Shown here: positions 1-64,000 of the stretch, in pieces
How positions within the stretch are numbered: the first letter of the stretch is position 1
Layout: every line of letters starts with the position of its first letter
NCBI GenBank assembly: GCA_038874595.1
Contig: JAVZCB010000005.1
Coordinates: 33,005-97,004, forward strand
Source of the DNA: Candidatus Micrarchaeia archaeon
GTDB lineage: Archaea > Micrarchaeota > Micrarchaeia > CAILAH01
Length of the DNA stretch: 64,000 nucleotides
Direction: 5' to 3'
The notes under the pieces: generated by a model
The model's input: the letters and a program-made list of their open reading frames with translations, nothing else
Told to the model about the DNA's origin: nothing
The model's database searches: none
Program-made: the position numbers and the translations under genes

Positions 1-189
1 GATTAGCACAAAAGAAGTGTAGAACTTCTTTCGTATTTCAGGAAAAAGCGATTCCCTTTCAGCACGCGTGAGCAGTTTTGAGTCTGCAAGCTCAAGCGAT
101 AAAAAATCCTCCTCTTCACCGCACACAAGAGCAATTGAAAGGGGACCGAGAACGGAGCCGCGCCCCGCCTCGTCAATTCCTGCAATCAT
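1..189 (-). CDS. rnhB: Ribonuclease HII, N-terminal part (runs off the window edge)
   Basis: Manual translation from ATG at 189: MIAGIDEAGRGSVLGPLSIALV...LADSKLLTRAERE. It has the GIDEAGRG and DSK motifs. Not in the ORF track. Confidence 0.93.
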   Translation of the reverse strand, partial: MIAGIDEAGRGSVLGPLSIALVCGEEEDFLSLELADSKLLTRAERESLFPEIRKKFYTSFVLI

Positions 190-202
190 AAAACCAGAAT
201 AT

Positions 203-463
203 TTAAAGGGCAATGGATTTCTTATCTACAATAATGTAGTCAGACACTGCCATAACAGCATCATACGGCAATACTGTATGCCCCTGGTCATCCTTCTGCA
301 TTTTTGATGCGAGCAAACTGTCAAAGCTTGCTTCCAGGACAAGTGTCTGTAGCTTACCTCCGGTCTCGGCAACCTTGATGTCAACGAGCCTACCGAGCTC
401 CTCGCCATTGCTTGTTATTATTTTCTTTCCTGCCAATTGTTTCGCTAAAACATATTTCGGCAT
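203..463 (-). CDS. PRC-barrel domain protein (CdpB-like)
   Basis: LAGKKIITSNGEELGRLVDI...LPYDAVMAVSDYIIV is the typical archaeal stand-alone PRC barrel pattern. Confidence 0.85.
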   Translation of the reverse strand: MPKYVLAKQLAGKKIITSNGEELGRLVDIKVAETGGKLQTLVLEASFDSLLASKMQKDDQGHTVLPYDAVMAVSDYIIVDKKSIAL

Positions 464-567
464 AAAACCACCAAACGATTAGACATACACATAAAACTAT
501 TTAAATGTGTGCGCAAGAAAGACGTCACTGTCGAGTTTTATAAATATTTGTCGAACTTGTGGTGGGA

Positions 568-2622
568 TTAGCCAACGCTGCCTTCCGGAATCCTCAGTGT
601 CCTCACCGGTTTGCCTGCAACCAGGACTTTCCTACTGTCAACATAGAGCTCATAACTTTTTATAGAGAGGGCAATACCTTCAAATTCCTTAATCGTTATT
701 TCATCACGCGGCTTCTGTAATATACCCTCAGCAACAACCTTATCACCTGGCCGTGAATGTGGCACACTCAGCACCTCAACCTCATCACCAGACATTGCAG
801 CAAGCAGCATCCCTGCAGACTCAATACCACGTATCTTCGCCGGCTTGAGGTTTTTTACTATGATTACCTTCTTGCCAACAAGCTCTTCCGGCTTGTAATA
901 TGGTGCAAGGCCGGAGACAATCTGCCGTATGCCATCACCCATTGAAACTTTCTCAACGTACAACTTCTCTGCGTTCGGATGCTTGTCAACTGAGATTATC
1001 TCGCCTATCTCAAGGTCCAGGTCTGCAAACGTTATAGGCTGTTGGGATAAAGATGAGGTTAAAGTTTTTTGCTGTTGCGCCTGCGCCATTGCAGCAGCTA
1101 CCTCTTTTTCATCAATCTTCCTGAAAACGGGCCTTGGCTCTCCTAATGCGTGTCCCGGCTTTAATGATAACACACCCAAATCATCCCACCCGCGCCTTTC
1201 AATACCAAGCTGCTTGAATATTTCTTCGCTTGCGTGCGGGATGTAAGGCCATAACAGTATTGCAAGGTCCTTCGCTTGGTTTGCAAGGATATAAAGAACT
1301 GTGGATGCGCGCACCTTATCCTCCTTAACTGCCTTCCACGGCGCGTTCTCCTGGAAATACTTGTTTGCACTGCTGGAGAATTCCATAACTATACCTAGCG
1401 ATTCCTTGATTCTCATCTGGTCAAGAAGAGAGGTTATGCGCTTGCACCTATCCTCTTGTGCTAAGATAAATGCCCTATCTTGCTCTGTAAGTGGGCCGTA
1501 AGGCACCTTCCCATCAAAATTATTCTTTATGAAAACGATTGTCCTGTTAATAAGGTTACCTGCATTTGCAACAAGCTCATTGTTGTTCTTCTCAGCAAGC
1601 ACCTTCTCAGAAAAGTCACCATCCTCAAATGTTGAGACTTCGCCCAGGAGGCAATACCTAAAAGCATCTATACCAAACCGCTGGACAACCCCAAACGGGT
1701 TAACTATATTCCCAAGGGATTTGCTCATCTTTTCGCCGTTAACTGTAATATAACCATGCACAAGAATAGATTTGGGCACAGGCAAGCCTGCTGAGAGTAA
1801 CATTACTGGCCAGTAGATTGCATGGAACCTCAGTATGCCCTTCCCTATTACGTGCACGTCAGCAGGCCAGTATCTTGAAAACTTTACATCATCAGAACCA
1901 TACCCAACCCCTGTGAGGTACGTGCCAAGCGCATCAAACCACACATACATTATCTGGTTTGGGTCGCGCGGTACCGGGACGCCCCAGCCGCGTGCACGCT
2001 TCACTGAGCGTGATATGCTGAAATCCTGGAGGCCTTCCCGTATGAAATGAAGCATTTCATTCATTCTTGATTCTGGGATAACTTTCAGCTTCCCGCTAGT
2101 AATCATTTCCTCGAGCTGCTTCTGGTATTTGGATAACCTGAAAAAATAGTTCTCCTCCTCAACAACTTCTGGCGGTTTCTTGTGCTCAGGGCATAGGCCA
2201 TTCTCAAGCTGGTGCTCTTCGTAAAACGCCTCGCACCCTACACAATAGAGGCCGCGATAATTCTTCTTGTAGATGTCACCTGATTTGGTGCACAATTCCC
2301 ACATCTTCTGGACACCTTTTCGGTGCTCCGCACTCACAGATGTTCTCACAAAAGAATCATAAGACAGTCCCAACGTATCTGCAAGCTTCCTGAAACGCTC
2401 GGCGTTCTCGGCGCACAACTCTGCAGGTGTTATTCCCTTGGCTTCTGCGGCCTGTACATTCTTAAGGCTGTTCTCATCCGCACCTGTAACAACGTATACA
2501 TCATCACCGCGCAATTTATGGTAGCGCGCAAGCACGTCTGTCTGGATAAACTCAAGTGCGTGCCCAAGGTGTGGTGATGCATTAACGTATGGGATTGCAG
2601 TTGTAATGTAATACTTTGCCAT
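568..2622 (-). CDS. metG: Methionyl-tRNA synthetase with C-terminal tRNA-binding (OB) domain
   Basis: YITTAIPYVN, HLGH, KMSKS and YVWFDAL motifs; C-terminal HPNAEKLY...RQIVSG...NLKPAKIRGIESAGM. Confidence 0.97.
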   Translation of the reverse strand: MAKYYITTAIPYVNASPHLGHALEFIQTDVLARYHKLRGDDVYVVTGADENSLKNVQAAEAKGITPAELCAENAERFRKLADTLGLSYDSFVRTSVSAEHRKGVQKMWELCTKSGDIYKKNYRGLYCVGCEAFYEEHQLENGLCPEHKKPPEVVEEENYFFRLSKYQKQLEEMITSGKLKVIPESRMNEMLHFIREGLQDFSISRSVKRARGWGVPVPRDPNQIMYVWFDALGTYLTGVGYGSDDVKFSRYWPADVHVIGKGILRFHAIYWPVMLLSAGLPVPKSILVHGYITVNGEKMSKSLGNIVNPFGVVQRFGIDAFRYCLLGEVSTFEDGDFSEKVLAEKNNNELVANAGNLINRTIVFIKNNFDGKVPYGPLTEQDRAFILAQEDRCKRITSLLDQMRIKESLGIVMEFSSSANKYFQENAPWKAVKEDKVRASTVLYILANQAKDLAILLWPYIPHASEEIFKQLGIERRGWDDLGVLSLKPGHALGEPRPVFRKIDEKEVAAAMAQAQQQKTLTSSLSQQPITFADLDLEIGEIISVDKHPNAEKLYVEKVSMGDGIRQIVSGLAPYYKPEELVGKKVIIVKNLKPAKIRGIESAGMLLAAMSGDEVEVLSVPHSRPGDKVVAEGILQKPRDEITIKEFEGIALSIKSYELYVDSRKVLVAGKPVRTLRIPEGSVG

Positions 2623-2634
2623 TGCACACGCCCC

Positions 2635-3744
2635 CTAACATTTGATTTTGATTATTATCATTCCATCCTTGTACCGTGCATTCTTTTCAATGTGCGAAAG
2701 TGCCTTGCTTATCTCATGCTCACTCCTGCCTTGCTTCTTAAGCTGGCGGACAAGATGTATCATCTGGTCTATATTATGATAATTCCTATGTATGTAAGCT
2801 GCAGATGCGCGTGCGTTCCTCTCCTTAGTCTCAAGCCCGGCAAGCCGCTCTTTTACCTTTGCCAGTGCAAGCTTGCGGTGCTCTTCCGTTTCTGCTGCTC
2901 CTGCATCCGTATCATCTTCTGAAAGTGCTGGCTCGTATATCGTATCAACCATTTCAAGCACAGATTTGAATTTTATCTTTTCATACTCGCTGCTCTCATA
3001 TTTCGTAAGATGCGCAACAGAATAATCCACCAGTTTGCCGTCCTTCTTGTATATGTAATAATTGCCCTCAGCACACACGCCCTTAATCATATACAACAGG
3101 CGTTCCTTGTCTTCTGCGTTTGGCTCGCGCTCAGAGCGCGGGTCGATGCCGGCGCGCACAAATGCCTCCTCTAAGTATTTTGGCGCTACCGCAACCTGTG
3201 ACAGGATGCCTGCCATTAGTGTCTTCTTACCGTGGAGGGTAATGTGCCTCGGCTCAATAGAAAAAGGTGAAGTTTTTGATGGGGGAAATAGGTATGGTAC
3301 TCCCTTTCTCAGCTCTCTTCCACGCCAGCTTTCACGCCTGTAAATCACATCTATCACATTGTTATGGTCTGCATCACATAGGATTATGTTGCCGTTTGAG
3401 AATAGTTCAATAACGAGCTTATAATGCTTCCCATGCGAGGTTATGCTGAATATGAGTATGCGCTCAAACCCTGGCTGCTCTATGTTATCAATCACGCCGT
3501 TTGTGAGGCGCTTACGGAGTGCCATTATGAAGTTTGACGGCTGCTCTGGTGATGGGATTTCCCTCTTAGTTGAGGTTATATAATCCGGCAGCTGTATTAA
3601 GAGCGTAAACTTCCCATCTTCGTTTGAGACCTGGACCTTGAATAGCCTACTTGTCACCTGGTAAATCTTGCCTATCCTTGAGCCCATAAACCTGCCGCTC
3701 ATCTCCTTGGCAATATAGAAATACTCTAGGTCTGCAAGCTGCAT
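2635..3744 (-). CDS. NFACT/RqcH (Rqc2)-family protein, N-terminal domains only
   Basis: IGKIYQ, PSNFIMALRKRL, IEQPGFERIL and ELFSNGNIILCD motifs, then an HhH-like segment and a short coiled coil. Confidence 0.85.
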   Translation of the reverse strand: MQLADLEYFYIAKEMSGRFMGSRIGKIYQVTSRLFKVQVSNEDGKFTLLIQLPDYITSTKREIPSPEQPSNFIMALRKRLTNGVIDNIEQPGFERILIFSITSHGKHYKLVIELFSNGNIILCDADHNNVIDVIYRRESWRGRELRKGVPYLFPPSKTSPFSIEPRHITLHGKKTLMAGILSQVAVAPKYLEEAFVRAGIDPRSEREPNAEDKERLLYMIKGVCAEGNYYIYKKDGKLVDYSVAHLTKYESSEYEKIKFKSVLEMVDTIYEPALSEDDTDAGAAETEEHRKLALAKVKERLAGLETKERNARASAAYIHRNYHNIDQMIHLVRQLKKQGRSEHEISKALSHIEKNARYKDGMIIIKIKC

Positions 3745-3795
3745 GAATAGGTTATATTAGTTATGTTTAAATAATGCGACCACTATTTTTATAGT

Positions 3796-4257
3796 ATGAG
3801 GTCTGGTGTGCAGGCCAGGGCCAGTGATAAGGCAGCGTTGGCCCTTATTAGCGAGCAGGAAAAACTTACTGGTGGCAAAGCCAGAGAGCAGAAAGGACTA
3901 TTGGAGATTATCAATAGCGGCTTTAAGCGTATTACTGGATTCATAATAGATAGTCAAAGAAAAAAGGAGTCTATAGAACGGATAGATAACAAGCTGGATA
4001 ACTGTATGAAAAAGCTTGAGACGATTTATGAGAGCACGGGAAATCCGATACTAAGGAGGGCCGTTCTTGATTCAATTGAGAAAATTAAGGAGATATATTC
4101 ACTGCACGTGCTTGAGATTGAAACTATGTATTCATCAAATGAAAAGATTGAGAATAAGCTCGTGTTTTACAAGGTTATGGAGAGCGATGCGATTGAAGAT
4201 ATGGATGATGTCGTTTCGCAGCTGAAAAAAATGCTTGTGAATCCTGAAAAAAGGTAA
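3796..4257 (+). CDS. Hypothetical alpha-helical protein
   Basis: 153-aa ORF filling the gap between genes; no recognisable motif. Confidence 0.6.
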   Translation: MRSGVQARASDKAALALISEQEKLTGGKAREQKGLLEIINSGFKRITGFIIDSQRKKESIERIDNKLDNCMKKLETIYESTGNPILRRAVLDSIEKIKEIYSLHVLEIETMYSSNEKIENKLVFYKVMESDAIEDMDDVVSQLKKMLVNPEKR

Positions 4258-4305
4258 GCACAACTAATGACAACTAATGATAAAGAAAATAAATACAGGT
4301 GTAAG

Positions 4306-4488
4306 TTAATCTTCGCATAGCACAAAAAAACTGCTGTGATAAGCGTGTGCTTGAGTGGTTGGCCTCATAAATCCTGAATAGATTAATCTTCACATAGCAC
4401 AAAAAAACTGCTGTGATAAGCGTGTGCTTGAGTGGTTGGCCTCATAAATCCTGAATAGATTAATCTTCGCATAACACAAAAAAGCTGC
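4306..4488. repeat. Tandem repeat, 77-nt unit, about 2.4 copies
   Basis: TTAATCTTC(G/A)CATA(G/A)CACAAAAAA starts at 4306, 4383 and 4460. The first two units differ at one base. Confidence 0.95.
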
Positions 4489-4499
4489 ACCTGCCAGCA

Positions 4500-5510
4500 C
4501 TAAATAACCTTTATGTCTATTACATACTGGTCTGTATCAGGAGAATATGTGCGCACACGGCGCGTATATATTATTTCTGCCGGCCTGCCAAGCAAAGATA
4601 ATGCTTCATCGCATAACTGCTTGACTGCACCTTTTTGTGCAAACCCGTAAACGTGGATTATACACCCATTCTTTGCAGTGTGTGATACATAAGGCAAGAA
4701 TGCAAGCGCATCTTTCGGGAGGGGCATTATTATCCTGTCAGCCCAGTCATTAAACTTCTTATCCTTGAGCACTTCCTTCACGTCACCCTGGACTGGGATT
4801 ACCTTGCCTTCAACCTTGTTGAGCTTGACATTCTCAACCGCATACTTATGGCCTTCCGGATTCAATTCTATTGAGTATACGAGTATGCTCCGCTCTTTTG
4901 CTATTATAATGGGGAACGGTGCAACACCTGAAAACAACGCAAGGATATGCTCACCATCCCTTACTTGCTTGAGTATCCGCTCACGCTCGTGCGAAAGCCG
5001 GGGCGAAAAATATACCTTTGACACATCAACCTTGAACCTGCACTTACGTTCCTTGTGCACCGTCTCAGTCCTGTGCTCACCAGCAAGATGCCTCAAACCG
5101 CGTACCCTATACTCACCGGCAATACCGCTATCCTTCGCAAAAACAGCCCTGACATTCTTATGCAGCCTTAAAATCTCACTGCCTATCTCCTTTTCCCTGG
5201 ATTTCAAACTATCTGGTATTTCTATTATTGCAATGTCGCCTATTATGTCAAATGAGCGGATTTCCCTTATCCCAAGTGATTGTGCGATCGTTCTTGGCCT
5301 GCGCTCGCGTGGCTTGACTTGGGCCATTACAACTTCCTTACCTTTAAGATAAGGATGGTCTGCGGTTGAAAGTGGAAAATAGATATATGAGGAATCACTT
5401 TTTATCGTGTAATTGTTATCAAGAAGGTTAAGCTCAACAAGCTTTTTCCTTGTTAACTCTCCCTCCTTTTTTTCAACTTTCAGACATGGGATATCATTCA
5501 TGGCCTGCAC
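4500..5510 (-). CDS. trm5: Trm5/Tyw2-family tRNA G37 SAM-dependent transferase
   Basis: SFDIIGDIAII, VYFSPRLSHER, LFSGVAPF, ELNP and DRIIMPLP motifs. Confidence 0.9.
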   Translation of the reverse strand: MQAMNDIPCLKVEKKEGELTRKKLVELNLLDNNYTIKSDSSYIYFPLSTADHPYLKGKEVVMAQVKPRERRPRTIAQSLGIREIRSFDIIGDIAIIEIPDSLKSREKEIGSEILRLHKNVRAVFAKDSGIAGEYRVRGLRHLAGEHRTETVHKERKCRFKVDVSKVYFSPRLSHERERILKQVRDGEHILALFSGVAPFPIIIAKERSILVYSIELNPEGHKYAVENVKLNKVEGKVIPVQGDVKEVLKDKKFNDWADRIIMPLPKDALAFLPYVSHTAKNGCIIHVYGFAQKGAVKQLCDEALSLLGRPAEIIYTRRVRTYSPDTDQYVIDIKVI

Positions 5511-5582
5511 CCAAAACTTAAACCACGCCTCATAATTTATACGCTGCTAACCTTCCTGATGTTAAAAGCACTCAACCAACAC

Positions 5583-5963
5583 CTAAACCAAATCATCCAC
5601 TGTCCTGTTGATTAGCTGTGCCTTTTCCAGTGAGATTGATGCATTATCTGACAGCTCGCCTACACGTATGAACAGCCAGCCAGCACGCGGTACACGCCAC
5701 GCAACATATGCTGAAACACTCGTGGACTCTTCCCACTTCTTAAGGAGCTCATACTGCTCTTTACGCAGTGAGAGGCGCTTGCTGTTCCACGCCTTGCACT
5801 CAAACACATACGCCTCCATCTTCCTGAATGCGAGAAGGTCCGGGGCGGTTGTGTACACTCCTGAGCCAGCTGCACGGACTACCATAAAGCCGCGCTGTGC
5901 AAGCAAATCTGCAAGCTCGCGCTCAAACCGCGCGCCTTTTGAGTATGAGTTTTTCAGGGACAT
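5583..5963 (-). CDS. hjc: Holliday junction resolvase Hjc
   Basis: KGARFERELADLL..RGFMVVRAAGSG...PDLLA...ECK. Confidence 0.95.
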   Translation of the reverse strand: MSLKNSYSKGARFERELADLLAQRGFMVVRAAGSGVYTTAPDLLAFRKMEAYVFECKAWNSKRLSLRKEQYELLKKWEESTSVSAYVAWRVPRAGWLFIRVGELSDNASISLEKAQLINRTVDDLV

Positions 5964-6054
5964 ACAAGATAATTTAGGAAACTTAAAATAAAAAGCAAAT
6001 CAAAGGGAAATTCCTTTAACTAATCTAGCAATTACCAAAACCTTTTCTAATTTA

Positions 6055-7317
6055 TTATCCTGTGCTTGCCGAGTACTTCTTCTCAAGCACCGGTTCTGCC
6101 TTGACAATCTCATCCCCTACTATATAAACCTCAAACTTCCCAATTTCTGGGACGCCGGCCTTTACCGTGCTTGGGAGAATGGCAGTGACATACATACTCC
6201 TTACATAATACTCCTTCCCACCTATCGGTATCGCAATGTTACCGGTTGATGCGTTGCACACCCTATACACTTCCACGGAGATGGGCGTGTAATTTATGCT
6301 TTGCAGCGCATTTGCAATTTTCTGCTCGTCACCTTCATAGTTAAACCTCATTTCAAGCATGGGCGGCGAGAAGGAGACGTTAACTGTATTGTTTGTAACT
6401 TTCGCAACCACATCACTTATCTGCTCCTCCGTGTATGTATAGTTATCATAAAACACCAGCTTGTTAAACTGCACCACATAAAGGCCTGGAAGGTACTTCT
6501 TTATCTCATTAATCTGTGTTTTGTTAAATGTATCGGTTGCATACACTGTGGTATCGCTTACATAGTTGAACCTGATGTTTGTTGCATTAATGGCTTTGAG
6601 GGATTCGTTGAGGGCATCGAGCGACCTGCGCACACCTTCCCTATCGTGCCACATAAAGTACATTCTTGCATAATGCTCCGGATATAACTTTAACGGGAGC
6701 ACCGGCATATCTACAACTTCGGTGCGCGCAAGTGGGGTCAGCTTTGCGCCTACCACTTGCCCCTTATATATCTGGACAAGTGCGCTGAAGTACAGCTGCT
6801 CGCCCTTCGCGTACGGCTTTGCAACGTTAATCTTGCTCATTGGTATTGATGCCTTTACCTTGCTGCCGTTCTGAAGAGTAAAATCAAATGCCTGGCTGCT
6901 GTTCACATACGCCTCCAGCAGCATTGTCACATTTTGGTCCAAGGACATCAGGTTCGATGCGACAGGCAGGGTATCATCCCCCGACGATAATGTTACTGTG
7001 ATATACTGTGGGTTTGACTGGTCCAGGTAAATGACCTTATTGCCCGCCTGCAACTGCTTCAGGTAAGCCATTGCTGCAGCATTCGGTCGCGTGAGCCGGA
7101 TTACTGGAGAATATGAATTAACTACTAGCATAACGTTCCCCATCCCCACCGAAAGGCTCATCTCCTCTTCTTCAGGTAAGTTCTGGGTCTGGCTTGTCTG
7201 GCCACCGTTTCTAGGCTGGTGCATAAACCACGTAGCAAGTGTTGAAAGCACAAAGATAACTGCAACGAGTACTACGATTGCCTGTATTATCTGCATGCGG
7301 GTCAGGCTAAGTTTCAT
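6055..7317 (-). CDS. Membrane-anchored extracellular hypothetical protein
   Basis: Probable start at ATG 7317 (MKLSLTR). One N-terminal transmembrane helix, then a beta-rich region with many N-x-S/T sequons. Confidence 0.75.
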   Translation of the reverse strand: MKLSLTRMQIIQAIVVLVAVIFVLSTLATWFMHQPRNGGQTSQTQNLPEEEEMSLSVGMGNVMLVVNSYSPVIRLTRPNAAAMAYLKQLQAGNKVIYLDQSNPQYITVTLSSGDDTLPVASNLMSLDQNVTMLLEAYVNSSQAFDFTLQNGSKVKASIPMSKINVAKPYAKGEQLYFSALVQIYKGQVVGAKLTPLARTEVVDMPVLPLKLYPEHYARMYFMWHDREGVRRSLDALNESLKAINATNIRFNYVSDTTVYATDTFNKTQINEIKKYLPGLYVVQFNKLVFYDNYTYTEEQISDVVAKVTNNTVNVSFSPPMLEMRFNYEGDEQKIANALQSINYTPISVEVYRVCNASTGNIAIPIGGKEYYVRSMYVTAILPSTVKAGVPEIGKFEVYIVGDEIVKAEPVLEKKYSASTG

Positions 7318-7382
7318 GGGTTTGATTAAGGGGATAAAGTTTAAAGTGTTTTGGATTTGAATAGTGCCGGAAGGTGTTATGG

Positions 7383-8078
7383 ATGGCAGTAGAGAAAGGT
7401 GATTTGGTAAAGATAGAGTATACTGCATATACAAAGAGCGGCGATGTCATTGACACGACTGATGCTGAGAAAGCAAAAAAAGGCGGGATATTTGACCCAA
7501 AGAAAAAATATGGCGCTGTGGTAATACATGCAGGCCATAACGATGTGCTGGAAGGTGTTGATGAGGGAATCATTGGGATGGAAGAAAACGTGCCGAAGGA
7601 ATTTGAGATCCCACCTGAAAAAGCGTTTGGAAAAAGAAACGAGGACCTGGTAAGGATAATCCCGCTCAAGCAGTTCAGGGAGGCAAATATCAACCCTGTG
7701 CCAGGTCAGGTTATTAATATAGATAATACGCCCGCAACTATTAGGGCTGTGAACAGTGGTAGGGTGGTTGTGGATTTCAATCATCCATTGTCTGGGGTCC
7801 CGCTGAAGTATGAGGTTAAGGTGCTCAAGGATGCAAAATCGCTTCAGGATAAGGCGTTATTGCTTTCGGAGAAGTATGAGATGAAGGCAGATGTGAAGGT
7901 ATCTGGAGATAATGTTTCAGTAGACCTTGGTGTGAGCATATTTGATGATAAGAGGGCGCGCGACTCTGCAGCGGTTGCACTTATTGCACGCGAGCTGAAA
8001 GAGCACGGTGCAAAGAAAGTCCAGTTCAAGGGTGAATGGAAGCTTTCAGATGAAAGTGCCAACAAAAAAGAGCATTAA
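7383..8078 (+). CDS. FKBP-type peptidyl-prolyl isomerase (archaeal long, SlyD-like)
   Basis: KGDLVKIEYT, IPPEKAFGKR and GRVVVDFNHPLSG motifs. Confidence 0.93.
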   Translation: MAVEKGDLVKIEYTAYTKSGDVIDTTDAEKAKKGGIFDPKKKYGAVVIHAGHNDVLEGVDEGIIGMEENVPKEFEIPPEKAFGKRNEDLVRIIPLKQFREANINPVPGQVINIDNTPATIRAVNSGRVVVDFNHPLSGVPLKYEVKVLKDAKSLQDKALLLSEKYEMKADVKVSGDNVSVDLGVSIFDDKRARDSAAVALIARELKEHGAKKVQFKGEWKLSDESANKKEH

Positions 8079-8101
8079 GCACTACTGCCACGTTCCTGGA
8101 A

Positions 8102-8986
8102 TTAACGTGCTGACGTATTTAGAAACTTGAGCGCTTTCAATGCGCTCTTTTCCTTATCTTTTATCTCAAGCATTAAATCAAATTCTATCCCTTTTGTATG
8201 AGAGAGAAACTCTGCAAAATCCTTGATATCTATTGAATTCGCGTGCGTACCTGGCCTTGCACCGCGCTGCTGCGAGCAGTAATCACACATTAACGGGCCG
8301 TCCGGTTCGGCCCACGTGTTCTCAGCAAGTAGCATTGCGTTGCGCACACTTTCACCATTATTATTCAAGGAATGGTGAAAACTATCAAACAGCACTGGCA
8401 CACCCGTAATGCTGTTAAGCCGCAGGCAGTCCTTCAATGAGAACTGATGGTCATCATTCTCAACCACAACGCGCTTGCGCACTGAGGCGGGGAGCGCCCT
8501 GTACCTTTCAGCGAACCTCTCAATCGCAGCGGCCTTATCTCCATAAATACCACCAACGTGGATTTGGATTTTTGCATCTCTTCCCAGGCACATCAAATCA
8601 AGAACCTTGGCGTGGTATTCTAGCTCTGCAATGCTTCTCTTAACCACATCATCATCAAGTGCATTAATCAGGACAAACTGGTCCGGGTGCATTGAAATGC
8701 GTATCCCATTTTCCTTTATGAGCTTGCCTATACTCCTGAACTTCCTGGCAAACTTGCCTGCCCAGTCATATGTGCAGATGGGGTGTGATGCAAACGGGAT
8801 TAGGTCTGAGGAAATCCTGAAGAAAAGTAGGCCGTTTTCTACGTTGAATTGGAGTATCTTCTCGAGGCAGGCCAGATTATTTGTTATGTGTGTTTCCATG
8901 TTCTGCTCTGAGTACGACGCAAGCCTGAACGTGGTGTTTGAAGTGCATCCAATACCTCTGTTTATGCACGGGTATCCAATCCGCAT
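8102..8986 (-). CDS. uvsE: UV DNA damage endonuclease
   Basis: MRIGYPCIN, FFRISSDLIPFASHP, RISMHPDQF, IHVGG, ENDD and MLEIKDKE motifs. Confidence 0.95.
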   Translation of the reverse strand: MRIGYPCINRGIGCTSNTTFRLASYSEQNMETHITNNLACLEKILQFNVENGLLFFRISSDLIPFASHPICTYDWAGKFARKFRSIGKLIKENGIRISMHPDQFVLINALDDDVVKRSIAELEYHAKVLDLMCLGRDAKIQIHVGGIYGDKAAAIERFAERYRALPASVRKRVVVENDDHQFSLKDCLRLNSITGVPVLFDSFHHSLNNNGESVRNAMLLAENTWAEPDGPLMCDYCSQQRGARPGTHANSIDIKDFAEFLSHTKGIEFDLMLEIKDKEKSALKALKFLNTSAR

Positions 8987-9120
8987 CAGAAAATTTCTGC
9001 TGCAACATTAAAAATAATTATTAGTTAACACCGTTACTACCAACAAGTGTGCTGTGTGCTGCTTATTGAGTTTTATTGAGATTCTTATTGATAATACCAA
9101 GTGCCTGCGCGCTTTTTTGC

Positions 9121-9810
9121 CTATCCTTTTATGACAGTGCCATTGTGCGGCCTACCACAAATGGCTTTCTCCACATCGGCCATATTTCTCCCGGTAACAA
9201 AGTGTGCTTCTATCCCGGAGCGGGCAAGCAGCTTGCAGGCCAGCACATCAAATATGAAATTCTCACCTGCTTTTCTTGAGTCTTTCACGGCTGCAAGCAT
9301 AACAAGCTCATTTGAAGTCATCTTCTTGATTTTTTGTGCGTTGCTATCCTTCCGCGGGTCACCTGTATAAATCGCATCGACATTGCTTATGTTAACTATC
9401 CTTTTTGAGCCCACACGCTCAGCAAGCAGGACTGCATCAGTATCGGTGGTGATACCTGGCAGTGTGCCCCCCATAACAACAAAATCGTTTGTAACAAGGG
9501 CCTGTGCGGCCTCATCAAACGTCTTTGGCAGTGTTTTGTATGCCTTCTCGTGCAGTGCTGCCAATATCAAGTATGCATTCTGCCACGTGCTCATTATGGC
9601 CGCCTGGTCTGCAAGAAACTCGTTGGGCGTAATCTTTCTCATTGCACGCGCGTAGGTGCGTGCTGCCGCGCCACCACCCGTCACTATAGCAAATTTGTAC
9701 TTGTTTGAAAGCTTTAACAAAAGAGCAGCTATCCTTTTTATGTACTCAATATCTGGCTCGCCAGGGACAATAAGGCTACCACCTATCGAAAGTGTGATTA
9801 CCGGCTTCAT
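9121..9810 (-). CDS. pyrH: UMP kinase
   Basis: SIGGSL, VTGGGAAARTY, GGTLPGITTDTDA and NVDAIYTGDP motifs; start at ATG 9810. Confidence 0.95.
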   Translation of the reverse strand: MKPVITLSIGGSLIVPGEPDIEYIKRIAALLLKLSNKYKFAIVTGGGAAARTYARAMRKITPNEFLADQAAIMSTWQNAYLILAALHEKAYKTLPKTFDEAAQALVTNDFVVMGGTLPGITTDTDAVLLAERVGSKRIVNISNVDAIYTGDPRKDSNAQKIKKMTSNELVMLAAVKDSRKAGENFIFDVLACKLLARSGIEAHFVTGRNMADVEKAICGRPHNGTVIKG

Positions 9811-9894
9811 GATAAGGTGTATGCAAATAATGTTAAAAATATGCAATCATGCAAAAGGACCGCATGCCTTAATGCTGGATTATGTTACACCCAC

Positions 9895-10563
9895 TCAATA
9901 GCAAAAATGCCTCTTGAAGAGGTAATCTGCAATATTGTTGTTGCCGCACATGCGTGCTATATCAATTGCAGTATGCTGCCATTCATCCTCAAACAATATC
10001 CACGCGCCATTATTAACCAGCATCCTGGCTATGCGCATGCTACCGCTCGCTGATGCAAACATCAACGCCGTGGAGCCAGAGAAGTTGCGTGCATTGACAT
10101 CCGCTCCTGCATCAATAAGCATCTTTGCAATTGTTACTTCGCTAAGTGATGCCGCCCACATCAGTGCGTTGTCGCCAAGCACTGTCGGCAGGTCAACCTG
10201 TGCGCCTGCATTGAGCAGATGGGATACAATCCTAATCCTGTTGCACATTGTAGCCAATACTATTACAGGTGTGCCCTCATCATCAACCACGTTTGGGTTT
10301 GCACCGCTTTCAAGCAGTGCTTTGACCGCACCGCTGTCACCTTTCAGGGTAGCATAAATAAGTGCATAGCCGAGCTGTACGTCATGTCCCTGCTTGTAAA
10401 TCCAATTTAAGTCAGGGATGAGCTTATTTATCTTGTTTGTCAAGGGCAGCATAGCATTTTTTCGAAAACTGTTTATCCTATGTGCCTTCTCTGCGGGGGA
10501 CTGCGAAGGCTCAACAATAAAATCGCATGCCTGCACTGTTGCTGTTTTCATCTGGCTGATCAT
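9895..10563 (-). CDS. Ankyrin repeat protein
   Basis: About 4-5 ankyrin repeats (ALIYAT..GD..AVKALLESGANPN; GDNALMWAA; GSTALMFAS). Confidence 0.92.
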   Translation of the reverse strand: MISQMKTATVQACDFIVEPSQSPAEKAHRINSFRKNAMLPLTNKINKLIPDLNWIYKQGHDVQLGYALIYATLKGDSGAVKALLESGANPNVVDDEGTPVIVLATMCNRIRIVSHLLNAGAQVDLPTVLGDNALMWAASLSEVTIAKMLIDAGADVNARNFSGSTALMFASASGSMRIARMLVNNGAWILFEDEWQHTAIDIARMCGNNNIADYLFKRHFCY

Positions 10564-10684
10564 TTTGCCCCACTCAGTATATATTATTGTATTTCATACT
10601 TAAAAACATTTTGATAGCAGGAAAAGCTAAAACAGGTTAAAAATCATAAAAGCGCTTTTTTTGAAAATTATAGTGAATAGAAGC

Positions 10685-10842
10685 TTATAAAAGCGAATTG
10701 CGCTTTTATAATTGCTTTTTTGCTCAAACAGATTAACTAAGGTGTTTTTTGCCTCTAAAAAAACAAAGAAAAAGCGTTACCGCCTGAAAAGTTAAGATTA
10801 AATATGGGCATAAAATTTCCGCCTGAATTTTAAGCTTAAATA
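10685..10842. promoter_or_regulatory. Inverted repeat and duplicated promoter-like motif between the ankyrin gene and nrdJ
   Basis: TTATAAAAGCG-N5-CGCTTTTATAA at 10685-10711; CCGCCTGAA..TTAAG.TTAAATA at 10780 and 10819. Confidence 0.5.
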
Positions 10843-10923
10843 GAAATTGCTATAATGTATTGGTGCGGGGGGTTAAGTAAAATCGCATGCCTATGAGTTT
10901 TACTGCCTAAGCGGGGTGTTTTA

Positions 10924-13779
10924 ATGGGAGATTATCCAAAGGAGATAATTAAGCGTGATGGACGGAAAGTCCCTTTTGAAATTAACAGGATGAAAAACTC
11001 AATAAAGAAGGCAATGATTGCTGAGAATTCTTACAAGGCCGATATGTTAGAGAAGGTTGTGGCAGATGCGCTCAAGAGCATAAACATGGTGTTTAAGGAT
11101 AAAACCCCTACAGTTGAGGAGGTCCAGGATATAATTGAAGTCGCGCTCATGAAGAACAACCTGTTTAGGGTTGCCAAGTCATACATCATATATAGAAACG
11201 AGAAGACAAAGCTTCGGGAGGAAAAAAAGAAGATACTAAATAAGACTGAGCTTGATGAGGTTGACAAGAGGTTCAGTATAAATGCACTGCGCCTGCTTGC
11301 TGCGCGGTATCTCATAAAAGATGACAAGGATATGCCTGTTGAAACACCAAAGCAGATGTTCCAGCGTGTTGCGCTTGCAATGTCCCTACCTGAGATATTT
11401 TATGATACTCGTGTATATTCCAAGGAGCCGAAGTTTATCATAAGAAAGGAGGATGCGGATATTGAGCTTGCTGAGTATGCACAGCGGCTTGATGACTATG
11501 ATAATAAGTATAGCCTGAACGGCTACAAGATTAACAAATGGAATTTTAGCAGGATGATTGCACTGTACAGGGAGCTTGCGCAGGAGGGCAGGATGAAGAT
11601 ACGCTTTACCGAAGTGCTAAAAATGCTCGAAAGGGGAGAGTTTACGCGTGCAGCAATGATTGCACAGCGCGCGTTTGACCTTATGACAAGCAAGGATTTC
11701 ATGCCAAACACACCAACATTGGTTAATGCTGGAAGGAAACTTGGAATGCTCTCCGCATGCTTTACGCTTGATGTTGAGGATGACTTGGAATCAATTATGA
11801 AGCTGGCGCACGACTGCGCAATAATACACAAGAGCGGTGGCGGTACCGGAATGAATTTCTCAAAGCTACGGCCCGAGGGAGACATTGTAGCCTCAACAAC
11901 CGGAGTGGCAAGCGGCCCAATCTCCTTTATGAGGATGATAGATGCCGTATCCGAGGTAATCAAGCAGGGCGGGGTTAGGAGAGCTGCAAATATGGGTATC
12001 CTTGAGATATGGCACCCGGATATAGAAAAGTTTGTGACTGCAAAGGGGAAGGAGGGTGTTTTGGAAAATTTCAATATATCTGTTGGGATAACCGCGGACT
12101 TTTGGCCGTACCTTGAGAGAGGGGAGGATTACCCGCTCAGGCATCCACGAACAAACGCTATCATAAGAAAGACTGACCCGAGAAAACTGTTCAACCTGAT
12201 TGCATATAACGCCTGGGCGTCAGCTGACCCGGGTGTTCTCTTCTTTGACAATATCAACAAGAGAAACGTTATGAAACGGCTGCGCGGGGATGTGCGCGTA
12301 ACAAACCCGTGCGGTGAGGAGCCACTTTACCCGTATGAATCCTGCAACCTGGCGAGCATAAATGTAGGCAACTTTGTGGTGAAGAACGATTCTGGTGAGT
12401 ATGAGTTTGACTGGGAAGCGTATCACGAAACTATAAAATTTGTTGCACGTGTTCTTGACAATATAATAAGCATAAACAAGTATCCTATTGAGGATATAGA
12501 TATCACCACAAAGAAATCAAGAAGGATTGGTGTTGGGCTGATGGGTGTTGCTGATGCGTTGTTCAAGCTGAAGATAAAATACAACAGCAAGGAAGGGTTC
12601 ATCTTCTTAAAGAAGCTTGCAGAGCACCTCACATATTACACATACGATTCATCAAGCGAAACTGCCGTGGAAAGAGGTACTTTCCCGATATATGATGAGA
12701 CCGATTATCCGAAAGGTGAGCTGCCTATCGAGGGGTACTATCATAAGGAGGAGTGGACGTGCGACTGGGATGCCCTTGTTGAAAAAATAAAGAGAAACGG
12801 CTTGAGAAACGCCATGGTCACAACTGCACCCCCAACGGGGTCGATTGGGATGATTGCAGATGCGAGCACTGGGATTGAGCCGGTGTTCTCACTTGCGTTC
12901 GAGAAGAGGGTTTCTGTGGGGTCTTTCTATTACACAAATGAGGTCTTTGAGGAAGAAATCAAGAAGCGCGGACTCTATTCAAGCGAGCTTGTCAAGAGTA
13001 TCGTTGATAATTACGGGAGCATCCAGGGACTGCCGGATTCAGTGATGCCTAAAGATATAAAAGATGTATTTGTGACTGCGATGGATATTCACTGGGCAGA
13101 CCACATAATGGCACAGGCTGTAATGCAAATGTGGATTACTGATAGCATCAGCAAGACAATTAACATGCCATCCAGCATTACTGTTGAGGATGTTGAGCAG
13201 GCATATCTCATATCGCACGAGCTTGGCTGCAAAGGGATAACTATTTACAGAGATGAGTCCAAGAGCAGGCAGGTGCTTAACCTGAACGGTGAGAAGAAGG
13301 GGCAAAGAGTAGGAGCAAGAATAAGCGATTACACGTTGGGTGTTATAAGGTCGATAATGATCGAGAGACCGTATCTCTCTGATTACCTAAAACTCACTGG
13401 GGGCACCGCATCAAGCGCTGAAGCGGTTATTACTGCTCCGCTTAAAAGCGTTGTTGAGGGTGGGATTGTCCAAATGAGTGTTGCTGGCTCTGCTGAAAGC
13501 TCGGTAGTTACCTCTGTTGAGCCAATAGTAAATCCTGTTTTAAACAATGGGGAGTTAGGGGAAATAAACCCTGTCATAAAAAGCAATGAGGAAGTAATTG
13601 TTGGGAAAGAGCATACTAAAGTACGACTTCTAGCTGAATCTGCCGGGAATGTTGTACAAAACCATAAAGTGTCACAGAGTGTTCTCATATGCCCGTCGTG
13701 CGATAGCACAAACGTTGCAAAAGAGTCTGGATGCATGTCTTGCAAAGATTGCGGGTGGAGCGCTTGCACCATTTCGTAA
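10924..13779 (+). CDS. nrdJ: Class II (adenosylcobalamin-dependent) ribonucleotide reductase with ATP-cone
   Basis: N-terminal IIKRDGR ATP-cone; PNTPTLVNAG, LSACF, TNPCGEEPL, ESCNLAS, APPTGS and SISKTIN motifs; C-terminal CPSC...C..CGWSAC. No intein. Confidence 0.96.
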   Translation: MGDYPKEIIKRDGRKVPFEINRMKNSIKKAMIAENSYKADMLEKVVADALKSINMVFKDKTPTVEEVQDIIEVALMKNNLFRVAKSYIIYRNEKTKLREEKKKILNKTELDEVDKRFSINALRLLAARYLIKDDKDMPVETPKQMFQRVALAMSLPEIFYDTRVYSKEPKFIIRKEDADIELAEYAQRLDDYDNKYSLNGYKINKWNFSRMIALYRELAQEGRMKIRFTEVLKMLERGEFTRAAMIAQRAFDLMTSKDFMPNTPTLVNAGRKLGMLSACFTLDVEDDLESIMKLAHDCAIIHKSGGGTGMNFSKLRPEGDIVASTTGVASGPISFMRMIDAVSEVIKQGGVRRAANMGILEIWHPDIEKFVTAKGKEGVLENFNISVGITADFWPYLERGEDYPLRHPRTNAIIRKTDPRKLFNLIAYNAWASADPGVLFFDNINKRNVMKRLRGDVRVTNPCGEEPLYPYESCNLASINVGNFVVKNDSGEYEFDWEAYHETIKFVARVLDNIISINKYPIEDIDITTKKSRRIGVGLMGVADALFKLKIKYNSKEGFIFLKKLAEHLTYYTYDSSSETAVERGTFPIYDETDYPKGELPIEGYYHKEEWTCDWDALVEKIKRNGLRNAMVTTAPPTGSIGMIADASTGIEPVFSLAFEKRVSVGSFYYTNEVFEEEIKKRGLYSSELVKSIVDNYGSIQGLPDSVMPKDIKDVFVTAMDIHWADHIMAQAVMQMWITDSISKTINMPSSITVEDVEQAYLISHELGCKGITIYRDESKSRQVLNLNGEKKGQRVGARISDYTLGVIRSIMIERPYLSDYLKLTGGTASSAEAVITAPLKSVVEGGIVQMSVAGSAESSVVTSVEPIVNPVLNNGELGEINPVIKSNEEVIVGKEHTKVRLLAESAGNVVQNHKVSQSVLICPSCDSTNVAKESGCMSCKDCGWSACTIS

Positions 13780-13858
13780 GAAAGATGCAAGGAAATACCT
13801 GAATGCGGAAGCGTAATACAAGATATAAAAACATTACTAATGAAGTATTGATGGTGTT

Positions 13859-15994
13859 ATGGAATTAAAGTGGGTGCTACTATCCTTTATGTTTATCTTA
13901 TCGCTCATGGTTATTGTAAATGCTGCAGATTGTCCTACACCTATAAGCGCCCCGGGCACGTATGTTATGAGTGAAGATTATGCTGGCGCGCCTTATAGTG
14001 ATCCGATTGTGGATGGAAAAGCGTGTGTAAAAATCACTTCAAGTGATGTCATATTTGACTGCAACAACCACTATATACACAACAATGGAACTGCTGGATT
14101 AACTTATGGTATTCTGGTTGTCAGCAATTTACCAGTAACAAACGTAACAATAAAAAATTGCCGCGGGATTTATGATTATACCGATGGGATATATTTTCAC
14201 GAAACACAAAACTCGCGAATTGAAAAAGTAGTTTCAAATAATAACGGTAATGGTTTTGTGGTTAATGGTGGCCAAAACAATACTATTTTCAATAACACTG
14301 TGCACTCAAACGAATATGGGATTTCAATATTGAGCTCATCGAAGAATATTGTTGAGAAAAATTACATATATTCACAAAAAGAAGGGGTGATTATAACCCT
14401 CTCAACAAAAAACACAGTCAAGGATAATAAAATCTATAATAACGTAATTAATGGGATATCCCTAACTTTGTTATCTATGTATAACAACCTCACAGGAAAC
14501 ACACTTGAGAACAATGGGATACGGGGAGTATATGCAGAACTTGCCTCACACCACAACTATGTCTACAATAATTCAGCAAAAGGAGGGACATGGGGATTTA
14601 GGTTTACCTCTTCCGGTAATACCACGCTTATAAAAAACACTGCTAGTGAAAGCATAGTAGGATTTCTTGTTGAGCAAAGCGAGAACTGCACCCTAAAAAA
14701 CAACATTGCCATAAGAAATTCTGATACTGGTTTTGCGGTGGGACAACTATCACACAGGACAAAGATGGAAAACAACACTGGCTATGGCTCGGATAATGGG
14801 CTTTATATTGATACAAGCAATAATGTGGTTGTTGACACGTTTACCACATACAACAACGATTTGTACGGGATATATATACTAGATTCTTACGGGGCGCAGA
14901 TTAAAAACGTGCACGTGTACAACAGCTCAACAGAGTTCTATGCAGAGTCAGGAGGTGTTACAACTTCCATTAGTGTTACAAACATCACGATAGATAATCC
15001 AAACGGCGGGTTTGTCAACAAGACGGTCCTTAACATATTTGATACCATAAATAACGGTGAAGAGCTTGCAATTAAGTGGGTGAGGAACACATATCCCCTA
15101 CCACCCGGCAAATCTTCGTTTGAAGGCAAGTTCCTTAATATTAGCGGCGTTGCATCCATAAACAAGATAGAATGGCTCTGGACGCTGAGTGAATCCAGCG
15201 GGTACGATGAGGAATCGTTTGAGCTCGCAAAATATAGCGGCTCGGGATGGTCACGCGTAAGTGCAACTCTTGATATTGTACTGCATAAAATGACTGTGTA
15301 CAATTTACTGCCTGCGAGCATATACGGGATTCTTGGTAATGGTAGCACACTAAACTACACAATTGCGGACATATACCGCGCAAACGTAACAAACAGGACA
15401 AGCCTGGCAAGATGGAGTGGTACTGGCGAGGCAGGGAGGGCAAATATTGAAGGAGGCAACATCAGCGACCTGAACTTAAGCTCAAGAACACTTACAGACA
15501 GATGGGCTGCTTTCTATGGTGATATTGTAGGTAGTATTTATCTTACAACCAATGCAGGAGGCCTTTCTAATTATGTTTATATGTGGAACTGGGCGCCTGC
15601 ATACGGTGGTACTGTATGCGCATCAACTAATTCATCGATGTTAAGCATAAATGTGACAGGCGCAAGCGGCAGGGATGTTGATGGTGCGTGGGGTTTTGGG
15701 GATGCGGCTGATAACGGGAGGAACACGTTTGTCGGGCTAGGGTGTGATATCTTGCTTGGAAGCGCAAACGTAACCGGTGCGGACTTTGCAGACACTGGTG
15801 CAGCTGGTGGTTTCAGGACGTGTGCACTCAAGACAAAAAAATCCCCTTCAAAAAGCAATATGCTGTTTTGTACGCGTATAGATGCAAATGGTGCGGCCTT
15901 TGATAATACACCTGCAAACTTTGAGATTATTGTTCCTACTGCTTTTGGTAATGGTGTGTTTGAGACATACTATTTCTATGCTGCTTTTGATTAA
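13859..15994 (+). CDS. Secreted right-handed parallel beta-helix (NosD/pectin-lyase-like) surface protein
   Basis: Signal peptide, CVKITSSDVIFDC, many Asn-rich GI.L..S.NNTI.NN repeats and a distinct C-terminal domain. Confidence 0.85.
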   Translation: MELKWVLLSFMFILSLMVIVNAADCPTPISAPGTYVMSEDYAGAPYSDPIVDGKACVKITSSDVIFDCNNHYIHNNGTAGLTYGILVVSNLPVTNVTIKNCRGIYDYTDGIYFHETQNSRIEKVVSNNNGNGFVVNGGQNNTIFNNTVHSNEYGISILSSSKNIVEKNYIYSQKEGVIITLSTKNTVKDNKIYNNVINGISLTLLSMYNNLTGNTLENNGIRGVYAELASHHNYVYNNSAKGGTWGFRFTSSGNTTLIKNTASESIVGFLVEQSENCTLKNNIAIRNSDTGFAVGQLSHRTKMENNTGYGSDNGLYIDTSNNVVVDTFTTYNNDLYGIYILDSYGAQIKNVHVYNSSTEFYAESGGVTTSISVTNITIDNPNGGFVNKTVLNIFDTINNGEELAIKWVRNTYPLPPGKSSFEGKFLNISGVASINKIEWLWTLSESSGYDEESFELAKYSGSGWSRVSATLDIVLHKMTVYNLLPASIYGILGNGSTLNYTIADIYRANVTNRTSLARWSGTGEAGRANIEGGNISDLNLSSRTLTDRWAAFYGDIVGSIYLTTNAGGLSNYVYMWNWAPAYGGTVCASTNSSMLSINVTGASGRDVDGAWGFGDAADNGRNTFVGLGCDILLGSANVTGADFADTGAAGGFRTCALKTKKSPSKSNMLFCTRIDANGAAFDNTPANFEIIVPTAFGNGVFETYYFYAAFD

Positions 15995-16122
15995 GCGCTG
16001 GCAATTAACAAGAATGCTTTGCATAGGTTATCTTCTTTTGACTTTAGGCAAATACTGGCAATTGGAAACCCACTTCCAAAAGCGCAATATATACCCTTAC
16101 CAAAATCACTAGTGGTGGTAAT

Positions 16123-16233
16123 ATGCGAATGGGTGTGGAAGGAATAAGAGTGAAAGACCTTGCAAAGATGCTCAGTGAGAAAGCGGATGTTGTGTTTGAG
16201 AGAAAGACGGGTGTTACTGCTGTGCTGATATGA
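16123..16233 (+). CDS. Small hypothetical protein (36 aa)
   Basis: GGTGGT ribosome-binding-like motif, then ATG; MRMGVEGIRVKDLAKMLSEKADVVFERKTGVTAVLI*. Fills an otherwise empty gap. Confidence 0.5.
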   Translation: MRMGVEGIRVKDLAKMLSEKADVVFERKTGVTAVLI

Positions 16234-16288
16234 GCTGAGAGTGCCTGTAAAAAGATAAGCATATAGTATTTGCGAGGGAAAAGGGGTT

Positions 16289-16753
16289 ATGCCAAATGCG
16301 CTTGCGCACGTACTTGGTGGAGCGGTGGTTGGGGTACTACTGGCAGCAACAGCCGCGGGAAGTGTTGAGGAAAAGGTTCTTTGTGGCTTCATAGCAATTG
16401 GGGCTTCACTGCTCCCGGATATAGACCATCCACAGGGGACTGCAAGAAAAACGTACAGGAAAATTGGGTTGGGTGCAGGTGCAATATTATCGTTTGTATT
16501 TTTGCTTTCAATTGGGGTAAGCTTGCCTGCTGCTATTTTTGGGGGAATTATAATGGGTATATTGCTCTTAGGGGTGAGCGAGCTTCTTATTCCCAGGCAT
16601 AGGGGGATTATACACTCCTGGAAGTTTGCATTACTGCTTGGGATTGTGGTGTATGCCGTACTACTCCTGCTTAATATAAAAAGCGCAATTGTGCTTGCAT
16701 TCGCATTCTTTACTGGATACATATCACACCTTATCCTGGATTATGCATTTTAG
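16289..16753 (+). CDS. Membrane-bound metal-dependent hydrolase (YdjM-like)
   Basis: AH, LLPDIDHP, HRGIIHS and GYISHLILD motifs with transmembrane helices. Confidence 0.88.
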   Translation: MPNALAHVLGGAVVGVLLAATAAGSVEEKVLCGFIAIGASLLPDIDHPQGTARKTYRKIGLGAGAILSFVFLLSIGVSLPAAIFGGIIMGILLLGVSELLIPRHRGIIHSWKFALLLGIVVYAVLLLLNIKSAIVLAFAFFTGYISHLILDYAF

Positions 16754-16809
16754 GGTGCATGCATTATTTTAGAGCTTTACCAATTATCATAAGATGAGTG
16801 TATAGAGGA

Positions 16810-18567
16810 TTACTTTACGTGGTAATAGTAATTGCCAACCTCGCGCTGCTCGCGGTCGAGCACCGACCCTTCTTTGTTTATCTTTGGGCGCAGTGTCTCC
16901 TTATCCCTCCTAAGGGTTATGCCAAGCTCTTTGAGGAATGAGTTCATTGCATCAACCTTATCGAGGGGTGAAGATGCATTTCCACTAATGGAAGGCTGGC
17001 CTGAAAACTGTATTAGCCTGCTCGCAATTGAATCAATGAACACGAGGTCGTGGTCAACCACAAGTGCAACCTTCTCCTTCTCGGAAATGTCACGCTTAAT
17101 TATCGTGGAAAGGCGCATGCGCTGCTCAATATCAAGGAATGCCGATGGCTCGTCAAAGAGGTATATATCTGCATCAGCAGAGAGCGTATATGCAATCGCT
17201 AGCCTCTGCATCTCACCACCAGAGAGGTTGGGAACGCGCTTGAATAGCAAGTGCTCCAGCTCGAACTCCTTAATATACGACTGGTCTATTTTGTTTTTAA
17301 GCAAGAACTCCTGTACCGTGCCTTCAAACCCAAGGTCAATGTATTGCGGCTTGTAAGACACAGTCAGGCCTGTGGGCGCATTGCCATTATCTGGTTTCTC
17401 AACACCTGCAATAAGCTTTATGAATGTGGATTTGCCGATTGCGTTTGGCCCGACAATACCTATAACCTCACCACGCCGCGCGTCACCACCTGAAACTTTG
17501 AGCTTGAACCTGCCCAGGGATTTTTCCATTGAGTCATATACAAACAGCACTTTCTTTGATACTTCTGATGTGGAGAACAGCTCAATGCGGAGGGCACGCT
17601 CCCTGAACCTGACATTCTCCTCGCGGAGGTACCCCTCCATAAACTCGTTTATGCCGGCCCGCGCATTCTTTATGCCGCTTACCACTCCATAAACGCCCGG
17701 CTCGCCGTAAAGCACGTATGCATAATCTGCAAGATAATCAAGAAGTGCAAGGTCGTGCTCAACAACAATCACCGGTTTTGACTGTGAAAGAAATGCAATC
17801 TCGCGTGCCACGCGCATCCTTTCGTATATATCAAGGTATATGGACGGCTCATCAAAGAAATACAGGGATGCTTCCCTAAGCATTGCAGCTGCAATTGCCA
17901 CTTTCTGCAGCTCGCCACCGCTCAAAGAGGAGAGCTTTGACTTAATAAACCCTCCCATATTAAGCCGGTCTGAGATTGAAGCGCGCTTGTTGCCACTGTC
18001 AAACTCTGCAAGCACCTCTTCAACAGTGCTGTTCGGAGCAAGGCGGGCAAGAAGCTCAACATTCTGGACCTTATAGCTGATTTTATACCCTCCAGATTTG
18101 ACCTGCTCAAAATAGTTCTTTAGCTCCCTGTGTGCTGTTCTTGAGATCACCTCATCAATCGTGAGCTTTTTTGAGAAATCCATAAAGTTAGGGAGCAGCT
18201 TGGCAGACATAATTTCAAGTAATGTTGTCTTACCTATGCCGTTACGGCCAATAAGCGCCACTACACCTGACTGCTTAGGTAGTGCAAAGTTGTAAAGGCG
18301 AAAAGAGTTCACACCATACTGAAAGATAGGCTCGCCTGCCTCACCTGCAAGGTTTATTACGCGTATCGCTGAAACAGGGCATTTCTTTGGGCACAGGCCG
18401 CACCCGGTACACAGCACTTCATCTATTACAGGAAACCCCTTATCATCAATAACAATAGCATCTTTCCCCATCCTGACTGGGGGGCATATGCTCCTGCATA
18501 AGTAACCACACTTCTCACGTATGCATTTTCCCCTGTCTATCACAGCTATCCTTCTTGGTGCTGGCAT
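16810..18567 (-). CDS. rli: Ribosome recycling ATPase ABCE1/RLI
   Basis: N-terminal Fe-S cysteines (CTGCGLCPKKCP), two ABC domains (GRNGIGKT, GPNAIGKST, LSGGE) and C-terminal RPKINK.GS.LDREQ. Confidence 0.97.
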   Translation of the reverse strand: MPAPRRIAVIDRGKCIREKCGYLCRSICPPVRMGKDAIVIDDKGFPVIDEVLCTGCGLCPKKCPVSAIRVINLAGEAGEPIFQYGVNSFRLYNFALPKQSGVVALIGRNGIGKTTLLEIMSAKLLPNFMDFSKKLTIDEVISRTAHRELKNYFEQVKSGGYKISYKVQNVELLARLAPNSTVEEVLAEFDSGNKRASISDRLNMGGFIKSKLSSLSGGELQKVAIAAAMLREASLYFFDEPSIYLDIYERMRVAREIAFLSQSKPVIVVEHDLALLDYLADYAYVLYGEPGVYGVVSGIKNARAGINEFMEGYLREENVRFRERALRIELFSTSEVSKKVLFVYDSMEKSLGRFKLKVSGGDARRGEVIGIVGPNAIGKSTFIKLIAGVEKPDNGNAPTGLTVSYKPQYIDLGFEGTVQEFLLKNKIDQSYIKEFELEHLLFKRVPNLSGGEMQRLAIAYTLSADADIYLFDEPSAFLDIEQRMRLSTIIKRDISEKEKVALVVDHDLVFIDSIASRLIQFSGQPSISGNASSPLDKVDAMNSFLKELGITLRRDKETLRPKINKEGSVLDREQREVGNYYYHVK

Positions 18568-18618
18568 GGTGGATATTAAGCTGGCAAGCTATTTATTAAA
18601 TTTGCACATATTGTTTAC

Positions 18619-19173
18619 ATGGAGTTCTGCAAAGGATGTGATTATTCCTGCTGTGGTTATTATAGCATTCCACTAAGTGCAGTAGACATATTTATCATAC
18701 TATCGCACGGGTGGAATGACTTCTTTTATGTTTGTGAAAAGGAGGTGGATGACGGTTACTGCTTCAGGATTAATGGCAAGTTATATGGGTTTATGATGAA
18801 AAGGCGCATACAGGGAGGGTGCGTTTTTATGAGGGAAGGTGGTGAATACGGCTGCGGCATACATCCATACAAGCCAAGCGTATGTGCAGTGTACCCTTTC
18901 GTGGTGGAAGAAGGCAAAATAAAAATGATGGATAACAGGATATGTGCAAAAGATAGAATACCAACTGAAAAAGACCTTGCAGAAGCACAGACATCTATAG
19001 AGGCATATAATTATGAGTGGGACCTTCATAAGAAGATTGCGGAAAGGTGGAACAAGTCTTTCCTGTCAAAGTACGGCTGGCCTGGCCTAATCATTGGATA
19101 TGTTATAATGCAGATGCTTATATGGAATATTGCAGTAAAATTAGGAAGATTAAAAGTAGATAATGCAAATTAA
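18619..19173 (+). CDS. YkgJ-family cysteine-cluster (CxxCxxxCC) protein
   Basis: CKGCDYSCC...CVFM...CGIHPYKPSVCAVYPF. Confidence 0.85.
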   Translation: MEFCKGCDYSCCGYYSIPLSAVDIFIILSHGWNDFFYVCEKEVDDGYCFRINGKLYGFMMKRRIQGGCVFMREGGEYGCGIHPYKPSVCAVYPFVVEEGKIKMMDNRICAKDRIPTEKDLAEAQTSIEAYNYEWDLHKKIAERWNKSFLSKYGWPGLIIGYVIMQMLIWNIAVKLGRLKVDNAN

Positions 19174-19186
19174 AACAGGTGCAATA

Positions 19187-20212
19187 ATGAGGGCGGATAT
19201 CAACAGGAAAGAAGGTGTGGTTTCGCTTGTTCCGGAAACCGCTGAGGATTTATGGTGTACTTATAAATTAATAACGCCAGGCACGGTTGTAAAATCACAC
19301 AGCACGAGGAAGTACAAGCCGCAGGGCAGCAATAGGGAGGAAAGGATAAGTGTTAATATTACCATTGAGGTTGAGAAGTGCGAGCTGCACAAGGATTCCG
19401 GTAGGCTGCGGGCGACTGGCAAAATCCTGGAAATACGTCCTGAGGATATAGCGCCTGTTGGATCACATCATACAATTGAAATAGAAATCGGCGAGCAGGT
19501 CAGGATAATCAAGGAATGGAAGGATTTTGAGCTTGATATGCTGCGTGATGCTGTCAAGGCAAGCAGGAGAAATATCATAAGCATAGTCCTAATTGATTAT
19601 GACAAGGCGATGTTTGCCTCGCTCAAGCAATATGGCATTGAATTCGGGCTTGAGCTGCATAATACCTCATCCAAAAAAGACAAGAATATAGAGACAGGTG
19701 GCTTTTTCAGTGAGATTGCTGGCGAGCTTGAGAAGATTGAGGGCACAATAATTATTGGTGGGCCTGGGTTTGCAAAGGATAACTTTTATGCATACTTAAA
19801 AAATGAAAAGCCGGACATTGCAAAACGCGTTAAAGTTGTTTCGGCATCAAACAATGAGCGCAGTGGTGTATATGAGCTGCTGAAGAGCGAGGAAATGCAC
19901 CGCATACTTGAAAATGAGCAGATGCACACGGTGTTCAGGGATATTGAGAGGTTCTTAGGCAGTGCTGGCCGCGGTGATGGGCTTTCAGCATATGGCAGGG
20001 AAGAGCTACTCAGGGCAGCTGAAAGCAGTGCTATTGACGTGCTGATTATACTTGACACAAACCTGTGGGGGGATGCTTTTTACGAAAAGCTTGTTGATGA
20101 GGTTAAGGCACACGGAGGCAACATACGCATCGTACCATCTGAAAGCCAGGCTGCAGAGCAGGTAAAGGCATTTGGCGGTGCAATTGCACTGCTAAGGTAT
20201 AAGATACAATAA
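19187..20212 (+). CDS. pelA: mRNA surveillance protein pelota
   Basis: PETAEDLW, RLRATGKI, GSHHTIEI, GPGFAKD and FGGAIALLRY motifs. Confidence 0.95.
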   Translation: MRADINRKEGVVSLVPETAEDLWCTYKLITPGTVVKSHSTRKYKPQGSNREERISVNITIEVEKCELHKDSGRLRATGKILEIRPEDIAPVGSHHTIEIEIGEQVRIIKEWKDFELDMLRDAVKASRRNIISIVLIDYDKAMFASLKQYGIEFGLELHNTSSKKDKNIETGGFFSEIAGELEKIEGTIIIGGPGFAKDNFYAYLKNEKPDIAKRVKVVSASNNERSGVYELLKSEEMHRILENEQMHTVFRDIERFLGSAGRGDGLSAYGREELLRAAESSAIDVLIILDTNLWGDAFYEKLVDEVKAHGGNIRIVPSESQAAEQVKAFGGAIALLRYKIQ

Positions 20213-20291
20213 AAACATAAAAGAGGAAAACGTGCCGCAGTTATAAAACCTACTTTTTGCTTATATGTTGGCCTGAAGGTATAAAGCATAT

Positions 20292-20720
20292 TTAGTCATT
20301 TTTAATACCTTCAGTTGGCAGTTTGTGTGCTGAAAAGCCGCTTTCACCTTCAATATCCTTCTCTGTTCCCAGAAGAAGGACACCTGAAAGGACAAGCTCG
20401 CTCAACGCTGATGACATCGCCTGCACCACTGGGTCGGAAATGTCAAGCTTCTGATGGCGTATGAACTTCACAAAAAGAGGCTTCACCTCTTCCTCGGTGT
20501 AATGTGCCCTATTCCTATCAAACCTATCTCTACTTCTGTTCATCTCCCTAACCACGTGTTTCAAGAAGCCATCAATACTAAACGTAAGCAGCTTCTCCCC
20601 ACCCGTGGTATACAGCTTAAGCTGGAACTTGTCCTGCGCACGAAGCCTTTCCGGCTGTGAGAACTTTCCATTGTTTACCTTGTGGTGTATTACAAACGGG
20701 GACATCAAATCACTTAGCAT
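20292..20720 (-). CDS. Hypothetical protein
   Basis: 142-aa ORF filling the gap between genes; no motif recognised. Confidence 0.55.
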   Translation of the reverse strand: MLSDLMSPFVIHHKVNNGKFSQPERLRAQDKFQLKLYTTGGEKLLTFSIDGFLKHVVREMNRSRDRFDRNRAHYTEEEVKPLFVKFIRHQKLDISDPVVQAMSSALSELVLSGVLLLGTEKDIEGESGFSAHKLPTEGIKND

Positions 20721-20806
20721 AGTTATTATTAATAAACTTTTCTATTCCTGGCAGTTGGTTTTTTGCCGCATTCTCAAATAAAAGCATTCATATATAATAT
20801 CCATCC

Positions 20807-21883
20807 ATGCGTATACATTTTATGATAAACGGTGTTGGGCAGGGACATGTATACAGGACACTTCCTATTATGAAACAGCTTGCAAAAAGGCATAAGATAA
20901 CTGCTTCCTCATTTGGGGACGCCCTGCGCATACTTGAGGAAAACGGATACCCTGGTGCATACGAGCTAAAGCCATTCGGTGATGTTGTTGCACAAGGCTT
21001 TAAAGTAAACATAAAACAGAGCCTCCTGGATAATGCAAAAAAGCTTGGGCCGGGCCTCATAAAAAGGACAAGTGATATCATAACAGACTGCAGGGCAGAT
21101 GTTGTGGTTGTAGATGGGTACCTGCTTGGGTTGTTCGTAGCAAAAATGCTCAGAAAAAGCACCGTAACAATCGCAAATTGCACAAAGCTGTGGTATGTGT
21201 TCCCAAAAATAAGCAATATCGTTGAAAGTGGCTCTGATATATTCTCAAAAAGTGTTGTTGACAGCTCCGATATAATAATCGTGCCTGATTTCACGCCGCC
21301 GTTTGACTTCTCGCGTGATAACCTAAGTTATTTCGGCAGTGCCAGGAAGTTCCATTTTGTTGGGCCAACGTCACTTATTGCTGAGGACAAAAAAGGCAGG
21401 AGACCGCTTGTAAGTGTCGGTGGGACACGGATGCAGCATAAAAGCTTTGAGCATATCGCTGAGCTTCTTGATAAAATGGGGTACAACCCAATAATGGCAG
21501 ATGGCCACCTAAGCGAGGAGGATATGGCTAGTGCTATTGCACAGGCACCGTTTGCTGTAGTCCACGGCGGCCATACAACCATCATGAATGCTGTGAGCGC
21601 AAACACGCCGGTAATCTCAATCCCATTAAAGGGATATACTGAACGGGTGAACAATGCACAGGGTGCTGAAAGGGCCGGATGTGGTGTTGTGCTCGACCCT
21701 GAATTTATAGATTTGGATGTTTTGAAAATTGCAATAGGTAAAATTAGGTCAAACTACATAAGGGAAACAACAACCCTGTTCTCCCACACTGCACACGCTA
21801 TGGAAGGGCATAGAAAGGCCGCGGCGCTGATAGAGAAATTAGAGGAAAAAACGATACAAAAAAAGCGCCATAAAATATTCTAA
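20807..21883 (+). CDS. Glycosyltransferase family 28-like (GT-B fold)
   Basis: GVGQGHVYR, FVGP and HGGHTTIMNA...P...E..NNA motifs. Confidence 0.88.
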   Translation: MRIHFMINGVGQGHVYRTLPIMKQLAKRHKITASSFGDALRILEENGYPGAYELKPFGDVVAQGFKVNIKQSLLDNAKKLGPGLIKRTSDIITDCRADVVVVDGYLLGLFVAKMLRKSTVTIANCTKLWYVFPKISNIVESGSDIFSKSVVDSSDIIIVPDFTPPFDFSRDNLSYFGSARKFHFVGPTSLIAEDKKGRRPLVSVGGTRMQHKSFEHIAELLDKMGYNPIMADGHLSEEDMASAIAQAPFAVVHGGHTTIMNAVSANTPVISIPLKGYTERVNNAQGAERAGCGVVLDPEFIDLDVLKIAIGKIRSNYIRETTTLFSHTAHAMEGHRKAAALIEKLEEKTIQKKRHKIF

Positions 21884-23119
21884 CTAACTGCTTCTGGTTC
21901 TCTTGGCACCTGTCCTGCCGGTAATGCTCCCTGGTTTTGGTTTGAAAAATATCATCAGTAATGCCGCAAGCAGTGAAGCTGCACCCCCAAATATGAATGT
22001 TGCCTCTGGAGATACAACTTTCCAAAGGTATCCTGCAATAACGCTTGAAGGCAATGCTGCAATCCCGATAGCCATCTGGAACATGCCCATTGCTGTGCCC
22101 CTTAAGTTTGTTGGGGAAAGGTCAGAAGCATACGCTTTCTGCACTCCTATAAATGCTGCTGTGGATATTCCATAAAGCACGAATAACAGCAACATCGCGC
22201 TTGTAGAATTAAGAATTGCAAAGCCGAACAGTATTGCAGCAAACACAACATAGGATATTATGAGAATTGCCCGCTTGCCTATCCTATCCGCATATTTACC
22301 AATCGGATATGAAAATGCCGCCTGGAATATGTTGTAAACGATATATAATAGTATTGAAATGAGCAGCCCTTCTGTGAGGCCGGCTTTCATTATAAAAAAC
22401 ATATAGCTGAAATTTGCAAGTGTAAACACCGCTGTTATTCCGGTAAATACCAGCATATCACGCGGCAGCGCCTTCACAGCCGAAAGAAAATTATACTCTT
22501 TGCCGGTTGGCTTAAACTTTGGCTCTTTCACGAGTACAAGAGGGATTACTGAAAGTATTGCAATAATCCCAGCAAATGCAATTATGAGAGAATACTCACT
22601 TAATGTGGGCTGGGTGAATACATACATTAGCAGAAGAAGAACTGCAACTGAACCAAAAATTGCACCTACCGTATCAAGTGCCTGGTGCAGTCCAAAGCCC
22701 GCACCGCTCTTATTAGGCAGGAACTGGCTTATCATTGCATCGCGCGGTGCATCACGCATGCCCTTGCCCACGCGCTCCAATGATGCCGCACCAAGAGCAA
22801 GAAAGGGTGATGGTGCAAAAGCCAGGAAAAACTTGAACAAGGCGGAGGTTATATAACCTGCATAAACAAACACCTTTCTTTTACCTATCTTATCAGATAT
22901 ATACCCAAATAAAATCTTCAGAAAGCTTGTTATTGAATCCCTTATCCCCCCTACAAGCCCTATCAGGACGGAATCGCCACCAAGTGCTGCAAGGAAAAAA
23001 GGTAGTATGGGCATTATCATCTCACTGCTGAAATCGTTTAGGAAGCTGACTACACCAAGCAGTGTTATGTTCTTCACACCTTCTTTCTCTTTTTTAGGTA
23101 CATTCGCTTTCTGATTCAT
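21884..23119 (-). CDS. MFS transporter
   Basis: About 12 transmembrane helices; SFLNDFSSEMI, GYISDKIGKRK and RVGKGMRDAPRDA motifs. Confidence 0.93.
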   Translation of the reverse strand: MNQKANVPKKEKEGVKNITLLGVVSFLNDFSSEMIMPILPFFLAALGGDSVLIGLVGGIRDSITSFLKILFGYISDKIGKRKVFVYAGYITSALFKFFLAFAPSPFLALGAASLERVGKGMRDAPRDAMISQFLPNKSGAGFGLHQALDTVGAIFGSVAVLLLLMYVFTQPTLSEYSLIIAFAGIIAILSVIPLVLVKEPKFKPTGKEYNFLSAVKALPRDMLVFTGITAVFTLANFSYMFFIMKAGLTEGLLISILLYIVYNIFQAAFSYPIGKYADRIGKRAILIISYVVFAAILFGFAILNSTSAMLLLFVLYGISTAAFIGVQKAYASDLSPTNLRGTAMGMFQMAIGIAALPSSVIAGYLWKVVSPEATFIFGGAASLLAALLMIFFKPKPGSITGRTGAKRTRSS

Positions 23120-23169
23120 AATACAAAATAAGATGAAAAAGCTTAAATTGTGCCATGGCATTAATATTG

Positions 23170-23510
23170 TGAGCGGTTGGTGGGCAGCTTACGGTGCCTT
23201 TCTTTGGTGCAGCTTTCTTTAGAAAGCTGGGAACTTGATAAGCTCCTGTACACCAAAAGAAAGGTACTGAGGAAGGTCCACCCACGCAGAGCTCTGACTG
23301 CATTAATATTGCAGATGGGGGAACAGAAACGGTACCCTCCCCGCCTTATGGGATGAGGATAACGACTTCGGTGGGATAAGGGATGAAACGGCCTCCTGTG
23401 CAGGGCTGTGAGCGTGCAAGCCCTTTCGGGCGCTTAGACAAATGCTGCCAAGATGAGCATATCCATAAGGAAGTGCATCTTACAGAAGGTGGCCTACAAC
23501 CAGCCGCTCA
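23170..23510 (+). ncRNA. rnpB: RNase P RNA
   Basis: Terminal P1 helix TGAGCGGTTGGT/ACCAGCCGCTCA. Conserved regions GAGGAAGGTCCACC, ACAGAAA, TGAAAC and ACAGAAGGTGGCCTA (P4 pairing). Confidence 0.93.
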
Positions 23511-23520
23511 TTAAAAATAA

Positions 23521-24984
23521 TCAGTGCTTTGCCTTCTCCAGCAATTTTATGGTCTCAAGCACCACTGAAATCCCTGAACCTGTACAGCCAAGGTCTACTG
23601 GAGGGATTGGCTTGTTTCTGTATGCTGTGCCTGCAATATCCAAATGTATCCATTTCGCTTTTGATATAAAACTGGAGAGGAATGCAGCGGCGGTTATTGC
23701 ACCAGCCTCACCGGTGTTTGTAACATTTGCAATGTCTGCAAACTTACCTTTGTTCATCTCTGAGTACTCCTCCCATAAAGGCATCTGCCATATTTCATCA
23801 AAACTTTCTGAGCTTGCCTTTTTCATCAAGCTGGCAAATTCATCATCGTTTGAAAACATGCCTATGGCATAGGAACCCAATGCAACAACACATGCACCTG
23901 TAAGCGTCGCAAGGTCTATCATGTAATCTGGCTTATACTTATCCTCTGCATATGCCAAAGTATCAGCCAGCACAAGCCTGCCCTCTGCATCCGTGTTGAG
24001 TATCTCTATCGTCTTGCCATTGTATGCTCTTACGATATCACCGGGCTTTGCGGCACACCCTCCGGGCATATTCTCCGTACAGGGCATTAAGCCTATCACA
24101 TTGATTTTTGGTTTCATCTCAGCCACGGCCTTCATTATACCTAGCACTGCACACGCACCGCTCTTATCAAATTTCATATCCTCCATACCTTTGCTTGGCT
24201 TAAGTGAGATGCCCCCGCTGTCAAATGTAAGGCCTTTACCTGCAATAACAACAGTTTTCTTTGCACCTGGGCACGTGTATTCCAGGATTGAAAGTGTCGG
24301 CTCCCTTCCACTTCCGCTCGCAACTGCAAGAAACGCATTCATCCCCATTTTCTGCATATCTTTCCTTGAAATAAGCTTGTACTTAAGTCCTGTGCGTGAT
24401 GCGAGCTTTTTTGCTTCCGCTGCCATAAGCTGCGGTGTAGCGACGTTTGCCGGCTTGTTTGCAATGTCGCGCGCAAAATTTATTGACTCTGCAATTTTTC
24501 TCGCTTCATTTGCGGCTGCAACAAACTCCTTTTCTACATAAAGGAAAATGTGGTTAGGCGTAACACCATCTTCATCTTTATTGCTCCCACCCTTCTCCCC
24601 TGTCTTGAATTCTTCGTATTTATGCACATTTACAAAAAGGGCATATGTGAGGTTCTTCAAGTGCAACTGCTCAAGGCCGCGCCCATCAATCACCAGTGAA
24701 GGCGTACGAAGCGCCTTCGCAAGCCCAATCACGGCGCTTGGAATCCTGCGCGCATGCCTCGGCTTGAATTTTTCTTTCTCACCTAACCCAACAAAAATTA
24801 TTCCATCTATGAAAGCGATTTCACCCACCTTTGCTAAAAATTTGTTCTCTGATAGCTTTTTTGCGTAATTACCATACCCCGTAGATATAGGTTCCGCTAC
24901 ACCCTTCCCACTAAAACATAACACTGCGTGCACTGGTCCCGATAAGTCTTTTTCAATAATCTCAACCTTAGGCTCCTTTACCAT
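23521..24984 (-). CDS. pepA: Leucyl aminopeptidase (M17)
   Basis: GKGLTFDSGG, MKFDKSGA, NTDAEGRL, ATLTGA and HLDIAG motifs. Confidence 0.96.
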   Translation of the reverse strand: MVKEPKVEIIEKDLSGPVHAVLCFSGKGVAEPISTGYGNYAKKLSENKFLAKVGEIAFIDGIIFVGLGEKEKFKPRHARRIPSAVIGLAKALRTPSLVIDGRGLEQLHLKNLTYALFVNVHKYEEFKTGEKGGSNKDEDGVTPNHIFLYVEKEFVAAANEARKIAESINFARDIANKPANVATPQLMAAEAKKLASRTGLKYKLISRKDMQKMGMNAFLAVASGSGREPTLSILEYTCPGAKKTVVIAGKGLTFDSGGISLKPSKGMEDMKFDKSGACAVLGIMKAVAEMKPKINVIGLMPCTENMPGGCAAKPGDIVRAYNGKTIEILNTDAEGRLVLADTLAYAEDKYKPDYMIDLATLTGACVVALGSYAIGMFSNDDEFASLMKKASSESFDEIWQMPLWEEYSEMNKGKFADIANVTNTGEAGAITAAAFLSSFISKAKWIHLDIAGTAYRNKPIPPVDLGCTGSGISVVLETIKLLEKAKH

Positions 24985-27071
24985 AGATACACCTTTTTCT
25001 TCCTACTATTTATGTAAACTAATATAAAAGAAAATGCTACAAGCACACCTAAAACGGCACAAGCCTTTGCCACGTCCCCGCCAGGTATACCATCTACATA
25101 AAACTTCTCTTCATGTTCCCGCTCTATACCTGCCTTATCAATCCAGACCACCGAAAGAACATGCTCGCCCGTTTCAAGTAAGGTGCCTTTATCATCTTTG
25201 ACTTCCACCCCATCAACATAAACTGCATATGCGATGTAAGGTCCATATACAGCGAACTTGTACTCGCGGCCATCACTGCTCTCTTTTGCAACTGTGAGCA
25301 CCGGCTCAAAAACTTCGTATGCCCCTTCGTATGTATACGTTTCAGTATAAAAGTTAGCCACCAATTTTAGCTTGTGGCTGCCTGGTGATAAAGGTATGTT
25401 GTAATCGAGCACATAAGAAGGAGCTGAAGAATTGTCATAAAATACCTCTTTGCCATCTATATAAACTCTTATATTATATGTGGTGTTACCAGTCACTTGA
25501 AAGGTTGCTGTAAACCTTCCAGTGCCATCAGAAGGGATTGATGTTGTTAATGATAAGTTATCTACTTTATAAATGGTGTTTGAATAAGCGGGAGTGCTGG
25601 TGGGCAACCGTATCACCTGGACGTGCACGCCATCATATACAAGGATAGAGTTTGTAAGCCCATCACTCAAATCAACTGTAACTTGTTTGGCTAACTGCGG
25701 AGATGCGTATACTTCATCTATACCCCTGTCCTTAACCACAGTAAGATTTTTTGGTGTTATCGAAACAAGCTTAAGTTCAGCTTTACGCTGGTCATATTTT
25801 GATAATATCGCGCTAAACTTCTTTGCCGTCTTTTGGCCGCTGCTAATGCTCAAAGGGATCTTATCAGAGCCAAAACTGTGGGATATCCATACCGGGCAGT
25901 AATACTGGTAATTGTTTGAGAGCACCTGCGAAACCTTAAATGGAATAATCACATAATTCTTGCCTGGATGCACCAGCAAATTAATTGAAGAGTCATCAAA
26001 CCTAATAATTTCAGCTTCGCTTTCACATGGCACTGCCTGGGCGCTAAAAAGCTGGTACTGCACGCTATCAATTTCAATAATGATTGCTCCATCATCCCCT
26101 GGGGCAAGCTGTGCTGGAAGTGTGTAAACTCGATAAGACGGTGTGAACTTGGTATAATTCAGGACAACGATGTCTTCGGTACTTCCACCAAGAGCGCCTC
26201 TACCTTCCCAGACCATATTCCCATATTCTGAGTGTGACATTGCGCGTGCCCTTTCAATCAGCTCTGCACTTGTATCATTGCTGAAATACATAGGTATATG
26301 TGTTGCATCTATATACCCCACCTCAAGCCATGTTGGGTCAACACCAACCCATTCACCTATATAAACTTCGGCCCATGAATGTAGCTGCCAACCATACTTT
26401 GGTGAATAAACATAACCCAATACAGAACGGGAAGGGTATCCTAGTGAACGGGCGAGAGCAATAAAAAGATTGGTAAATTCAACACATACCCCTCGCGGGT
26501 TGGACATAACATCGCTTGAATTTCTGTTCTTTCCCATCTCATTTATATCATAAGAAACATAGCTGTTGACCCAAACTGCGAGCGCTGCTATCTTATCTAT
26601 GTCCTCCTTGTAGCCAGCAGTCACGGCGCGTGCTTGTTTGTGTATTTCAGGTGTGATTATTATGTGCTCTGTCCCAGCAAGATACTCCGCCCCTGCTTCT
26701 TTTGCAGAATAGCTGGTTGGAAGAGAGTGTACATACCTGCTAACAGAGCTAATATTTGCAGAGATAGAATATGAATAGCTCCTGAAACTTTTGTCGTAAT
26801 ATATCCGTACTACCTGATTTCCACCTTCTTTTGTTATTTTTGCCTCAGGCGGGATTGAAAGTGCCACGTGCTGATAACCAGTATCTTGCGGGACAGCTAG
26901 GTTGATGCTTAATCCATAAAGCTCCCCAGCAGTTGAGGATATCCTACCCTCACGAGAGAGCTGCGCAGTAAGCGAAGAGATTAGGGTGGGGTTGATATTT
27001 TCAAACTGTGCATTTGCAAGCTGGAATAAGAGCAATATGTACAACATTGCAAATGACACACTTCTTCTCAT
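24978..27071 (-). CDS. Surface-anchored transglutaminase-like (Cys-His-Asp) protein
   Basis: Signal peptide; GVCVEFT...HSWAEVY...VDPTW triad; C-terminal transmembrane helix and basic tail. Confidence 0.9.
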   Translation of the reverse strand: MRRSVSFAMLYILLLFQLANAQFENINPTLISSLTAQLSREGRISSTAGELYGLSINLAVPQDTGYQHVALSIPPEAKITKEGGNQVVRIYYDKSFRSYSYSISANISSVSRYVHSLPTSYSAKEAGAEYLAGTEHIIITPEIHKQARAVTAGYKEDIDKIAALAVWVNSYVSYDINEMGKNRNSSDVMSNPRGVCVEFTNLFIALARSLGYPSRSVLGYVYSPKYGWQLHSWAEVYIGEWVGVDPTWLEVGYIDATHIPMYFSNDTSAELIERARAMSHSEYGNMVWEGRGALGGSTEDIVVLNYTKFTPSYRVYTLPAQLAPGDDGAIIIEIDSVQYQLFSAQAVPCESEAEIIRFDDSSINLLVHPGKNYVIIPFKVSQVLSNNYQYYCPVWISHSFGSDKIPLSISSGQKTAKKFSAILSKYDQRKAELKLVSITPKNLTVVKDRGIDEVYASPQLAKQVTVDLSDGLTNSILVYDGVHVQVIRLPTSTPAYSNTIYKVDNLSLTTSIPSDGTGRFTATFQVTGNTTYNIRVYIDGKEVFYDNSSAPSYVLDYNIPLSPGSHKLKLVANFYTETYTYEGAYEVFEPVLTVAKESSDGREYKFAVYGPYIAYAVYVDGVEVKDDKGTLLETGEHVLSVVWIDKAGIEREHEEKFYVDGIPGGDVAKACAVLGVLVAFSFILVYINSRKKKVYLW

Positions 27072-27571
27072 ATGCGCACCCTTATGCGATTGTTAATCTT
27101 GGTATTCTTATAGGCCCGCACTCTTAGCGACCTGCCCTTAGCTTTCAGAAAGCCAAGCGCATCATTAAGTATATTGTTATGGTCAAAAGCCAGCCTACTC
27201 TTGAGCGCTTCGTGTACCGGAAGCCACACGGCACATTGGGCATCGCTTCCCGGATGGAGGCGCACTTTTCTGGTCGTACAGTAAAATGCTACGCTTACTG
27301 TTCGGCGCGGGTCCCTTCTCGGAGAGGAATACACGCCTATGATACACTTTGGTATGACGCGGATGCCTGTCTCCTCATAAACCTCACGGATAACACAATG
27401 CTCCATTGTTTCACTTTCTGATAAGTAGCCCCCTGGCAATGCAAACCAGCCCTTAAAAGGGGCAGCTTTCCTGCGTACCAAAAGCACCCTTTCACGATTA
27501 ATAACAACACCGTCCGCTGCGATAGGCCTGTATACACGTGCATCCCTGATATTGCGATGGGTTGGGCTCAC
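27068..27571 (-). CDS. NUDIX hydrolase
   Basis: LPGG...ETMEHCVIREVYEETG Nudix box; RDPR and LAFDH motifs. Confidence 0.93.
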   Translation of the reverse strand: MSPTHRNIRDARVYRPIAADGVVINRERVLLVRRKAAPFKGWFALPGGYLSESETMEHCVIREVYEETGIRVIPKCIIGVYSSPRRDPRRTVSVAFYCTTRKVRLHPGSDAQCAVWLPVHEALKSRLAFDHNNILNDALGFLKAKGRSLRVRAYKNTKINNRIRVRI

Positions 27572-28747
27572 CTAATCACTCTCGCTTTTTGTTGTTGCAC
27601 CGAGCAGTTTCAGTTCATCATCCTCAAACCCAAAAAAATCAAGCGGCTTGCCCTCTTTCGCCATTATCTTTATCAAAGGCACATACTGCTCTGCATCCGT
27701 AAGGCTGCAATGGCATTTCTCAGCAATCTTCCTGCGGATTGACTTGCGCAGTGCGCGCTTCTCTGAGCTGATGCTCATTGAACGGAGGAACTGCGGGAAC
27801 TCGTACTTTGAAAACTTGTGATACTTATGCTCCTTAGACATTGCAACGCCTGCAAGCACAAGCGCATATGAGTATTTCTGGAGTTTCCATACCTGCCTGT
27901 TAATCACCCTGCCATCAAACACATCGGCACGTGATAGGAAATTGTACGCGAGCGCAATCTCCTCTGGCTTCTCATATTCCACTGAAATGTTATTCTCAAT
28001 CCATAATTTCATCAAGCCGTAATCCACTGTCGTGCCATCAAAAGAGCGCATTGCATCCTGGTAAGTCTCTGCCTTAAATAAGCTCTTCACGCATTCAAAT
28101 ATGAGCCTATCACGGTCGCGTATTGATGATGGAGAATACGCGTGCAGGTCAATTATTGCAGAGCGCAAGTCGCCTCCAGAGCCGTCTGCTATCCTGTCAA
28201 GGATGTCGTCAGATACCGTAATGTCCTCCTCTTTTGCAATACGGGCGATTACTGAGCGCACAGTCCTTTTGTTGATATGCTTCATCTCAAGGAACTTGCA
28301 CGCAGTACGTAATGGATATAACTTTTTGTCCCACGCATCGTTTGCTGTCAGGATAACTGGCTGTTTTGCGGCCTCAAGCACAGATGCTATTGCCGATGCA
28401 CCGCCACGGTCTGCCGTGCCCTGCAGTCCGTCTACCTCATCTATCAGGATAAGCTTGCGACGCGAGAACAGGCCTGCTGATGACGTTGCTGCACCCATTA
28501 TGCGCTCAACGTTTTCCCTGTTGCGGGTATCCGAAGCGTTAAACTCAAGGATTTCCCAGCCCATCTCCGATGCAAGCGCATATGCGAGCGCTGTTTTCCC
28601 AACACCGGATGGGCCATAAACCAGAAGTGGCTTCTGCCTTTTGCCGCTTTCAATAAGCAATGCCCATTTCTTCACTTCCTCAACTACATCACTGTTACCT
28701 GCAAACTCGGCAAGAGATTTTGGGGCGTGCTTCTGGTAAAGGTGCAT
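27572..28747 (-). CDS. rfcL: Replication factor C large subunit
   Basis: GPSGVGKT, EFNASDTR, DEVDG, GDLRSAI and LSRADVF motifs. Confidence 0.95.
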   Translation of the reverse strand: MHLYQKHAPKSLAEFAGNSDVVEEVKKWALLIESGKRQKPLLVYGPSGVGKTALAYALASEMGWEILEFNASDTRNRENVERIMGAATSSAGLFSRRKLILIDEVDGLQGTADRGGASAIASVLEAAKQPVILTANDAWDKKLYPLRTACKFLEMKHINKRTVRSVIARIAKEEDITVSDDILDRIADGSGGDLRSAIIDLHAYSPSSIRDRDRLIFECVKSLFKAETYQDAMRSFDGTTVDYGLMKLWIENNISVEYEKPEEIALAYNFLSRADVFDGRVINRQVWKLQKYSYALVLAGVAMSKEHKYHKFSKYEFPQFLRSMSISSEKRALRKSIRRKIAEKCHCSLTDAEQYVPLIKIMAKEGKPLDFFGFEDDELKLLGATTKSESD

Positions 28748-28850
28748 AAATTATATTAGGTATGGAATATTTTAATTATAGCAATAAAGCCGAAAAAGGC
28801 GGAAATGGCTTATTGCCGTTGCACGACCAACTCTGGAAATTGCCTCTCTA

Positions 28851-31397
28851 TCATTTGCTGCTTGGGGACCAGTACTTTTTTGTACGTATAAACTGCTCGC
28901 GGGCATGCAGCAAATCAAGCGCCAGTGAACGCTCATCCTTATGCATTCTGGAAAGTATGCGTGCGGCTGTTTCAGTGCCTACACCGTAGGTTGATAGCGC
29001 AAGCAAGGCACGCTTACCATATGATATATAAAGAGATGAGCGCCGCATCAGCTCATCTTTTGGGAGTACCCTGCGCTCATTTTCTGGTGAAGGTGCCAGC
29101 AAAACGCTTGAGCACTTTGGGCATTTCTTTGGAAGGGAAGACACGTGGCCATAAAATACATTATTACAATGCGCACATACAAACTTGAACGTTGTAGGCA
29201 TCTTATCAAGAAGCACCATTGCAGCACTTTCAGGTATCTCAGGAAACAACACCTGTGAGCCTGACATATAATCTAGCACTTCCAATGCAAGCGCATCAAG
29301 CTTCCGGAGCACCTCAAACTCAAACCCTCCCTTCGCAGAAAGGAAATTCTCAATAAAAGCCTGGGCAGTGCCACAGTCACAATACCTGTACATAAAGTAA
29401 TCGTGCGCTTCCCTGTATGCAAGCGAAGCTGCCAGCTTTGAAATGTAATGTGGAGGGTATCGGCCGTGCTTTTCAGACAGGCCATAGTAATATGCCTCCT
29501 GAGAGAAAAGATATGAGAACGTTGTGTTCTTATGAAGTGTTGCGGAGATCTCGTTATATACGTTTGTACCGGAAGCTATTTGAGCAAGCGAGTCTTTTGA
29601 TACTGGATACGGGAGCCGTATGAAGACTGCGTATGGGGATGATTTTGCAACTGCTGCTGCACCAAAGTATGCTGTGAGCCTGCCTGCAAGCGCAAGTGCA
29701 AGCGCATTGTTTGCGGTGCTTCCAAGAAATGTATATATTATGAGCATATCAGCGAATGCACAAACCTTTGGCTTGGGGCCTACCCCTATCCTGGCCCTAA
29801 CATCAGATGTTATCTCCCTCTTAACAGGTATCTGCTCGCCTTCCCAGTCAGGTATTGCCAACACGTATGAAGGCGAATGCGCAACCTCAACAGACTCTTC
29901 CCCAATGCTTAAAACACGCCACGGTGTACCGCGGGTTATAAACACGTCACCTTCGTTAAGGGAAAGCACAAACCTTTCATCGAGGTATCCTATGACATGG
30001 CCGTTGAAACTCATCTTATACTTGATGCTTGAAGGGATTGTGCTGAGCCGTGTAAAGTAAAACGCGCGCGTGTGTAGCGTTTTCCTTGCCATCCTCCCAT
30101 CATAAAAAATAATGCCGTTCCTATGGAGTTCTGAAAGTAATATCCTGAAATCATCAAAAGTTATCGTGGAATAAATGGGTGTGGCCGAAACGAGCTTGTC
30201 ATATAGCTGAGTGTCCTCAGCATGCCTGCACATAAGAAGCTCTCCTGCAACTGCATGGCCAAGCACACCTAAAGAAGGGTAGATGATGTCCTCATCTTCA
30301 AGATGATGGGATTTTGCGCGATCGCTTATTACCTCTGCTTCATTGAAGTCAAACTCGTTATGTGTAATTATTATCCCGCGCGGGGTTCCTGTAATCGCGT
30401 GCCCGCTCCTGCCGATGCGCTGCAATGCCTTCCTAACCTGCTTTGGTGAGCCAATATGGATTACAAGGTTAACATCACCTATATCTATGCCCAACTCAAG
30501 CGAGGAGGTACAAACCAGGCCTCGCACCCTGTTCTGCTTGAAATCATCCTCTATTTTCTCGCGTTCCTCCTTGGAGAGCGAGCCGTGGTGGACACCTATG
30601 CTCGCTCCTTTTGAGATCAGGTGGGAGCCTATGAGCTCCGCCATATATCGAGTATTCGTAAAAATTAATGTCTTGCATTCTTCCAAATTATCGTTTATGA
30701 CGCGGCACATAAAATCCAGGCGGGCATCTTCTGTTTTTCCTGTAGCCCGGATTACTTGTATCTCTAGGTTATTTGATGGTGTCTCCTGAACAAGCAACCA
30801 ATTATCACGAAATACAAACCTTGCAGCAGAATCGGGGCTCTTAAGTGTTGCACTTATTGCAACAGTCTGAAAGGATGCGATTGAACGCAAACGTGTAAAC
30901 GCAAGCGCGAGCTGTGCACCGCGCTTGCTGCCTATGAGCTCATGCAGTTCATCTACTATCACATACCGCAGGTTGCGCAAGTATGTGCGGAATGATTCCG
31001 TGCAGAGCATTGCCTGCAGTGTTTCAGGAGTAGTGATGAATATATGTGAAGGGTGCCGTGACTGGAACGAGCGCTCTTTCTGTGGTGTATCACCGTGCCT
31101 TACAGACACACGAAAGCCGAGCTCACGCGACCAGCTGCGCACACGCTCAACCATATCCCTGTTAAGTGAGCGGAGCGGCGTAATGTAAAGCAATGTTATC
31201 GGGCTTGGCGCATCTGGAAACTTGCTCATATTATCCAGAAAAGGGAGTAATGCTGCCTCTGTCTTACCGGAACCTGTCGGTGCGATAATAAGCGTATCTT
31301 TTCCAGAGGCAATGACTGGGATTGCCTTTCTCTGGATAGGTGTGTATGAACCAAACCTGCCCCTGAACAGTATATCAAGCTTTGGTGAAAGCATCAA
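28851..31397 (-). CDS. lhr: Lhr-family ATP-dependent helicase
   Basis: APTGSGKTEAA, RHGDT, DELH, SAT, HHGSLS, SSLELGIDIG, QRIGRSGH and IP.WEGE motifs; C-terminal zinc finger. Confidence 0.93.
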   Translation of the reverse strand: MMLSPKLDILFRGRFGSYTPIQRKAIPVIASGKDTLIIAPTGSGKTEAALLPFLDNMSKFPDAPSPITLLYITPLRSLNRDMVERVRSWSRELGFRVSVRHGDTPQKERSFQSRHPSHIFITTPETLQAMLCTESFRTYLRNLRYVIVDELHELIGSKRGAQLALAFTRLRSIASFQTVAISATLKSPDSAARFVFRDNWLLVQETPSNNLEIQVIRATGKTEDARLDFMCRVINDNLEECKTLIFTNTRYMAELIGSHLISKGASIGVHHGSLSKEEREKIEDDFKQNRVRGLVCTSSLELGIDIGDVNLVIHIGSPKQVRKALQRIGRSGHAITGTPRGIIITHNEFDFNEAEVISDRAKSHHLEDEDIIYPSLGVLGHAVAGELLMCRHAEDTQLYDKLVSATPIYSTITFDDFRILLSELHRNGIIFYDGRMARKTLHTRAFYFTRLSTIPSSIKYKMSFNGHVIGYLDERFVLSLNEGDVFITRGTPWRVLSIGEESVEVAHSPSYVLAIPDWEGEQIPVKREITSDVRARIGVGPKPKVCAFADMLIIYTFLGSTANNALALALAGRLTAYFGAAAVAKSSPYAVFIRLPYPVSKDSLAQIASGTNVYNEISATLHKNTTFSYLFSQEAYYYGLSEKHGRYPPHYISKLAASLAYREAHDYFMYRYCDCGTAQAFIENFLSAKGGFEFEVLRKLDALALEVLDYMSGSQVLFPEIPESAAMVLLDKMPTTFKFVCAHCNNVFYGHVSSLPKKCPKCSSVLLAPSPENERRVLPKDELMRRSSLYISYGKRALLALSTYGVGTETAARILSRMHKDERSLALDLLHAREQFIRTKKYWSPSSK

Positions 31398-31523
31398 TAT
31401 TTTGAGGGTTTGCTGCTTAAAACGCTTTTCGGTTGTATGGGAATACTATCTTTGTCTCTGTGCCTTTAAAAAACGATTACTTAAAATACATTTCCATACC
31501 TATAATAGGCAATTGGTGGTTTA

Positions 31524-32543
31524 ATGCAAGATAAGCAATTTGAGCTGGGCGGTCAAACGCTCATCGCACTTGCGATTGCGCTTTTAGTTGGGCTAGGAGT
31601 AGGGTATTATATGTACGCCGCGCTTAACCCGCCAGCGCAAAGTAATGCAAACGCTATGTGCAATCTTGGCGCTGTCTCTGGGGAATATAAGCCGGACATG
31701 GCAAAAATAGATGAAATCAGCAAGTTGTTCCAGGATATAATCTACCTGCAGACGGGAAGTGAGCACAATGTAAACTATGTCAGCTATAAGGTAGATGGGG
31801 ACCTTGTTGCCCTGGATTTCACTGTTGACGGCACATTCCCACAGACACTATACGCAACAAAAGACTTGAAGTATCTCCTTCAGCAGCCGACAGATGTAAG
31901 CGTTCTGAAAGCGCAGGTTGATTCCGCAAAAAGGCAGGCCGAGGCCGAGCTTGAGGCCGCAAAACAGCCGCCACAGAAGAGTGATAAGCCTGTTGTGAAG
32001 CTGTTCGTGATGAGCTTCTGCCCGTACGGTAATGTCGCAGAGAACGCCTTTGTTGATGTGGTTACCCTGCTTGAAAACAAGATTGATTTTGAGCCGGTTT
32101 ACATCATTTCAGGCTCAAACGGGGCGTATAACTCGCTTCACGGCCAGGCGGAGCTGAACCAAGATATAAGGGAGAAGATTATTTTTGAGATGTACGGTGC
32201 CAAGAAATGGATGGAGTTCACGTATGATGTGAACCAGAACTGCACACTCCAGAACGTTGACTCCTGCTGGAAAGACGTCGCAGCGAGGCATAATGTTGAT
32301 GCAAAGGCTGTTGAAGAGGAGTACACAAAGAGCTTCAACAGAATTGCTGACGAAGAAGTTGCAAAAACCAACCAGTACGCTGTCACCGGCTCGCCAACAA
32401 TTATCGTAAACGGCAAGATGTACAATGGGCCAAGAAGTTCTGAGGCGTTCAAGCAGTTTATATGCTCTGCATTCAGCACCGCACCCGAGGAATGCAGCAA
32501 AACGCTTTCAACACAGCAGGGCGTATCAACAGGCAGCTGCTGA
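31524..32543 (+). CDS. Membrane-anchored thioredoxin-fold (DsbA/GILT-like) protein
   Basis: N-terminal transmembrane helix; FVMSFCPYG, SLHG..E, VTGSPTIIVNG and ICSAF...PEEC motifs. Confidence 0.8.
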   Translation: MQDKQFELGGQTLIALAIALLVGLGVGYYMYAALNPPAQSNANAMCNLGAVSGEYKPDMAKIDEISKLFQDIIYLQTGSEHNVNYVSYKVDGDLVALDFTVDGTFPQTLYATKDLKYLLQQPTDVSVLKAQVDSAKRQAEAELEAAKQPPQKSDKPVVKLFVMSFCPYGNVAENAFVDVVTLLENKIDFEPVYIISGSNGAYNSLHGQAELNQDIREKIIFEMYGAKKWMEFTYDVNQNCTLQNVDSCWKDVAARHNVDAKAVEEEYTKSFNRIADEEVAKTNQYAVTGSPTIIVNGKMYNGPRSSEAFKQFICSAFSTAPEECSKTLSTQQGVSTGSC

Positions 32544-32609
32544 TTTTTTTATTTATTTTCCTTTAATTTTTAGCAGGGTTTTTAATGGTTGGGTGGCCTA
32601 ATTTTTGCA

Positions 32610-33854
32610 ATGAGGTTTTACCTTGAGACGTATGGGTGCACGCTGAACCAGCACGATTCCGCTTTGATGAGAGAGCTACTCCTGAAAAATGGGATGGAAG
32701 AAAGCGATGAAGAAAGTGCGGATGTTGTAATAATCAATACCTGCGGGGTAAAGGATGCAACGGAAAAGAGGATCATTGAAAGGCTGAAGGGTATAGGAAA
32801 ACCGCTCGTTGTTGGGGGATGCATTGCAGCTGCGGATGAGCGGTTGGTCAGGAGGTTTGCGCCACGTGCCACTATTATAGGAACGCGAAGCATACAAAAA
32901 ATATGTGATGCCGTTAATGATGCAATGCGCTGGGGATGCGGTAGGTACTGCGAGCCTGGGGATAAGTTTGCACTCACATATACGTTTGGCGCGCCCATTG
33001 CAAGCATTGCCGTTTCTGATGGGTGCACAAGCGCGTGCACATATTGCTTTACAAAGCTTGCAAGGCCGGGGCTGAGGAGCATGCGGCCGGGAGAAATAGT
33101 TAGGAGGATTAGGCTTGCGGGAGAAGCCGGCGTGAAGGAGCTGCGCCTAACATCGCAGGATATGGGCGCATACGGCCTGGATATTGGCACTTCGCTCACA
33201 CGATTGCTCAAGCAGATTGCCGAGATTGATAATCTTAATCTCAAAATACGTATTGGAATGATTAACCCAAAGCACCTGAAAGAGCAGATGGAAATCATTG
33301 ATATAATAATGGAAAATAGCTGCTTCTACAAGTTCTTCCATGTGCCTGCACAGAGCGGGTCGGATAATGTGCTTAAGCTTATGAGAAGGGAAAACACTGT
33401 TGATGAATACCTTGAAATAATAAGAGAAATACGGAGGGACAGGTTTGCAAATGTGATGAATGATATTATTGTAGGGTTCCCTGGCGAAAGTGATGAGGAT
33501 TTTGAAATGAGCATTGAGCTGGCAAAAAAGGTGCAGGCGGATACAACAAACGTGTCAAAATTCAGTGCACGGCCAGGTACTGAGGCCTCACGGATGAAAC
33601 AAATAGATAGAAGGAAAATAAAAAATAGAAGCAGTATAATGAGCACGCTTTGTGACCTGATATCACTTGAGAGAAACAGGGTATGGGTCGGGAAAGAGTG
33701 TGATGTGGTATTGCTTGAGAAAATAAAAGGGACTGTTGGAAGGAATAGCTATTACAAGCAGGTTGTTACGGAAGGTAAAATTGGAGATACTATAAGGTGT
33801 AGGATTACATCCGCTGGCGCTGCTTACATTAAAGGGGAGGCAATAAACAAATAA
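32610..33854 (+). CDS. MiaB-like radical SAM tRNA methylthiotransferase (archaeal MtaB-type)
   Basis: ETYGCTLN, NTCGVK, GC and CTSACTYC motifs; C-terminal TRAM-like domain. Confidence 0.92.
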   Translation: MRFYLETYGCTLNQHDSALMRELLLKNGMEESDEESADVVIINTCGVKDATEKRIIERLKGIGKPLVVGGCIAAADERLVRRFAPRATIIGTRSIQKICDAVNDAMRWGCGRYCEPGDKFALTYTFGAPIASIAVSDGCTSACTYCFTKLARPGLRSMRPGEIVRRIRLAGEAGVKELRLTSQDMGAYGLDIGTSLTRLLKQIAEIDNLNLKIRIGMINPKHLKEQMEIIDIIMENSCFYKFFHVPAQSGSDNVLKLMRRENTVDEYLEIIREIRRDRFANVMNDIIVGFPGESDEDFEMSIELAKKVQADTTNVSKFSARPGTEASRMKQIDRRKIKNRSSIMSTLCDLISLERNRVWVGKECDVVLLEKIKGTVGRNSYYKQVVTEGKIGDTIRCRITSAGAAYIKGEAINK

Positions 33855-33874
33855 GAAAATAGGATAAGCCAACA

Positions 33875-35080
33875 CTAATACTTGTCTACCTGTGATGTTA
33901 CGAAGTCTATATCTGCTATTTTTACTTCGTGTGCCTTGCCATTTGCTGAAATGACATTAAATGCGTGGCCAACGCTGTAAACGCCTTCCTCTGCTTTATT
34001 GCCATTCACCGTTACTGTCACATAAACTGATGTGTTCGGTGCCGAGCCAATAAATGCGGTACCGAGCTCAACCACAATATCTTTATCTACTCCCTGCTTT
34101 GAGTTTTCACCTACCACAACCTGGCGCCCGTCAACCTGCATGGTTATCTTGACAGCTGTCCTGGTGCACAAATCAGACGGTGCGCCCGCTGACTGGTAAA
34201 GGTCATTCCCAAACTCAACAGGAACGATGGCGAGCTCTTCCGAGCCGATTTTAACAGTATATCCATTCTTACCTATTCTGACGTCTTCTTTTGTTATCGT
34301 GTACTCTGGCGCAACGATTTTAAGGTCTGCGACAAGCACGTTACCTTCAACATCCCACGGCTCAATGCCCTTTGACTTGAGCTCAACCTTGAATTGGCCT
34401 ACCTCGAGATTGTACGTGCCGCTCTCACCAAGGATTGCGCGCTTTTTATCGCCGCCGGCACTTACGGAAACGAGCGCCCTGCTCGTGAAATAGAGCTTAT
34501 CAGTTGCCTGGTCAACGAGCTTTACGCCTGTGCCGTTCACAACCTCGCTCTTACCGCGGGGTATGACGATAACATCGCCAGTATCGCTTGTAAGTATAAG
34601 GTCGCCACTGTTTGCTGACAGGGATGTGGTGTATTCCTTGTTTCCAATCTTGACCTTACTGCCTGCCTCAACAACCTCCTGTGTACCGCCGATGCTAAGC
34701 TTCAATAGCACACGGGACTCGTTTGGAGATTTGCATACTGGGCCAGTATCCTGCACAGCATCTAATGATGTATCAGATGCATCTTGACTTACCGTTGCAT
34801 CTTCGTATGAAGCATCAATCCCCGGAAGCCCGTGGTCGCGCACAGTGCCAGCATCAACTTGCTGCACCTGGCCGGTATCTTCCTGGACCTGCCAATTGGA
34901 CAAATCTGTCTCACCCTCACAACCACTGTGCAAAACGGATGTGCCAAGCATCATTAAACCTACTGCTGCAACCTTTACTTTCTTGAAGGCGCTAACTTTT
35001 TTCTTCATGTGTTGCTGGTTGTACTCTGACTTCTGCTGGTTTTGCATAGTATCAGCGGATTTCTTCTCCATAATAATCAT
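33875..35080 (-). CDS. Putative lipoprotein with long basic leader and Asp-rich linker
   Basis: Lys/Gln-rich N-terminus, hydrophobic stretch ending in SGC, DTG/DAG/DAS-rich linker and beta-rich C-terminal part. Confidence 0.7.
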   Translation of the reverse strand: MIIMEKKSADTMQNQQKSEYNQQHMKKKVSAFKKVKVAAVGLMMLGTSVLHSGCEGETDLSNWQVQEDTGQVQQVDAGTVRDHGLPGIDASYEDATVSQDASDTSLDAVQDTGPVCKSPNESRVLLKLSIGGTQEVVEAGSKVKIGNKEYTTSLSANSGDLILTSDTGDVIVIPRGKSEVVNGTGVKLVDQATDKLYFTSRALVSVSAGGDKKRAILGESGTYNLEVGQFKVELKSKGIEPWDVEGNVLVADLKIVAPEYTITKEDVRIGKNGYTVKIGSEELAIVPVEFGNDLYQSAGAPSDLCTRTAVKITMQVDGRQVVVGENSKQGVDKDIVVELGTAFIGSAPNTSVYVTVTVNGNKAEEGVYSVGHAFNVISANGKAHEVKIADIDFVTSQVDKY

Positions 35081-35200
35081 AACCTCCTTCGTTGTTAGGA
35101 AATGCAGAGGTTTATAAACGTTTCCATATGGCAGGCAAATGCACGTGGGGGCGTACTGCTAGCTTGCATAACTTATAAGATTTCAAGATATAAACTGCTC

Positions 35201-36178
35201 ATGGACGAGGCAAGATACGTCCCCTGGACGGAAAAATACAGGCCTGCAAAGGTAAGTGAGATTGTTGGGCAGGCAGAGATAGTTGAACGGCTCGGGGCGT
35301 ATGTGCGCGAGAAAAATATGCCTAACCTGCTGTTTGCAGGGCCGGCAGGTGTCGGGAAGACCACCGCGGCAATTGCGCTTGCGCGCGAGCTTTACGGTGA
35401 AGGTTACAAGGAAAGTTTCCTTGAGCTTAATGCGAGTGATGAGCGCGGGATAGATGTGGTTAGAGGCAAAATCAAAGATTTTGCAAGGTCTGTTCCGATC
35501 GCGGATGTCCCATTCAAAATAATATTCCTTGATGAGGCAGATGCACTCACACCTGATGCGCAGAACGCGCTCAGGAGGACTATGGAGATGTACGCTGGTG
35601 CAACTAGGTTTATACTCTCTTGCAACTATTCATCAAAGATAATTGAGCCTATACAAAGCAGGTGTGCCATGTTCAGGTTTACCCAGCTGAAAAACGAGGA
35701 TATCGAGAAAATGATTCATCACATTTCAAAATCTGAGGGAATATCCCTTACAAAAGAGGCTGTGGATGCGCTTGTTGAAGTTGGGGAAGGGGATATGAGA
35801 AAGACCATTAACCTGTTGCAGAGCGCGTCTCTCCATTCAAAGAAGATTACTGAGAAGCAGGTTTACGGGCTTGCCGCAAAGGCAAAACCAAAAGAAATAT
35901 CCGAAATAATTGAGAAAGCATATAATGGTGAGTTCAGCGAGGCAAGAAAGATGCTTGAAAAGGTAATGATAAATTATGGGATGAGCGGGCAAGATGTGCT
36001 TGACCAGATATATTCAGAAGTTGTAAAAATGAATATTCCTGATACTGCAAAGGTAAGGCTTGTCGACAGGATAGGAGAGTACAACTTCAGGCTGTCTGAA
36101 GGTGCAGATGAGAGGATACAGATTACTGCATTGCTCGCCCAGATCTCGCTTGAAGGCCGTATGAAAGGAGGGGTTTAG
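35201..36178 (+). CDS. rfcS: Replication factor C small subunit
   Basis: PWTEKYRP, GPAGVGKT, ELNASDERG, DEAD and SRC motifs; start at ATG 35201; no intein. Confidence 0.97.
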   Translation: MDEARYVPWTEKYRPAKVSEIVGQAEIVERLGAYVREKNMPNLLFAGPAGVGKTTAAIALARELYGEGYKESFLELNASDERGIDVVRGKIKDFARSVPIADVPFKIIFLDEADALTPDAQNALRRTMEMYAGATRFILSCNYSSKIIEPIQSRCAMFRFTQLKNEDIEKMIHHISKSEGISLTKEAVDALVEVGEGDMRKTINLLQSASLHSKKITEKQVYGLAAKAKPKEISEIIEKAYNGEFSEARKMLEKVMINYGMSGQDVLDQIYSEVVKMNIPDTAKVRLVDRIGEYNFRLSEGADERIQITALLAQISLEGRMKGGV

Positions 36179-36739
36179 ATGGATAAGATGTTTTTGCTTA
36201 CTATCATTGCTCTTGTTGGTGTTGCGATACTGACAAGTGGGTGTATAAAGCCGCAAGACGGTTCTGACACGATGACCTTTGAGAAATCCATATTGGACGA
36301 TGCGAGGGCAAGATACCCTGGCGCGGACATAATCGAAATAGAAGGCAGCGAAGAAATTAGCGGTATTAAGGTTACAAATGTGCGCGTCACATTCGCTTCC
36401 GATACAATTTGCCCGTCACGGCTCAGGCTCAGGTATAAGCAGCCGTTCGGGTATGAGACGGGCGTGCCTATATATATCGTAAAAGACTGCCGTGTCACGT
36501 GCACAGAAAACTGCATAATCACAGGGCCTGAAGAGGCAATCATAGCTGCGCACACACTGCCCGAATCAGAGCAGGTAAATGAATTCATTGGAGATGGTAC
36601 CGGTATTAAAGCGCATGCGAAATTTTCTGATGATGTGTGGACAGTAACGTTCAATAGGGCAAGAGATGGTGCAATAATGGAGGTTGCGCTTACAGCAAAG
36701 AACCCACGTATATTAAAAGCTCAGCTCCTTGAGAAATAG
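36179..36739 (+). CDS. Putative lipoprotein
   Basis: Signal peptide ending in LTSGC (lipobox-like); further paired cysteines. Confidence 0.75.
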   Translation: MDKMFLLTIIALVGVAILTSGCIKPQDGSDTMTFEKSILDDARARYPGADIIEIEGSEEISGIKVTNVRVTFASDTICPSRLRLRYKQPFGYETGVPIYIVKDCRVTCTENCIITGPEEAIIAAHTLPESEQVNEFIGDGTGIKAHAKFSDDVWTVTFNRARDGAIMEVALTAKNPRILKAQLLEK

Positions 36740-36775
36740 GGCTAAGAGCATTTGCAGTTAAGCACACACTAAACG

Positions 36776-38731
36776 TTACTGCCAGGGCTTCTTCCTAAAT
36801 AGCTGCTTTACCCCAAGCACAAGCAGTGCTATAATCAAAATAACAAACAGCACTGTTGCCACGCTCACAAGCGTTAGGTAGTTTGTATCCTCTGCACTTT
36901 TTGTCTCTGATTTGAGCTTAGCCAGCGCCTCATCAGCATACTGCTTTGCAAGGGCTGGGTCATCATAAAGCATCTTACGCGCCCTCAGTATCAGCTCCTC
37001 CGCGTCCGTTGTGTTGACTGATGAAGATATTGAAGAGTTCCTTATTGAATTGAGCAAAGCATCCGCTTCTGTAATGCTGGTATTGGCCGCATAAAACGCA
37101 GCTTTCTTTTTCTGGAGTTGTGATTGTGCATCGTTGAGCTTCTCAAGCAGCTCAGTAAGCTTTGCATACGCTGTATCAAGCTCAAAATTATCGATATCGC
37201 TCCCCACCGTGCCAAGCAGATATTCGATGCGCTCGGTATCTGCTGGTACCTTAAACCTTATGAGGTCCTCTTTAATTGAGGAATAGAGTGCATCCGCATT
37301 CTCAAGCTGTTCCTTGTAATTTTCTATGCGCTTGTTTTCAACCTCCTGTCCAATACCCTGCACCTTAGAAAGTGATGCATACCTAACTTCAAGCTCCTTT
37401 AGTAGGATGTTTGCATTCACATAATCCTCATTTTCAATATACCTGTTAACCTTCTTTATATCCAGAAGTATCTTGTTTGCCGCATACTGCAACGAGCCGG
37501 ATAAGTTCTTTGAGAGGGCAGTTGTACTATCAAACAAGTCTGCACTGCGGTTTTTCAAACGCTCCGAAACGAGAGGGCCTGCAAAAGATAAGTCACCATC
37601 GAGCTGCGGCTCAATCCCTTTCAATGTTGAGTATGCTTCATCATACTTGCCTTTGCTTATTAAATCTGATGCATTGCCTAAGTGCTTATTATAGAAACTG
37701 CACCTGTCTATAACCTGTAAGTTAAGACTGTTTGCAACTGCAAATATATCACATACCTTGTTTACTTTTGAATATATCCCGTCATATATTGGTGTTACGT
37801 CCTCAGGCCCGAGCAAGCTTGTTTTATTAAGGAAAAATACCAATAGCGAGTTATTCTTATAATCTGTTACATAAAGTAAACCGTTTGAGGTTGATATCCC
37901 GGAAACCTGGCCGAATTTGTAAGATGGAGCCCCAATCGAGTACAAAATGCGCCCATCTTCGCGCAGCAACACCTCTATTGATACCCTGTCCCCTTGTACA
38001 ACATAAATGTAATCATCATCAACTGCAATCTCTTGCGGCCTTGAAAGTGTGCTAGTGCTTCCGCGCCCATAGGATTTTAAGTATGTTGATTCATCAGCGA
38101 ACACCGCTATGCGGTTGTTATACGTATCCGCTATGTACAGCGTGCCGTTGTATACACACATCCCTCTTGGGGAATTGAATATTGCATCACCAATGCCAAG
38201 ATATGTCCAGCTTATGCTGCTTCTGTAAGAATACTTGTTTGCTTCATATTCCTTAAGCACGTTCACCTGCCCTTTCTCGCTGTCAAGAACATATATAGTA
38301 TTTTCAAAGGCAGCTATTGCAGCCGGCCCTGCGGGCTTATAGGATTCGCTGTCTCCCCTGAACTTGAGCTCACCGGTCCCCTTGTCAAACTTGAACACGC
38401 GGCCTCCCCTATCAAGCACATATACATAATTTTTATCAGCCCATGCGCTGACAACTGCTGCCATATAATCCTGCTCACCGGGTGTATCAGAGCCGTATAC
38501 CTTGCTAACGCGCAGCTTACCCGTCGGGTCAATGTAATACTTTGTTAGGAGACGGTAGTTGTCATACCATATGTAAAGGTATGGTCCGTCAGCAAACACT
38601 CCTGATACGTGCAGGTCCTCACGCAAAGTATACTTATCTTTGAGCTCAAATCTTGCAGCCCATACCATTGTTGACAACAAAAGCAACAAGGATATGGATA
38701 ATACTGTAAAGCCCATTCTTGAATTTGCCAT
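36776..38731 (-). CDS. Surface-anchored NHL-repeat beta-propeller protein with helical stalk
   Basis: Signal peptide; FNSPRGMCV...LYIADTYNNRI NHL repeats; helical region; C-terminal transmembrane helix and RKK. Confidence 0.88.
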   Translation of the reverse strand: MANSRMGFTVLSISLLLLLSTMVWAARFELKDKYTLREDLHVSGVFADGPYLYIWYDNYRLLTKYYIDPTGKLRVSKVYGSDTPGEQDYMAAVVSAWADKNYVYVLDRGGRVFKFDKGTGELKFRGDSESYKPAGPAAIAAFENTIYVLDSEKGQVNVLKEYEANKYSYRSSISWTYLGIGDAIFNSPRGMCVYNGTLYIADTYNNRIAVFADESTYLKSYGRGSTSTLSRPQEIAVDDDYIYVVQGDRVSIEVLLREDGRILYSIGAPSYKFGQVSGISTSNGLLYVTDYKNNSLLVFFLNKTSLLGPEDVTPIYDGIYSKVNKVCDIFAVANSLNLQVIDRCSFYNKHLGNASDLISKGKYDEAYSTLKGIEPQLDGDLSFAGPLVSERLKNRSADLFDSTTALSKNLSGSLQYAANKILLDIKKVNRYIENEDYVNANILLKELEVRYASLSKVQGIGQEVENKRIENYKEQLENADALYSSIKEDLIRFKVPADTERIEYLLGTVGSDIDNFELDTAYAKLTELLEKLNDAQSQLQKKKAAFYAANTSITEADALLNSIRNSSISSSVNTTDAEELILRARKMLYDDPALAKQYADEALAKLKSETKSAEDTNYLTLVSVATVLFVILIIALLVLGVKQLFRKKPWQ

Positions 38732-38752
38732 AACATCACATCATATCATAAG

Positions 38753-40519
38753 CTATCCTAACCGCTGCCTTGTTATCCTGAGTATGTGCATCAGCAGGGA
38801 AATTTCGTTTTCTGAGAGCACATTATTATACTTTTCTAAGTAGAGGTCGGCATCCTTTTTTGGAACATATGTGTATAATGTCTTGCCATATACAACCTCT
38901 TTCCCAAAAGTAATCCCATCAATTGAGATTGCAACCTCTGCACCCGCTGTGGCCTCATCAAGCGAGGCCTTATCCTCCTGTATAGATTTTATCTTGCCCA
39001 ATAAGTTGCCGTTCTCATCTATAACGCCAACATCCGGCCGTATCTTCCCGACCATCACTTTGACACCAAACACTGCCGGCTTGCTTGTCCTGAAACAGCA
39101 GCCTGGGATTACGTGCATCTGTGCAACTGGCTGGAGCTTATCAATCACATTGCGCTTCTCCTCCGCCTCAACCTCTTCTTTCCATTTAGAAAATTCTTCT
39201 ATAAGCCGGTAGATTACTCCCTCCTCAAAAATCTTAACCTTGCACTCGCGAGCATACTGCTCAACATCACGCGGTACCTTAACATTGAATGCCAGTATTG
39301 CCCTATCAATTTTCCTTTGAATGCTGACTGCTGCACAATCCGCCACATCCTTGCGTGAGACTGCACCTATCCCCACACTGCGCACTTTTATGCGTGCCCC
39401 CGAGAGCAGGCGGATTGCAGCTTCAAGCGAGCCTAACGTATCTGCCCGGACAGTAACACCCTCACCTTCACTGAAAGAAAGGACTGAAGTAACCTCTTTC
39501 CGTAACTCATCAATCGCAGAATCATCACTGCCCTTAACTACAATAAGCGTTGAGCCCGGTATTGCACCTTCAATGTCGGGAGCCGCAATCTTAATCCCGG
39601 CGGCAGCACTTACAACACATACGCTTGAGAATTTATCTTTCGGGTCGCGCATCTCATCAAGCGGTTTTGGCCGGAGCATTGCACGGATATGCGTAACCTT
39701 ATGTCCATCCAGTGTTGCAAACGCGATGTAGTCATTCACACGTATCGTCCCGTCATAAAGGATTGCATCAAGCGTCTTGCCAAGGCCGGGCACTTCCTTG
39801 ACTTCTATTATGCTCGCGCGCCCAGGCGATGCCTGGTCTATATGCAACCGGTTCTCAAGGAACTTCTGCGCAAGCCCTGTGAGCATAATCAGTATTTCAG
39901 CTATGCCTTCCTGTGTTTTTGCACTCACCGGCACAATCGCAACTTCTTTTGTGAAATCTGTTACACGGTCAAACCGCTCTGAATTAAAACCAAACTCGGC
40001 AAGCTTTGACACGGTATCATAAATCCGTGAATCAAGGCCGTCCTGCACAGGTTTTTGCTGGCGTGGCAGTGATTCAAGAAAAGAGCTTGTCTTCTGTGGT
40101 TTCCACCCACTAATCAGATCAATCTTGTTGAGTGCCACAATAAAAGGCGTCTTGTACTCCTTTAGTATGTTTATCGCCTCAGCGGTCTGTGGCTGGAACC
40201 CCTGTGACGCGTCAACAACCAGCACTGCAATGTCCGCGATTGAGCCGCCGCGCCTGCGCAAGCTCGTAAACGCCTCGTGCCCGGGCGTATCTATGAAAAG
40301 CAGGCCGGGGATAGTAATCTTAAGCTTCATCGTCTCGATAAGCGTGCCACCAATACTTTTCAGGACATCTGCAGGCACTTCGCTTGCACCGATATGCTGT
40401 GTGATTGCCCCCTTCTCCCTTTTGTGAACACTTGTATTCCTGATAGAGTCCAGCAGCATCGTCTTGCCGTGGTCAACGTGGCCCATTACAACTACAATGG
40501 GTTGCCTGATGAATGCCAT
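38753..40519 (-). CDS. infB: Translation initiation factor aIF5B (IF-2)
   Basis: IRQPIVVVMGHVDHGKT, GAITQHIGA, DTPGHEAF and NKID motifs. Confidence 0.97.
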   Translation of the reverse strand: MAFIRQPIVVVMGHVDHGKTMLLDSIRNTSVHKREKGAITQHIGASEVPADVLKSIGGTLIETMKLKITIPGLLFIDTPGHEAFTSLRRRGGSIADIAVLVVDASQGFQPQTAEAINILKEYKTPFIVALNKIDLISGWKPQKTSSFLESLPRQQKPVQDGLDSRIYDTVSKLAEFGFNSERFDRVTDFTKEVAIVPVSAKTQEGIAEILIMLTGLAQKFLENRLHIDQASPGRASIIEVKEVPGLGKTLDAILYDGTIRVNDYIAFATLDGHKVTHIRAMLRPKPLDEMRDPKDKFSSVCVVSAAAGIKIAAPDIEGAIPGSTLIVVKGSDDSAIDELRKEVTSVLSFSEGEGVTVRADTLGSLEAAIRLLSGARIKVRSVGIGAVSRKDVADCAAVSIQRKIDRAILAFNVKVPRDVEQYARECKVKIFEEGVIYRLIEEFSKWKEEVEAEEKRNVIDKLQPVAQMHVIPGCCFRTSKPAVFGVKVMVGKIRPDVGVIDENGNLLGKIKSIQEDKASLDEATAGAEVAISIDGITFGKEVVYGKTLYTYVPKKDADLYLEKYNNVLSENEISLLMHILRITRQRLG

Positions 40520-40582
40520 ATTTCTCATCGTTGTATTCATTCAAAATACAAAGCTTTTTAATTTTCGGTGAGATGTAATTCT

Positions 40583-41284
40583 GTGAGCGATGAGATTGAA
40601 TTTATAGATGTGGCTCTTCTTGAGAAGATTGATGCTGAGACGACTGTTGAGGGGTTTGGCTCAAAAATCAGCAGTACATTCTTTGAGGCGGCAAACCTGC
40701 TGGGCACCCTAAAAATAAAGGGCCTTATCGAGATACATTCCGCGATTGGGAACAGCCCGGTGCTCCTCACCGAGAAAGGAAAATTGCTGCTGAAAGATTT
40801 TGAGGCCAACGCGGAGGCAGAGATTGGCAAGATTGACCTGGCAGTGCTTGGGAGTGTGCGCGGTGGGCTGCGCGATCCAAAGAAAGTCGAGGCAGCGTTA
40901 AACATCAACGGGAAGGATATCGCATATTCCATATACAGGCTTGCAAAGAAAGGATATCTTGAATACAAAGTTAGGAATGGCAGTGTTGAGCTTGTTCTTA
41001 CAACACGCGGGTTTGAGGAGGAGAATCCGACCGTAAAGGAGCATGCAAACAGGGTAATTGCAAAAACCGAGCTTGCAAGGCCTGTTGTAAAAGCTCCTGG
41101 GGAGGTACGAAACAAGACTGCTGAGGAACTGGCTGCCGAGGAGTTTGTTGTTGAAAGTGGGGATGCTAGAAAGGAGAGTATGGCACTGTCAAAAATGATG
41201 TATTATATTGATAGGTATAAGTGGTATGGTGTGCTTGCACTTATAGCTGCAGCTGCGGTGCTCCTTCTTGTTTTCTGGAAGTGA
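40583..41284 (+). CDS. Hypothetical protein with two winged-helix-like repeats and a C-terminal transmembrane anchor
   Basis: Two repeats of L...G(L/Y)(I/L)E...LT.(K/R)G; hydrophobic C-terminus. Confidence 0.7.
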   Translation: MSDEIEFIDVALLEKIDAETTVEGFGSKISSTFFEAANLLGTLKIKGLIEIHSAIGNSPVLLTEKGKLLLKDFEANAEAEIGKIDLAVLGSVRGGLRDPKKVEAALNINGKDIAYSIYRLAKKGYLEYKVRNGSVELVLTTRGFEEENPTVKEHANRVIAKTELARPVVKAPGEVRNKTAEELAAEEFVVESGDARKESMALSKMMYYIDRYKWYGVLALIAAAAVLLLVFWK

Positions 41285-41288
41285 TGCT

Positions 41289-41903
41289 ATGGGGATGGTT
41301 GATGACCTCGGGCTGTTTTCAAAAGCAGGCATAACACTCCCTAGATATGAATTTGTGCCTATTGGGCATAGGCCTGTGTTATTCAGTGCTGAAAAGTTTG
41401 TAATCAAAGCTGTTGGGAAAAACATTGTACACAAGACAGATATTGGTGCAATAAAAATGAACGTGGATAAGGAGAGTGTTGAGCTTGAGATTAGGCGGAT
41501 GCGCAACAAGCTTGAAAAGCTCAGGCCAGAGGGGTTTCTGATACAGGAGCAGGTGCCAAAAGGTATTGAGGTTATAATTGGTGCAAAGCGGGATTTGCAG
41601 TTCGGTGATGTTGTGCTGTTTGGAGTTGGTGGGGTTTATGTTGAGTTATATAAGGACGTGTCTGTAAGGCTATGCCCCGTATCTGACACGGATGCACTTG
41701 AGATGATTAATGAGACAAAAGCAGGGCACTTGCTTGAAGGGTTCCGGGGAAGGCCGTCGATTGATAAGTGTATGGTTGCTGGTATAATAAAGAAGGTGTG
41801 CGCGGTGATGCACCGCAACCCGGACATAAAGGAGATTGACCTGAACCCGGTCGTGCTTTACCCGACCAGCTACTCTGCCGTCGATGTGAGAGTGATAAGA
41901 TGA
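41289..41903 (+). CDS. acdB: Acetate-CoA ligase (ADP-forming), beta (ATP-grasp) subunit
   Basis: HKTDIGA, EVIIGAKRD.QFG.VVLFG.GG and EIDLNPV motifs. Confidence 0.92.
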   Translation: MGMVDDLGLFSKAGITLPRYEFVPIGHRPVLFSAEKFVIKAVGKNIVHKTDIGAIKMNVDKESVELEIRRMRNKLEKLRPEGFLIQEQVPKGIEVIIGAKRDLQFGDVVLFGVGGVYVELYKDVSVRLCPVSDTDALEMINETKAGHLLEGFRGRPSIDKCMVAGIIKKVCAVMHRNPDIKEIDLNPVVLYPTSYSAVDVRVIR

Positions 41904-43366
41904 ATAAAAATAAGCGCGCACCGGCAGATAAGGAAAACAGTATGGTGCGGGATAACCAAAACCTGAACATGCGTGCAGTAATTGAGCCGAGCAGTATTGT
42001 AGTTATTGGTGCATCAAGAAACCCATCAAAGGTTGGGTATGCCGTGCTCAAGAACCTTATCACGAGTGGGTTTAATGGCTGGCTTTATGCCGTAAATCCG
42101 AACGCTGATAACATACTTGGTGTGAGATGTTACAAGAGCATCAAGGAACTCCCTCAGAAAGTTGACTGTGCAATAATAGCTGTGCCTGCAGAAAACGTAA
42201 ATGAGATAATCGAGGAATGCGGCAGAAAGGGGGTTCGTGGAGCAATTGTGATTTCCGGCGGGTTCAAGGAAGTTGGGGAAGTGAAGCGTGAGTTGGAGCT
42301 CACAAAAATATGCAGAAAATATGGCATTGCAATGATAGGGCCGAACTGTCTCGGGATAGTAAATAGGAAAAAGCACGTTGACAGCATATTCCTCCCAACA
42401 TATAAGATGAAGAGGCCGCAGCTCGGGAAGATTAGTTTCGTGACACAGAGCGGTGCCGTCGGCTCAACAATACTCGACCTTATAGGGGAGTCAAACATAG
42501 GTGTCTCAAAATTCATATCGTACGGTAATGCTGCTGTCATTGATGAGAGTGATTTGCTGCGCTATCTGCGTGAGGATGCTGACACATCGGTTGTGGTTAT
42601 GTATATCGAAGGTGTAAAGGACGGCAGGAAGTTTTATAGGGAGCTTAAGGAAACATGCGCAGTCAAGCCGGTTGTTGTCTTAAAGGCAGGAAAAGGTGCG
42701 TTGGCTGCAGGTGCGGCAAAATCACATACTGGTGCGCTTGCAGGTGATTACAAGATTTTCCAGGCAATGCTGAAACAAGCGGGTGCGGTTGAGGCGACAA
42801 ACCTGCCGGAGTTATTCAACTTATCAAAGATATTCCTACAGCCATTGCCCAAAGGGGATAGGATGTTCGTGCTCACGAACGGTGGTGGCGATGGTGTGCT
42901 CGCAGTGGATGCAATCGAAAGGAACGGGTTGAAACTGGCACAACTGAGCGGGAAAATGCGTGCAAAACTGCGGAGGATTCTGCCAAAGCATGTTGTTGTT
43001 GGCAACCCGTTTGACCTAACAGGCGATGCGGACAGCACGAGGTACAGGACCGTGCTTGAAGAGGCAGTAAAAGAGGAGGGCATCGATGCAATCATTGCAA
43101 TAACACTGTTTCAAACGGCCGGCCTTGGCTCTGAGGTCGTCAATGAGATTATAAGCGCCGATATCAAAACGGATAAAACGATTGTATCTGTTGCAACTGG
43201 TGGTGAGTATACGCGCCTCCTCCTCAGCATAATAGAATCTTCCGGAATACCTGCGTATGGGTCGCCAAGCGAAGCTGTTGATTCAATCGCAAAGGCGTTA
43301 TGGTATTATAAGAAGAGGGGTGTGGGCCGCGGGACAGTACAAAGCGCTGGAGACGGCAGCGTGTGA
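41900..43366 (+). CDS. acdA: Acetate-CoA ligase (ADP-forming), alpha subunit
   Basis: VIGASRNPSKVG, GPNCLG, QSGA, SHTGALAG (phospho-His), TNGGG and NPFDLTGDA motifs. Confidence 0.95.
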   Translation: MNKNKRAPADKENSMVRDNQNLNMRAVIEPSSIVVIGASRNPSKVGYAVLKNLITSGFNGWLYAVNPNADNILGVRCYKSIKELPQKVDCAIIAVPAENVNEIIEECGRKGVRGAIVISGGFKEVGEVKRELELTKICRKYGIAMIGPNCLGIVNRKKHVDSIFLPTYKMKRPQLGKISFVTQSGAVGSTILDLIGESNIGVSKFISYGNAAVIDESDLLRYLREDADTSVVVMYIEGVKDGRKFYRELKETCAVKPVVVLKAGKGALAAGAAKSHTGALAGDYKIFQAMLKQAGAVEATNLPELFNLSKIFLQPLPKGDRMFVLTNGGGDGVLAVDAIERNGLKLAQLSGKMRAKLRRILPKHVVVGNPFDLTGDADSTRYRTVLEEAVKEEGIDAIIAITLFQTAGLGSEVVNEIISADIKTDKTIVSVATGGEYTRLLLSIIESSGIPAYGSPSEAVDSIAKALWYYKKRGVGRGTVQSAGDGSV

Positions 43367-44289
43367 GCAGTATGATAGCCCAGCTAAACAGTATTGTCCT
43401 GCTTTTTCTCCTTTATTTAAACATCAAGCTCATACGGAAATATATTGATACCGATGATGCAAATTATGTCATTGCATTCGCTGTACTTCTCTTCTTGTTC
43501 TTCAACCTATGGTTGGGAGCGTATGCGGAAATACTCGGCAGGTTCCAGCAGCAGTTCACAATTGCTATGAACGCGTTGCCAATGATAATTGTAATTGTGC
43601 TTGTGTGGCTTGAAGGAAAAAGGAAAAAGGAAGAGCGGGAAAGAAGGAAAACGCGCGAGTTCTTCTCAAAGTATGTTTCAGAGAAGATTGTAGACACTCT
43701 CCTCAAGGAAAAACAACTTGAGCTTGGCGGTGAGAAGCATCAAGTAACTGTTCTTTTCACGGATGTGCGCGGGTTTACTGCAATGTCTGAGAGGCTTGAC
43801 CCGAAGCAGGTCGTTGAAGTGCTTAACGGGCACTTTGATATAATCAATGAGGAAATATTCAGAGAAAATGGTACCGTGCTCAAGTATATCGGAGACTCTG
43901 CAATGGCTGTGTTTAATGCCCCTATCTTGCAGAAAGACCATGCTGAAAAGGCTGTGCGGGCGTGCATAGCCGTGCAAAAAAGGATGAAAGAATACTCATC
44001 TACAGTTAAAGGTAAAATGAATATTGATTTTGCAATTGGTATAGGGATAAATAGCGGTGAAGCGGTTGTCGGCAATATCGGCTCACACAAGTATATGGAT
44101 TATACGGTCATAGGAGATGCCGTGAACACGGCGTCGCGGTTAAATGGCATTGCAAAAGCTGGTGAGATAGTCGTGAGTGAGAGCACATACGAGCTCATTA
44201 AAGACAAGTTCAGGTTTAGCAAACCAGAGGAGGTTCCAGTTAAAGGGAAGGTGCTTCCAGTCAAGGTTTATAGGGTGCTTTATGAATAG
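43363..44289 (+). CDS. Membrane-bound class III adenylate cyclase
   Basis: Three N-terminal transmembrane helices; LFTDVRGFT, LKYIGDS, GIGINSG, DYTVIGDAVNTASRL and VKGK motifs. Confidence 0.93.
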   Translation: MSSMIAQLNSIVLLFLLYLNIKLIRKYIDTDDANYVIAFAVLLFLFFNLWLGAYAEILGRFQQQFTIAMNALPMIIVIVLVWLEGKRKKEERERRKTREFFSKYVSEKIVDTLLKEKQLELGGEKHQVTVLFTDVRGFTAMSERLDPKQVVEVLNGHFDIINEEIFRENGTVLKYIGDSAMAVFNAPILQKDHAEKAVRACIAVQKRMKEYSSTVKGKMNIDFAIGIGINSGEAVVGNIGSHKYMDYTVIGDAVNTASRLNGIAKAGEIVVSESTYELIKDKFRFSKPEEVPVKGKVLPVKVYRVLYE

Positions 44290-44298
44290 GGTGGATAT

Positions 44299-44877
44299 AT
44301 GAAGGGACAGGTTGAGTTTAAAGAAGAAAAAGTTAGCATTGCTGATTACGCATATGCGTATGTAATGTCCCAAAAAAGCATCCTGAAGATAATTAACGCA
44401 AAAGAGTGGAAAATATCTGTTGTACTGGCCGTGATTGCGCTTATTGTTGTGGCCTTACCTGCAAGGCAGCCGCTGTCGCTATTTGATTATGCCTACAATT
44501 TTGCACTTATAGGTGGTGGCCTGGTTATTATAAACGCTCTCGTTTCTGGAATTATATACGCACTCTTTAAGAGAAAGTTTGCACACTGCTTCTTCTCCAT
44601 GCTAAAGCTTGCCTCAACAACACTTATCATAAATGCTATTTTATTACTGCTACTTTACGTGGTTGGGCTGCCGTTCGGTGCGAGCCAGACACTGCTGGCT
44701 GCAGCCGCTACGCTAATTTCAACATATTATTTTGCAGTGTTGCTTGCGATCATCGCCGGGTATGCTACGGATGCATCTGATACGCTGGATGAAAAAATAA
44801 GAAAACATATTGTTGAGATAGCAACACTGTTGCTGTGGTATGCTTTCACATTCTACCTGCTGCCACTCACACTCTAA
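44299..44877 (+). CDS. Multi-pass membrane protein
   Basis: About 5 hydrophobic helices; same strand as the cyclase gene and 9 nt downstream of it. Confidence 0.75.
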   Translation: MKGQVEFKEEKVSIADYAYAYVMSQKSILKIINAKEWKISVVLAVIALIVVALPARQPLSLFDYAYNFALIGGGLVIINALVSGIIYALFKRKFAHCFFSMLKLASTTLIINAILLLLLYVVGLPFGASQTLLAAAATLISTYYFAVLLAIIAGYATDASDTLDEKIRKHIVEIATLLLWYAFTFYLLPLTL

Positions 44878-44916
44878 AAAAATAAAAAAAGATGTGCCTG
44901 CACTGGCGTTACCTTA

Positions 44917-45729
44917 TTAATCTGTGCTTGCAAGGAAGCTCCACCACGGCCTTTTCTCATTTATTATGGTGCCGTTGACCGCATCCACAGACATCTCAAC
45001 ATCCATATCTGCATCAAACAGCCAGAGCAGTTTTGCACGGCGCGTCGCATTTATTGCATATTGAGGTATACCATTGGCAACGCGAAGCTCTACTGATTTC
45101 ATCTCCCTTATGCGTGTTTTTTGGGAAATCTCTGATGGGAGCACGCGTATTGCAACGCTGGATGCGTGGAGCGTGCCGTTCTCTATGCGGAGGTTCTCGC
45201 GCGTGCGCACCCTTACTCCTGCATCATTTATTATTACACCGTCATCTTTTTCTGCGGCCTCTAACCACATATCGCGGTTGTTGGCACGGACCCTGACGCG
45301 TAAAGTTTCATTAATTGCGAGTGGGACATCCTCAAGGATTGCCGACCTGTTTGATGCTATTATGCGCACCAACATTCCCTGCGGCACATCAATCGTGCCG
45401 TTCTTGCGGGACTCTATTATGGCGTGCACCTGCTCGGATATGCCGCTCCTGTTGCGCTCCTGCTCCCTCGCCTGCACTGCTTCGGTTGGTGTGCCAGTCC
45501 CGTTCCCGTCCTTCTCCCTTGTTGCCTGCTGCTGCTCGGTGCGGACTCTCTCCTGCTCTTCGATACCGGTACCCTTGCCTGTGCTTGCCTCATTCTGTTC
45601 TCGGATTTCATTCTGAATTTCGTTTTGTGCATTGCTTTTTGCAGCGCCTGAACTTGATATTGCAAGCACTGGGTAAATTGTCAAAAGTGAAAAAATGCAG
45701 ATGGCCAACAAGTAATTTTTCAGGTTCAT
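44917..45729 (-). CDS. Secreted hypothetical protein with C-terminal RPWWSFL motif
   Basis: Signal peptide, Gln/Glu-rich linker, and ...AKLLWLFD...VDA.NG.II.EKRPWWSFLA. Confidence 0.75.
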   Translation of the reverse strand: MNLKNYLLAICIFSLLTIYPVLAISSSGAAKSNAQNEIQNEIREQNEASTGKGTGIEEQERVRTEQQQATREKDGNGTGTPTEAVQAREQERNRSGISEQVHAIIESRKNGTIDVPQGMLVRIIASNRSAILEDVPLAINETLRVRVRANNRDMWLEAAEKDDGVIINDAGVRVRTRENLRIENGTLHASSVAIRVLPSEISQKTRIREMKSVELRVANGIPQYAINATRRAKLLWLFDADMDVEMSVDAVNGTIINEKRPWWSFLASTD

Positions 45730-45823
45730 ATCATCACCACTTTGCTATGATTATCTAAATATACGCATATTCATATATATATGTGCAGCCGCACATTGCA
45801 TAAGCTAATTGCTTTTTGCCTGC

Positions 45824-46954
45824 TCAGATGTGGTTTTTGCTGCTTGTGCGTATGGCAACATAAAGGAGCATTACAAATGCAAGAACAACCGCTGCTGTGC
45901 CGCACCCTTGCGGCCTTGGCGCTATATCTGTTGATGTTGAGCTTGTTTGTGAGAGCGGCTCGGATATCTGGTTTATAGTTACCATAGCATACAAGCTGAG
46001 CCCGTCTGTGTGCACTTCATATATGTAATACCCGTCAATTTCTGAAACTGTTGGGGTTAGCACTTCAACCCTGCCGTCATCAGTATAGCGGAGTATTACC
46101 ACTTCACCGGAGACCTGCTCTTTTGGCACTTTAAACCTGAGCGTTGCCGATTTTATATTTACACCATCAAGAAGATTATGCATGTTTACCTCGATTGCAT
46201 CCAAAGCCGAATACCCCGCCGTATTATTATATCTGAGTTGTATCGCCTGCTTGAATTTCTCACGCACTTGGTCATTTAGCTCGGCTCTTTGCGCATTAAT
46301 TAATGAGTTCTCATTAACAGAATCTAAATCCGCTGCAATCTCAACACCGAGACCGCTATCAAGAGTGCCTGTAATTGAGAGTATGCCATCCTGCAAAGTA
46401 AGATGCCCATCCTCCTCATTCACAACTGTACCCCCAAGCGACACTGTTAAGCCTTTGGATGGGTGTTCTTCAAAAGCAATTTTAGGAATAGGGTCACAAA
46501 AACCAAAAGATTTTGATTTGTCCCCAAGCTTGAATGTACAGCCATCTTTATCACAGGTTGAATATATCTTTGCACCGCGTATGCTACAGGAGACTGTATG
46601 CTCATCGCTGTTGGCACATTTGCACTCTGCACCTGAAATGCTCTTGCACATAATCTGGACAAGAGTTGAGGATGGCTGAATTCTGCCTATATCTGTTTCC
46701 TCGCCTAATAGTTTTGCCTTACAGGAGTTACCGTCACAGGACACTATAAGGTCCTCTTTTAGGTCTATAACGCAAACCGCACCTCCTTGCGCTGGCCTGC
46801 ACGCACAGGATGCGTGGAGCCGTGACTCGCATACCTTTTCAAGCACAAGCGTATTGTTGGACGCTGATGCGGGTATGCATTCCACCTGCACGGCGTTAGC
46901 TAACGTTGCAAACATTACGAGTGCAACCAGAAAATATTGGATGTTTTGTTGCAT
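45824..46954 (-). CDS. Cys-rich surface protein with PGF-pre-PGF-like domain and C-terminal sorting signal
   Basis: Signal peptide; repeated Cys-rich modules; ATLRFKVPK...YEVHTDGLSLYA; Ser/Thr linker, GCG, transmembrane helix and basic tail. Confidence 0.72.
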   Translation of the reverse strand: MQQNIQYFLVALVMFATLANAVQVECIPASASNNTLVLEKVCESRLHASCACRPAQGGAVCVIDLKEDLIVSCDGNSCKAKLLGEETDIGRIQPSSTLVQIMCKSISGAECKCANSDEHTVSCSIRGAKIYSTCDKDGCTFKLGDKSKSFGFCDPIPKIAFEEHPSKGLTVSLGGTVVNEEDGHLTLQDGILSITGTLDSGLGVEIAADLDSVNENSLINAQRAELNDQVREKFKQAIQLRYNNTAGYSALDAIEVNMHNLLDGVNIKSATLRFKVPKEQVSGEVVILRYTDDGRVEVLTPTVSEIDGYYIYEVHTDGLSLYAMVTINQISEPLSQTSSTSTDIAPRPQGCGTAAVVLAFVMLLYVAIRTSSKNHI

Positions 46955-47010
46955 AGCCTTAAATAGAGAAGTTTTTATTAAAAAGTTGTCTATAAAATGA
47001 AGGGGGTACC

Positions 47011-47466
47011 ATGCAAAAATTCCATAAAAGAAACTGTGAAAGGAAAAAGAGCCGTTTACCTAATCTTGAGCCAAAGGTTGAGCAGGCGGTAGGAAATACT
47101 AGGCAAAAAGACCTAGATGCAATTCTCCTGAGAGCGGCTGCTGAAAATAATTATGAAAAAGTGGTCAAAGCTGTCCTGGCAGGAGCCAATATAAACGCAC
47201 AGGATGAAGACGGGAATACGCCGCTTATGCACGCCGCATCTAACTTGCGTGAAGATATAGCAAGGTTCCTTCTTGAAAATGGTGCGGATATCAACATCAA
47301 GAACAAATACAATAATACTGCCTTAAAGATTGCAAAAGGGTTCTGCAGCAGAAAGGTTATTGCGCTGATTAAAATGTATAAAAAAAGCGCCTCCAATAAA
47401 GCTGCTAATCTTAAGAAAAATGAGTGCAAAAACACAAAAACGGAGGGGTTTTTAGAACCAACCTAA
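47011..47466 (+). CDS. Ankyrin repeat protein
   Basis: GANINAQDEDGNTPLMHAA...LLENGADINIKNKYNNTAL. Confidence 0.92.
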   Translation: MQKFHKRNCERKKSRLPNLEPKVEQAVGNTRQKDLDAILLRAAAENNYEKVVKAVLAGANINAQDEDGNTPLMHAASNLREDIARFLLENGADINIKNKYNNTALKIAKGFCSRKVIALIKMYKKSASNKAANLKKNECKNTKTEGFLEPT

Positions 47467-47484
47467 CTTTGTGTACTCATAAAA

Positions 47485-47601
47485 TGGACTCGCGGGGATT
47501 TGAACCCCGAGCCTCCACCTTATCCTTCTGCTTTTTGGAAGAGAAAGGGGTCTCCCTGCCTCTCTTGCGAAGGTGGCGTCATGCCGTTAGACCACGAGCC
47601 C
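47485..47601 (-). tRNA. tRNA-Ala(CGC) with 45-nt intron (47521-47565)
   Basis: Acceptor GGGCTCG/CGAGTCC-A with the G3:U70 alanine determinant; anticodon arm CCACC-TT-CGC-A[intron]A-GGTGG; T-loop TTCAAAT. Confidence 0.92.
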
Positions 47602-47643
47602 AATCCAGATAAGGGTTTTAGGGCGTGTTAAATATAAATAGTT

Positions 47644-47750
47644 AGGCGCAGCAGGTTGCAGCGGGTTAAAAATCAGAACTTACAAGCCTTAAAACAGCGA
47701 ATGAGATGCCTGCCAGGCGCAGCGGGTTGCAGCGGGTTAAAAATCAGAAC
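47644..47750. repeat. Direct repeat pair, 36 nt, separated by 35 nt
   Basis: AGGCGCAGC(A/G)GGTTGCAGCGGGTTAAAAATCAGAAC at 47644 and 47715; the second copy overlaps the tfe stop codon. Confidence 0.92.
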
Positions 47751-48211
47751 GTAGAGGCGCGCGCACGCGCATCGCGCTCATTTGCCTCAATTGTTGAGCC
47801 GCACTTATAACACCTGAAGGAGCAATCAGTCGCGGTATCAAAGTCATACCCTTCCTTGCAGCCACTGCAATAAAATGCGGGGGTATGAGTCTCAACAACA
47901 TCCGCCTTAATTACGGTATCACAGTTGTAGTTATTGAGGAATTCTTTTAGCTTGGCCTCTTTAAGCGTCCAGATGTATGTATATTTGCCAGTATCATCGT
48001 CGAAGCTCCTCTTATACTCTATGAGATTGTGGTTAAACAGCTTGTTAAGTACTGCCCTTATCCTTGAAGGCTTGACCTTTATCTGCTTGGAGATGTATTC
48101 TGCAGAAACAGGCTTGTTCAAATATGGGAGTACAACTATGAATAGCTCTCCAAAATGAAGTATTGCCTTATTTTTTATATCAACGTTACGGGAGATATAT
48201 TTTGAAATCAT
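47744..48211 (-). CDS. tfe: Transcription factor E (TFIIE-alpha homolog)
   Basis: Winged helix IRAVLNKL...LIEYKR...YIW, then zinc ribbon FYCSGC...F..A....FRCYKCG. Confidence 0.88.
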   Translation of the reverse strand: MISKYISRNVDIKNKAILHFGELFIVVLPYLNKPVSAEYISKQIKVKPSRIRAVLNKLFNHNLIEYKRSFDDDTGKYTYIWTLKEAKLKEFLNNYNCDTVIKADVVETHTPAFYCSGCKEGYDFDTATDCSFRCYKCGSTIEANERDARARASTF

Positions 48212-48370
48212 ATTATCACGCTCAAGAGGGACTCAGCATAAATATTATATATTTTGTTATTTATATACATTTCTACTCCTCTACGAATGAAACCCTCCCG
48301 CAAATCAGAACGGGTACCAATAACATTTCACTAAAATAATATAAAATTATCTTAGATTTTACATCTATAT

Positions 48371-49105
48371 TTAAATCCTATCCAAATTTGCCGAACATAT
48401 GAAGGGCCTAAAATACCTATGTATATTCTGAACATCACGCTCGTGCCATCTCTCAAACAACGGGTGGCTCTTAACAACCCCCTGCGCAAGGTCTATTATC
48501 CAAAGCTCGCCATTCCGGGCGCACAGCACGTTGTATTCGCTTAAATCAGCGTGAGTAAAGCCGTTTTTGTACATTTTTTCCACCGCATTCAAAAGATATG
48601 CATAATCCTTCTCAGGGTCAAATGGGCCATGCTCTTTTAATGTTGGAGCTGGCACTCCATCATCACCTATGAAATCCATCACTAGTATATTATTCCTGAA
48701 CACGTGGGGGTGCGGCACTTTTATCCCAATCTCCTCACAAAGCAGGAGGTTTCGATATTCCTTTTTTACCCATTCGTGCACGAGCTTGCGCCTGTTTTTC
48801 TTCACCTGGAAACGCGGGTCGTTAGCAATATACTCTGTCATATGCTTAAAGTCGCTGTTCTCAACGTTGTATATTTTGACTGCAAGATGCTTGGTTGGAT
48901 ACCCTTCCGGTGGTGTCGCTCGAAACACTACTGATTCCTTTCCACGACGGATTGGAAAATCAAGGGACTGTATTATCCCCTGCGACATAAGGGCTGCAAG
49001 ATCCATAAAAGTAAACTTGTCAAAAACACCCGCCTCTATTTTTAGTTGCTCTTTCAGCACCTCAATCTCGCGCGGGGGGCGCTTCCGCTTTGACAATCGT
49101 GCCAT
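48371..49105 (-). CDS. rio1: RIO1-family Ser/Thr kinase
   Basis: GKESVVF, AVKIY, W..KEYRNL, HADLSEYNVL and IIDLAQGV motifs. Confidence 0.95.
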   Translation of the reverse strand: MARLSKRKRPPREIEVLKEQLKIEAGVFDKFTFMDLAALMSQGIIQSLDFPIRRGKESVVFRATPPEGYPTKHLAVKIYNVENSDFKHMTEYIANDPRFQVKKNRRKLVHEWVKKEYRNLLLCEEIGIKVPHPHVFRNNILVMDFIGDDGVPAPTLKEHGPFDPEKDYAYLLNAVEKMYKNGFTHADLSEYNVLCARNGELWIIDLAQGVVKSHPLFERWHERDVQNIHRYFRPFICSANLDRI

Positions 49106-49138
49106 CAGATAATTTAACAATAAGGAGCTTAAATAAGT

Positions 49139-49299
49139 TAAGACCTATCCAAAATTTTTCAGAACCTGCCCTGTTCTATAAATCTTCAACGTAAAGTAAA
49201 TGAGCTAATAAGACCTATCCAAAATTTTTCAGAACCTGCCCTGTTCTATAAATCTTCAACGTAAAGTAAATGAGCTAATAAGACCTATCCAAAATTTTT
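49139..49299. repeat. Tandem repeat, 70-nt unit, about 2.3 copies
   Basis: TAAGACCTATCCAAAATTTTT at 49139, 49209 and 49279. The two full units are identical; the third contains the aIF-1A stop codon. Confidence 0.95.
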
Positions 49300-49719
49300 G
49301 GGGAGATAGTTCCTGTTCTTAAGCCATTCTACCTGTATTTTGGTGTACCTCCAGGTAACGTCCCCCTTCAAAGGGTCAATCTCCCACGGCACAACAAGGA
49401 CAACATCGCCGCTCTTTATCCACGCTTCCCTTTTCAGCCTTCCTGGAATGCGGACAATCCTCTCCTTTCCATCTATGCAATTCACCCTGAGCCTGCTCCC
49501 TCCAAGCAATGCTGTCACAACACCAAAAATCTCGTTTGGTTGCGGTTTCCTCACACGCATCTGCTCCTCGGGTACAGGTGCTGCTGATTTATGATGGTGG
49601 GGGCTGCGATAACCGCCTGCACCACCTTTTCCACCCGTGTGGGCACCTCCCTGGCGGTGACCGTGCCCGCCTGCTGGCGATGCCTCAAAGCTGGCTATAT
49701 CTTTGTAATTGTTATCCAT
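49285..49719 (-). CDS. eif1a: Translation initiation factor aIF-1A
   Basis: GVVTALLGGSRLRVNCIDGKERIVRIPGRL...WI..GDVVLV.PW...WRY; adjacent to rio1. Confidence 0.95.
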   Translation of the reverse strand: MDNNYKDIASFEASPAGGHGHRQGGAHTGGKGGAGGYRSPHHHKSAAPVPEEQMRVRKPQPNEIFGVVTALLGGSRLRVNCIDGKERIVRIPGRLKREAWIKSGDVVLVVPWEIDPLKGDVTWRYTKIQVEWLKNRNYLPKNFG

Positions 49720-49720
49720 C

Positions 49721-50131
49721 TTATAACCTCACTGGCGCACGTGCGCCACACGCTTCACAGATTAGCACTTTTGTATTCCTGTCAACTGAATCGATGTGTG
49801 TGTCATACCTGTTGCACACCTTGCACCTGACAAACTTGTTCACAAAATCCTGTATTTTAGATACCAGAAGCCTGCTGTCCACCTTGCCGTTAAAAATGAG
49901 CCGCTTGCCGTCTATGCTGCTTGGGACAGCAAGCTCCTTGGACAAGAACTTTGCAACCATTGCCGGTTCCCTTCGCATCACATCACACAAGTCACCGAAA
50001 TTGCGGATGAGCGTCTTGTTGCCCTGCTCAAGCACCTCTACATCAGGCAACTCAAAACGCTCCCCGGTGCCTTCGCGTTTTGGAATATTTTTATACACTT
50101 TCTCCAAAAGAGTATCGTAATCATCTTTCAT
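49721..50131 (-). CDS. eif2b: Translation initiation factor aIF-2 beta
   Basis: YDTLL..., RFELP, KTLIRNF and C..C...DT...CEACGA motifs. Confidence 0.96.
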   Translation of the reverse strand: MKDDYDTLLEKVYKNIPKREGTGERFELPDVEVLEQGNKTLIRNFGDLCDVMRREPAMVAKFLSKELAVPSSIDGKRLIFNGKVDSRLLVSKIQDFVNKFVRCKVCNRYDTHIDSVDRNTKVLICEACGARAPVRL

Positions 50132-50188
50132 GTGCTTTTAATTGAAAGACCAAGATATAAAAAGATGTAGGGCTCACGAGGGGAGATA

Positions 50189-51136
50189 TTGGGAAACTTA
50201 ACGCATAAACATACGTTACAATGGCTCCTAAAAGGGTGCTTTGTTCCTATAGATAAGCCAAGAGGGCCACCAAGCGCGCAGGTTGGGCAGTGGGTACGGG
50301 AGATAATCGGTGCTGAGAAAAACGGCCATATAGGGACGCTTGACCCTAACGTCTCCGGCGTGCTGCTTGTTGGGATAAACAAGGCGGTACGGCTCAGCAG
50401 GTATCTGAGCGGGCAGGACAAAGAATATGTTGGGATTATGCACCTGCACAGAGATGTTGAGCATAAAAAAATCATTGAGGTTGTCAAATCATTCCAGGGC
50501 AGGATTACACAAAAACCTCCGTTAAGGAGTGCTGTCGCAAAGAAGTTGAGGGAGCGGACTGTAAGGCGTATTGATGTGCTTGAGATAGAAGGGCGCGATG
50601 TCCTTATGCGTGTCGAGTGTGAAGGCGGCACTTACATCAGGAAGCTGATGTTTGACATTGGAAAAAAGCTAGGGTGTGGTGCAAACATGCTTGAGCTGAG
50701 AAGGATAAGGAGCGGGGCTGTTGGGGAGAATAGGTGTGTCAGCTTATATGACCTCCAGGCAGCGGTAAGGAAGTGGAAAGAGCAAGGGGATGAATCCCTG
50801 CTCAGGAATATGCTCATCCCTCCTGATGAAATACTGTGCCTTGAAAAAATTGTTGTTAAGGAAAGCGCACTGCCATCACTTGCATACGGCTCACCCATAT
50901 ACAGGAGCGGGCTCGCAGCTGTAAAAAATGATGGTGTGGATGCTACAAAGGTAAAGGAGGGCAAATGCGCGGCAGTAGATTATGCTGGCCGTGGCAAAGA
51001 TGTTATTGTATATTCTGAGAGTGGTGTGTTCTGCGGTGTTGCTGAGGTCATTGATGGCCCTGAAATGTATGCCAAGCTGAGGGTTAACTGGCTCGACCCG
51101 AGAGAATTTGGAAAGAAGTGGAAAGAGAATAAATAA
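50189..51136 (+). CDS. cbf5: Pseudouridine synthase Cbf5/TruB
   Basis: DKPRGP.S, GH.GTLDP.VSG, KEYVG, QKPPLRSAV, GTYIRKL and MLELRR motifs. Confidence 0.95.
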   Translation: MGNLTHKHTLQWLLKGCFVPIDKPRGPPSAQVGQWVREIIGAEKNGHIGTLDPNVSGVLLVGINKAVRLSRYLSGQDKEYVGIMHLHRDVEHKKIIEVVKSFQGRITQKPPLRSAVAKKLRERTVRRIDVLEIEGRDVLMRVECEGGTYIRKLMFDIGKKLGCGANMLELRRIRSGAVGENRCVSLYDLQAAVRKWKEQGDESLLRNMLIPPDEILCLEKIVVKESALPSLAYGSPIYRSGLAAVKNDGVDATKVKEGKCAAVDYAGRGKDVIVYSESGVFCGVAEVIDGPEMYAKLRVNWLDPREFGKKWKENK

Positions 51137-51186
51137 TGCAACTGCCTAAATGGATTAAGCAATTAAGGTTCAACTCAAATCACATA

Positions 51187-51486
51187 TTATTTCCTGAGCA
51201 TCCTGTACTCGCCGCCCTCAACTTTCAATGCCTTGCCATTTGTAACCGCATCTGCAACTTTCTTGCGGGCGGATGTGACAATCCTGTGGAAAGTTGGCTG
51301 TGAAACGCCCATTTTTGAGGCACACTCTTCTTGTGGCATGCCGTTCAGGTCAGCAAGGCGGAGCGCTTCCGCTTCATCTACCGAGAGTACCACTTCTTCT
51401 AGAGAGGATACAGGGACACCGGCCGGCTTAAAATAAGCAATATCAAACCTGTGCCCGATCCTCCTGCATACCCTTGGCCTTGGCAT
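51187..51486 (-). CDS. DUF134 (UPF0251) HTH protein
   Basis: MPRPRVCRRI...FKPAG...DEAEALRLADL.G..QEECA..MGVSQPTF.RI..SARKKVADA...GKAL. Confidence 0.93.
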   Translation of the reverse strand: MPRPRVCRRIGHRFDIAYFKPAGVPVSSLEEVVLSVDEAEALRLADLNGMPQEECASKMGVSQPTFHRIVTSARKKVADAVTNGKALKVEGGEYRMLRK

Positions 51487-51518
51487 ATGCTGGTTTAGTC
51501 AGGAAATTATATTATTTC

Positions 51519-51737
51519 TTATTTCTTGAGCTCAGCCAGCCTTTTCAAGATGTATTCCCTTTCTAGGTCAAGATGCTTCAGCTGAAGCTCAAGCTGGGCA
51601 ACCTCATCCTGCGGGCTGAGCTGCCTTGATGCTGAACCCCATCTGCCAAACCAGGCGCGCGGGGAAGCGCAGCGCCCCCTGCCGCAGCCAGTCATTGGCC
51701 CATTCCCATTTGGCCCTGTTCCATCACCATTTGGCAT
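51519..51737 (-). CDS. DUF5320-family protein
   Basis: MPNGDGTGPNGNGPMTG.GRG.C motif and C-terminal coiled coil. Confidence 0.88.
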   Translation of the reverse strand: MPNGDGTGPNGNGPMTGCGRGRCASPRAWFGRWGSASRQLSPQDEVAQLELQLKHLDLEREYILKRLAELKK

Positions 51738-51749
51738 AATACCACCTAT

Positions 51750-51767
51750 AATGAATTATTATTCATT
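51750..51767. promoter_or_regulatory. Palindromic operator candidate upstream of the DUF5320-DUF134 pair
   Basis: AATGAAT-TATT-ATTCATT, between a TATA-like tract and the AGGTGG ribosome-binding motif. Confidence 0.5.
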
Positions 51768-51773
51768 TAAAAT

Positions 51774-52604
51774 TTATAAATGTTTTGAATTAGTATTCAT
51801 TTCCTTTTTTTCCCGTGCCTTTCCTTCGCGCCAGAGGCGCTCCGCCTCTTCTAATGTCACTTTCTTGCCATCAAGCAGAAACGGCTTCCGGCCGCTCATC
51901 TTAAGAATTACATTTTCAAAGACATCTTCTATCTTGAACATCCCCCTTTTCTGACACAGGTGTGCAAGAACAACTGCATCCCATATGATATCCCCTATCT
52001 CTTCTTTTATGTTATTGAGGTCTTTTTTCCTGAACGCCTCTTCCAGCTCATCCACTTCACTTCTAAGATGAGGTAGATATTTCCCTGGGAGCTGCCTGCT
52101 GCACCACGGGCATAACAAAACATTATTCTTTGCAAGGTGAATAAGGTGCTCTGCACGCGAGCGCGGATGTGTCGCTGCAATGCGCTCCTTTATCAGGGTG
52201 GTTTTGTACCTGCGCGGGTTGAGAGAGCAGCTGTCCCTCAACACTTCTATCCCTTTGCTCTTGCAATACTCCCATAAAACCTCTGGAAGTTTCTGGTCAT
52301 ACCCGAGGAATATGATTGAAGGATGTATCCTCTTCAACGTGATGCGCATATCCTTGTTGCTTCCTATAACTGCCCTGTCAACCGGGCGAAGCGCACTTAC
52401 AACTGAAAGCCGCTCTTTCTCGTTATGGATGGGGTTCTTGCCTTGCTTTCTTGCGTTCCTGTCAGTGCCTACAACCACAACGAGCTCGTCCCCGAGCGAT
52501 TTTGCGTGCTCAAGAAAATGCACGTGGCCTTTGTGTATTATATCAAAAATGCCCCCGACAAGGACCACTCTCTTTTTTTTGCTAGAAGGATTTTTAATGA
52601 CCAC
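51774..52604 (-). CDS. Cytidylyltransferase-family (RibL FAD synthetase-like) domain fused to MazG pyrophosphatase
   Basis: GGIFDIIHKGH..FL..AK.LGDELVVVV and LGYDQ, then CPW...EVDEL...KEEIGD; GTG start at 52604 after AGGTGG. Confidence 0.85.
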   Translation of the reverse strand: MVIKNPSSKKKRVVLVGGIFDIIHKGHVHFLEHAKSLGDELVVVVGTDRNARKQGKNPIHNEKERLSVVSALRPVDRAVIGSNKDMRITLKRIHPSIIFLGYDQKLPEVLWEYCKSKGIEVLRDSCSLNPRRYKTTLIKERIAATHPRSRAEHLIHLAKNNVLLCPWCSRQLPGKYLPHLRSEVDELEEAFRKKDLNNIKEEIGDIIWDAVVLAHLCQKRGMFKIEDVFENVILKMSGRKPFLLDGKKVTLEEAERLWREGKAREKKEMNTNSKHL

Positions 52605-52614
52605 ACAACCACCT

Positions 52615-53754
52615 TTAATTGCCCTTTTGCCTTGCAGTATCCTTAAGCGCCTTATCAAATTTTGCGAAAAAGGATTCCCAAGTGAAATTTTGCACAACGT
52701 GGCGCCTGCCCGTGCGCCCCATTTTCTCAATAAGTGATGGATCGGCTGCAAGCAGGTTCATGCACATTGCCATCTCATCTGTGCTTTTGCATAGGAACCC
52801 GGTCTTCTCGTGCAGGATCGTCTCGCGCGGGCCGCCCTCATCGATTGCGATAACGGGCTTCTCGGAAGCCATTGCCTCAAGCGGAATTATCCCAAAATCC
52901 TCATTAATAGGTGTGAAGAGCACTGCTGTGCAGTTTGAGTAAAGCTCTATCAAATCGAGATAAGGTACATTGAGCCTTATCTCCCCGAGGCCGTCCATCA
53001 TGGAAACCAGCTTTTTGTAATACTGCTCGTGCTCGCTCCTCCCGGGAATAAGTGAGCCAGCAATGATAAGCTTATAGCCCTTGCTGTGCAGGCCGCTCTT
53101 CCTAAATGCCTCAATTGCAATCTCAAACCTTTTCTCAGGTGTAATCCTCGAAGGATAGAAAAAGTACTTCTTGTACCCGTTGTTCTTGTAGTGCGATGCA
53201 GTTATACCTGGATATATTACTTCCGCATCGCGATTCAAGTATTTTCTTATGCGCGCCTGTGAATTTTTTGAGTTTGTAACAATCTTCTCAATCTTCGGGA
53301 CGACTTCGTACTCAAAATGCTTGTAAAACTGTATTGAAGCCCAAAAGATTGCCTTCCCAAAAATTCCGCGCTGTTTCATCCTCCACTCATACAAGTCAAA
53401 CGCCTCGCGGTTTGGCGTGTGGCAGTACCACAGCATTCGCTCATTCCTATGCCGCGCCCACTCGCTCGGTGTACCGTGCGCATTTATCACATCATAATCT
53501 TCACGAATTTTAAGGTTGTAAAATGCCTCGCCGCTTTGTATCCCCCACTTAACGCGCTCACCCAGCATGGAGGCTGGAAATGTCAGCGCCGGCTTTACTA
53601 TACGGATATCAAACTGCTTGAACTCTGCAAACGTGTTATCAGGTAGATACCTATATGTATAAATTACCGGGTTATACTTGCGTGCAATCTCCATCACAAC
53701 TTTCTCAAGCCCTCCCTTTGCGTGCAGGAAAGGCTGAAGGAGAACAACATCCAT
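52615..53754 (-). CDS. Glycosyltransferase family 4
   Basis: GGLEKV, YCHTP, RITPEKR and EDFGIIPLEAMAS.KPVIA..GGP.ET motifs. Confidence 0.95.
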   Translation of the reverse strand: MDVVLLQPFLHAKGGLEKVVMEIARKYNPVIYTYRYLPDNTFAEFKQFDIRIVKPALTFPASMLGERVKWGIQSGEAFYNLKIREDYDVINAHGTPSEWARHRNERMLWYCHTPNREAFDLYEWRMKQRGIFGKAIFWASIQFYKHFEYEVVPKIEKIVTNSKNSQARIRKYLNRDAEVIYPGITASHYKNNGYKKYFFYPSRITPEKRFEIAIEAFRKSGLHSKGYKLIIAGSLIPGRSEHEQYYKKLVSMMDGLGEIRLNVPYLDLIELYSNCTAVLFTPINEDFGIIPLEAMASEKPVIAIDEGGPRETILHEKTGFLCKSTDEMAMCMNLLAADPSLIEKMGRTGRRHVVQNFTWESFFAKFDKALKDTARQKGN

Positions 53755-53841
53755 ACTTTGATATGTGCAGGGAATATTTTAACTATAACACACAGTGCCG
53801 GCTAATAGCAGCGGGAACAATTTAGCAAAGGCGCGTTAAGC

Positions 53842-54687
53842 CTACTGCTCATTTGTGTGTATTGTTATTTTTATGGGGTTCACCCCATCACCCGCCTTAA
53901 GCACTACCTTCCCATTATCAACAAAAATATCAAAACTGCTGAAACACGGGCGGGTTACAAACAATTTAGGCTCGCCCATACCATCCAATCTCCCTGCCTT
54001 GAACATTTTAGAGAGAGGAAGCTCCATTACACCGCTGCCTTCCTTCCGCTTTGTGTTTGCAATTGCATAATGCACACCGTTGCGCTTCCCAGTATAAATT
54101 GCAACGTGGCCGTATTTTTCCTTGGGTGTCGGATTAGCAACCTCGCCGGCAACATCTTTATGGAATATCAAATCGCCTATGTTGCTTTCAGAAAGAGCAA
54201 ATGCAAGTAATGACTTGCGCATTTCACTTATAACAATCTCTGTTGAATTCCACTGCTCATAAGTTGTGCTCCCTATATCCGCAGAGACTTCATAGGCCGC
54301 ACCGGGATTCACTTGATTAAGTGCAGTGCGCATCACACGTGAGATTGCGCGGCTGTAAACCTCTCTTGTAAAAAGCGCACAGTCCCATTCCCCAAGCTTG
54401 TATTTCCTGCCTTTATTTTCCTGCATTACGTTTCGTGCTTCCTCCAATATTATAAGCGAAGTGCCGGCCCGCTCTCCCCATATGCGCATAAAAACCTGTG
54501 ATGCCTGCACTGCTGTTGTGTGCAGCAAATCTGCCTGCCCGTATGGCGTGGTTATCTCCTGAGCATCCTGTTTGGAGACAGATATCGCCTCTTCTTTGAG
54601 GGGCTGTGTGTGCAGTAAAATGCAAGCGGATACTGCAACCGTACCTAATGCTTTTGCGATTAATGGCAATTTATTCTGCAATGTCAT
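53842..54687 (-). CDS. NlpC/P60-family cysteine hydrolase with N-terminal hydrophobic segment
   Basis: G.KY.LG..DCALFT..VY, GDLIF and GHVAIYTG motifs. Confidence 0.8.
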   Translation of the reverse strand: MTLQNKLPLIAKALGTVAVSACILLHTQPLKEEAISVSKQDAQEITTPYGQADLLHTTAVQASQVFMRIWGERAGTSLIILEEARNVMQENKGRKYKLGEWDCALFTREVYSRAISRVMRTALNQVNPGAAYEVSADIGSTTYEQWNSTEIVISEMRKSLLAFALSESNIGDLIFHKDVAGEVANPTPKEKYGHVAIYTGKRNGVHYAIANTKRKEGSGVMELPLSKMFKAGRLDGMGEPKLFVTRPCFSSFDIFVDNGKVVLKAGDGVNPIKITIHTNEQ

Positions 54688-54737
54688 AACAAGTTAGCAG
54701 ATGCCTCTTTTAAAAAACATTTCGCAGAATTGGTATT

Positions 54738-55205
54738 ATGGAAAGGACTTATCACTTGTTATATCCGATGCGTGTGGTGCTCATAAGCGCACGTGCTGAT
54801 AGTAAGGATAACGTGATGGCAGCCGCGTGGTGTACACCGCTCTCTTTTGAGCCGCCCATGTTCGGTGTTGCAATAAGCAAAAAGAGGTTTACGTACGGGC
54901 TGATTAGGAAATCCGGGGCATTTGCAATAAACCTGGTATCTCCTGATATGAAACAGAAAATGCTCATCTGCGGCTCAAAAACCGGAAAAGGCATTGACAA
55001 ATTTGAGTTGGCCGGGTTAAAAAAACAAGAAGGAAAACGTACCATACTCGTTGGTGATTCGCCTGCAAGCATTGAGTGTGAGGTTGTAAGTGAGATGGAG
55101 ACCGGTGACCACGTGTTCCTTGCTGGAAAAGTGATTAACGTAATAAGAAGAAAAGATGGGGGTGGGCTTTACCACTTCGGTGGGGATGTGTTCGGGGAAG
55201 TGTAA
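54738..55205 (+). CDS. Flavin reductase-like (flavoredoxin) protein
   Basis: NVMAAAW..P.S.EPP, FAINL, IECEV and TGDH..F motifs. Confidence 0.9.
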   Translation: MERTYHLLYPMRVVLISARADSKDNVMAAAWCTPLSFEPPMFGVAISKKRFTYGLIRKSGAFAINLVSPDMKQKMLICGSKTGKGIDKFELAGLKKQEGKRTILVGDSPASIECEVVSEMETGDHVFLAGKVINVIRRKDGGGLYHFGGDVFGEV

Positions 55206-55303
55206 TGCACTTCCAAAATGCTTATAAAGTAGGGGGTGCACAATCATATCACCTGCCCTTGCCATAGGCTATGGGCAAGAAAAAGAAAAAAGAAGTGGAA
55301 TAA

Positions 55304-55456
55304 ATGGATAGAGAAAGAGGATTCGGCGGAGATAGGCCGATGTATGATGCAACGTGCTCCGATTGCGGGGCTGCGTGCAAGGTTCCTTTCCAGCCAACAC
55401 CTGGAAAGCCGGTATACTGCCGTGACTGTTACAGAAAACACAAGCCGAGATACTAA
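55304..55456 (+). CDS. CxxC-x17-CxxC small zinc-binding protein (50 aa)
   Basis: Manual translation: MDRERGFGGDRPMYDATCSDCGAACKVPFQPTPGKPVYCRDCYRKHKPRY*. Below the ORF-track size cutoff. Confidence 0.9.
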   Translation: MDRERGFGGDRPMYDATCSDCGAACKVPFQPTPGKPVYCRDCYRKHKPRY

Positions 55457-55593
55457 ATCTTAGCTGATGTTTCGTATAGTTACTGCCAAGTTTTTCTTTT
55501 TTTATTTGTTTTTAAAGCGCGCTAGTACTATTCTTTATAAAACTCTCTCCCTTGAATTAACCAGCTGTGTCTGAAAGGCACTGGTGGTAAGTT

Positions 55594-55986
55594 ATGAAAC
55601 TGAACCTATCAGAGAAGGATGGAAACACCTATAAGGTGGAGCTTGATGCTGATAAGGCAAGGATGCTTATCGGCAAAAAGATTGGCGATGATGTTGAGGG
55701 AGATCTCATAGGTGCCCCTGGGTATATCTTCACCGTACGGGGTGGGAGCGATATATCAGGGTTCCCGATGCGCGCTGATGTGCCTGGCACGGGAAAGAAA
55801 ATGCTGCTGCTCACAAGTGGCACGGGGATTAGGAAATCAAGGAAAGGCGAACGCCTCAGAAAGCCTGTGCGCGGTAACACTGTATCCGACCAGATAACCC
55901 AGCTTAACCTTGTTGTTAAGACAAAAGGTGCGCAGGCACTTGCTGAGCTGTTCCCAAAGGCGGAGAAGAAAGAGGAAAAGAAGTAG
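55594..55986 (+). CDS. rps6e: 30S ribosomal protein S6e
   Basis: LIGKKIGD, GGSD.SGFPMR.DV.G and GERLRK.VRGN motifs. Confidence 0.96.
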   Translation: MKLNLSEKDGNTYKVELDADKARMLIGKKIGDDVEGDLIGAPGYIFTVRGGSDISGFPMRADVPGTGKKMLLLTSGTGIRKSRKGERLRKPVRGNTVSDQITQLNLVVKTKGAQALAELFPKAEKKEEKK

Positions 55987-56022
55987 GGAACCGCAGATTA
56001 CATAATATTTGGTGTGTTGTGA

Positions 56023-57225
56023 ATGCAGCCTGAAATGAATATTGTGATGCTTGGCCACGTTGACCATGGGAAGACCAGCATCACCAAAGCGCTCAGTGGA
56101 GTGTGGACGGATACGCACAGTGAGGAGGTCAAGAGAGGTATTACAATCAAGATTGGGTATGCTGATGTGAACATATATAAGTGCCCGAATTGCGAACCGC
56201 CCGCATGTTTTGGAACAAAAGAGTTATGTGAGAAATGCGGCTCGGCGTGTACGCTCGTAAGGAAGTTTTCAATCCTTGATGCGCCTGGCCATGAGACGCT
56301 TATGACGACTGCCATTGCAGCGTCAAGCATTACTGATGGTGCCCTGCTTGTTATTGCTGCGAATGAGGATTGCCCGCAACCGCAAACGTTGGAGCACTTG
56401 ATGGTGCTCGAAGTGCTGGGCATCAAGAATATTGTTGTTGTGCAGAATAAGGTGGATATCGTTACTCCTGAGAAAGCAAAGCAGAACTATGCACAAATAA
56501 GAGAGTTCCTGAAAGGTACAAACGCTGAAAACGCGCCTATTATCCCTATGGCTGCAAATTATGGTATCAATGTAGATGCGTTGCTAGAGGCTATTTACTC
56601 ACACATACCCGTGCCTGAAAGGAATAGCAAGCTGCCGCTCAGGATGTTTGTCGCGAGGTCGTTTGATGTTAACAAGCCTGGCTCGGAAATTACGAAACTG
56701 GTTGGCGCAGTGCTCGGCGGCTCGGTAATACAGGGTGAGGTTAATGAAGGCGACCAGATAGAAATTAGCCCCGGCATAGTGATTGATGAGAAGAAGGGTG
56801 TGTATGAAAGACTTTATACTACTGTAACTGAGATAAGGTCTGGCGGGGAAAAAGTTAGTTCTGCTGGGCCTGGTGGGCTGCTTGCCGTCTCAACACTGCT
56901 AGACCCTTCACTTGCAAAATCGGATGGATTGGTTGGGCAAGTTGTAGGCAAGCCGGGAACGCTCCCAAGCCCTGTAAAAGAGGTGCAAATAGAATATCAC
57001 TTGTTTGAGCGCAAGGATATGCAGATGCCTATGATACAGCTCAACGAGCCTATTGTTTTGAGTGTGGGGACTGCAGTTACTGTGGGTGTAGTGCGCAACC
57101 TGAAGAAAGGTATTGCCGACGTTGTGCTTAAAAGGCCAATCGTGGCTGAGAAAGGCAGTAAGGTGGCTATAAGCAGAAGACAGGGGAACAGGTGGCGGCT
57201 CGGCGGGTTCGGCATAATCAAGTAG
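56023..57225 (+). CDS. eif2g: Translation initiation factor aIF-2 gamma
   Basis: QPEMNI..LGHVDHGKT, RGITIKIGYA, DAPGHE, QNKVD, RSFDVNKPG and RWRL.G.G motifs. Confidence 0.97.
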   Translation: MQPEMNIVMLGHVDHGKTSITKALSGVWTDTHSEEVKRGITIKIGYADVNIYKCPNCEPPACFGTKELCEKCGSACTLVRKFSILDAPGHETLMTTAIAASSITDGALLVIAANEDCPQPQTLEHLMVLEVLGIKNIVVVQNKVDIVTPEKAKQNYAQIREFLKGTNAENAPIIPMAANYGINVDALLEAIYSHIPVPERNSKLPLRMFVARSFDVNKPGSEITKLVGAVLGGSVIQGEVNEGDQIEISPGIVIDEKKGVYERLYTTVTEIRSGGEKVSSAGPGGLLAVSTLLDPSLAKSDGLVGQVVGKPGTLPSPVKEVQIEYHLFERKDMQMPMIQLNEPIVLSVGTAVTVGVVRNLKKGIADVVLKRPIVAEKGSKVAISRRQGNRWRLGGFGIIK

Positions 57226-57284
57226 TGGCAGATTCGCGATATTTTTAATATTTACTTTAACTTAATCCTGTTAGGTGATTATTC

Positions 57285-58109
57285 ATGGAGAGTTTCAAGC
57301 CTAAGAAAATAGAAAAGAATATTGCTGATGAGACCAAAGAAAGGAAGACCTCTTTCCAAAAAGTAAAGGATGCCTGGGATGGGGCAAAGAAATACCTAAA
57401 AAAGGCGGCGATTGGTGCTGCAATTATGGGCGCATTATATGCGTGCGGTGACAATGCAACTAGCGGGGCTAATAAGATAGAGGATGCTGGCAATGCTGAT
57501 GTGATGGTTGTTAAGGATACCGGTGGGTCCGAAGATGTCCCGCAATTAAAGGAATGGGAAAAGCCGGAGAATTATACGGAAGTGTGCGGCCCCACTACGA
57601 TTAAGGGTATAAATTTTTGCAGTGATGACAAATTATGCAAGATATGTAATCTTACACTTGCTGACATATGGAATATGGGGGGCGAATACAGAGAGGCTAT
57701 AAATAATGGGAATATATCCTATGTCCTGTTTTCGAACGTAAAGAACGAAAAGTATTCAAATATGCTTGTTATTCCGATAAACCAATATGCCAATAATGAG
57801 TATGCAGTAAATAACATGTTCATCCTTAATACAAGGTTCTATCCGTATGGCTACTGCGATATGGACCTGAGTAACCTTAACGGGATGGGGGCACCCGAAA
57901 AAATAATTGTTGTTGGGGTTACCGAGATACCAACAAAGGACATCACAGGACAGGGGGTAAACATGGTATTTGTTATGTGCAATATGGGTGTTATAGGTGA
58001 ATACTCAACGCAGATAAATGGAGATTGGAAGATATATACAGGGAATACTTTTATTAGGGCTATAGCGATGCCGGAAGAATTGTACAACGCTCTCTATGGT
58101 AATAAGTAA
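57285..58109 (+). CDS. Putative lipoprotein with long basic leader
   Basis: Lys-rich N-terminus, AAIGAAIMGALYAC lipobox-like site, DAG/DTG linker and Asn-rich C-terminal domain. Confidence 0.7.
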   Translation: MESFKPKKIEKNIADETKERKTSFQKVKDAWDGAKKYLKKAAIGAAIMGALYACGDNATSGANKIEDAGNADVMVVKDTGGSEDVPQLKEWEKPENYTEVCGPTTIKGINFCSDDKLCKICNLTLADIWNMGGEYREAINNGNISYVLFSNVKNEKYSNMLVIPINQYANNEYAVNNMFILNTRFYPYGYCDMDLSNLNGMGAPEKIIVVGVTEIPTKDITGQGVNMVFVMCNMGVIGEYSTQINGDWKIYTGNTFIRAIAMPEELYNALYGNK

Positions 58110-58356
58110 TGTGCTGGATTTCTTTTTTTAATCCACACAATTTTTAGATTTTATAGGAAACCATAAGGCAAGGGATGGTGTAAGCTTGCCCCGTTTTTGA
58201 AAACTGCGTGATTATGCGCTTATTTTCGCTTTTTAAGATTTTATAACCACGCAAAGAAACCATTACAAAAACTTCCTGCAAAACTACGAAAATTTTCTCC
58301 GAATAGGAAAACTGCGGGGATAACAAATAAAAATAGATAACGCATTAAAGCAAAAC

Positions 58357-60390
58357 ATGAGTGGGGATGATGGGCTGGTTGCAGAGCTTGAAGAGTTCTT
58401 ATCAACAGTATATGCCCCTGCAATTGCACTGCTCAAGAAAGAATTCCCAAAGAGGAGAAGCTTATTGGTTGATTTTGTTGAGTTAGAGAAATGGAATACG
58501 GATATTGCAGACTTGCTGCTTAACCAACCCGATAAAGTTATACCTGCTGCAAAGGAAGCTCTTGGGTTATGTGGAGTAGTAAAAACATACGATTACGAGC
58601 CGCACGTGCGGTTTGTAAACCTGCCGGACATGGGCCTGCTCGTACAGGATATTGGTGCGGCACACATAGACAAGCTCATACGTGTTGAAGGAGTGGTGAC
58701 AAAGAGGGCGGAAACCAAGCCAAAAGTGAAGATGGCAATGTATAAGTGCTCAAACTGTGGCGCCACTTACAAGATTGAGATTACAAAGGGCACAAAACCG
58801 ATGACGTTGTGTGATGTGTGCAAGAAGAAGATTGATTTTTCAGAGGAGGAATCATACTTTGTTGATGTCCAGCGCGCTGATATGCAGGAGCTCCTTGAGA
58901 GGTTGAAGGGGGGCGCACCGGCAAGCAACATTGAGCTGATGGTTGAGGATGACTTGGTTAATACGTATAACCCAGGAGATAACCTGATAATCAACGGTAT
59001 ACTTAGGATACGCCCGCAGCTGCAGAAAGGCAGGTCAGAGAATATTTACCTGAAATACATTGATGTGGTGTCCATTGAGAAGATGCAGAAGGATTTTGAG
59101 CAGCTTGAAATAACCGAGGAGGAAGAGGAGAAAATCAAGGAAATGGGGAAAGACCCTGATATAATAAGAAAGATTGCAAACTCGATTGCGCCGGGCATAT
59201 ACGGGCACGAGAAGATTAAGGAAGCAATATGCTTACAGCTATTCGGCGGGACTAGGAATAAGGCACTGCCTGGTGGTGCACCGGTAAGGAATGATATCCA
59301 CCTCTTGCTTATAGGTGACCCTGGTGCAGCAAAATCAAGGATACTTCAATATGTAACTGATGTTGCGCCTAAGAGTGTTTACGTGAGCGGCAAATCTGTG
59401 AGCGGTGTCGGGCTGACTGCAAGCGCTGAAAAGGATGAGCTCGGTGACGGCGGCTGGGTGCTTAAGGCAGGGGCGCTCGTGCTTGCCTCGGGCGGGATTG
59501 CTGCGATTGATGAGTTTGATAAGATTGATGATAAGGAGAGGGCTGCACTGCACGAGGCAATGGAAATGCAGTCTGTAAGCGTTGCAAAGGCCGGGATTGT
59601 TGCAAGATTTAAAACTAAGACTGCGATTATCGCAGCTGCAAACCCCAAATATGGCCGGTTTAACCCGAACCAGTACCCTGCAGACCAGTTTGATATCCCA
59701 CCAACACTGCTGAGCAGGTTTGACCTGATTTTTCCGATATATGATGTGCTTGATGAGGAGAAGGACAGGGAGCTTGCAAAGCATATCCTTGAGCCGCATG
59801 CTGGCATTAAAAGCGAGGGTGCACAAAAGATACAGGAGCAGACAATAGAAAAGAACCTGCTCAGGAAATACATTGCATACGCGCGCAAGAACATTTCACC
59901 AACCCTTACACGGGAGGCGATGGATAGGATTTCTGAATATTATGTCGAGATGAGAAAGCTTGGAAGGAAGGAGGGCACCGTGCCAGTGACACCAAGGCAG
60001 ATTGAGGGGCTTATCAGGCTGAGCGAGGCGACTGCAAAGGCACGCCTCAGCAATACTGTTGAAAAAGAGGATGCTGAAAGGGCAATCAAGCTGTTTGATT
60101 ATTCTTTAAAGCAAATCGCAATGGATGCGGCCACCGGCAAGCTTGACATTGATATTATTGCAACCGGGCAGCCGAAAGCAAGGACGGAGAGGTTTGCACT
60201 TATCCTTAACATAATCAAGGACCTGTCATCAAAATACGATATGATAGATATCAATGAGATCAAGAGCACGGCGCGCGAATTTAACATTGATGAAGCAGAA
60301 TCTTCGAGGATAATTGAACAATTACTTGATAAGGGCGAGATATACAAGCCTAAGCACGGGTTCATCAAGCTGCTTGATAAAAGAGGTTAG
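58357..60390 (+). CDS. mcm: Replicative helicase MCM
   Basis: Zinc finger, SIAPGIYGH, GDPG.AKS, GLTA, IDEFDK, AAANP, LLSRFDL and TPRQ.EGLIRL motifs; no intein. Confidence 0.97.
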   Translation: MSGDDGLVAELEEFLSTVYAPAIALLKKEFPKRRSLLVDFVELEKWNTDIADLLLNQPDKVIPAAKEALGLCGVVKTYDYEPHVRFVNLPDMGLLVQDIGAAHIDKLIRVEGVVTKRAETKPKVKMAMYKCSNCGATYKIEITKGTKPMTLCDVCKKKIDFSEEESYFVDVQRADMQELLERLKGGAPASNIELMVEDDLVNTYNPGDNLIINGILRIRPQLQKGRSENIYLKYIDVVSIEKMQKDFEQLEITEEEEEKIKEMGKDPDIIRKIANSIAPGIYGHEKIKEAICLQLFGGTRNKALPGGAPVRNDIHLLLIGDPGAAKSRILQYVTDVAPKSVYVSGKSVSGVGLTASAEKDELGDGGWVLKAGALVLASGGIAAIDEFDKIDDKERAALHEAMEMQSVSVAKAGIVARFKTKTAIIAAANPKYGRFNPNQYPADQFDIPPTLLSRFDLIFPIYDVLDEEKDRELAKHILEPHAGIKSEGAQKIQEQTIEKNLLRKYIAYARKNISPTLTREAMDRISEYYVEMRKLGRKEGTVPVTPRQIEGLIRLSEATAKARLSNTVEKEDAERAIKLFDYSLKQIAMDAATGKLDIDIIATGQPKARTERFALILNIIKDLSSKYDMIDINEIKSTAREFNIDEAESSRIIEQLLDKGEIYKPKHGFIKLLDKRG

Positions 60391-60625
60391 ATAAATTTTG
60401 CAGATGAATACACACCAGCAATGTAGAAATCCTGCCCAAAAAAGCAACAAACACGATAGCGCTTGTGCGCTGCTGATTCACACCACAAGCTCTAAAAAAC
60501 ACTGCCAATTGTCTTTGTGATTCTGTGTGTGGTTTTGTGGTTGTACGGTGAGATGTTCTGCTAGGCTATGCACGCAGACTGCTATTATAGACACTAATAA
60601 AAAACATCGCCCGCTAATTAGTGTG

Positions 60626-61507
60626 ATGAGAACTGTTCTGAAACTCCTGCTGCTGTTTATTCTTGCACAGGTGCTCGGGCTTATTGTGATGAATGCGTTT
60701 GTTGCAGGTGGTCTGGCGCGGCAAATATCGGTTGGGGAGTTCTCACTCGAGGATATATTCTTCCTTATAATAGGGCTTGCGTTCACCGTGCTACTCGTGC
60801 TTGCGCTCCTGAAATTCTACACTGGCAACCTGCTATATCAAATTATGGAATTTGTTGTTGTTGCGGCGGCATCGTTCGTCGTGTTTTACGGAATAGGTTA
60901 TTATGTTGGGTTTGGGGAGATTGAGGCGGTTTTGCTTGCACTTGCGCTTTCTGCACTTAAACAGCTGGTGCCACATATGAAGAATACTGCCGCGGTTGTA
61001 TCTAGCGCAGGTGTGGCCGCAATGTTTGCAATGTTCCTCTCATTCTGGGAAGCTGTGGTATTTTTGGTTGTTATGAGCGCATATGATTATGTAGCGGTGT
61101 TTATCACGCGCCATATGATAACGCTTGCTTCTGAATTTGGGAGGAGAGAAATGTCTTTTTCAATCACGTCGCAGGATAAGATAAAGGAGAGGGTGCTCGT
61201 ACAAAAGAAAGGAGGAGGCGTGCAAGAGAAAACTGTTGAGCGTGTGGAGCATCTTGAGCTCGGTACTGGTGATATTGCACTCCCCCTGGCATTTAATCTG
61301 GTTGTGTTTCGGGGGGTTGCACTAGTAAATACAGGTGCGGCTATAAGCACTTTCATCATAATTGGTGTATTCTCAGCTCTTGCGCTGGGTCTCGTGCTCG
61401 CTTACGTTAAAAAGAGAAGGCTGTTCTTGCCCGCTTTACCACCGATATTGCTTGGGACACTTATAGGATATATGCTTGCATATATAAGCGGGATTATTGT
61501 TGTGTAA
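60626..61507 (+). CDS. Presenilin/signal-peptide-peptidase-family intramembrane aspartyl protease
   Basis: AYDYVAVF.T.HM..LA, LGTGD and LPALP motifs; multiple transmembrane helices. Confidence 0.9.
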   Translation: MRTVLKLLLLFILAQVLGLIVMNAFVAGGLARQISVGEFSLEDIFFLIIGLAFTVLLVLALLKFYTGNLLYQIMEFVVVAAASFVVFYGIGYYVGFGEIEAVLLALALSALKQLVPHMKNTAAVVSSAGVAAMFAMFLSFWEAVVFLVVMSAYDYVAVFITRHMITLASEFGRREMSFSITSQDKIKERVLVQKKGGGVQEKTVERVEHLELGTGDIALPLAFNLVVFRGVALVNTGAAISTFIIIGVFSALALGLVLAYVKKRRLFLPALPPILLGTLIGYMLAYISGIIVV

Positions 61508-61569
61508 AGCCGTGCGCACGATGCAATACAAAACAACAAATGAAACAAATAAAAAAGGCAAGGAAGGAA

Positions 61570-61986
61570 TTACCCGCGTGTTGTTGCAGATGCGCCGCCT
61601 TTTGATGTTATCTCTATCCTTGGCGGGACAAGTGGCGGTGCCAAGTTCACTGCACGTGCAACGAACACACCGTTCACGCCTGAGCTGAAGTTAATCAGGT
61701 TCAGCAGCGGCTGTGCAATGTCATCAGGAAGCTTCTTCTCCATCCTCCAGCCGTTCTCAATGGCCTTTGCACCTGCTGTTGTATCTTTGGCATAGACCGT
61801 GCCGCTCACTTTCAGGTAGCCAACATCTTCTGCATAGGTGACACTGTACGTGAAATCCATAACTATATCATCACCGACTGCTTTCACGTCATCTATGTTA
61901 ATGTTTATGTTCAGGCCACTTATCAAAGAGTCCTTCTCGCGTTTCGCCTCAACATAATTCAATTTTACTCCCCTAAACTCTACCAT
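61570..61986 (-). CDS. Conserved archaeal hypothetical protein (possibly SecB-like fold)
   Basis: Beta strands, then helix and NLAPPLVPPRI tail. The fold call rests on pattern resemblance only. Confidence 0.6.
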   Translation of the reverse strand: MVEFRGVKLNYVEAKREKDSLISGLNININIDDVKAVGDDIVMDFTYSVTYAEDVGYLKVSGTVYAKDTTAGAKAIENGWRMEKKLPDDIAQPLLNLINFSSGVNGVFVARAVNLAPPLVPPRIEITSKGGASATTRG

Positions 61987-62023
61987 TCATACACCTCTGT
62001 TGAATAATTTATCTCACATATCT

Positions 62024-63307
62024 TTAAATATTCTGGTATCGGGTTATTTCAAAACCGCTCGTGCGCGAATACGACTCCTTTATATCCTTCTCCTTTAGCT
62101 CCACATAAAGGTGAAGCATCTCATCGCTAAAGACGCCTTTCAGGAAATCGTGGTCGCTTAACAGCGAACTGAGTGATTCTGCAAGAGAGCGCGGCGGCAT
62201 CAGCTCACGCTTGTCATCAAAGGATAGCTTCTTGTTTATGCCATCCTGCCCTGCGGCAATCACTGCTGCGTATGCAAGGTATGGGTTGGCTGTCGGGTCT
62301 GCAAGGCGGTATTCAACACGCTTATCACTCTCACCGTGGAGTGGGAAAGGTACCCTGTAAACCTTCCCCATACCTTTTAATTTCTCAACGTTTGTCAGGT
62401 CTTTGTAGGAAAGCGTTGATGGAAGCAGGAACGCGCTCAGTGCACGCATATGGTCTGCAATACCCGCAAGGAAATAGTGCCCTGTCTGGCTTAGCGGTTT
62501 GCCACTGTCCATATCAAGAAACACGTTCTCGCCGTCTTTCCACGCACTCACGTTTATGTGTAGCTCGTTCATCGGCTCGGAATCTGATATCTTAGGTGCA
62601 AATGTTGCCATCGCACCGACCAGCATTGCAGCATTCTTTGCGATGTGCTTTATGCTCATTACGTTATCAGCTGCTTTGAGGGCGGGTACCGGGCCAAGCG
62701 CTATCTCGTGCTGTAAGCGCCCCTTCTCGTGGTAAAGTGCAGAAACATCTATACCACACAGGTCTGCGTAGTCGCCCACTTGAAGGCGTATAGCACGCCC
62801 AACATCGGCGTTCATCGTCTCAAACCTGCGTGCTGCCTGCTGGAATTCACCATCGTACTGGCTCATTGCAAGCTCACGCGCATCAAAGTACGCGCCGTAA
62901 CTGAACTTTGAAGAATCCGTGACCATTGCATCAACTATGTAAAAGTCTATCTCGCTGCCTATTGAGTAGGATAGCTTCTGGTCTTTTGAAATGAGCTTGC
63001 TGAGCGCATTGCGCGGGTCGGCTGGCGATGTTGTAGATGCAATAAGGCGAACGGTGCTTGGCTCCCAGGGGATTACTGCAAACGTGTCCGGGTCTGGGAT
63101 GAGCGTTACACTATCACCTTCTGTATAGGATACAGACTTCCTATCAACCGAAAATATGCCTTCCTTAAACGAATCTGTATTAAGATGCCTTGCAGGTATT
63201 GTAACTGTCTTCAGGAACCCAAGAAAATCTGTGTACTGTATATCAACCCACCTATATCTGTCTGCATTAATGCGCTCCAAAACACTCTCAACAGTCTCGT
63301 CGGTCAT
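62024..63307 (-). CDS. Glutamine synthetase-like protein (divergent active site)
   Basis: VDIQYTDFLG, PDPDTFAVIPW, DPRNAL, HE....QHEI, FAPK and RVEYRLADPTANPYLA motifs; probable start at ATG 63307. Confidence 0.88.
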   Translation of the reverse strand: MTDETVESVLERINADRYRWVDIQYTDFLGFLKTVTIPARHLNTDSFKEGIFSVDRKSVSYTEGDSVTLIPDPDTFAVIPWEPSTVRLIASTTSPADPRNALSKLISKDQKLSYSIGSEIDFYIVDAMVTDSSKFSYGAYFDARELAMSQYDGEFQQAARRFETMNADVGRAIRLQVGDYADLCGIDVSALYHEKGRLQHEIALGPVPALKAADNVMSIKHIAKNAAMLVGAMATFAPKISDSEPMNELHINVSAWKDGENVFLDMDSGKPLSQTGHYFLAGIADHMRALSAFLLPSTLSYKDLTNVEKLKGMGKVYRVPFPLHGESDKRVEYRLADPTANPYLAYAAVIAAGQDGINKKLSFDDKRELMPPRSLAESLSSLLSDHDFLKGVFSDEMLHLYVELKEKDIKESYSRTSGFEITRYQNI

Positions 63308-63394
63308 CGTATACCACCTAACGCTAACTACTCTCCAGAATAATTTATATAATTTCATAATCCAACAAATACGCTGAACTGAGAGGTAGGCACA

Positions 63395-63583
63395 ATGATA
63401 AAGAGATGCGAAAGGTGCGGGGAGGAAACACATTTCCTTGAGAAATGCAATTTCTGCAGTAAGTATGTGTGCAGGAAATGCGTACACGCCGCAAGGAATA
63501 TTGAGAAGGTAAAACGCGTGGTAATCTGCAAAGGATGTTTCGGAGACGCAAGAAAAATGAAAGAATACGAGAATATGAGGTGA
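63395..63583 (+). CDS. Small Cys-rich zinc-finger protein (four CxxC)
   Basis: CERC, CNFC, CRKC and CKGC in 62 aa; GAGGT ribosome-binding-like motif upstream. Confidence 0.78.
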   Translation: MIKRCERCGEETHFLEKCNFCSKYVCRKCVHAARNIEKVKRVVICKGCFGDARKMKEYENMR

Positions 63584-63596
63584 TTCATGATAGTGT

Positions 63597-63794
63597 GGCC
63601 CTACAACTTCAGTTGCTGGGGTGGTTGGGCCAAGTAAACTGAAGGGTGTGCTGGGGCCCGCATCCTCGGGTTGCCGGGGTGGTAGGGCCAAGCAAACCGA
63701 AAGGTTTGCGGGCACCTTTTGCAGACGCAAAAGTGTGGGCGCCGGCTCCCTACATCTCTGGTTGCCGGGGTGGTAGGGGGCGCCGGCTCCCTAC
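63597..63794 (+). ncRNA. Putative structured RNA with repeated hairpins, abutting tRNA-Phe
   Basis: GC-rich; three copies of a hairpin with core GTTGC(C/T)GGGGTGGT(A/T)GGG; GAAA tetraloop hairpin. G-U pairs indicate the + strand. Confidence 0.6.
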
Positions 63795-63896
63795 GCCGCA
63801 GTAGCTCAGCCTGGGAGAGCACTCGGCTGAAGCCGTCATAAGTGTTATCCGATGGCAGAAACCGAGGGATCGTTGGTTCAAATCCGACCTGCGGCA
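63795..63896 (+). tRNA. tRNA-Phe(GAA) with 28-nt intron (63833-63860)
   Basis: Acceptor GCCGCAG/CTGCGGC-A; D-arm GCTC/GAGC; anticodon arm CTCGG-CT-GAA-G[intron]A-CCGAG; T-loop TTCAAAT. Confidence 0.95.
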
Positions 63897-64000
63897 TACT
63901 TCTTTTCTTTTTAGAAAAAAGAAAAGACCTATACTAGAAAAGAAAAACCTGATATGAAAAAGATATGAAATACTTCTTTTCTTTTTAGAAAAAAGAAAAG
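63896..64000. repeat. Duplicated palindromic T/A-rich element (period 74 nt), terminator-like
   Basis: ATACTTCTTTTCTTTTTAGAAAAAAGAAAAG at 63896 and 63970, with an 11-bp stem CTTTTCTTTTT/AAAAAGAAAAG. The second copy reaches the window edge. Confidence 0.85.

What the first reader, a model, noticed from the sequence alone, without database searches (positions are those of the whole stretch)
63597..63794. Unrecognised multi-hairpin structured RNA joined to the 5' end of tRNA-Phe
Seen: about 200 nt of GC-rich non-coding sequence with three copies of one hairpin (63597-63631, 63655-63689, 63746-63780). The core GTTGC(C/T)GGGGTGGT(A/T)GGG recurs at 63612, 63670 and 63761, with pairing-preserving changes next to the loop (CAG/CTG, CGG/CCG, TGG/CCG). 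Copies 1 and 2 are each followed by a related second hairpin, perfect in copy 2 (GCAAACC-GAAA-GGTTTGC). A further hairpin TTTTGC-AGAC-GCAAAA follows. Divergence that preserves pairing suggests selection on RNA structure. It matches no RNA class I recognise (not SRP, 5S, C/D or RNase P). Inference: a new non-coding RNA released by RNase P cleavage of the pre-tRNA, or a tandem protein- or ligand-binding leader.
Basis: partly seen in the sequence, partly recalled or inferred. Interest (0 to 1): 0.8.

Follow-up and report, generated by a model that had tools for sequence, protein, structure and literature searches.

The report
Mobile hairpin repeat abutting archaeal tRNAs
The hairpins in front of this tRNA gene of a tiny hot-spring archaeon are not a one-off RNA gene but three stacked copies of a small repeat that also sits, in either orientation, exactly at the cut points of many other tRNA genes and makes up some whole tRNA introns, so it offers a handle on how archaeal tRNA introns arise.

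Summary
The hairpins are real (fold z -5.4, no Rfam match) but are three stacked units of a dispersed repeat of a Micrarchaeia family, not a single-copy ncRNA. This genome has 7 arrays; 6 end at a tRNA boundary: sense at +1 (Phe, Cys, two Ser), antisense at intron 5' splice sites (Gln, His). Of 60 terminal copies in 12 genomes, 43 abut tRNA boundaries; 6 of the other 17 carry 13-68 bp target duplications; some sit in frame in genes. The orthologous Phe spacer runs from 1 to 212 bp. It keeps to the repeat's own strand even where that is antisense to the tRNA. Best reading: a non-autonomous mobile repeat with a fixed 3' end, tolerated because RNase P or splicing removes it. No mobilising enzyme was found; DNA versus RNA intermediate is open. 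This scan noted similar tRNA-flanking triplex cassettes in other DPANN genomes; I found no paper.

The parts
63395..63583 (+). 62-aa Cys-rich (Zn-finger-like) gene; in relative G005 its stop codon lies 1 bp from tRNA-Phe, so the tRNA is probably co-transcribed with it
63597..63604 (+). 5'-truncated remnant: 3' arm of a further upstream palindrome; ragged 5' end of the array
   Evidence: sequence
63605..63661 (+). Unit 1, decayed: spacer hairpin, third-strand tract, A-to-T change at the head of the purine arm, imperfect inserted hairpin
   Evidence: 18.1 bits
63662..63753 (+). Unit 2, expanded: third strand 63676-63680, 3-nt loop, purine arm from 63684, two hairpins inserted in the palindrome's loop, pyrimidine arm 63746-63753
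   Evidence: 98% identical over 128 columns to the tRNA-Cys leader copy
63692..63709 (+). Inserted hairpin module with GAAA loop; the same module occurs in family copies and alone in more distant archaea
63717..63732 (+). Inserted T-run/A-run hairpin module, loop variable among copies
63754..63794 (+). Unit 3, the compact 41-bp repeat unit
   Evidence: 58 bits with model R1
63767..63771 (+). Predicted third strand GGGGT, mirror of purine arm AGGGG (63775-63779) across the 3-nt loop 63772-63774
   Evidence: covariation only; fold not shown experimentally
63773..63794 (+). Terminal 9-bp palindrome with GCCG loop; last base abuts tRNA +1; the fixed 3' end of the element
63795..63896 (+). tRNA-Phe(GAA) with a 28-nt intron at 37/38 (63833-63860)

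Best explanation
63597-63794 is an array of a small non-autonomous mobile repeat of Micrarchaeia. The unit (41-50 bp) is a short spacer hairpin, a G/T tract, a 3-nt loop and a GC-rich palindrome; extra hairpins can sit in the palindrome's loop. SHOWN: multi-copy; presence, copy number and orientation vary; 3' end fixed and 5' end ragged; joined with strict polarity to tRNA processing boundaries; variable-length target duplications at non-tRNA sites; fold conserved on its own strand. INFERRED: the single-stranded element folds its 3' end into hairpin plus purine-motif (class I) triplex, more likely as ssDNA than RNA; this end is what a host or visiting enzyme joins to, or copies from, a free end at the target; synthesis stops at a variable point and rejoins the chromosome, leaving a duplication; founders at tRNA boundaries are then copied among tRNA genes through shared flanks and expand in tandem by slippage. 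At Phe it is a passenger in the co-transcribed precursor that RNase P removes at +1, as splicing removes the intron copies.
For: 7 arrays in the genome, 6 at tRNA boundaries, against roughly 0.2% per copy expected from 96 kb of non-ORF DNA (my estimate; copies not independent). Model R1 hits 7 of 8 family genomes with 1-14 matches and strong multi-copy hits in three genomes of other families; 125 of 141 class genomes have none. 60 terminal copies: 16 sense at +1, 21 antisense at T-loop 59/60, 5 antisense in anticodon-arm introns, 1 antisense just 3' of a tRNA, 17 elsewhere (L133 reassigned by eye). Offset to the boundary 0 in 15 of 15 leaders and 18 of 21 T-loops, +1 in 4 of 5 anticodon introns. 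Duplications of 13-68 bp starting at the 3' junction in 6 of 17 other sites; none of 272 cross-pair controls reaches that score. Phe spacer 1-212 bp among relatives. Paralogous copies within a genome 96-100% identical (Phe/Cys/Ser leaders; five T-loop introns of G007) while orthologous Phe copies differ widely. In-frame copies in a phosphomannomutase-like gene (G007, G003; absent in this genome) and TatD (G001). Foot of the palindrome covaries across at least eight versions. Linker follows T(k)-NNN-A(k) in 37 of 41 parsed variants, shuffled mean 12, max 24. Purine-motif triplexes are stated not to form in RNA (PMC4666352).
Against: No mobilising gene found: no Y1 transposase in 10 element-bearing genomes, no GIY-YIG in the family, RT in only 1 of 8 family relatives and none here; the assemblies are 61-94% complete. 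None of 41 tRNA-boundary copies has a target duplication, so their route of arrival is not shown and many are probably secondary copies of few founders. The predicted triplex has only 4-6 triads, below the 6-nt minimum of PMC4666352, and was not tested physically. Kin and paralogues are not independent, so the counts overstate. A DNA-only route does not by itself explain why the joints fall on sites defined by RNA processing.
Confidence: 0.7

Rival explanations
1. SINE-like retroposon: leader copies are masters; RNase P gives the RNA its exact 3' end; a visiting reverse transcriptase (such as a DGR RT) copies it, primed by tRNA 5' halves or by template jumping from tRNA 5' ends, which gives antisense copies at 5' splice sites and sense copies at +1.
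For: One rule explains both orientations; fixed 3' end, ragged 5' end and variable duplications are the textbook marks of target-primed reverse transcription (own knowledge). A same-genus genome has a DGR whose RT ends about 0.7 kb from a copy; 17 of 141 class genomes have an RT. Another repeat here is joined to a duplicate of the tRNA-Ser 3' exon that starts at T60.
Against: The mirror tract suits a DNA triplex; no adenine-only substitution pattern among close copies (AG 12, CT 9, AC 8, AT 5, GT 3, CG 3); RT absent from all other element-rich genomes searched and RT-bearing loci lack the element apart from G001; genomes G099 and G107 show copies but no leader master among the hits read.
Confidence: 0.2
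2. Functional structured RNA or processing signal: the hairpins set or gate RNase P cleavage, or act as a protein-binding 3' tail, and were recruited to several tRNA precursors.
For: Strong fold on the transcribed strand here; GNRA/UUCG-type loops in several copies; exact abutment to +1; the G-rich tract can pair with the acceptor 3' strand at the Cys and Ser loci. GC-rich palindromes flank tRNA genes in Neurospora mitochondria (Yin et al. 1981, title cited in PMC4478555).
Against: Absent at the orthologous site in several relatives; antisense in 27 tRNA-linked copies; in frame in genes; most tRNAs of this genome lack it.
Confidence: 0.08
3. No true mobility: a locally unstable palindrome that inserts anywhere by replication slippage and recombination; the pattern is left by selection alone.
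For: Triplex repeats block polymerase in vitro and go with local instability (PMC4666352); tandem expansion is common here; compact genome leaves few safe sites.
Against: Selection does not predict base-exact joints or one orientation per site class; anywhere in an intron loop or leader should be tolerated; copies reach unlinked loci and other families.
Confidence: 0.1

Closest known systems
Intrastrand-triplex repeats BoxC / PIT / TMECO (Holder et al. 2015, PMC4666352)
   Same: Short dispersed GC-rich repeat: hairpin plus mirror third strand with T opposite A; purine motif; variable presence among relatives.
   Different: Class I order (third strand, purine, pyrimidine) instead of class II; only 4-6 triads; no match to the TMECO consensus; archaeal; joined to tRNA processing sites; target duplications.
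REP / BIME / REPIN with RAYT (TnpA-REP)
   Same: Small strand-specific palindromes, mosaic and tandem arrays; the window's copy has a GTAG foot (resemblance from my own knowledge).
   Different: GTAG is only one of at least eight covarying feet; no Y1 transposase found; tRNA-boundary targeting and long duplications are not REP traits.
tRNA intron transposition in Thermoproteales (Fujishima et al. 2010, as summarised in PMC4090602)
   Same: Near-identical introns in different tRNA genes of one genome (five T-loop introns of G007, 99-100%).
   Different: Here the shared unit also lies outside introns (leaders, gene ends, coding frames) and is antisense inside them. A 2026 preprint found no such arrival route in Asgard archaea (10.64898/2026.10.13.758758).
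Mobile GC clusters of fungal mitochondria (GC42, PMC4478555; Neurospora tRNA-flanking palindromes)
   Same: About 42-nt GC-rich palindromes, structure under constraint, sporadic presence, merger and shuffling of units, near tRNA genes, mobiliser unknown.
   Different: Organelle versus archaeal chromosome; no sequence relation tested; triplex signature and splice-site polarity not reported in the passages read.
SINEs / non-LTR retroposons
   Same: Fixed 3' end, truncated 5' end, variable-length target duplications.
   Different: No partner RT-endonuclease found, no A-rich tail, prokaryotic host.

Membership tests
Any Rfam 15 family | Covariance-model match | tested here: not met
   Only tRNA (and a neighbouring SRP RNA) at E<=1 in the window and in 25 loci with copies
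Dedicated leader ncRNA / cis-regulatory leader | Kept at the orthologous site, on the transcribed strand | tested here: not met
   Spacer 1-212 bp, element missing in G003-G006 and L083; antisense in 27 copies
Dedicated leader ncRNA / cis-regulatory leader | Accumulates as a discrete RNA | not testable with these tools
   No RNA run holds the stretch
Class I intrastrand triplex motif (PMC4666352) | Reverse-Hoogsteen tract 5', then purine, then pyrimidine tract; G.G-C and T.A-T or A.A-T triads | tested here: met
   37 of 41 linkers keep T opposite A and G opposite G across a 3-nt loop
Class I intrastrand triplex motif (PMC4666352) | Stem of at least 6 triads | tested here: not met
   5 in the window's unit, 4-6 in the family
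Class I intrastrand triplex motif (PMC4666352) | Triplex forms physically | not testable with these tools
   Needs CD, melting or footprinting
BoxC / TMECO | Class II order and TMECO consensus | tested here: not met
   Order reversed; consensus does not fit the unit (by inspection)
GTAG-type REP / REPIN | Conserved GTAG-type foot 5' of the palindrome | tested here: not met
   Foot varies and covaries with the 3' end
GTAG-type REP / REPIN | RAYT / Y1 transposase in the lineage | tested here: inconclusive
   PF01797 not found in 10 element-bearing draft genomes, 61-94% complete
MITE (IS-derived) | Terminal inverted repeats and fixed short target duplication | tested here: not met
   Polar element, ragged 5' end, duplications of 13-68 bp or none
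SINE-like retroposon | Fixed 3' end, 5' truncation, variable target duplication | tested here: met
   (duplications at 6 of 17 non-tRNA sites, 0 of 41 tRNA sites)
SINE-like retroposon | Partner reverse transcriptase; RNA intermediate | tested here: inconclusive
   RT only in G001 (a DGR); no adenine-biased changes
SINE-like retroposon | Derived from a tRNA or other small RNA | tested here: inconclusive
   Best match to this genome's tRNA 5' ends 11 of 13, reached by 9% of shuffles

The most novel reading that the evidence does not exclude
A prokaryotic SINE-like element: RNase P cuts it from tRNA precursors to give its exact 3' end, and a reverse transcriptase working in trans joins it to RNA ends made by RNase P and the tRNA splicing endonuclease, creating new tRNA leaders and whole new tRNA introns.
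Probability: 0.2. Interest if true: 0.9.

Novelty: new variant of a known kind. Interest (0 to 1): 0.55.

Why it matters
[quoted passage not shown] Here a defined 41-50 bp element makes up nearly all of a 230-nt tRNA-His T-loop intron, recurs at base-exact tRNA boundaries with fixed polarity, and leaves target duplications elsewhere, which turns the question into specific tests (DNA or RNA intermediate, which enzyme, which end). It also adds N-terminal peptides to proteins in frame. It is a caution too: covarying hairpins before a tRNA can be a mobile repeat and not an RNA gene.

Tried and rejected
Rfam: nothing but tRNA. Known self-cleaving ribozymes considered from memory (HDV-like, twister, pistol, hammerhead): no Rfam hit, RNase P RNA present, not pursued. 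Assembly artefact: rejected. Mobiliser searches: Y1, GIY-YIG and RT not found here; the DUF559 hit is a domain of a 1592-aa DUF4011/helicase/MTES_1575 protein that is also in the element-free relative G004, so it is no specific candidate. DGR-type adenine mutagenesis: not supported. Origin from tRNA 5' ends: a first test was contaminated because my tRNA finder took the element itself for tRNA starts; the clean test gave p=0.09. Triplex parsing errors were corrected (5 rows left unparsed). No RNA holder listed, no RNA contig laid: no evidence either way. No match of the inserted-hairpin pattern in viral contigs. Sigma-70 and terminator scans blank and not suited to archaea. The 568-aa minus-strand ORF that overlaps the array is a mechanical extension of glnA (426-427 aa in relatives). 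Eight literature searches found no description of the element.

Full report
Observation. The 205 nt fold far better than shuffles (z -5.39). Rfam finds only tRNA-Phe(GAA), 63795-63896, with a 28-nt intron. The genome is a 918-kb, 93.5% complete archaeal assembly whose family relatives are named Micrarchaeota/Micrarchaeia; the stretch is held by hot-spring metagenomes of two studies. A second assembly of the species has the same 211-bp spacer.

It is a repeat. The core recurs at six more loci in this genome: directly before tRNA-Cys, Ser(GGA) and Ser(TGA) on the tRNA strand; on the opposite strand inside the 37/38 intron of tRNA-Gln and the 59/60 intron of tRNA-His; and once away from any tRNA. 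The Phe and Cys leader copies are 98% identical over 128 columns. At the orthologous Phe site the distance from the stop codon of the 62-aa gene to the tRNA is 1, 27, 36, 53, 60, 64, 76, 132, 211 or 212 bp in relatives; the 1, 27, 36, 53 and 64 bp versions hold no element, the others one or more units. With a 1-bp spacer in G005 the tRNA must be co-transcribed with that gene, so what RNase P (present) releases here is probably the mRNA with the array as its tail (inference).

Anatomy. The unit is a short spacer hairpin, a G/T tract, a 3-nt loop and a palindrome. In the window: a truncated remnant (63597-63604), a decayed unit (63605-63661), an expanded unit with two hairpins inserted in the palindrome's loop (63662-63753) and a compact unit (63754-63794) whose palindrome (63773-63794) ends on the base before tRNA +1.

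Distribution and joints. A covariance model from 13 units hits 7 of 8 family genomes and gives strong multi-copy hits in three genomes of other families; 125 of 141 class genomes have no hit. Of 60 terminal copies read in 12 genomes, 16 are sense at tRNA +1, 21 antisense at the 5' splice site of T-loop introns, 5 antisense at anticodon-arm introns, 1 antisense just 3' of a tRNA and 17 elsewhere. The 3' end falls on the boundary in 15 of 15 leaders scored and 18 of 21 T-loops, and one base off in 4 of 5 anticodon introns. Two further copies are sense inside introns, one ending at the 3' exon and one 7 nt short of it. These counts are not independent: five T-loop introns of G007 are 99-100% identical. 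The 230-nt tRNA-His intron of this genome is almost wholly element. At 6 of 17 non-tRNA sites the 13-68 bp after the 3' end are duplicated just before the element; no control pair scores that high; none of 41 tRNA-boundary copies shows this. 5' ends are ragged. Copies lie in frame at the start of a phosphomannomutase-like gene in two relatives and in TatD in a third.

Which fold is selected. In 45 distinct terminal hairpins there are 70 G.T-type pairs and one C.A (the search favours G.T, but the reverse strand also folds worse), so the fold belongs to the element's own strand even where that strand is not the tRNA transcript. Following a lead from earlier notes of this scan, I tested a third strand: the linker between the two G runs is T(k)-NNN-A(k) with k = 0, 1 or 2 in 37 of 41 parsed variants (shuffled mean 12, maximum 24), and distal A faces A in three copies. 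That is the class I purine-motif intrastrand triplex of PMC4666352, which states that purine-motif helices cannot form in RNA. The opposite strand would need T where it has A. The stem is short (4-6 triads) and untested.

Mechanism. Shown: a polar, multi-copy, variably present element with a fixed 3' end. Inferred: a single-stranded intermediate whose folded 3' end is joined to, or copied from, a free end at the target, with secondary copying among tRNA genes and tandem slippage; RNase P and the splicing endonuclease make such insertions harmless. The triplex signature favours ssDNA; the polarity rule (sense to RNA 5' ends, antisense to RNA 3' ends) and the duplications favour reverse transcription. 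No Y1 transposase, GIY-YIG nuclease or RT was found in this genome; a same-genus genome has a DGR with a copy about 0.7 kb from the RT gene, but close copies show no adenine-only changes. I give 0.7 to the mobile-repeat reading as stated, 0.2 to the RT-driven version.

Comparison and novelty. It works like BoxC/PIT, REP/BIME and mitochondrial GC clusters but fails the defining tests of each (see membership). It overlaps with intron transposition in Thermoproteales, but the unit also lies outside introns. I found no paper describing it. Earlier, unchecked notes of this scan describe similar triplex-type cassettes at tRNA ends in other DPANN genomes and pieces of this family in this genome; I did not test whether those cassettes are homologous. 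Verdict: new variant of a known kind; interest 0.55.

Noticed in passing
window 63896-64000: AT-rich T-run/A-run hairpin repeated with a 74-bp period after tRNA-Phe; the contig ends inside it. The sister assembly shows three copies and continues into the sequence at the end of contig C2, so C5 and C2 probably join here.
   Followed up: partly
L079 and L078 (G000 C4:79040-79330; C3 downstream of tRNA-Ser): Another repeat ends exactly on a duplicate of the tRNA-Ser 3' exon that starts at T60, the first base after the T-loop intron.
   Followed up: partly
L159:1255-3557: Diversity-generating retroelement in a same-genus genome: 426-aa RT, AAC-rich template repeat, 268-aa target with variable repeat; an element copy lies in frame in the neighbouring TatD gene.
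   Followed up: partly
L082:290-350 and L057: C/D-box-like small RNA shared by G000 and G007, not hit by Rfam; an element copy lies shortly downstream in both genomes.
   Followed up: no
L012 and L017, upstream of tRNA-Phe: Unrelated inserts before tRNA-Phe are preceded by a partial duplicate of the tRNA's first 8-15 bases, like a target duplication starting near +1.
   Followed up: no
G000 genome: At least 17 of about 35 tRNA genes found carry a 59/60 T-loop intron (26-236 nt); the tRNA at C3:108239 has an unusually long D-arm region, probably a further intron.
   Followed up: no
L007 and L083, tRNA-Phe: In two same-genus relatives tRNA-Phe has an extra insertion in the 5' strand of the anticodon stem besides the 37/38 intron.
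   Followed up: no
L059, L072, L073, L076: The inserted GAAA-type hairpin module occurs alone in intergenic regions of more distant organisms.
   Followed up: no
L188:4231-9009: 1592-aa DUF4011 / superfamily-1 helicase / MTES_1575 nuclease protein, present in most genomes of the family.
   Followed up: partly
window 63395-63583: 62-aa Cys-rich protein with no Pfam hit and only 4 close homologues found; always between glnA (divergent) and tRNA-Phe in the family.
   Followed up: partly
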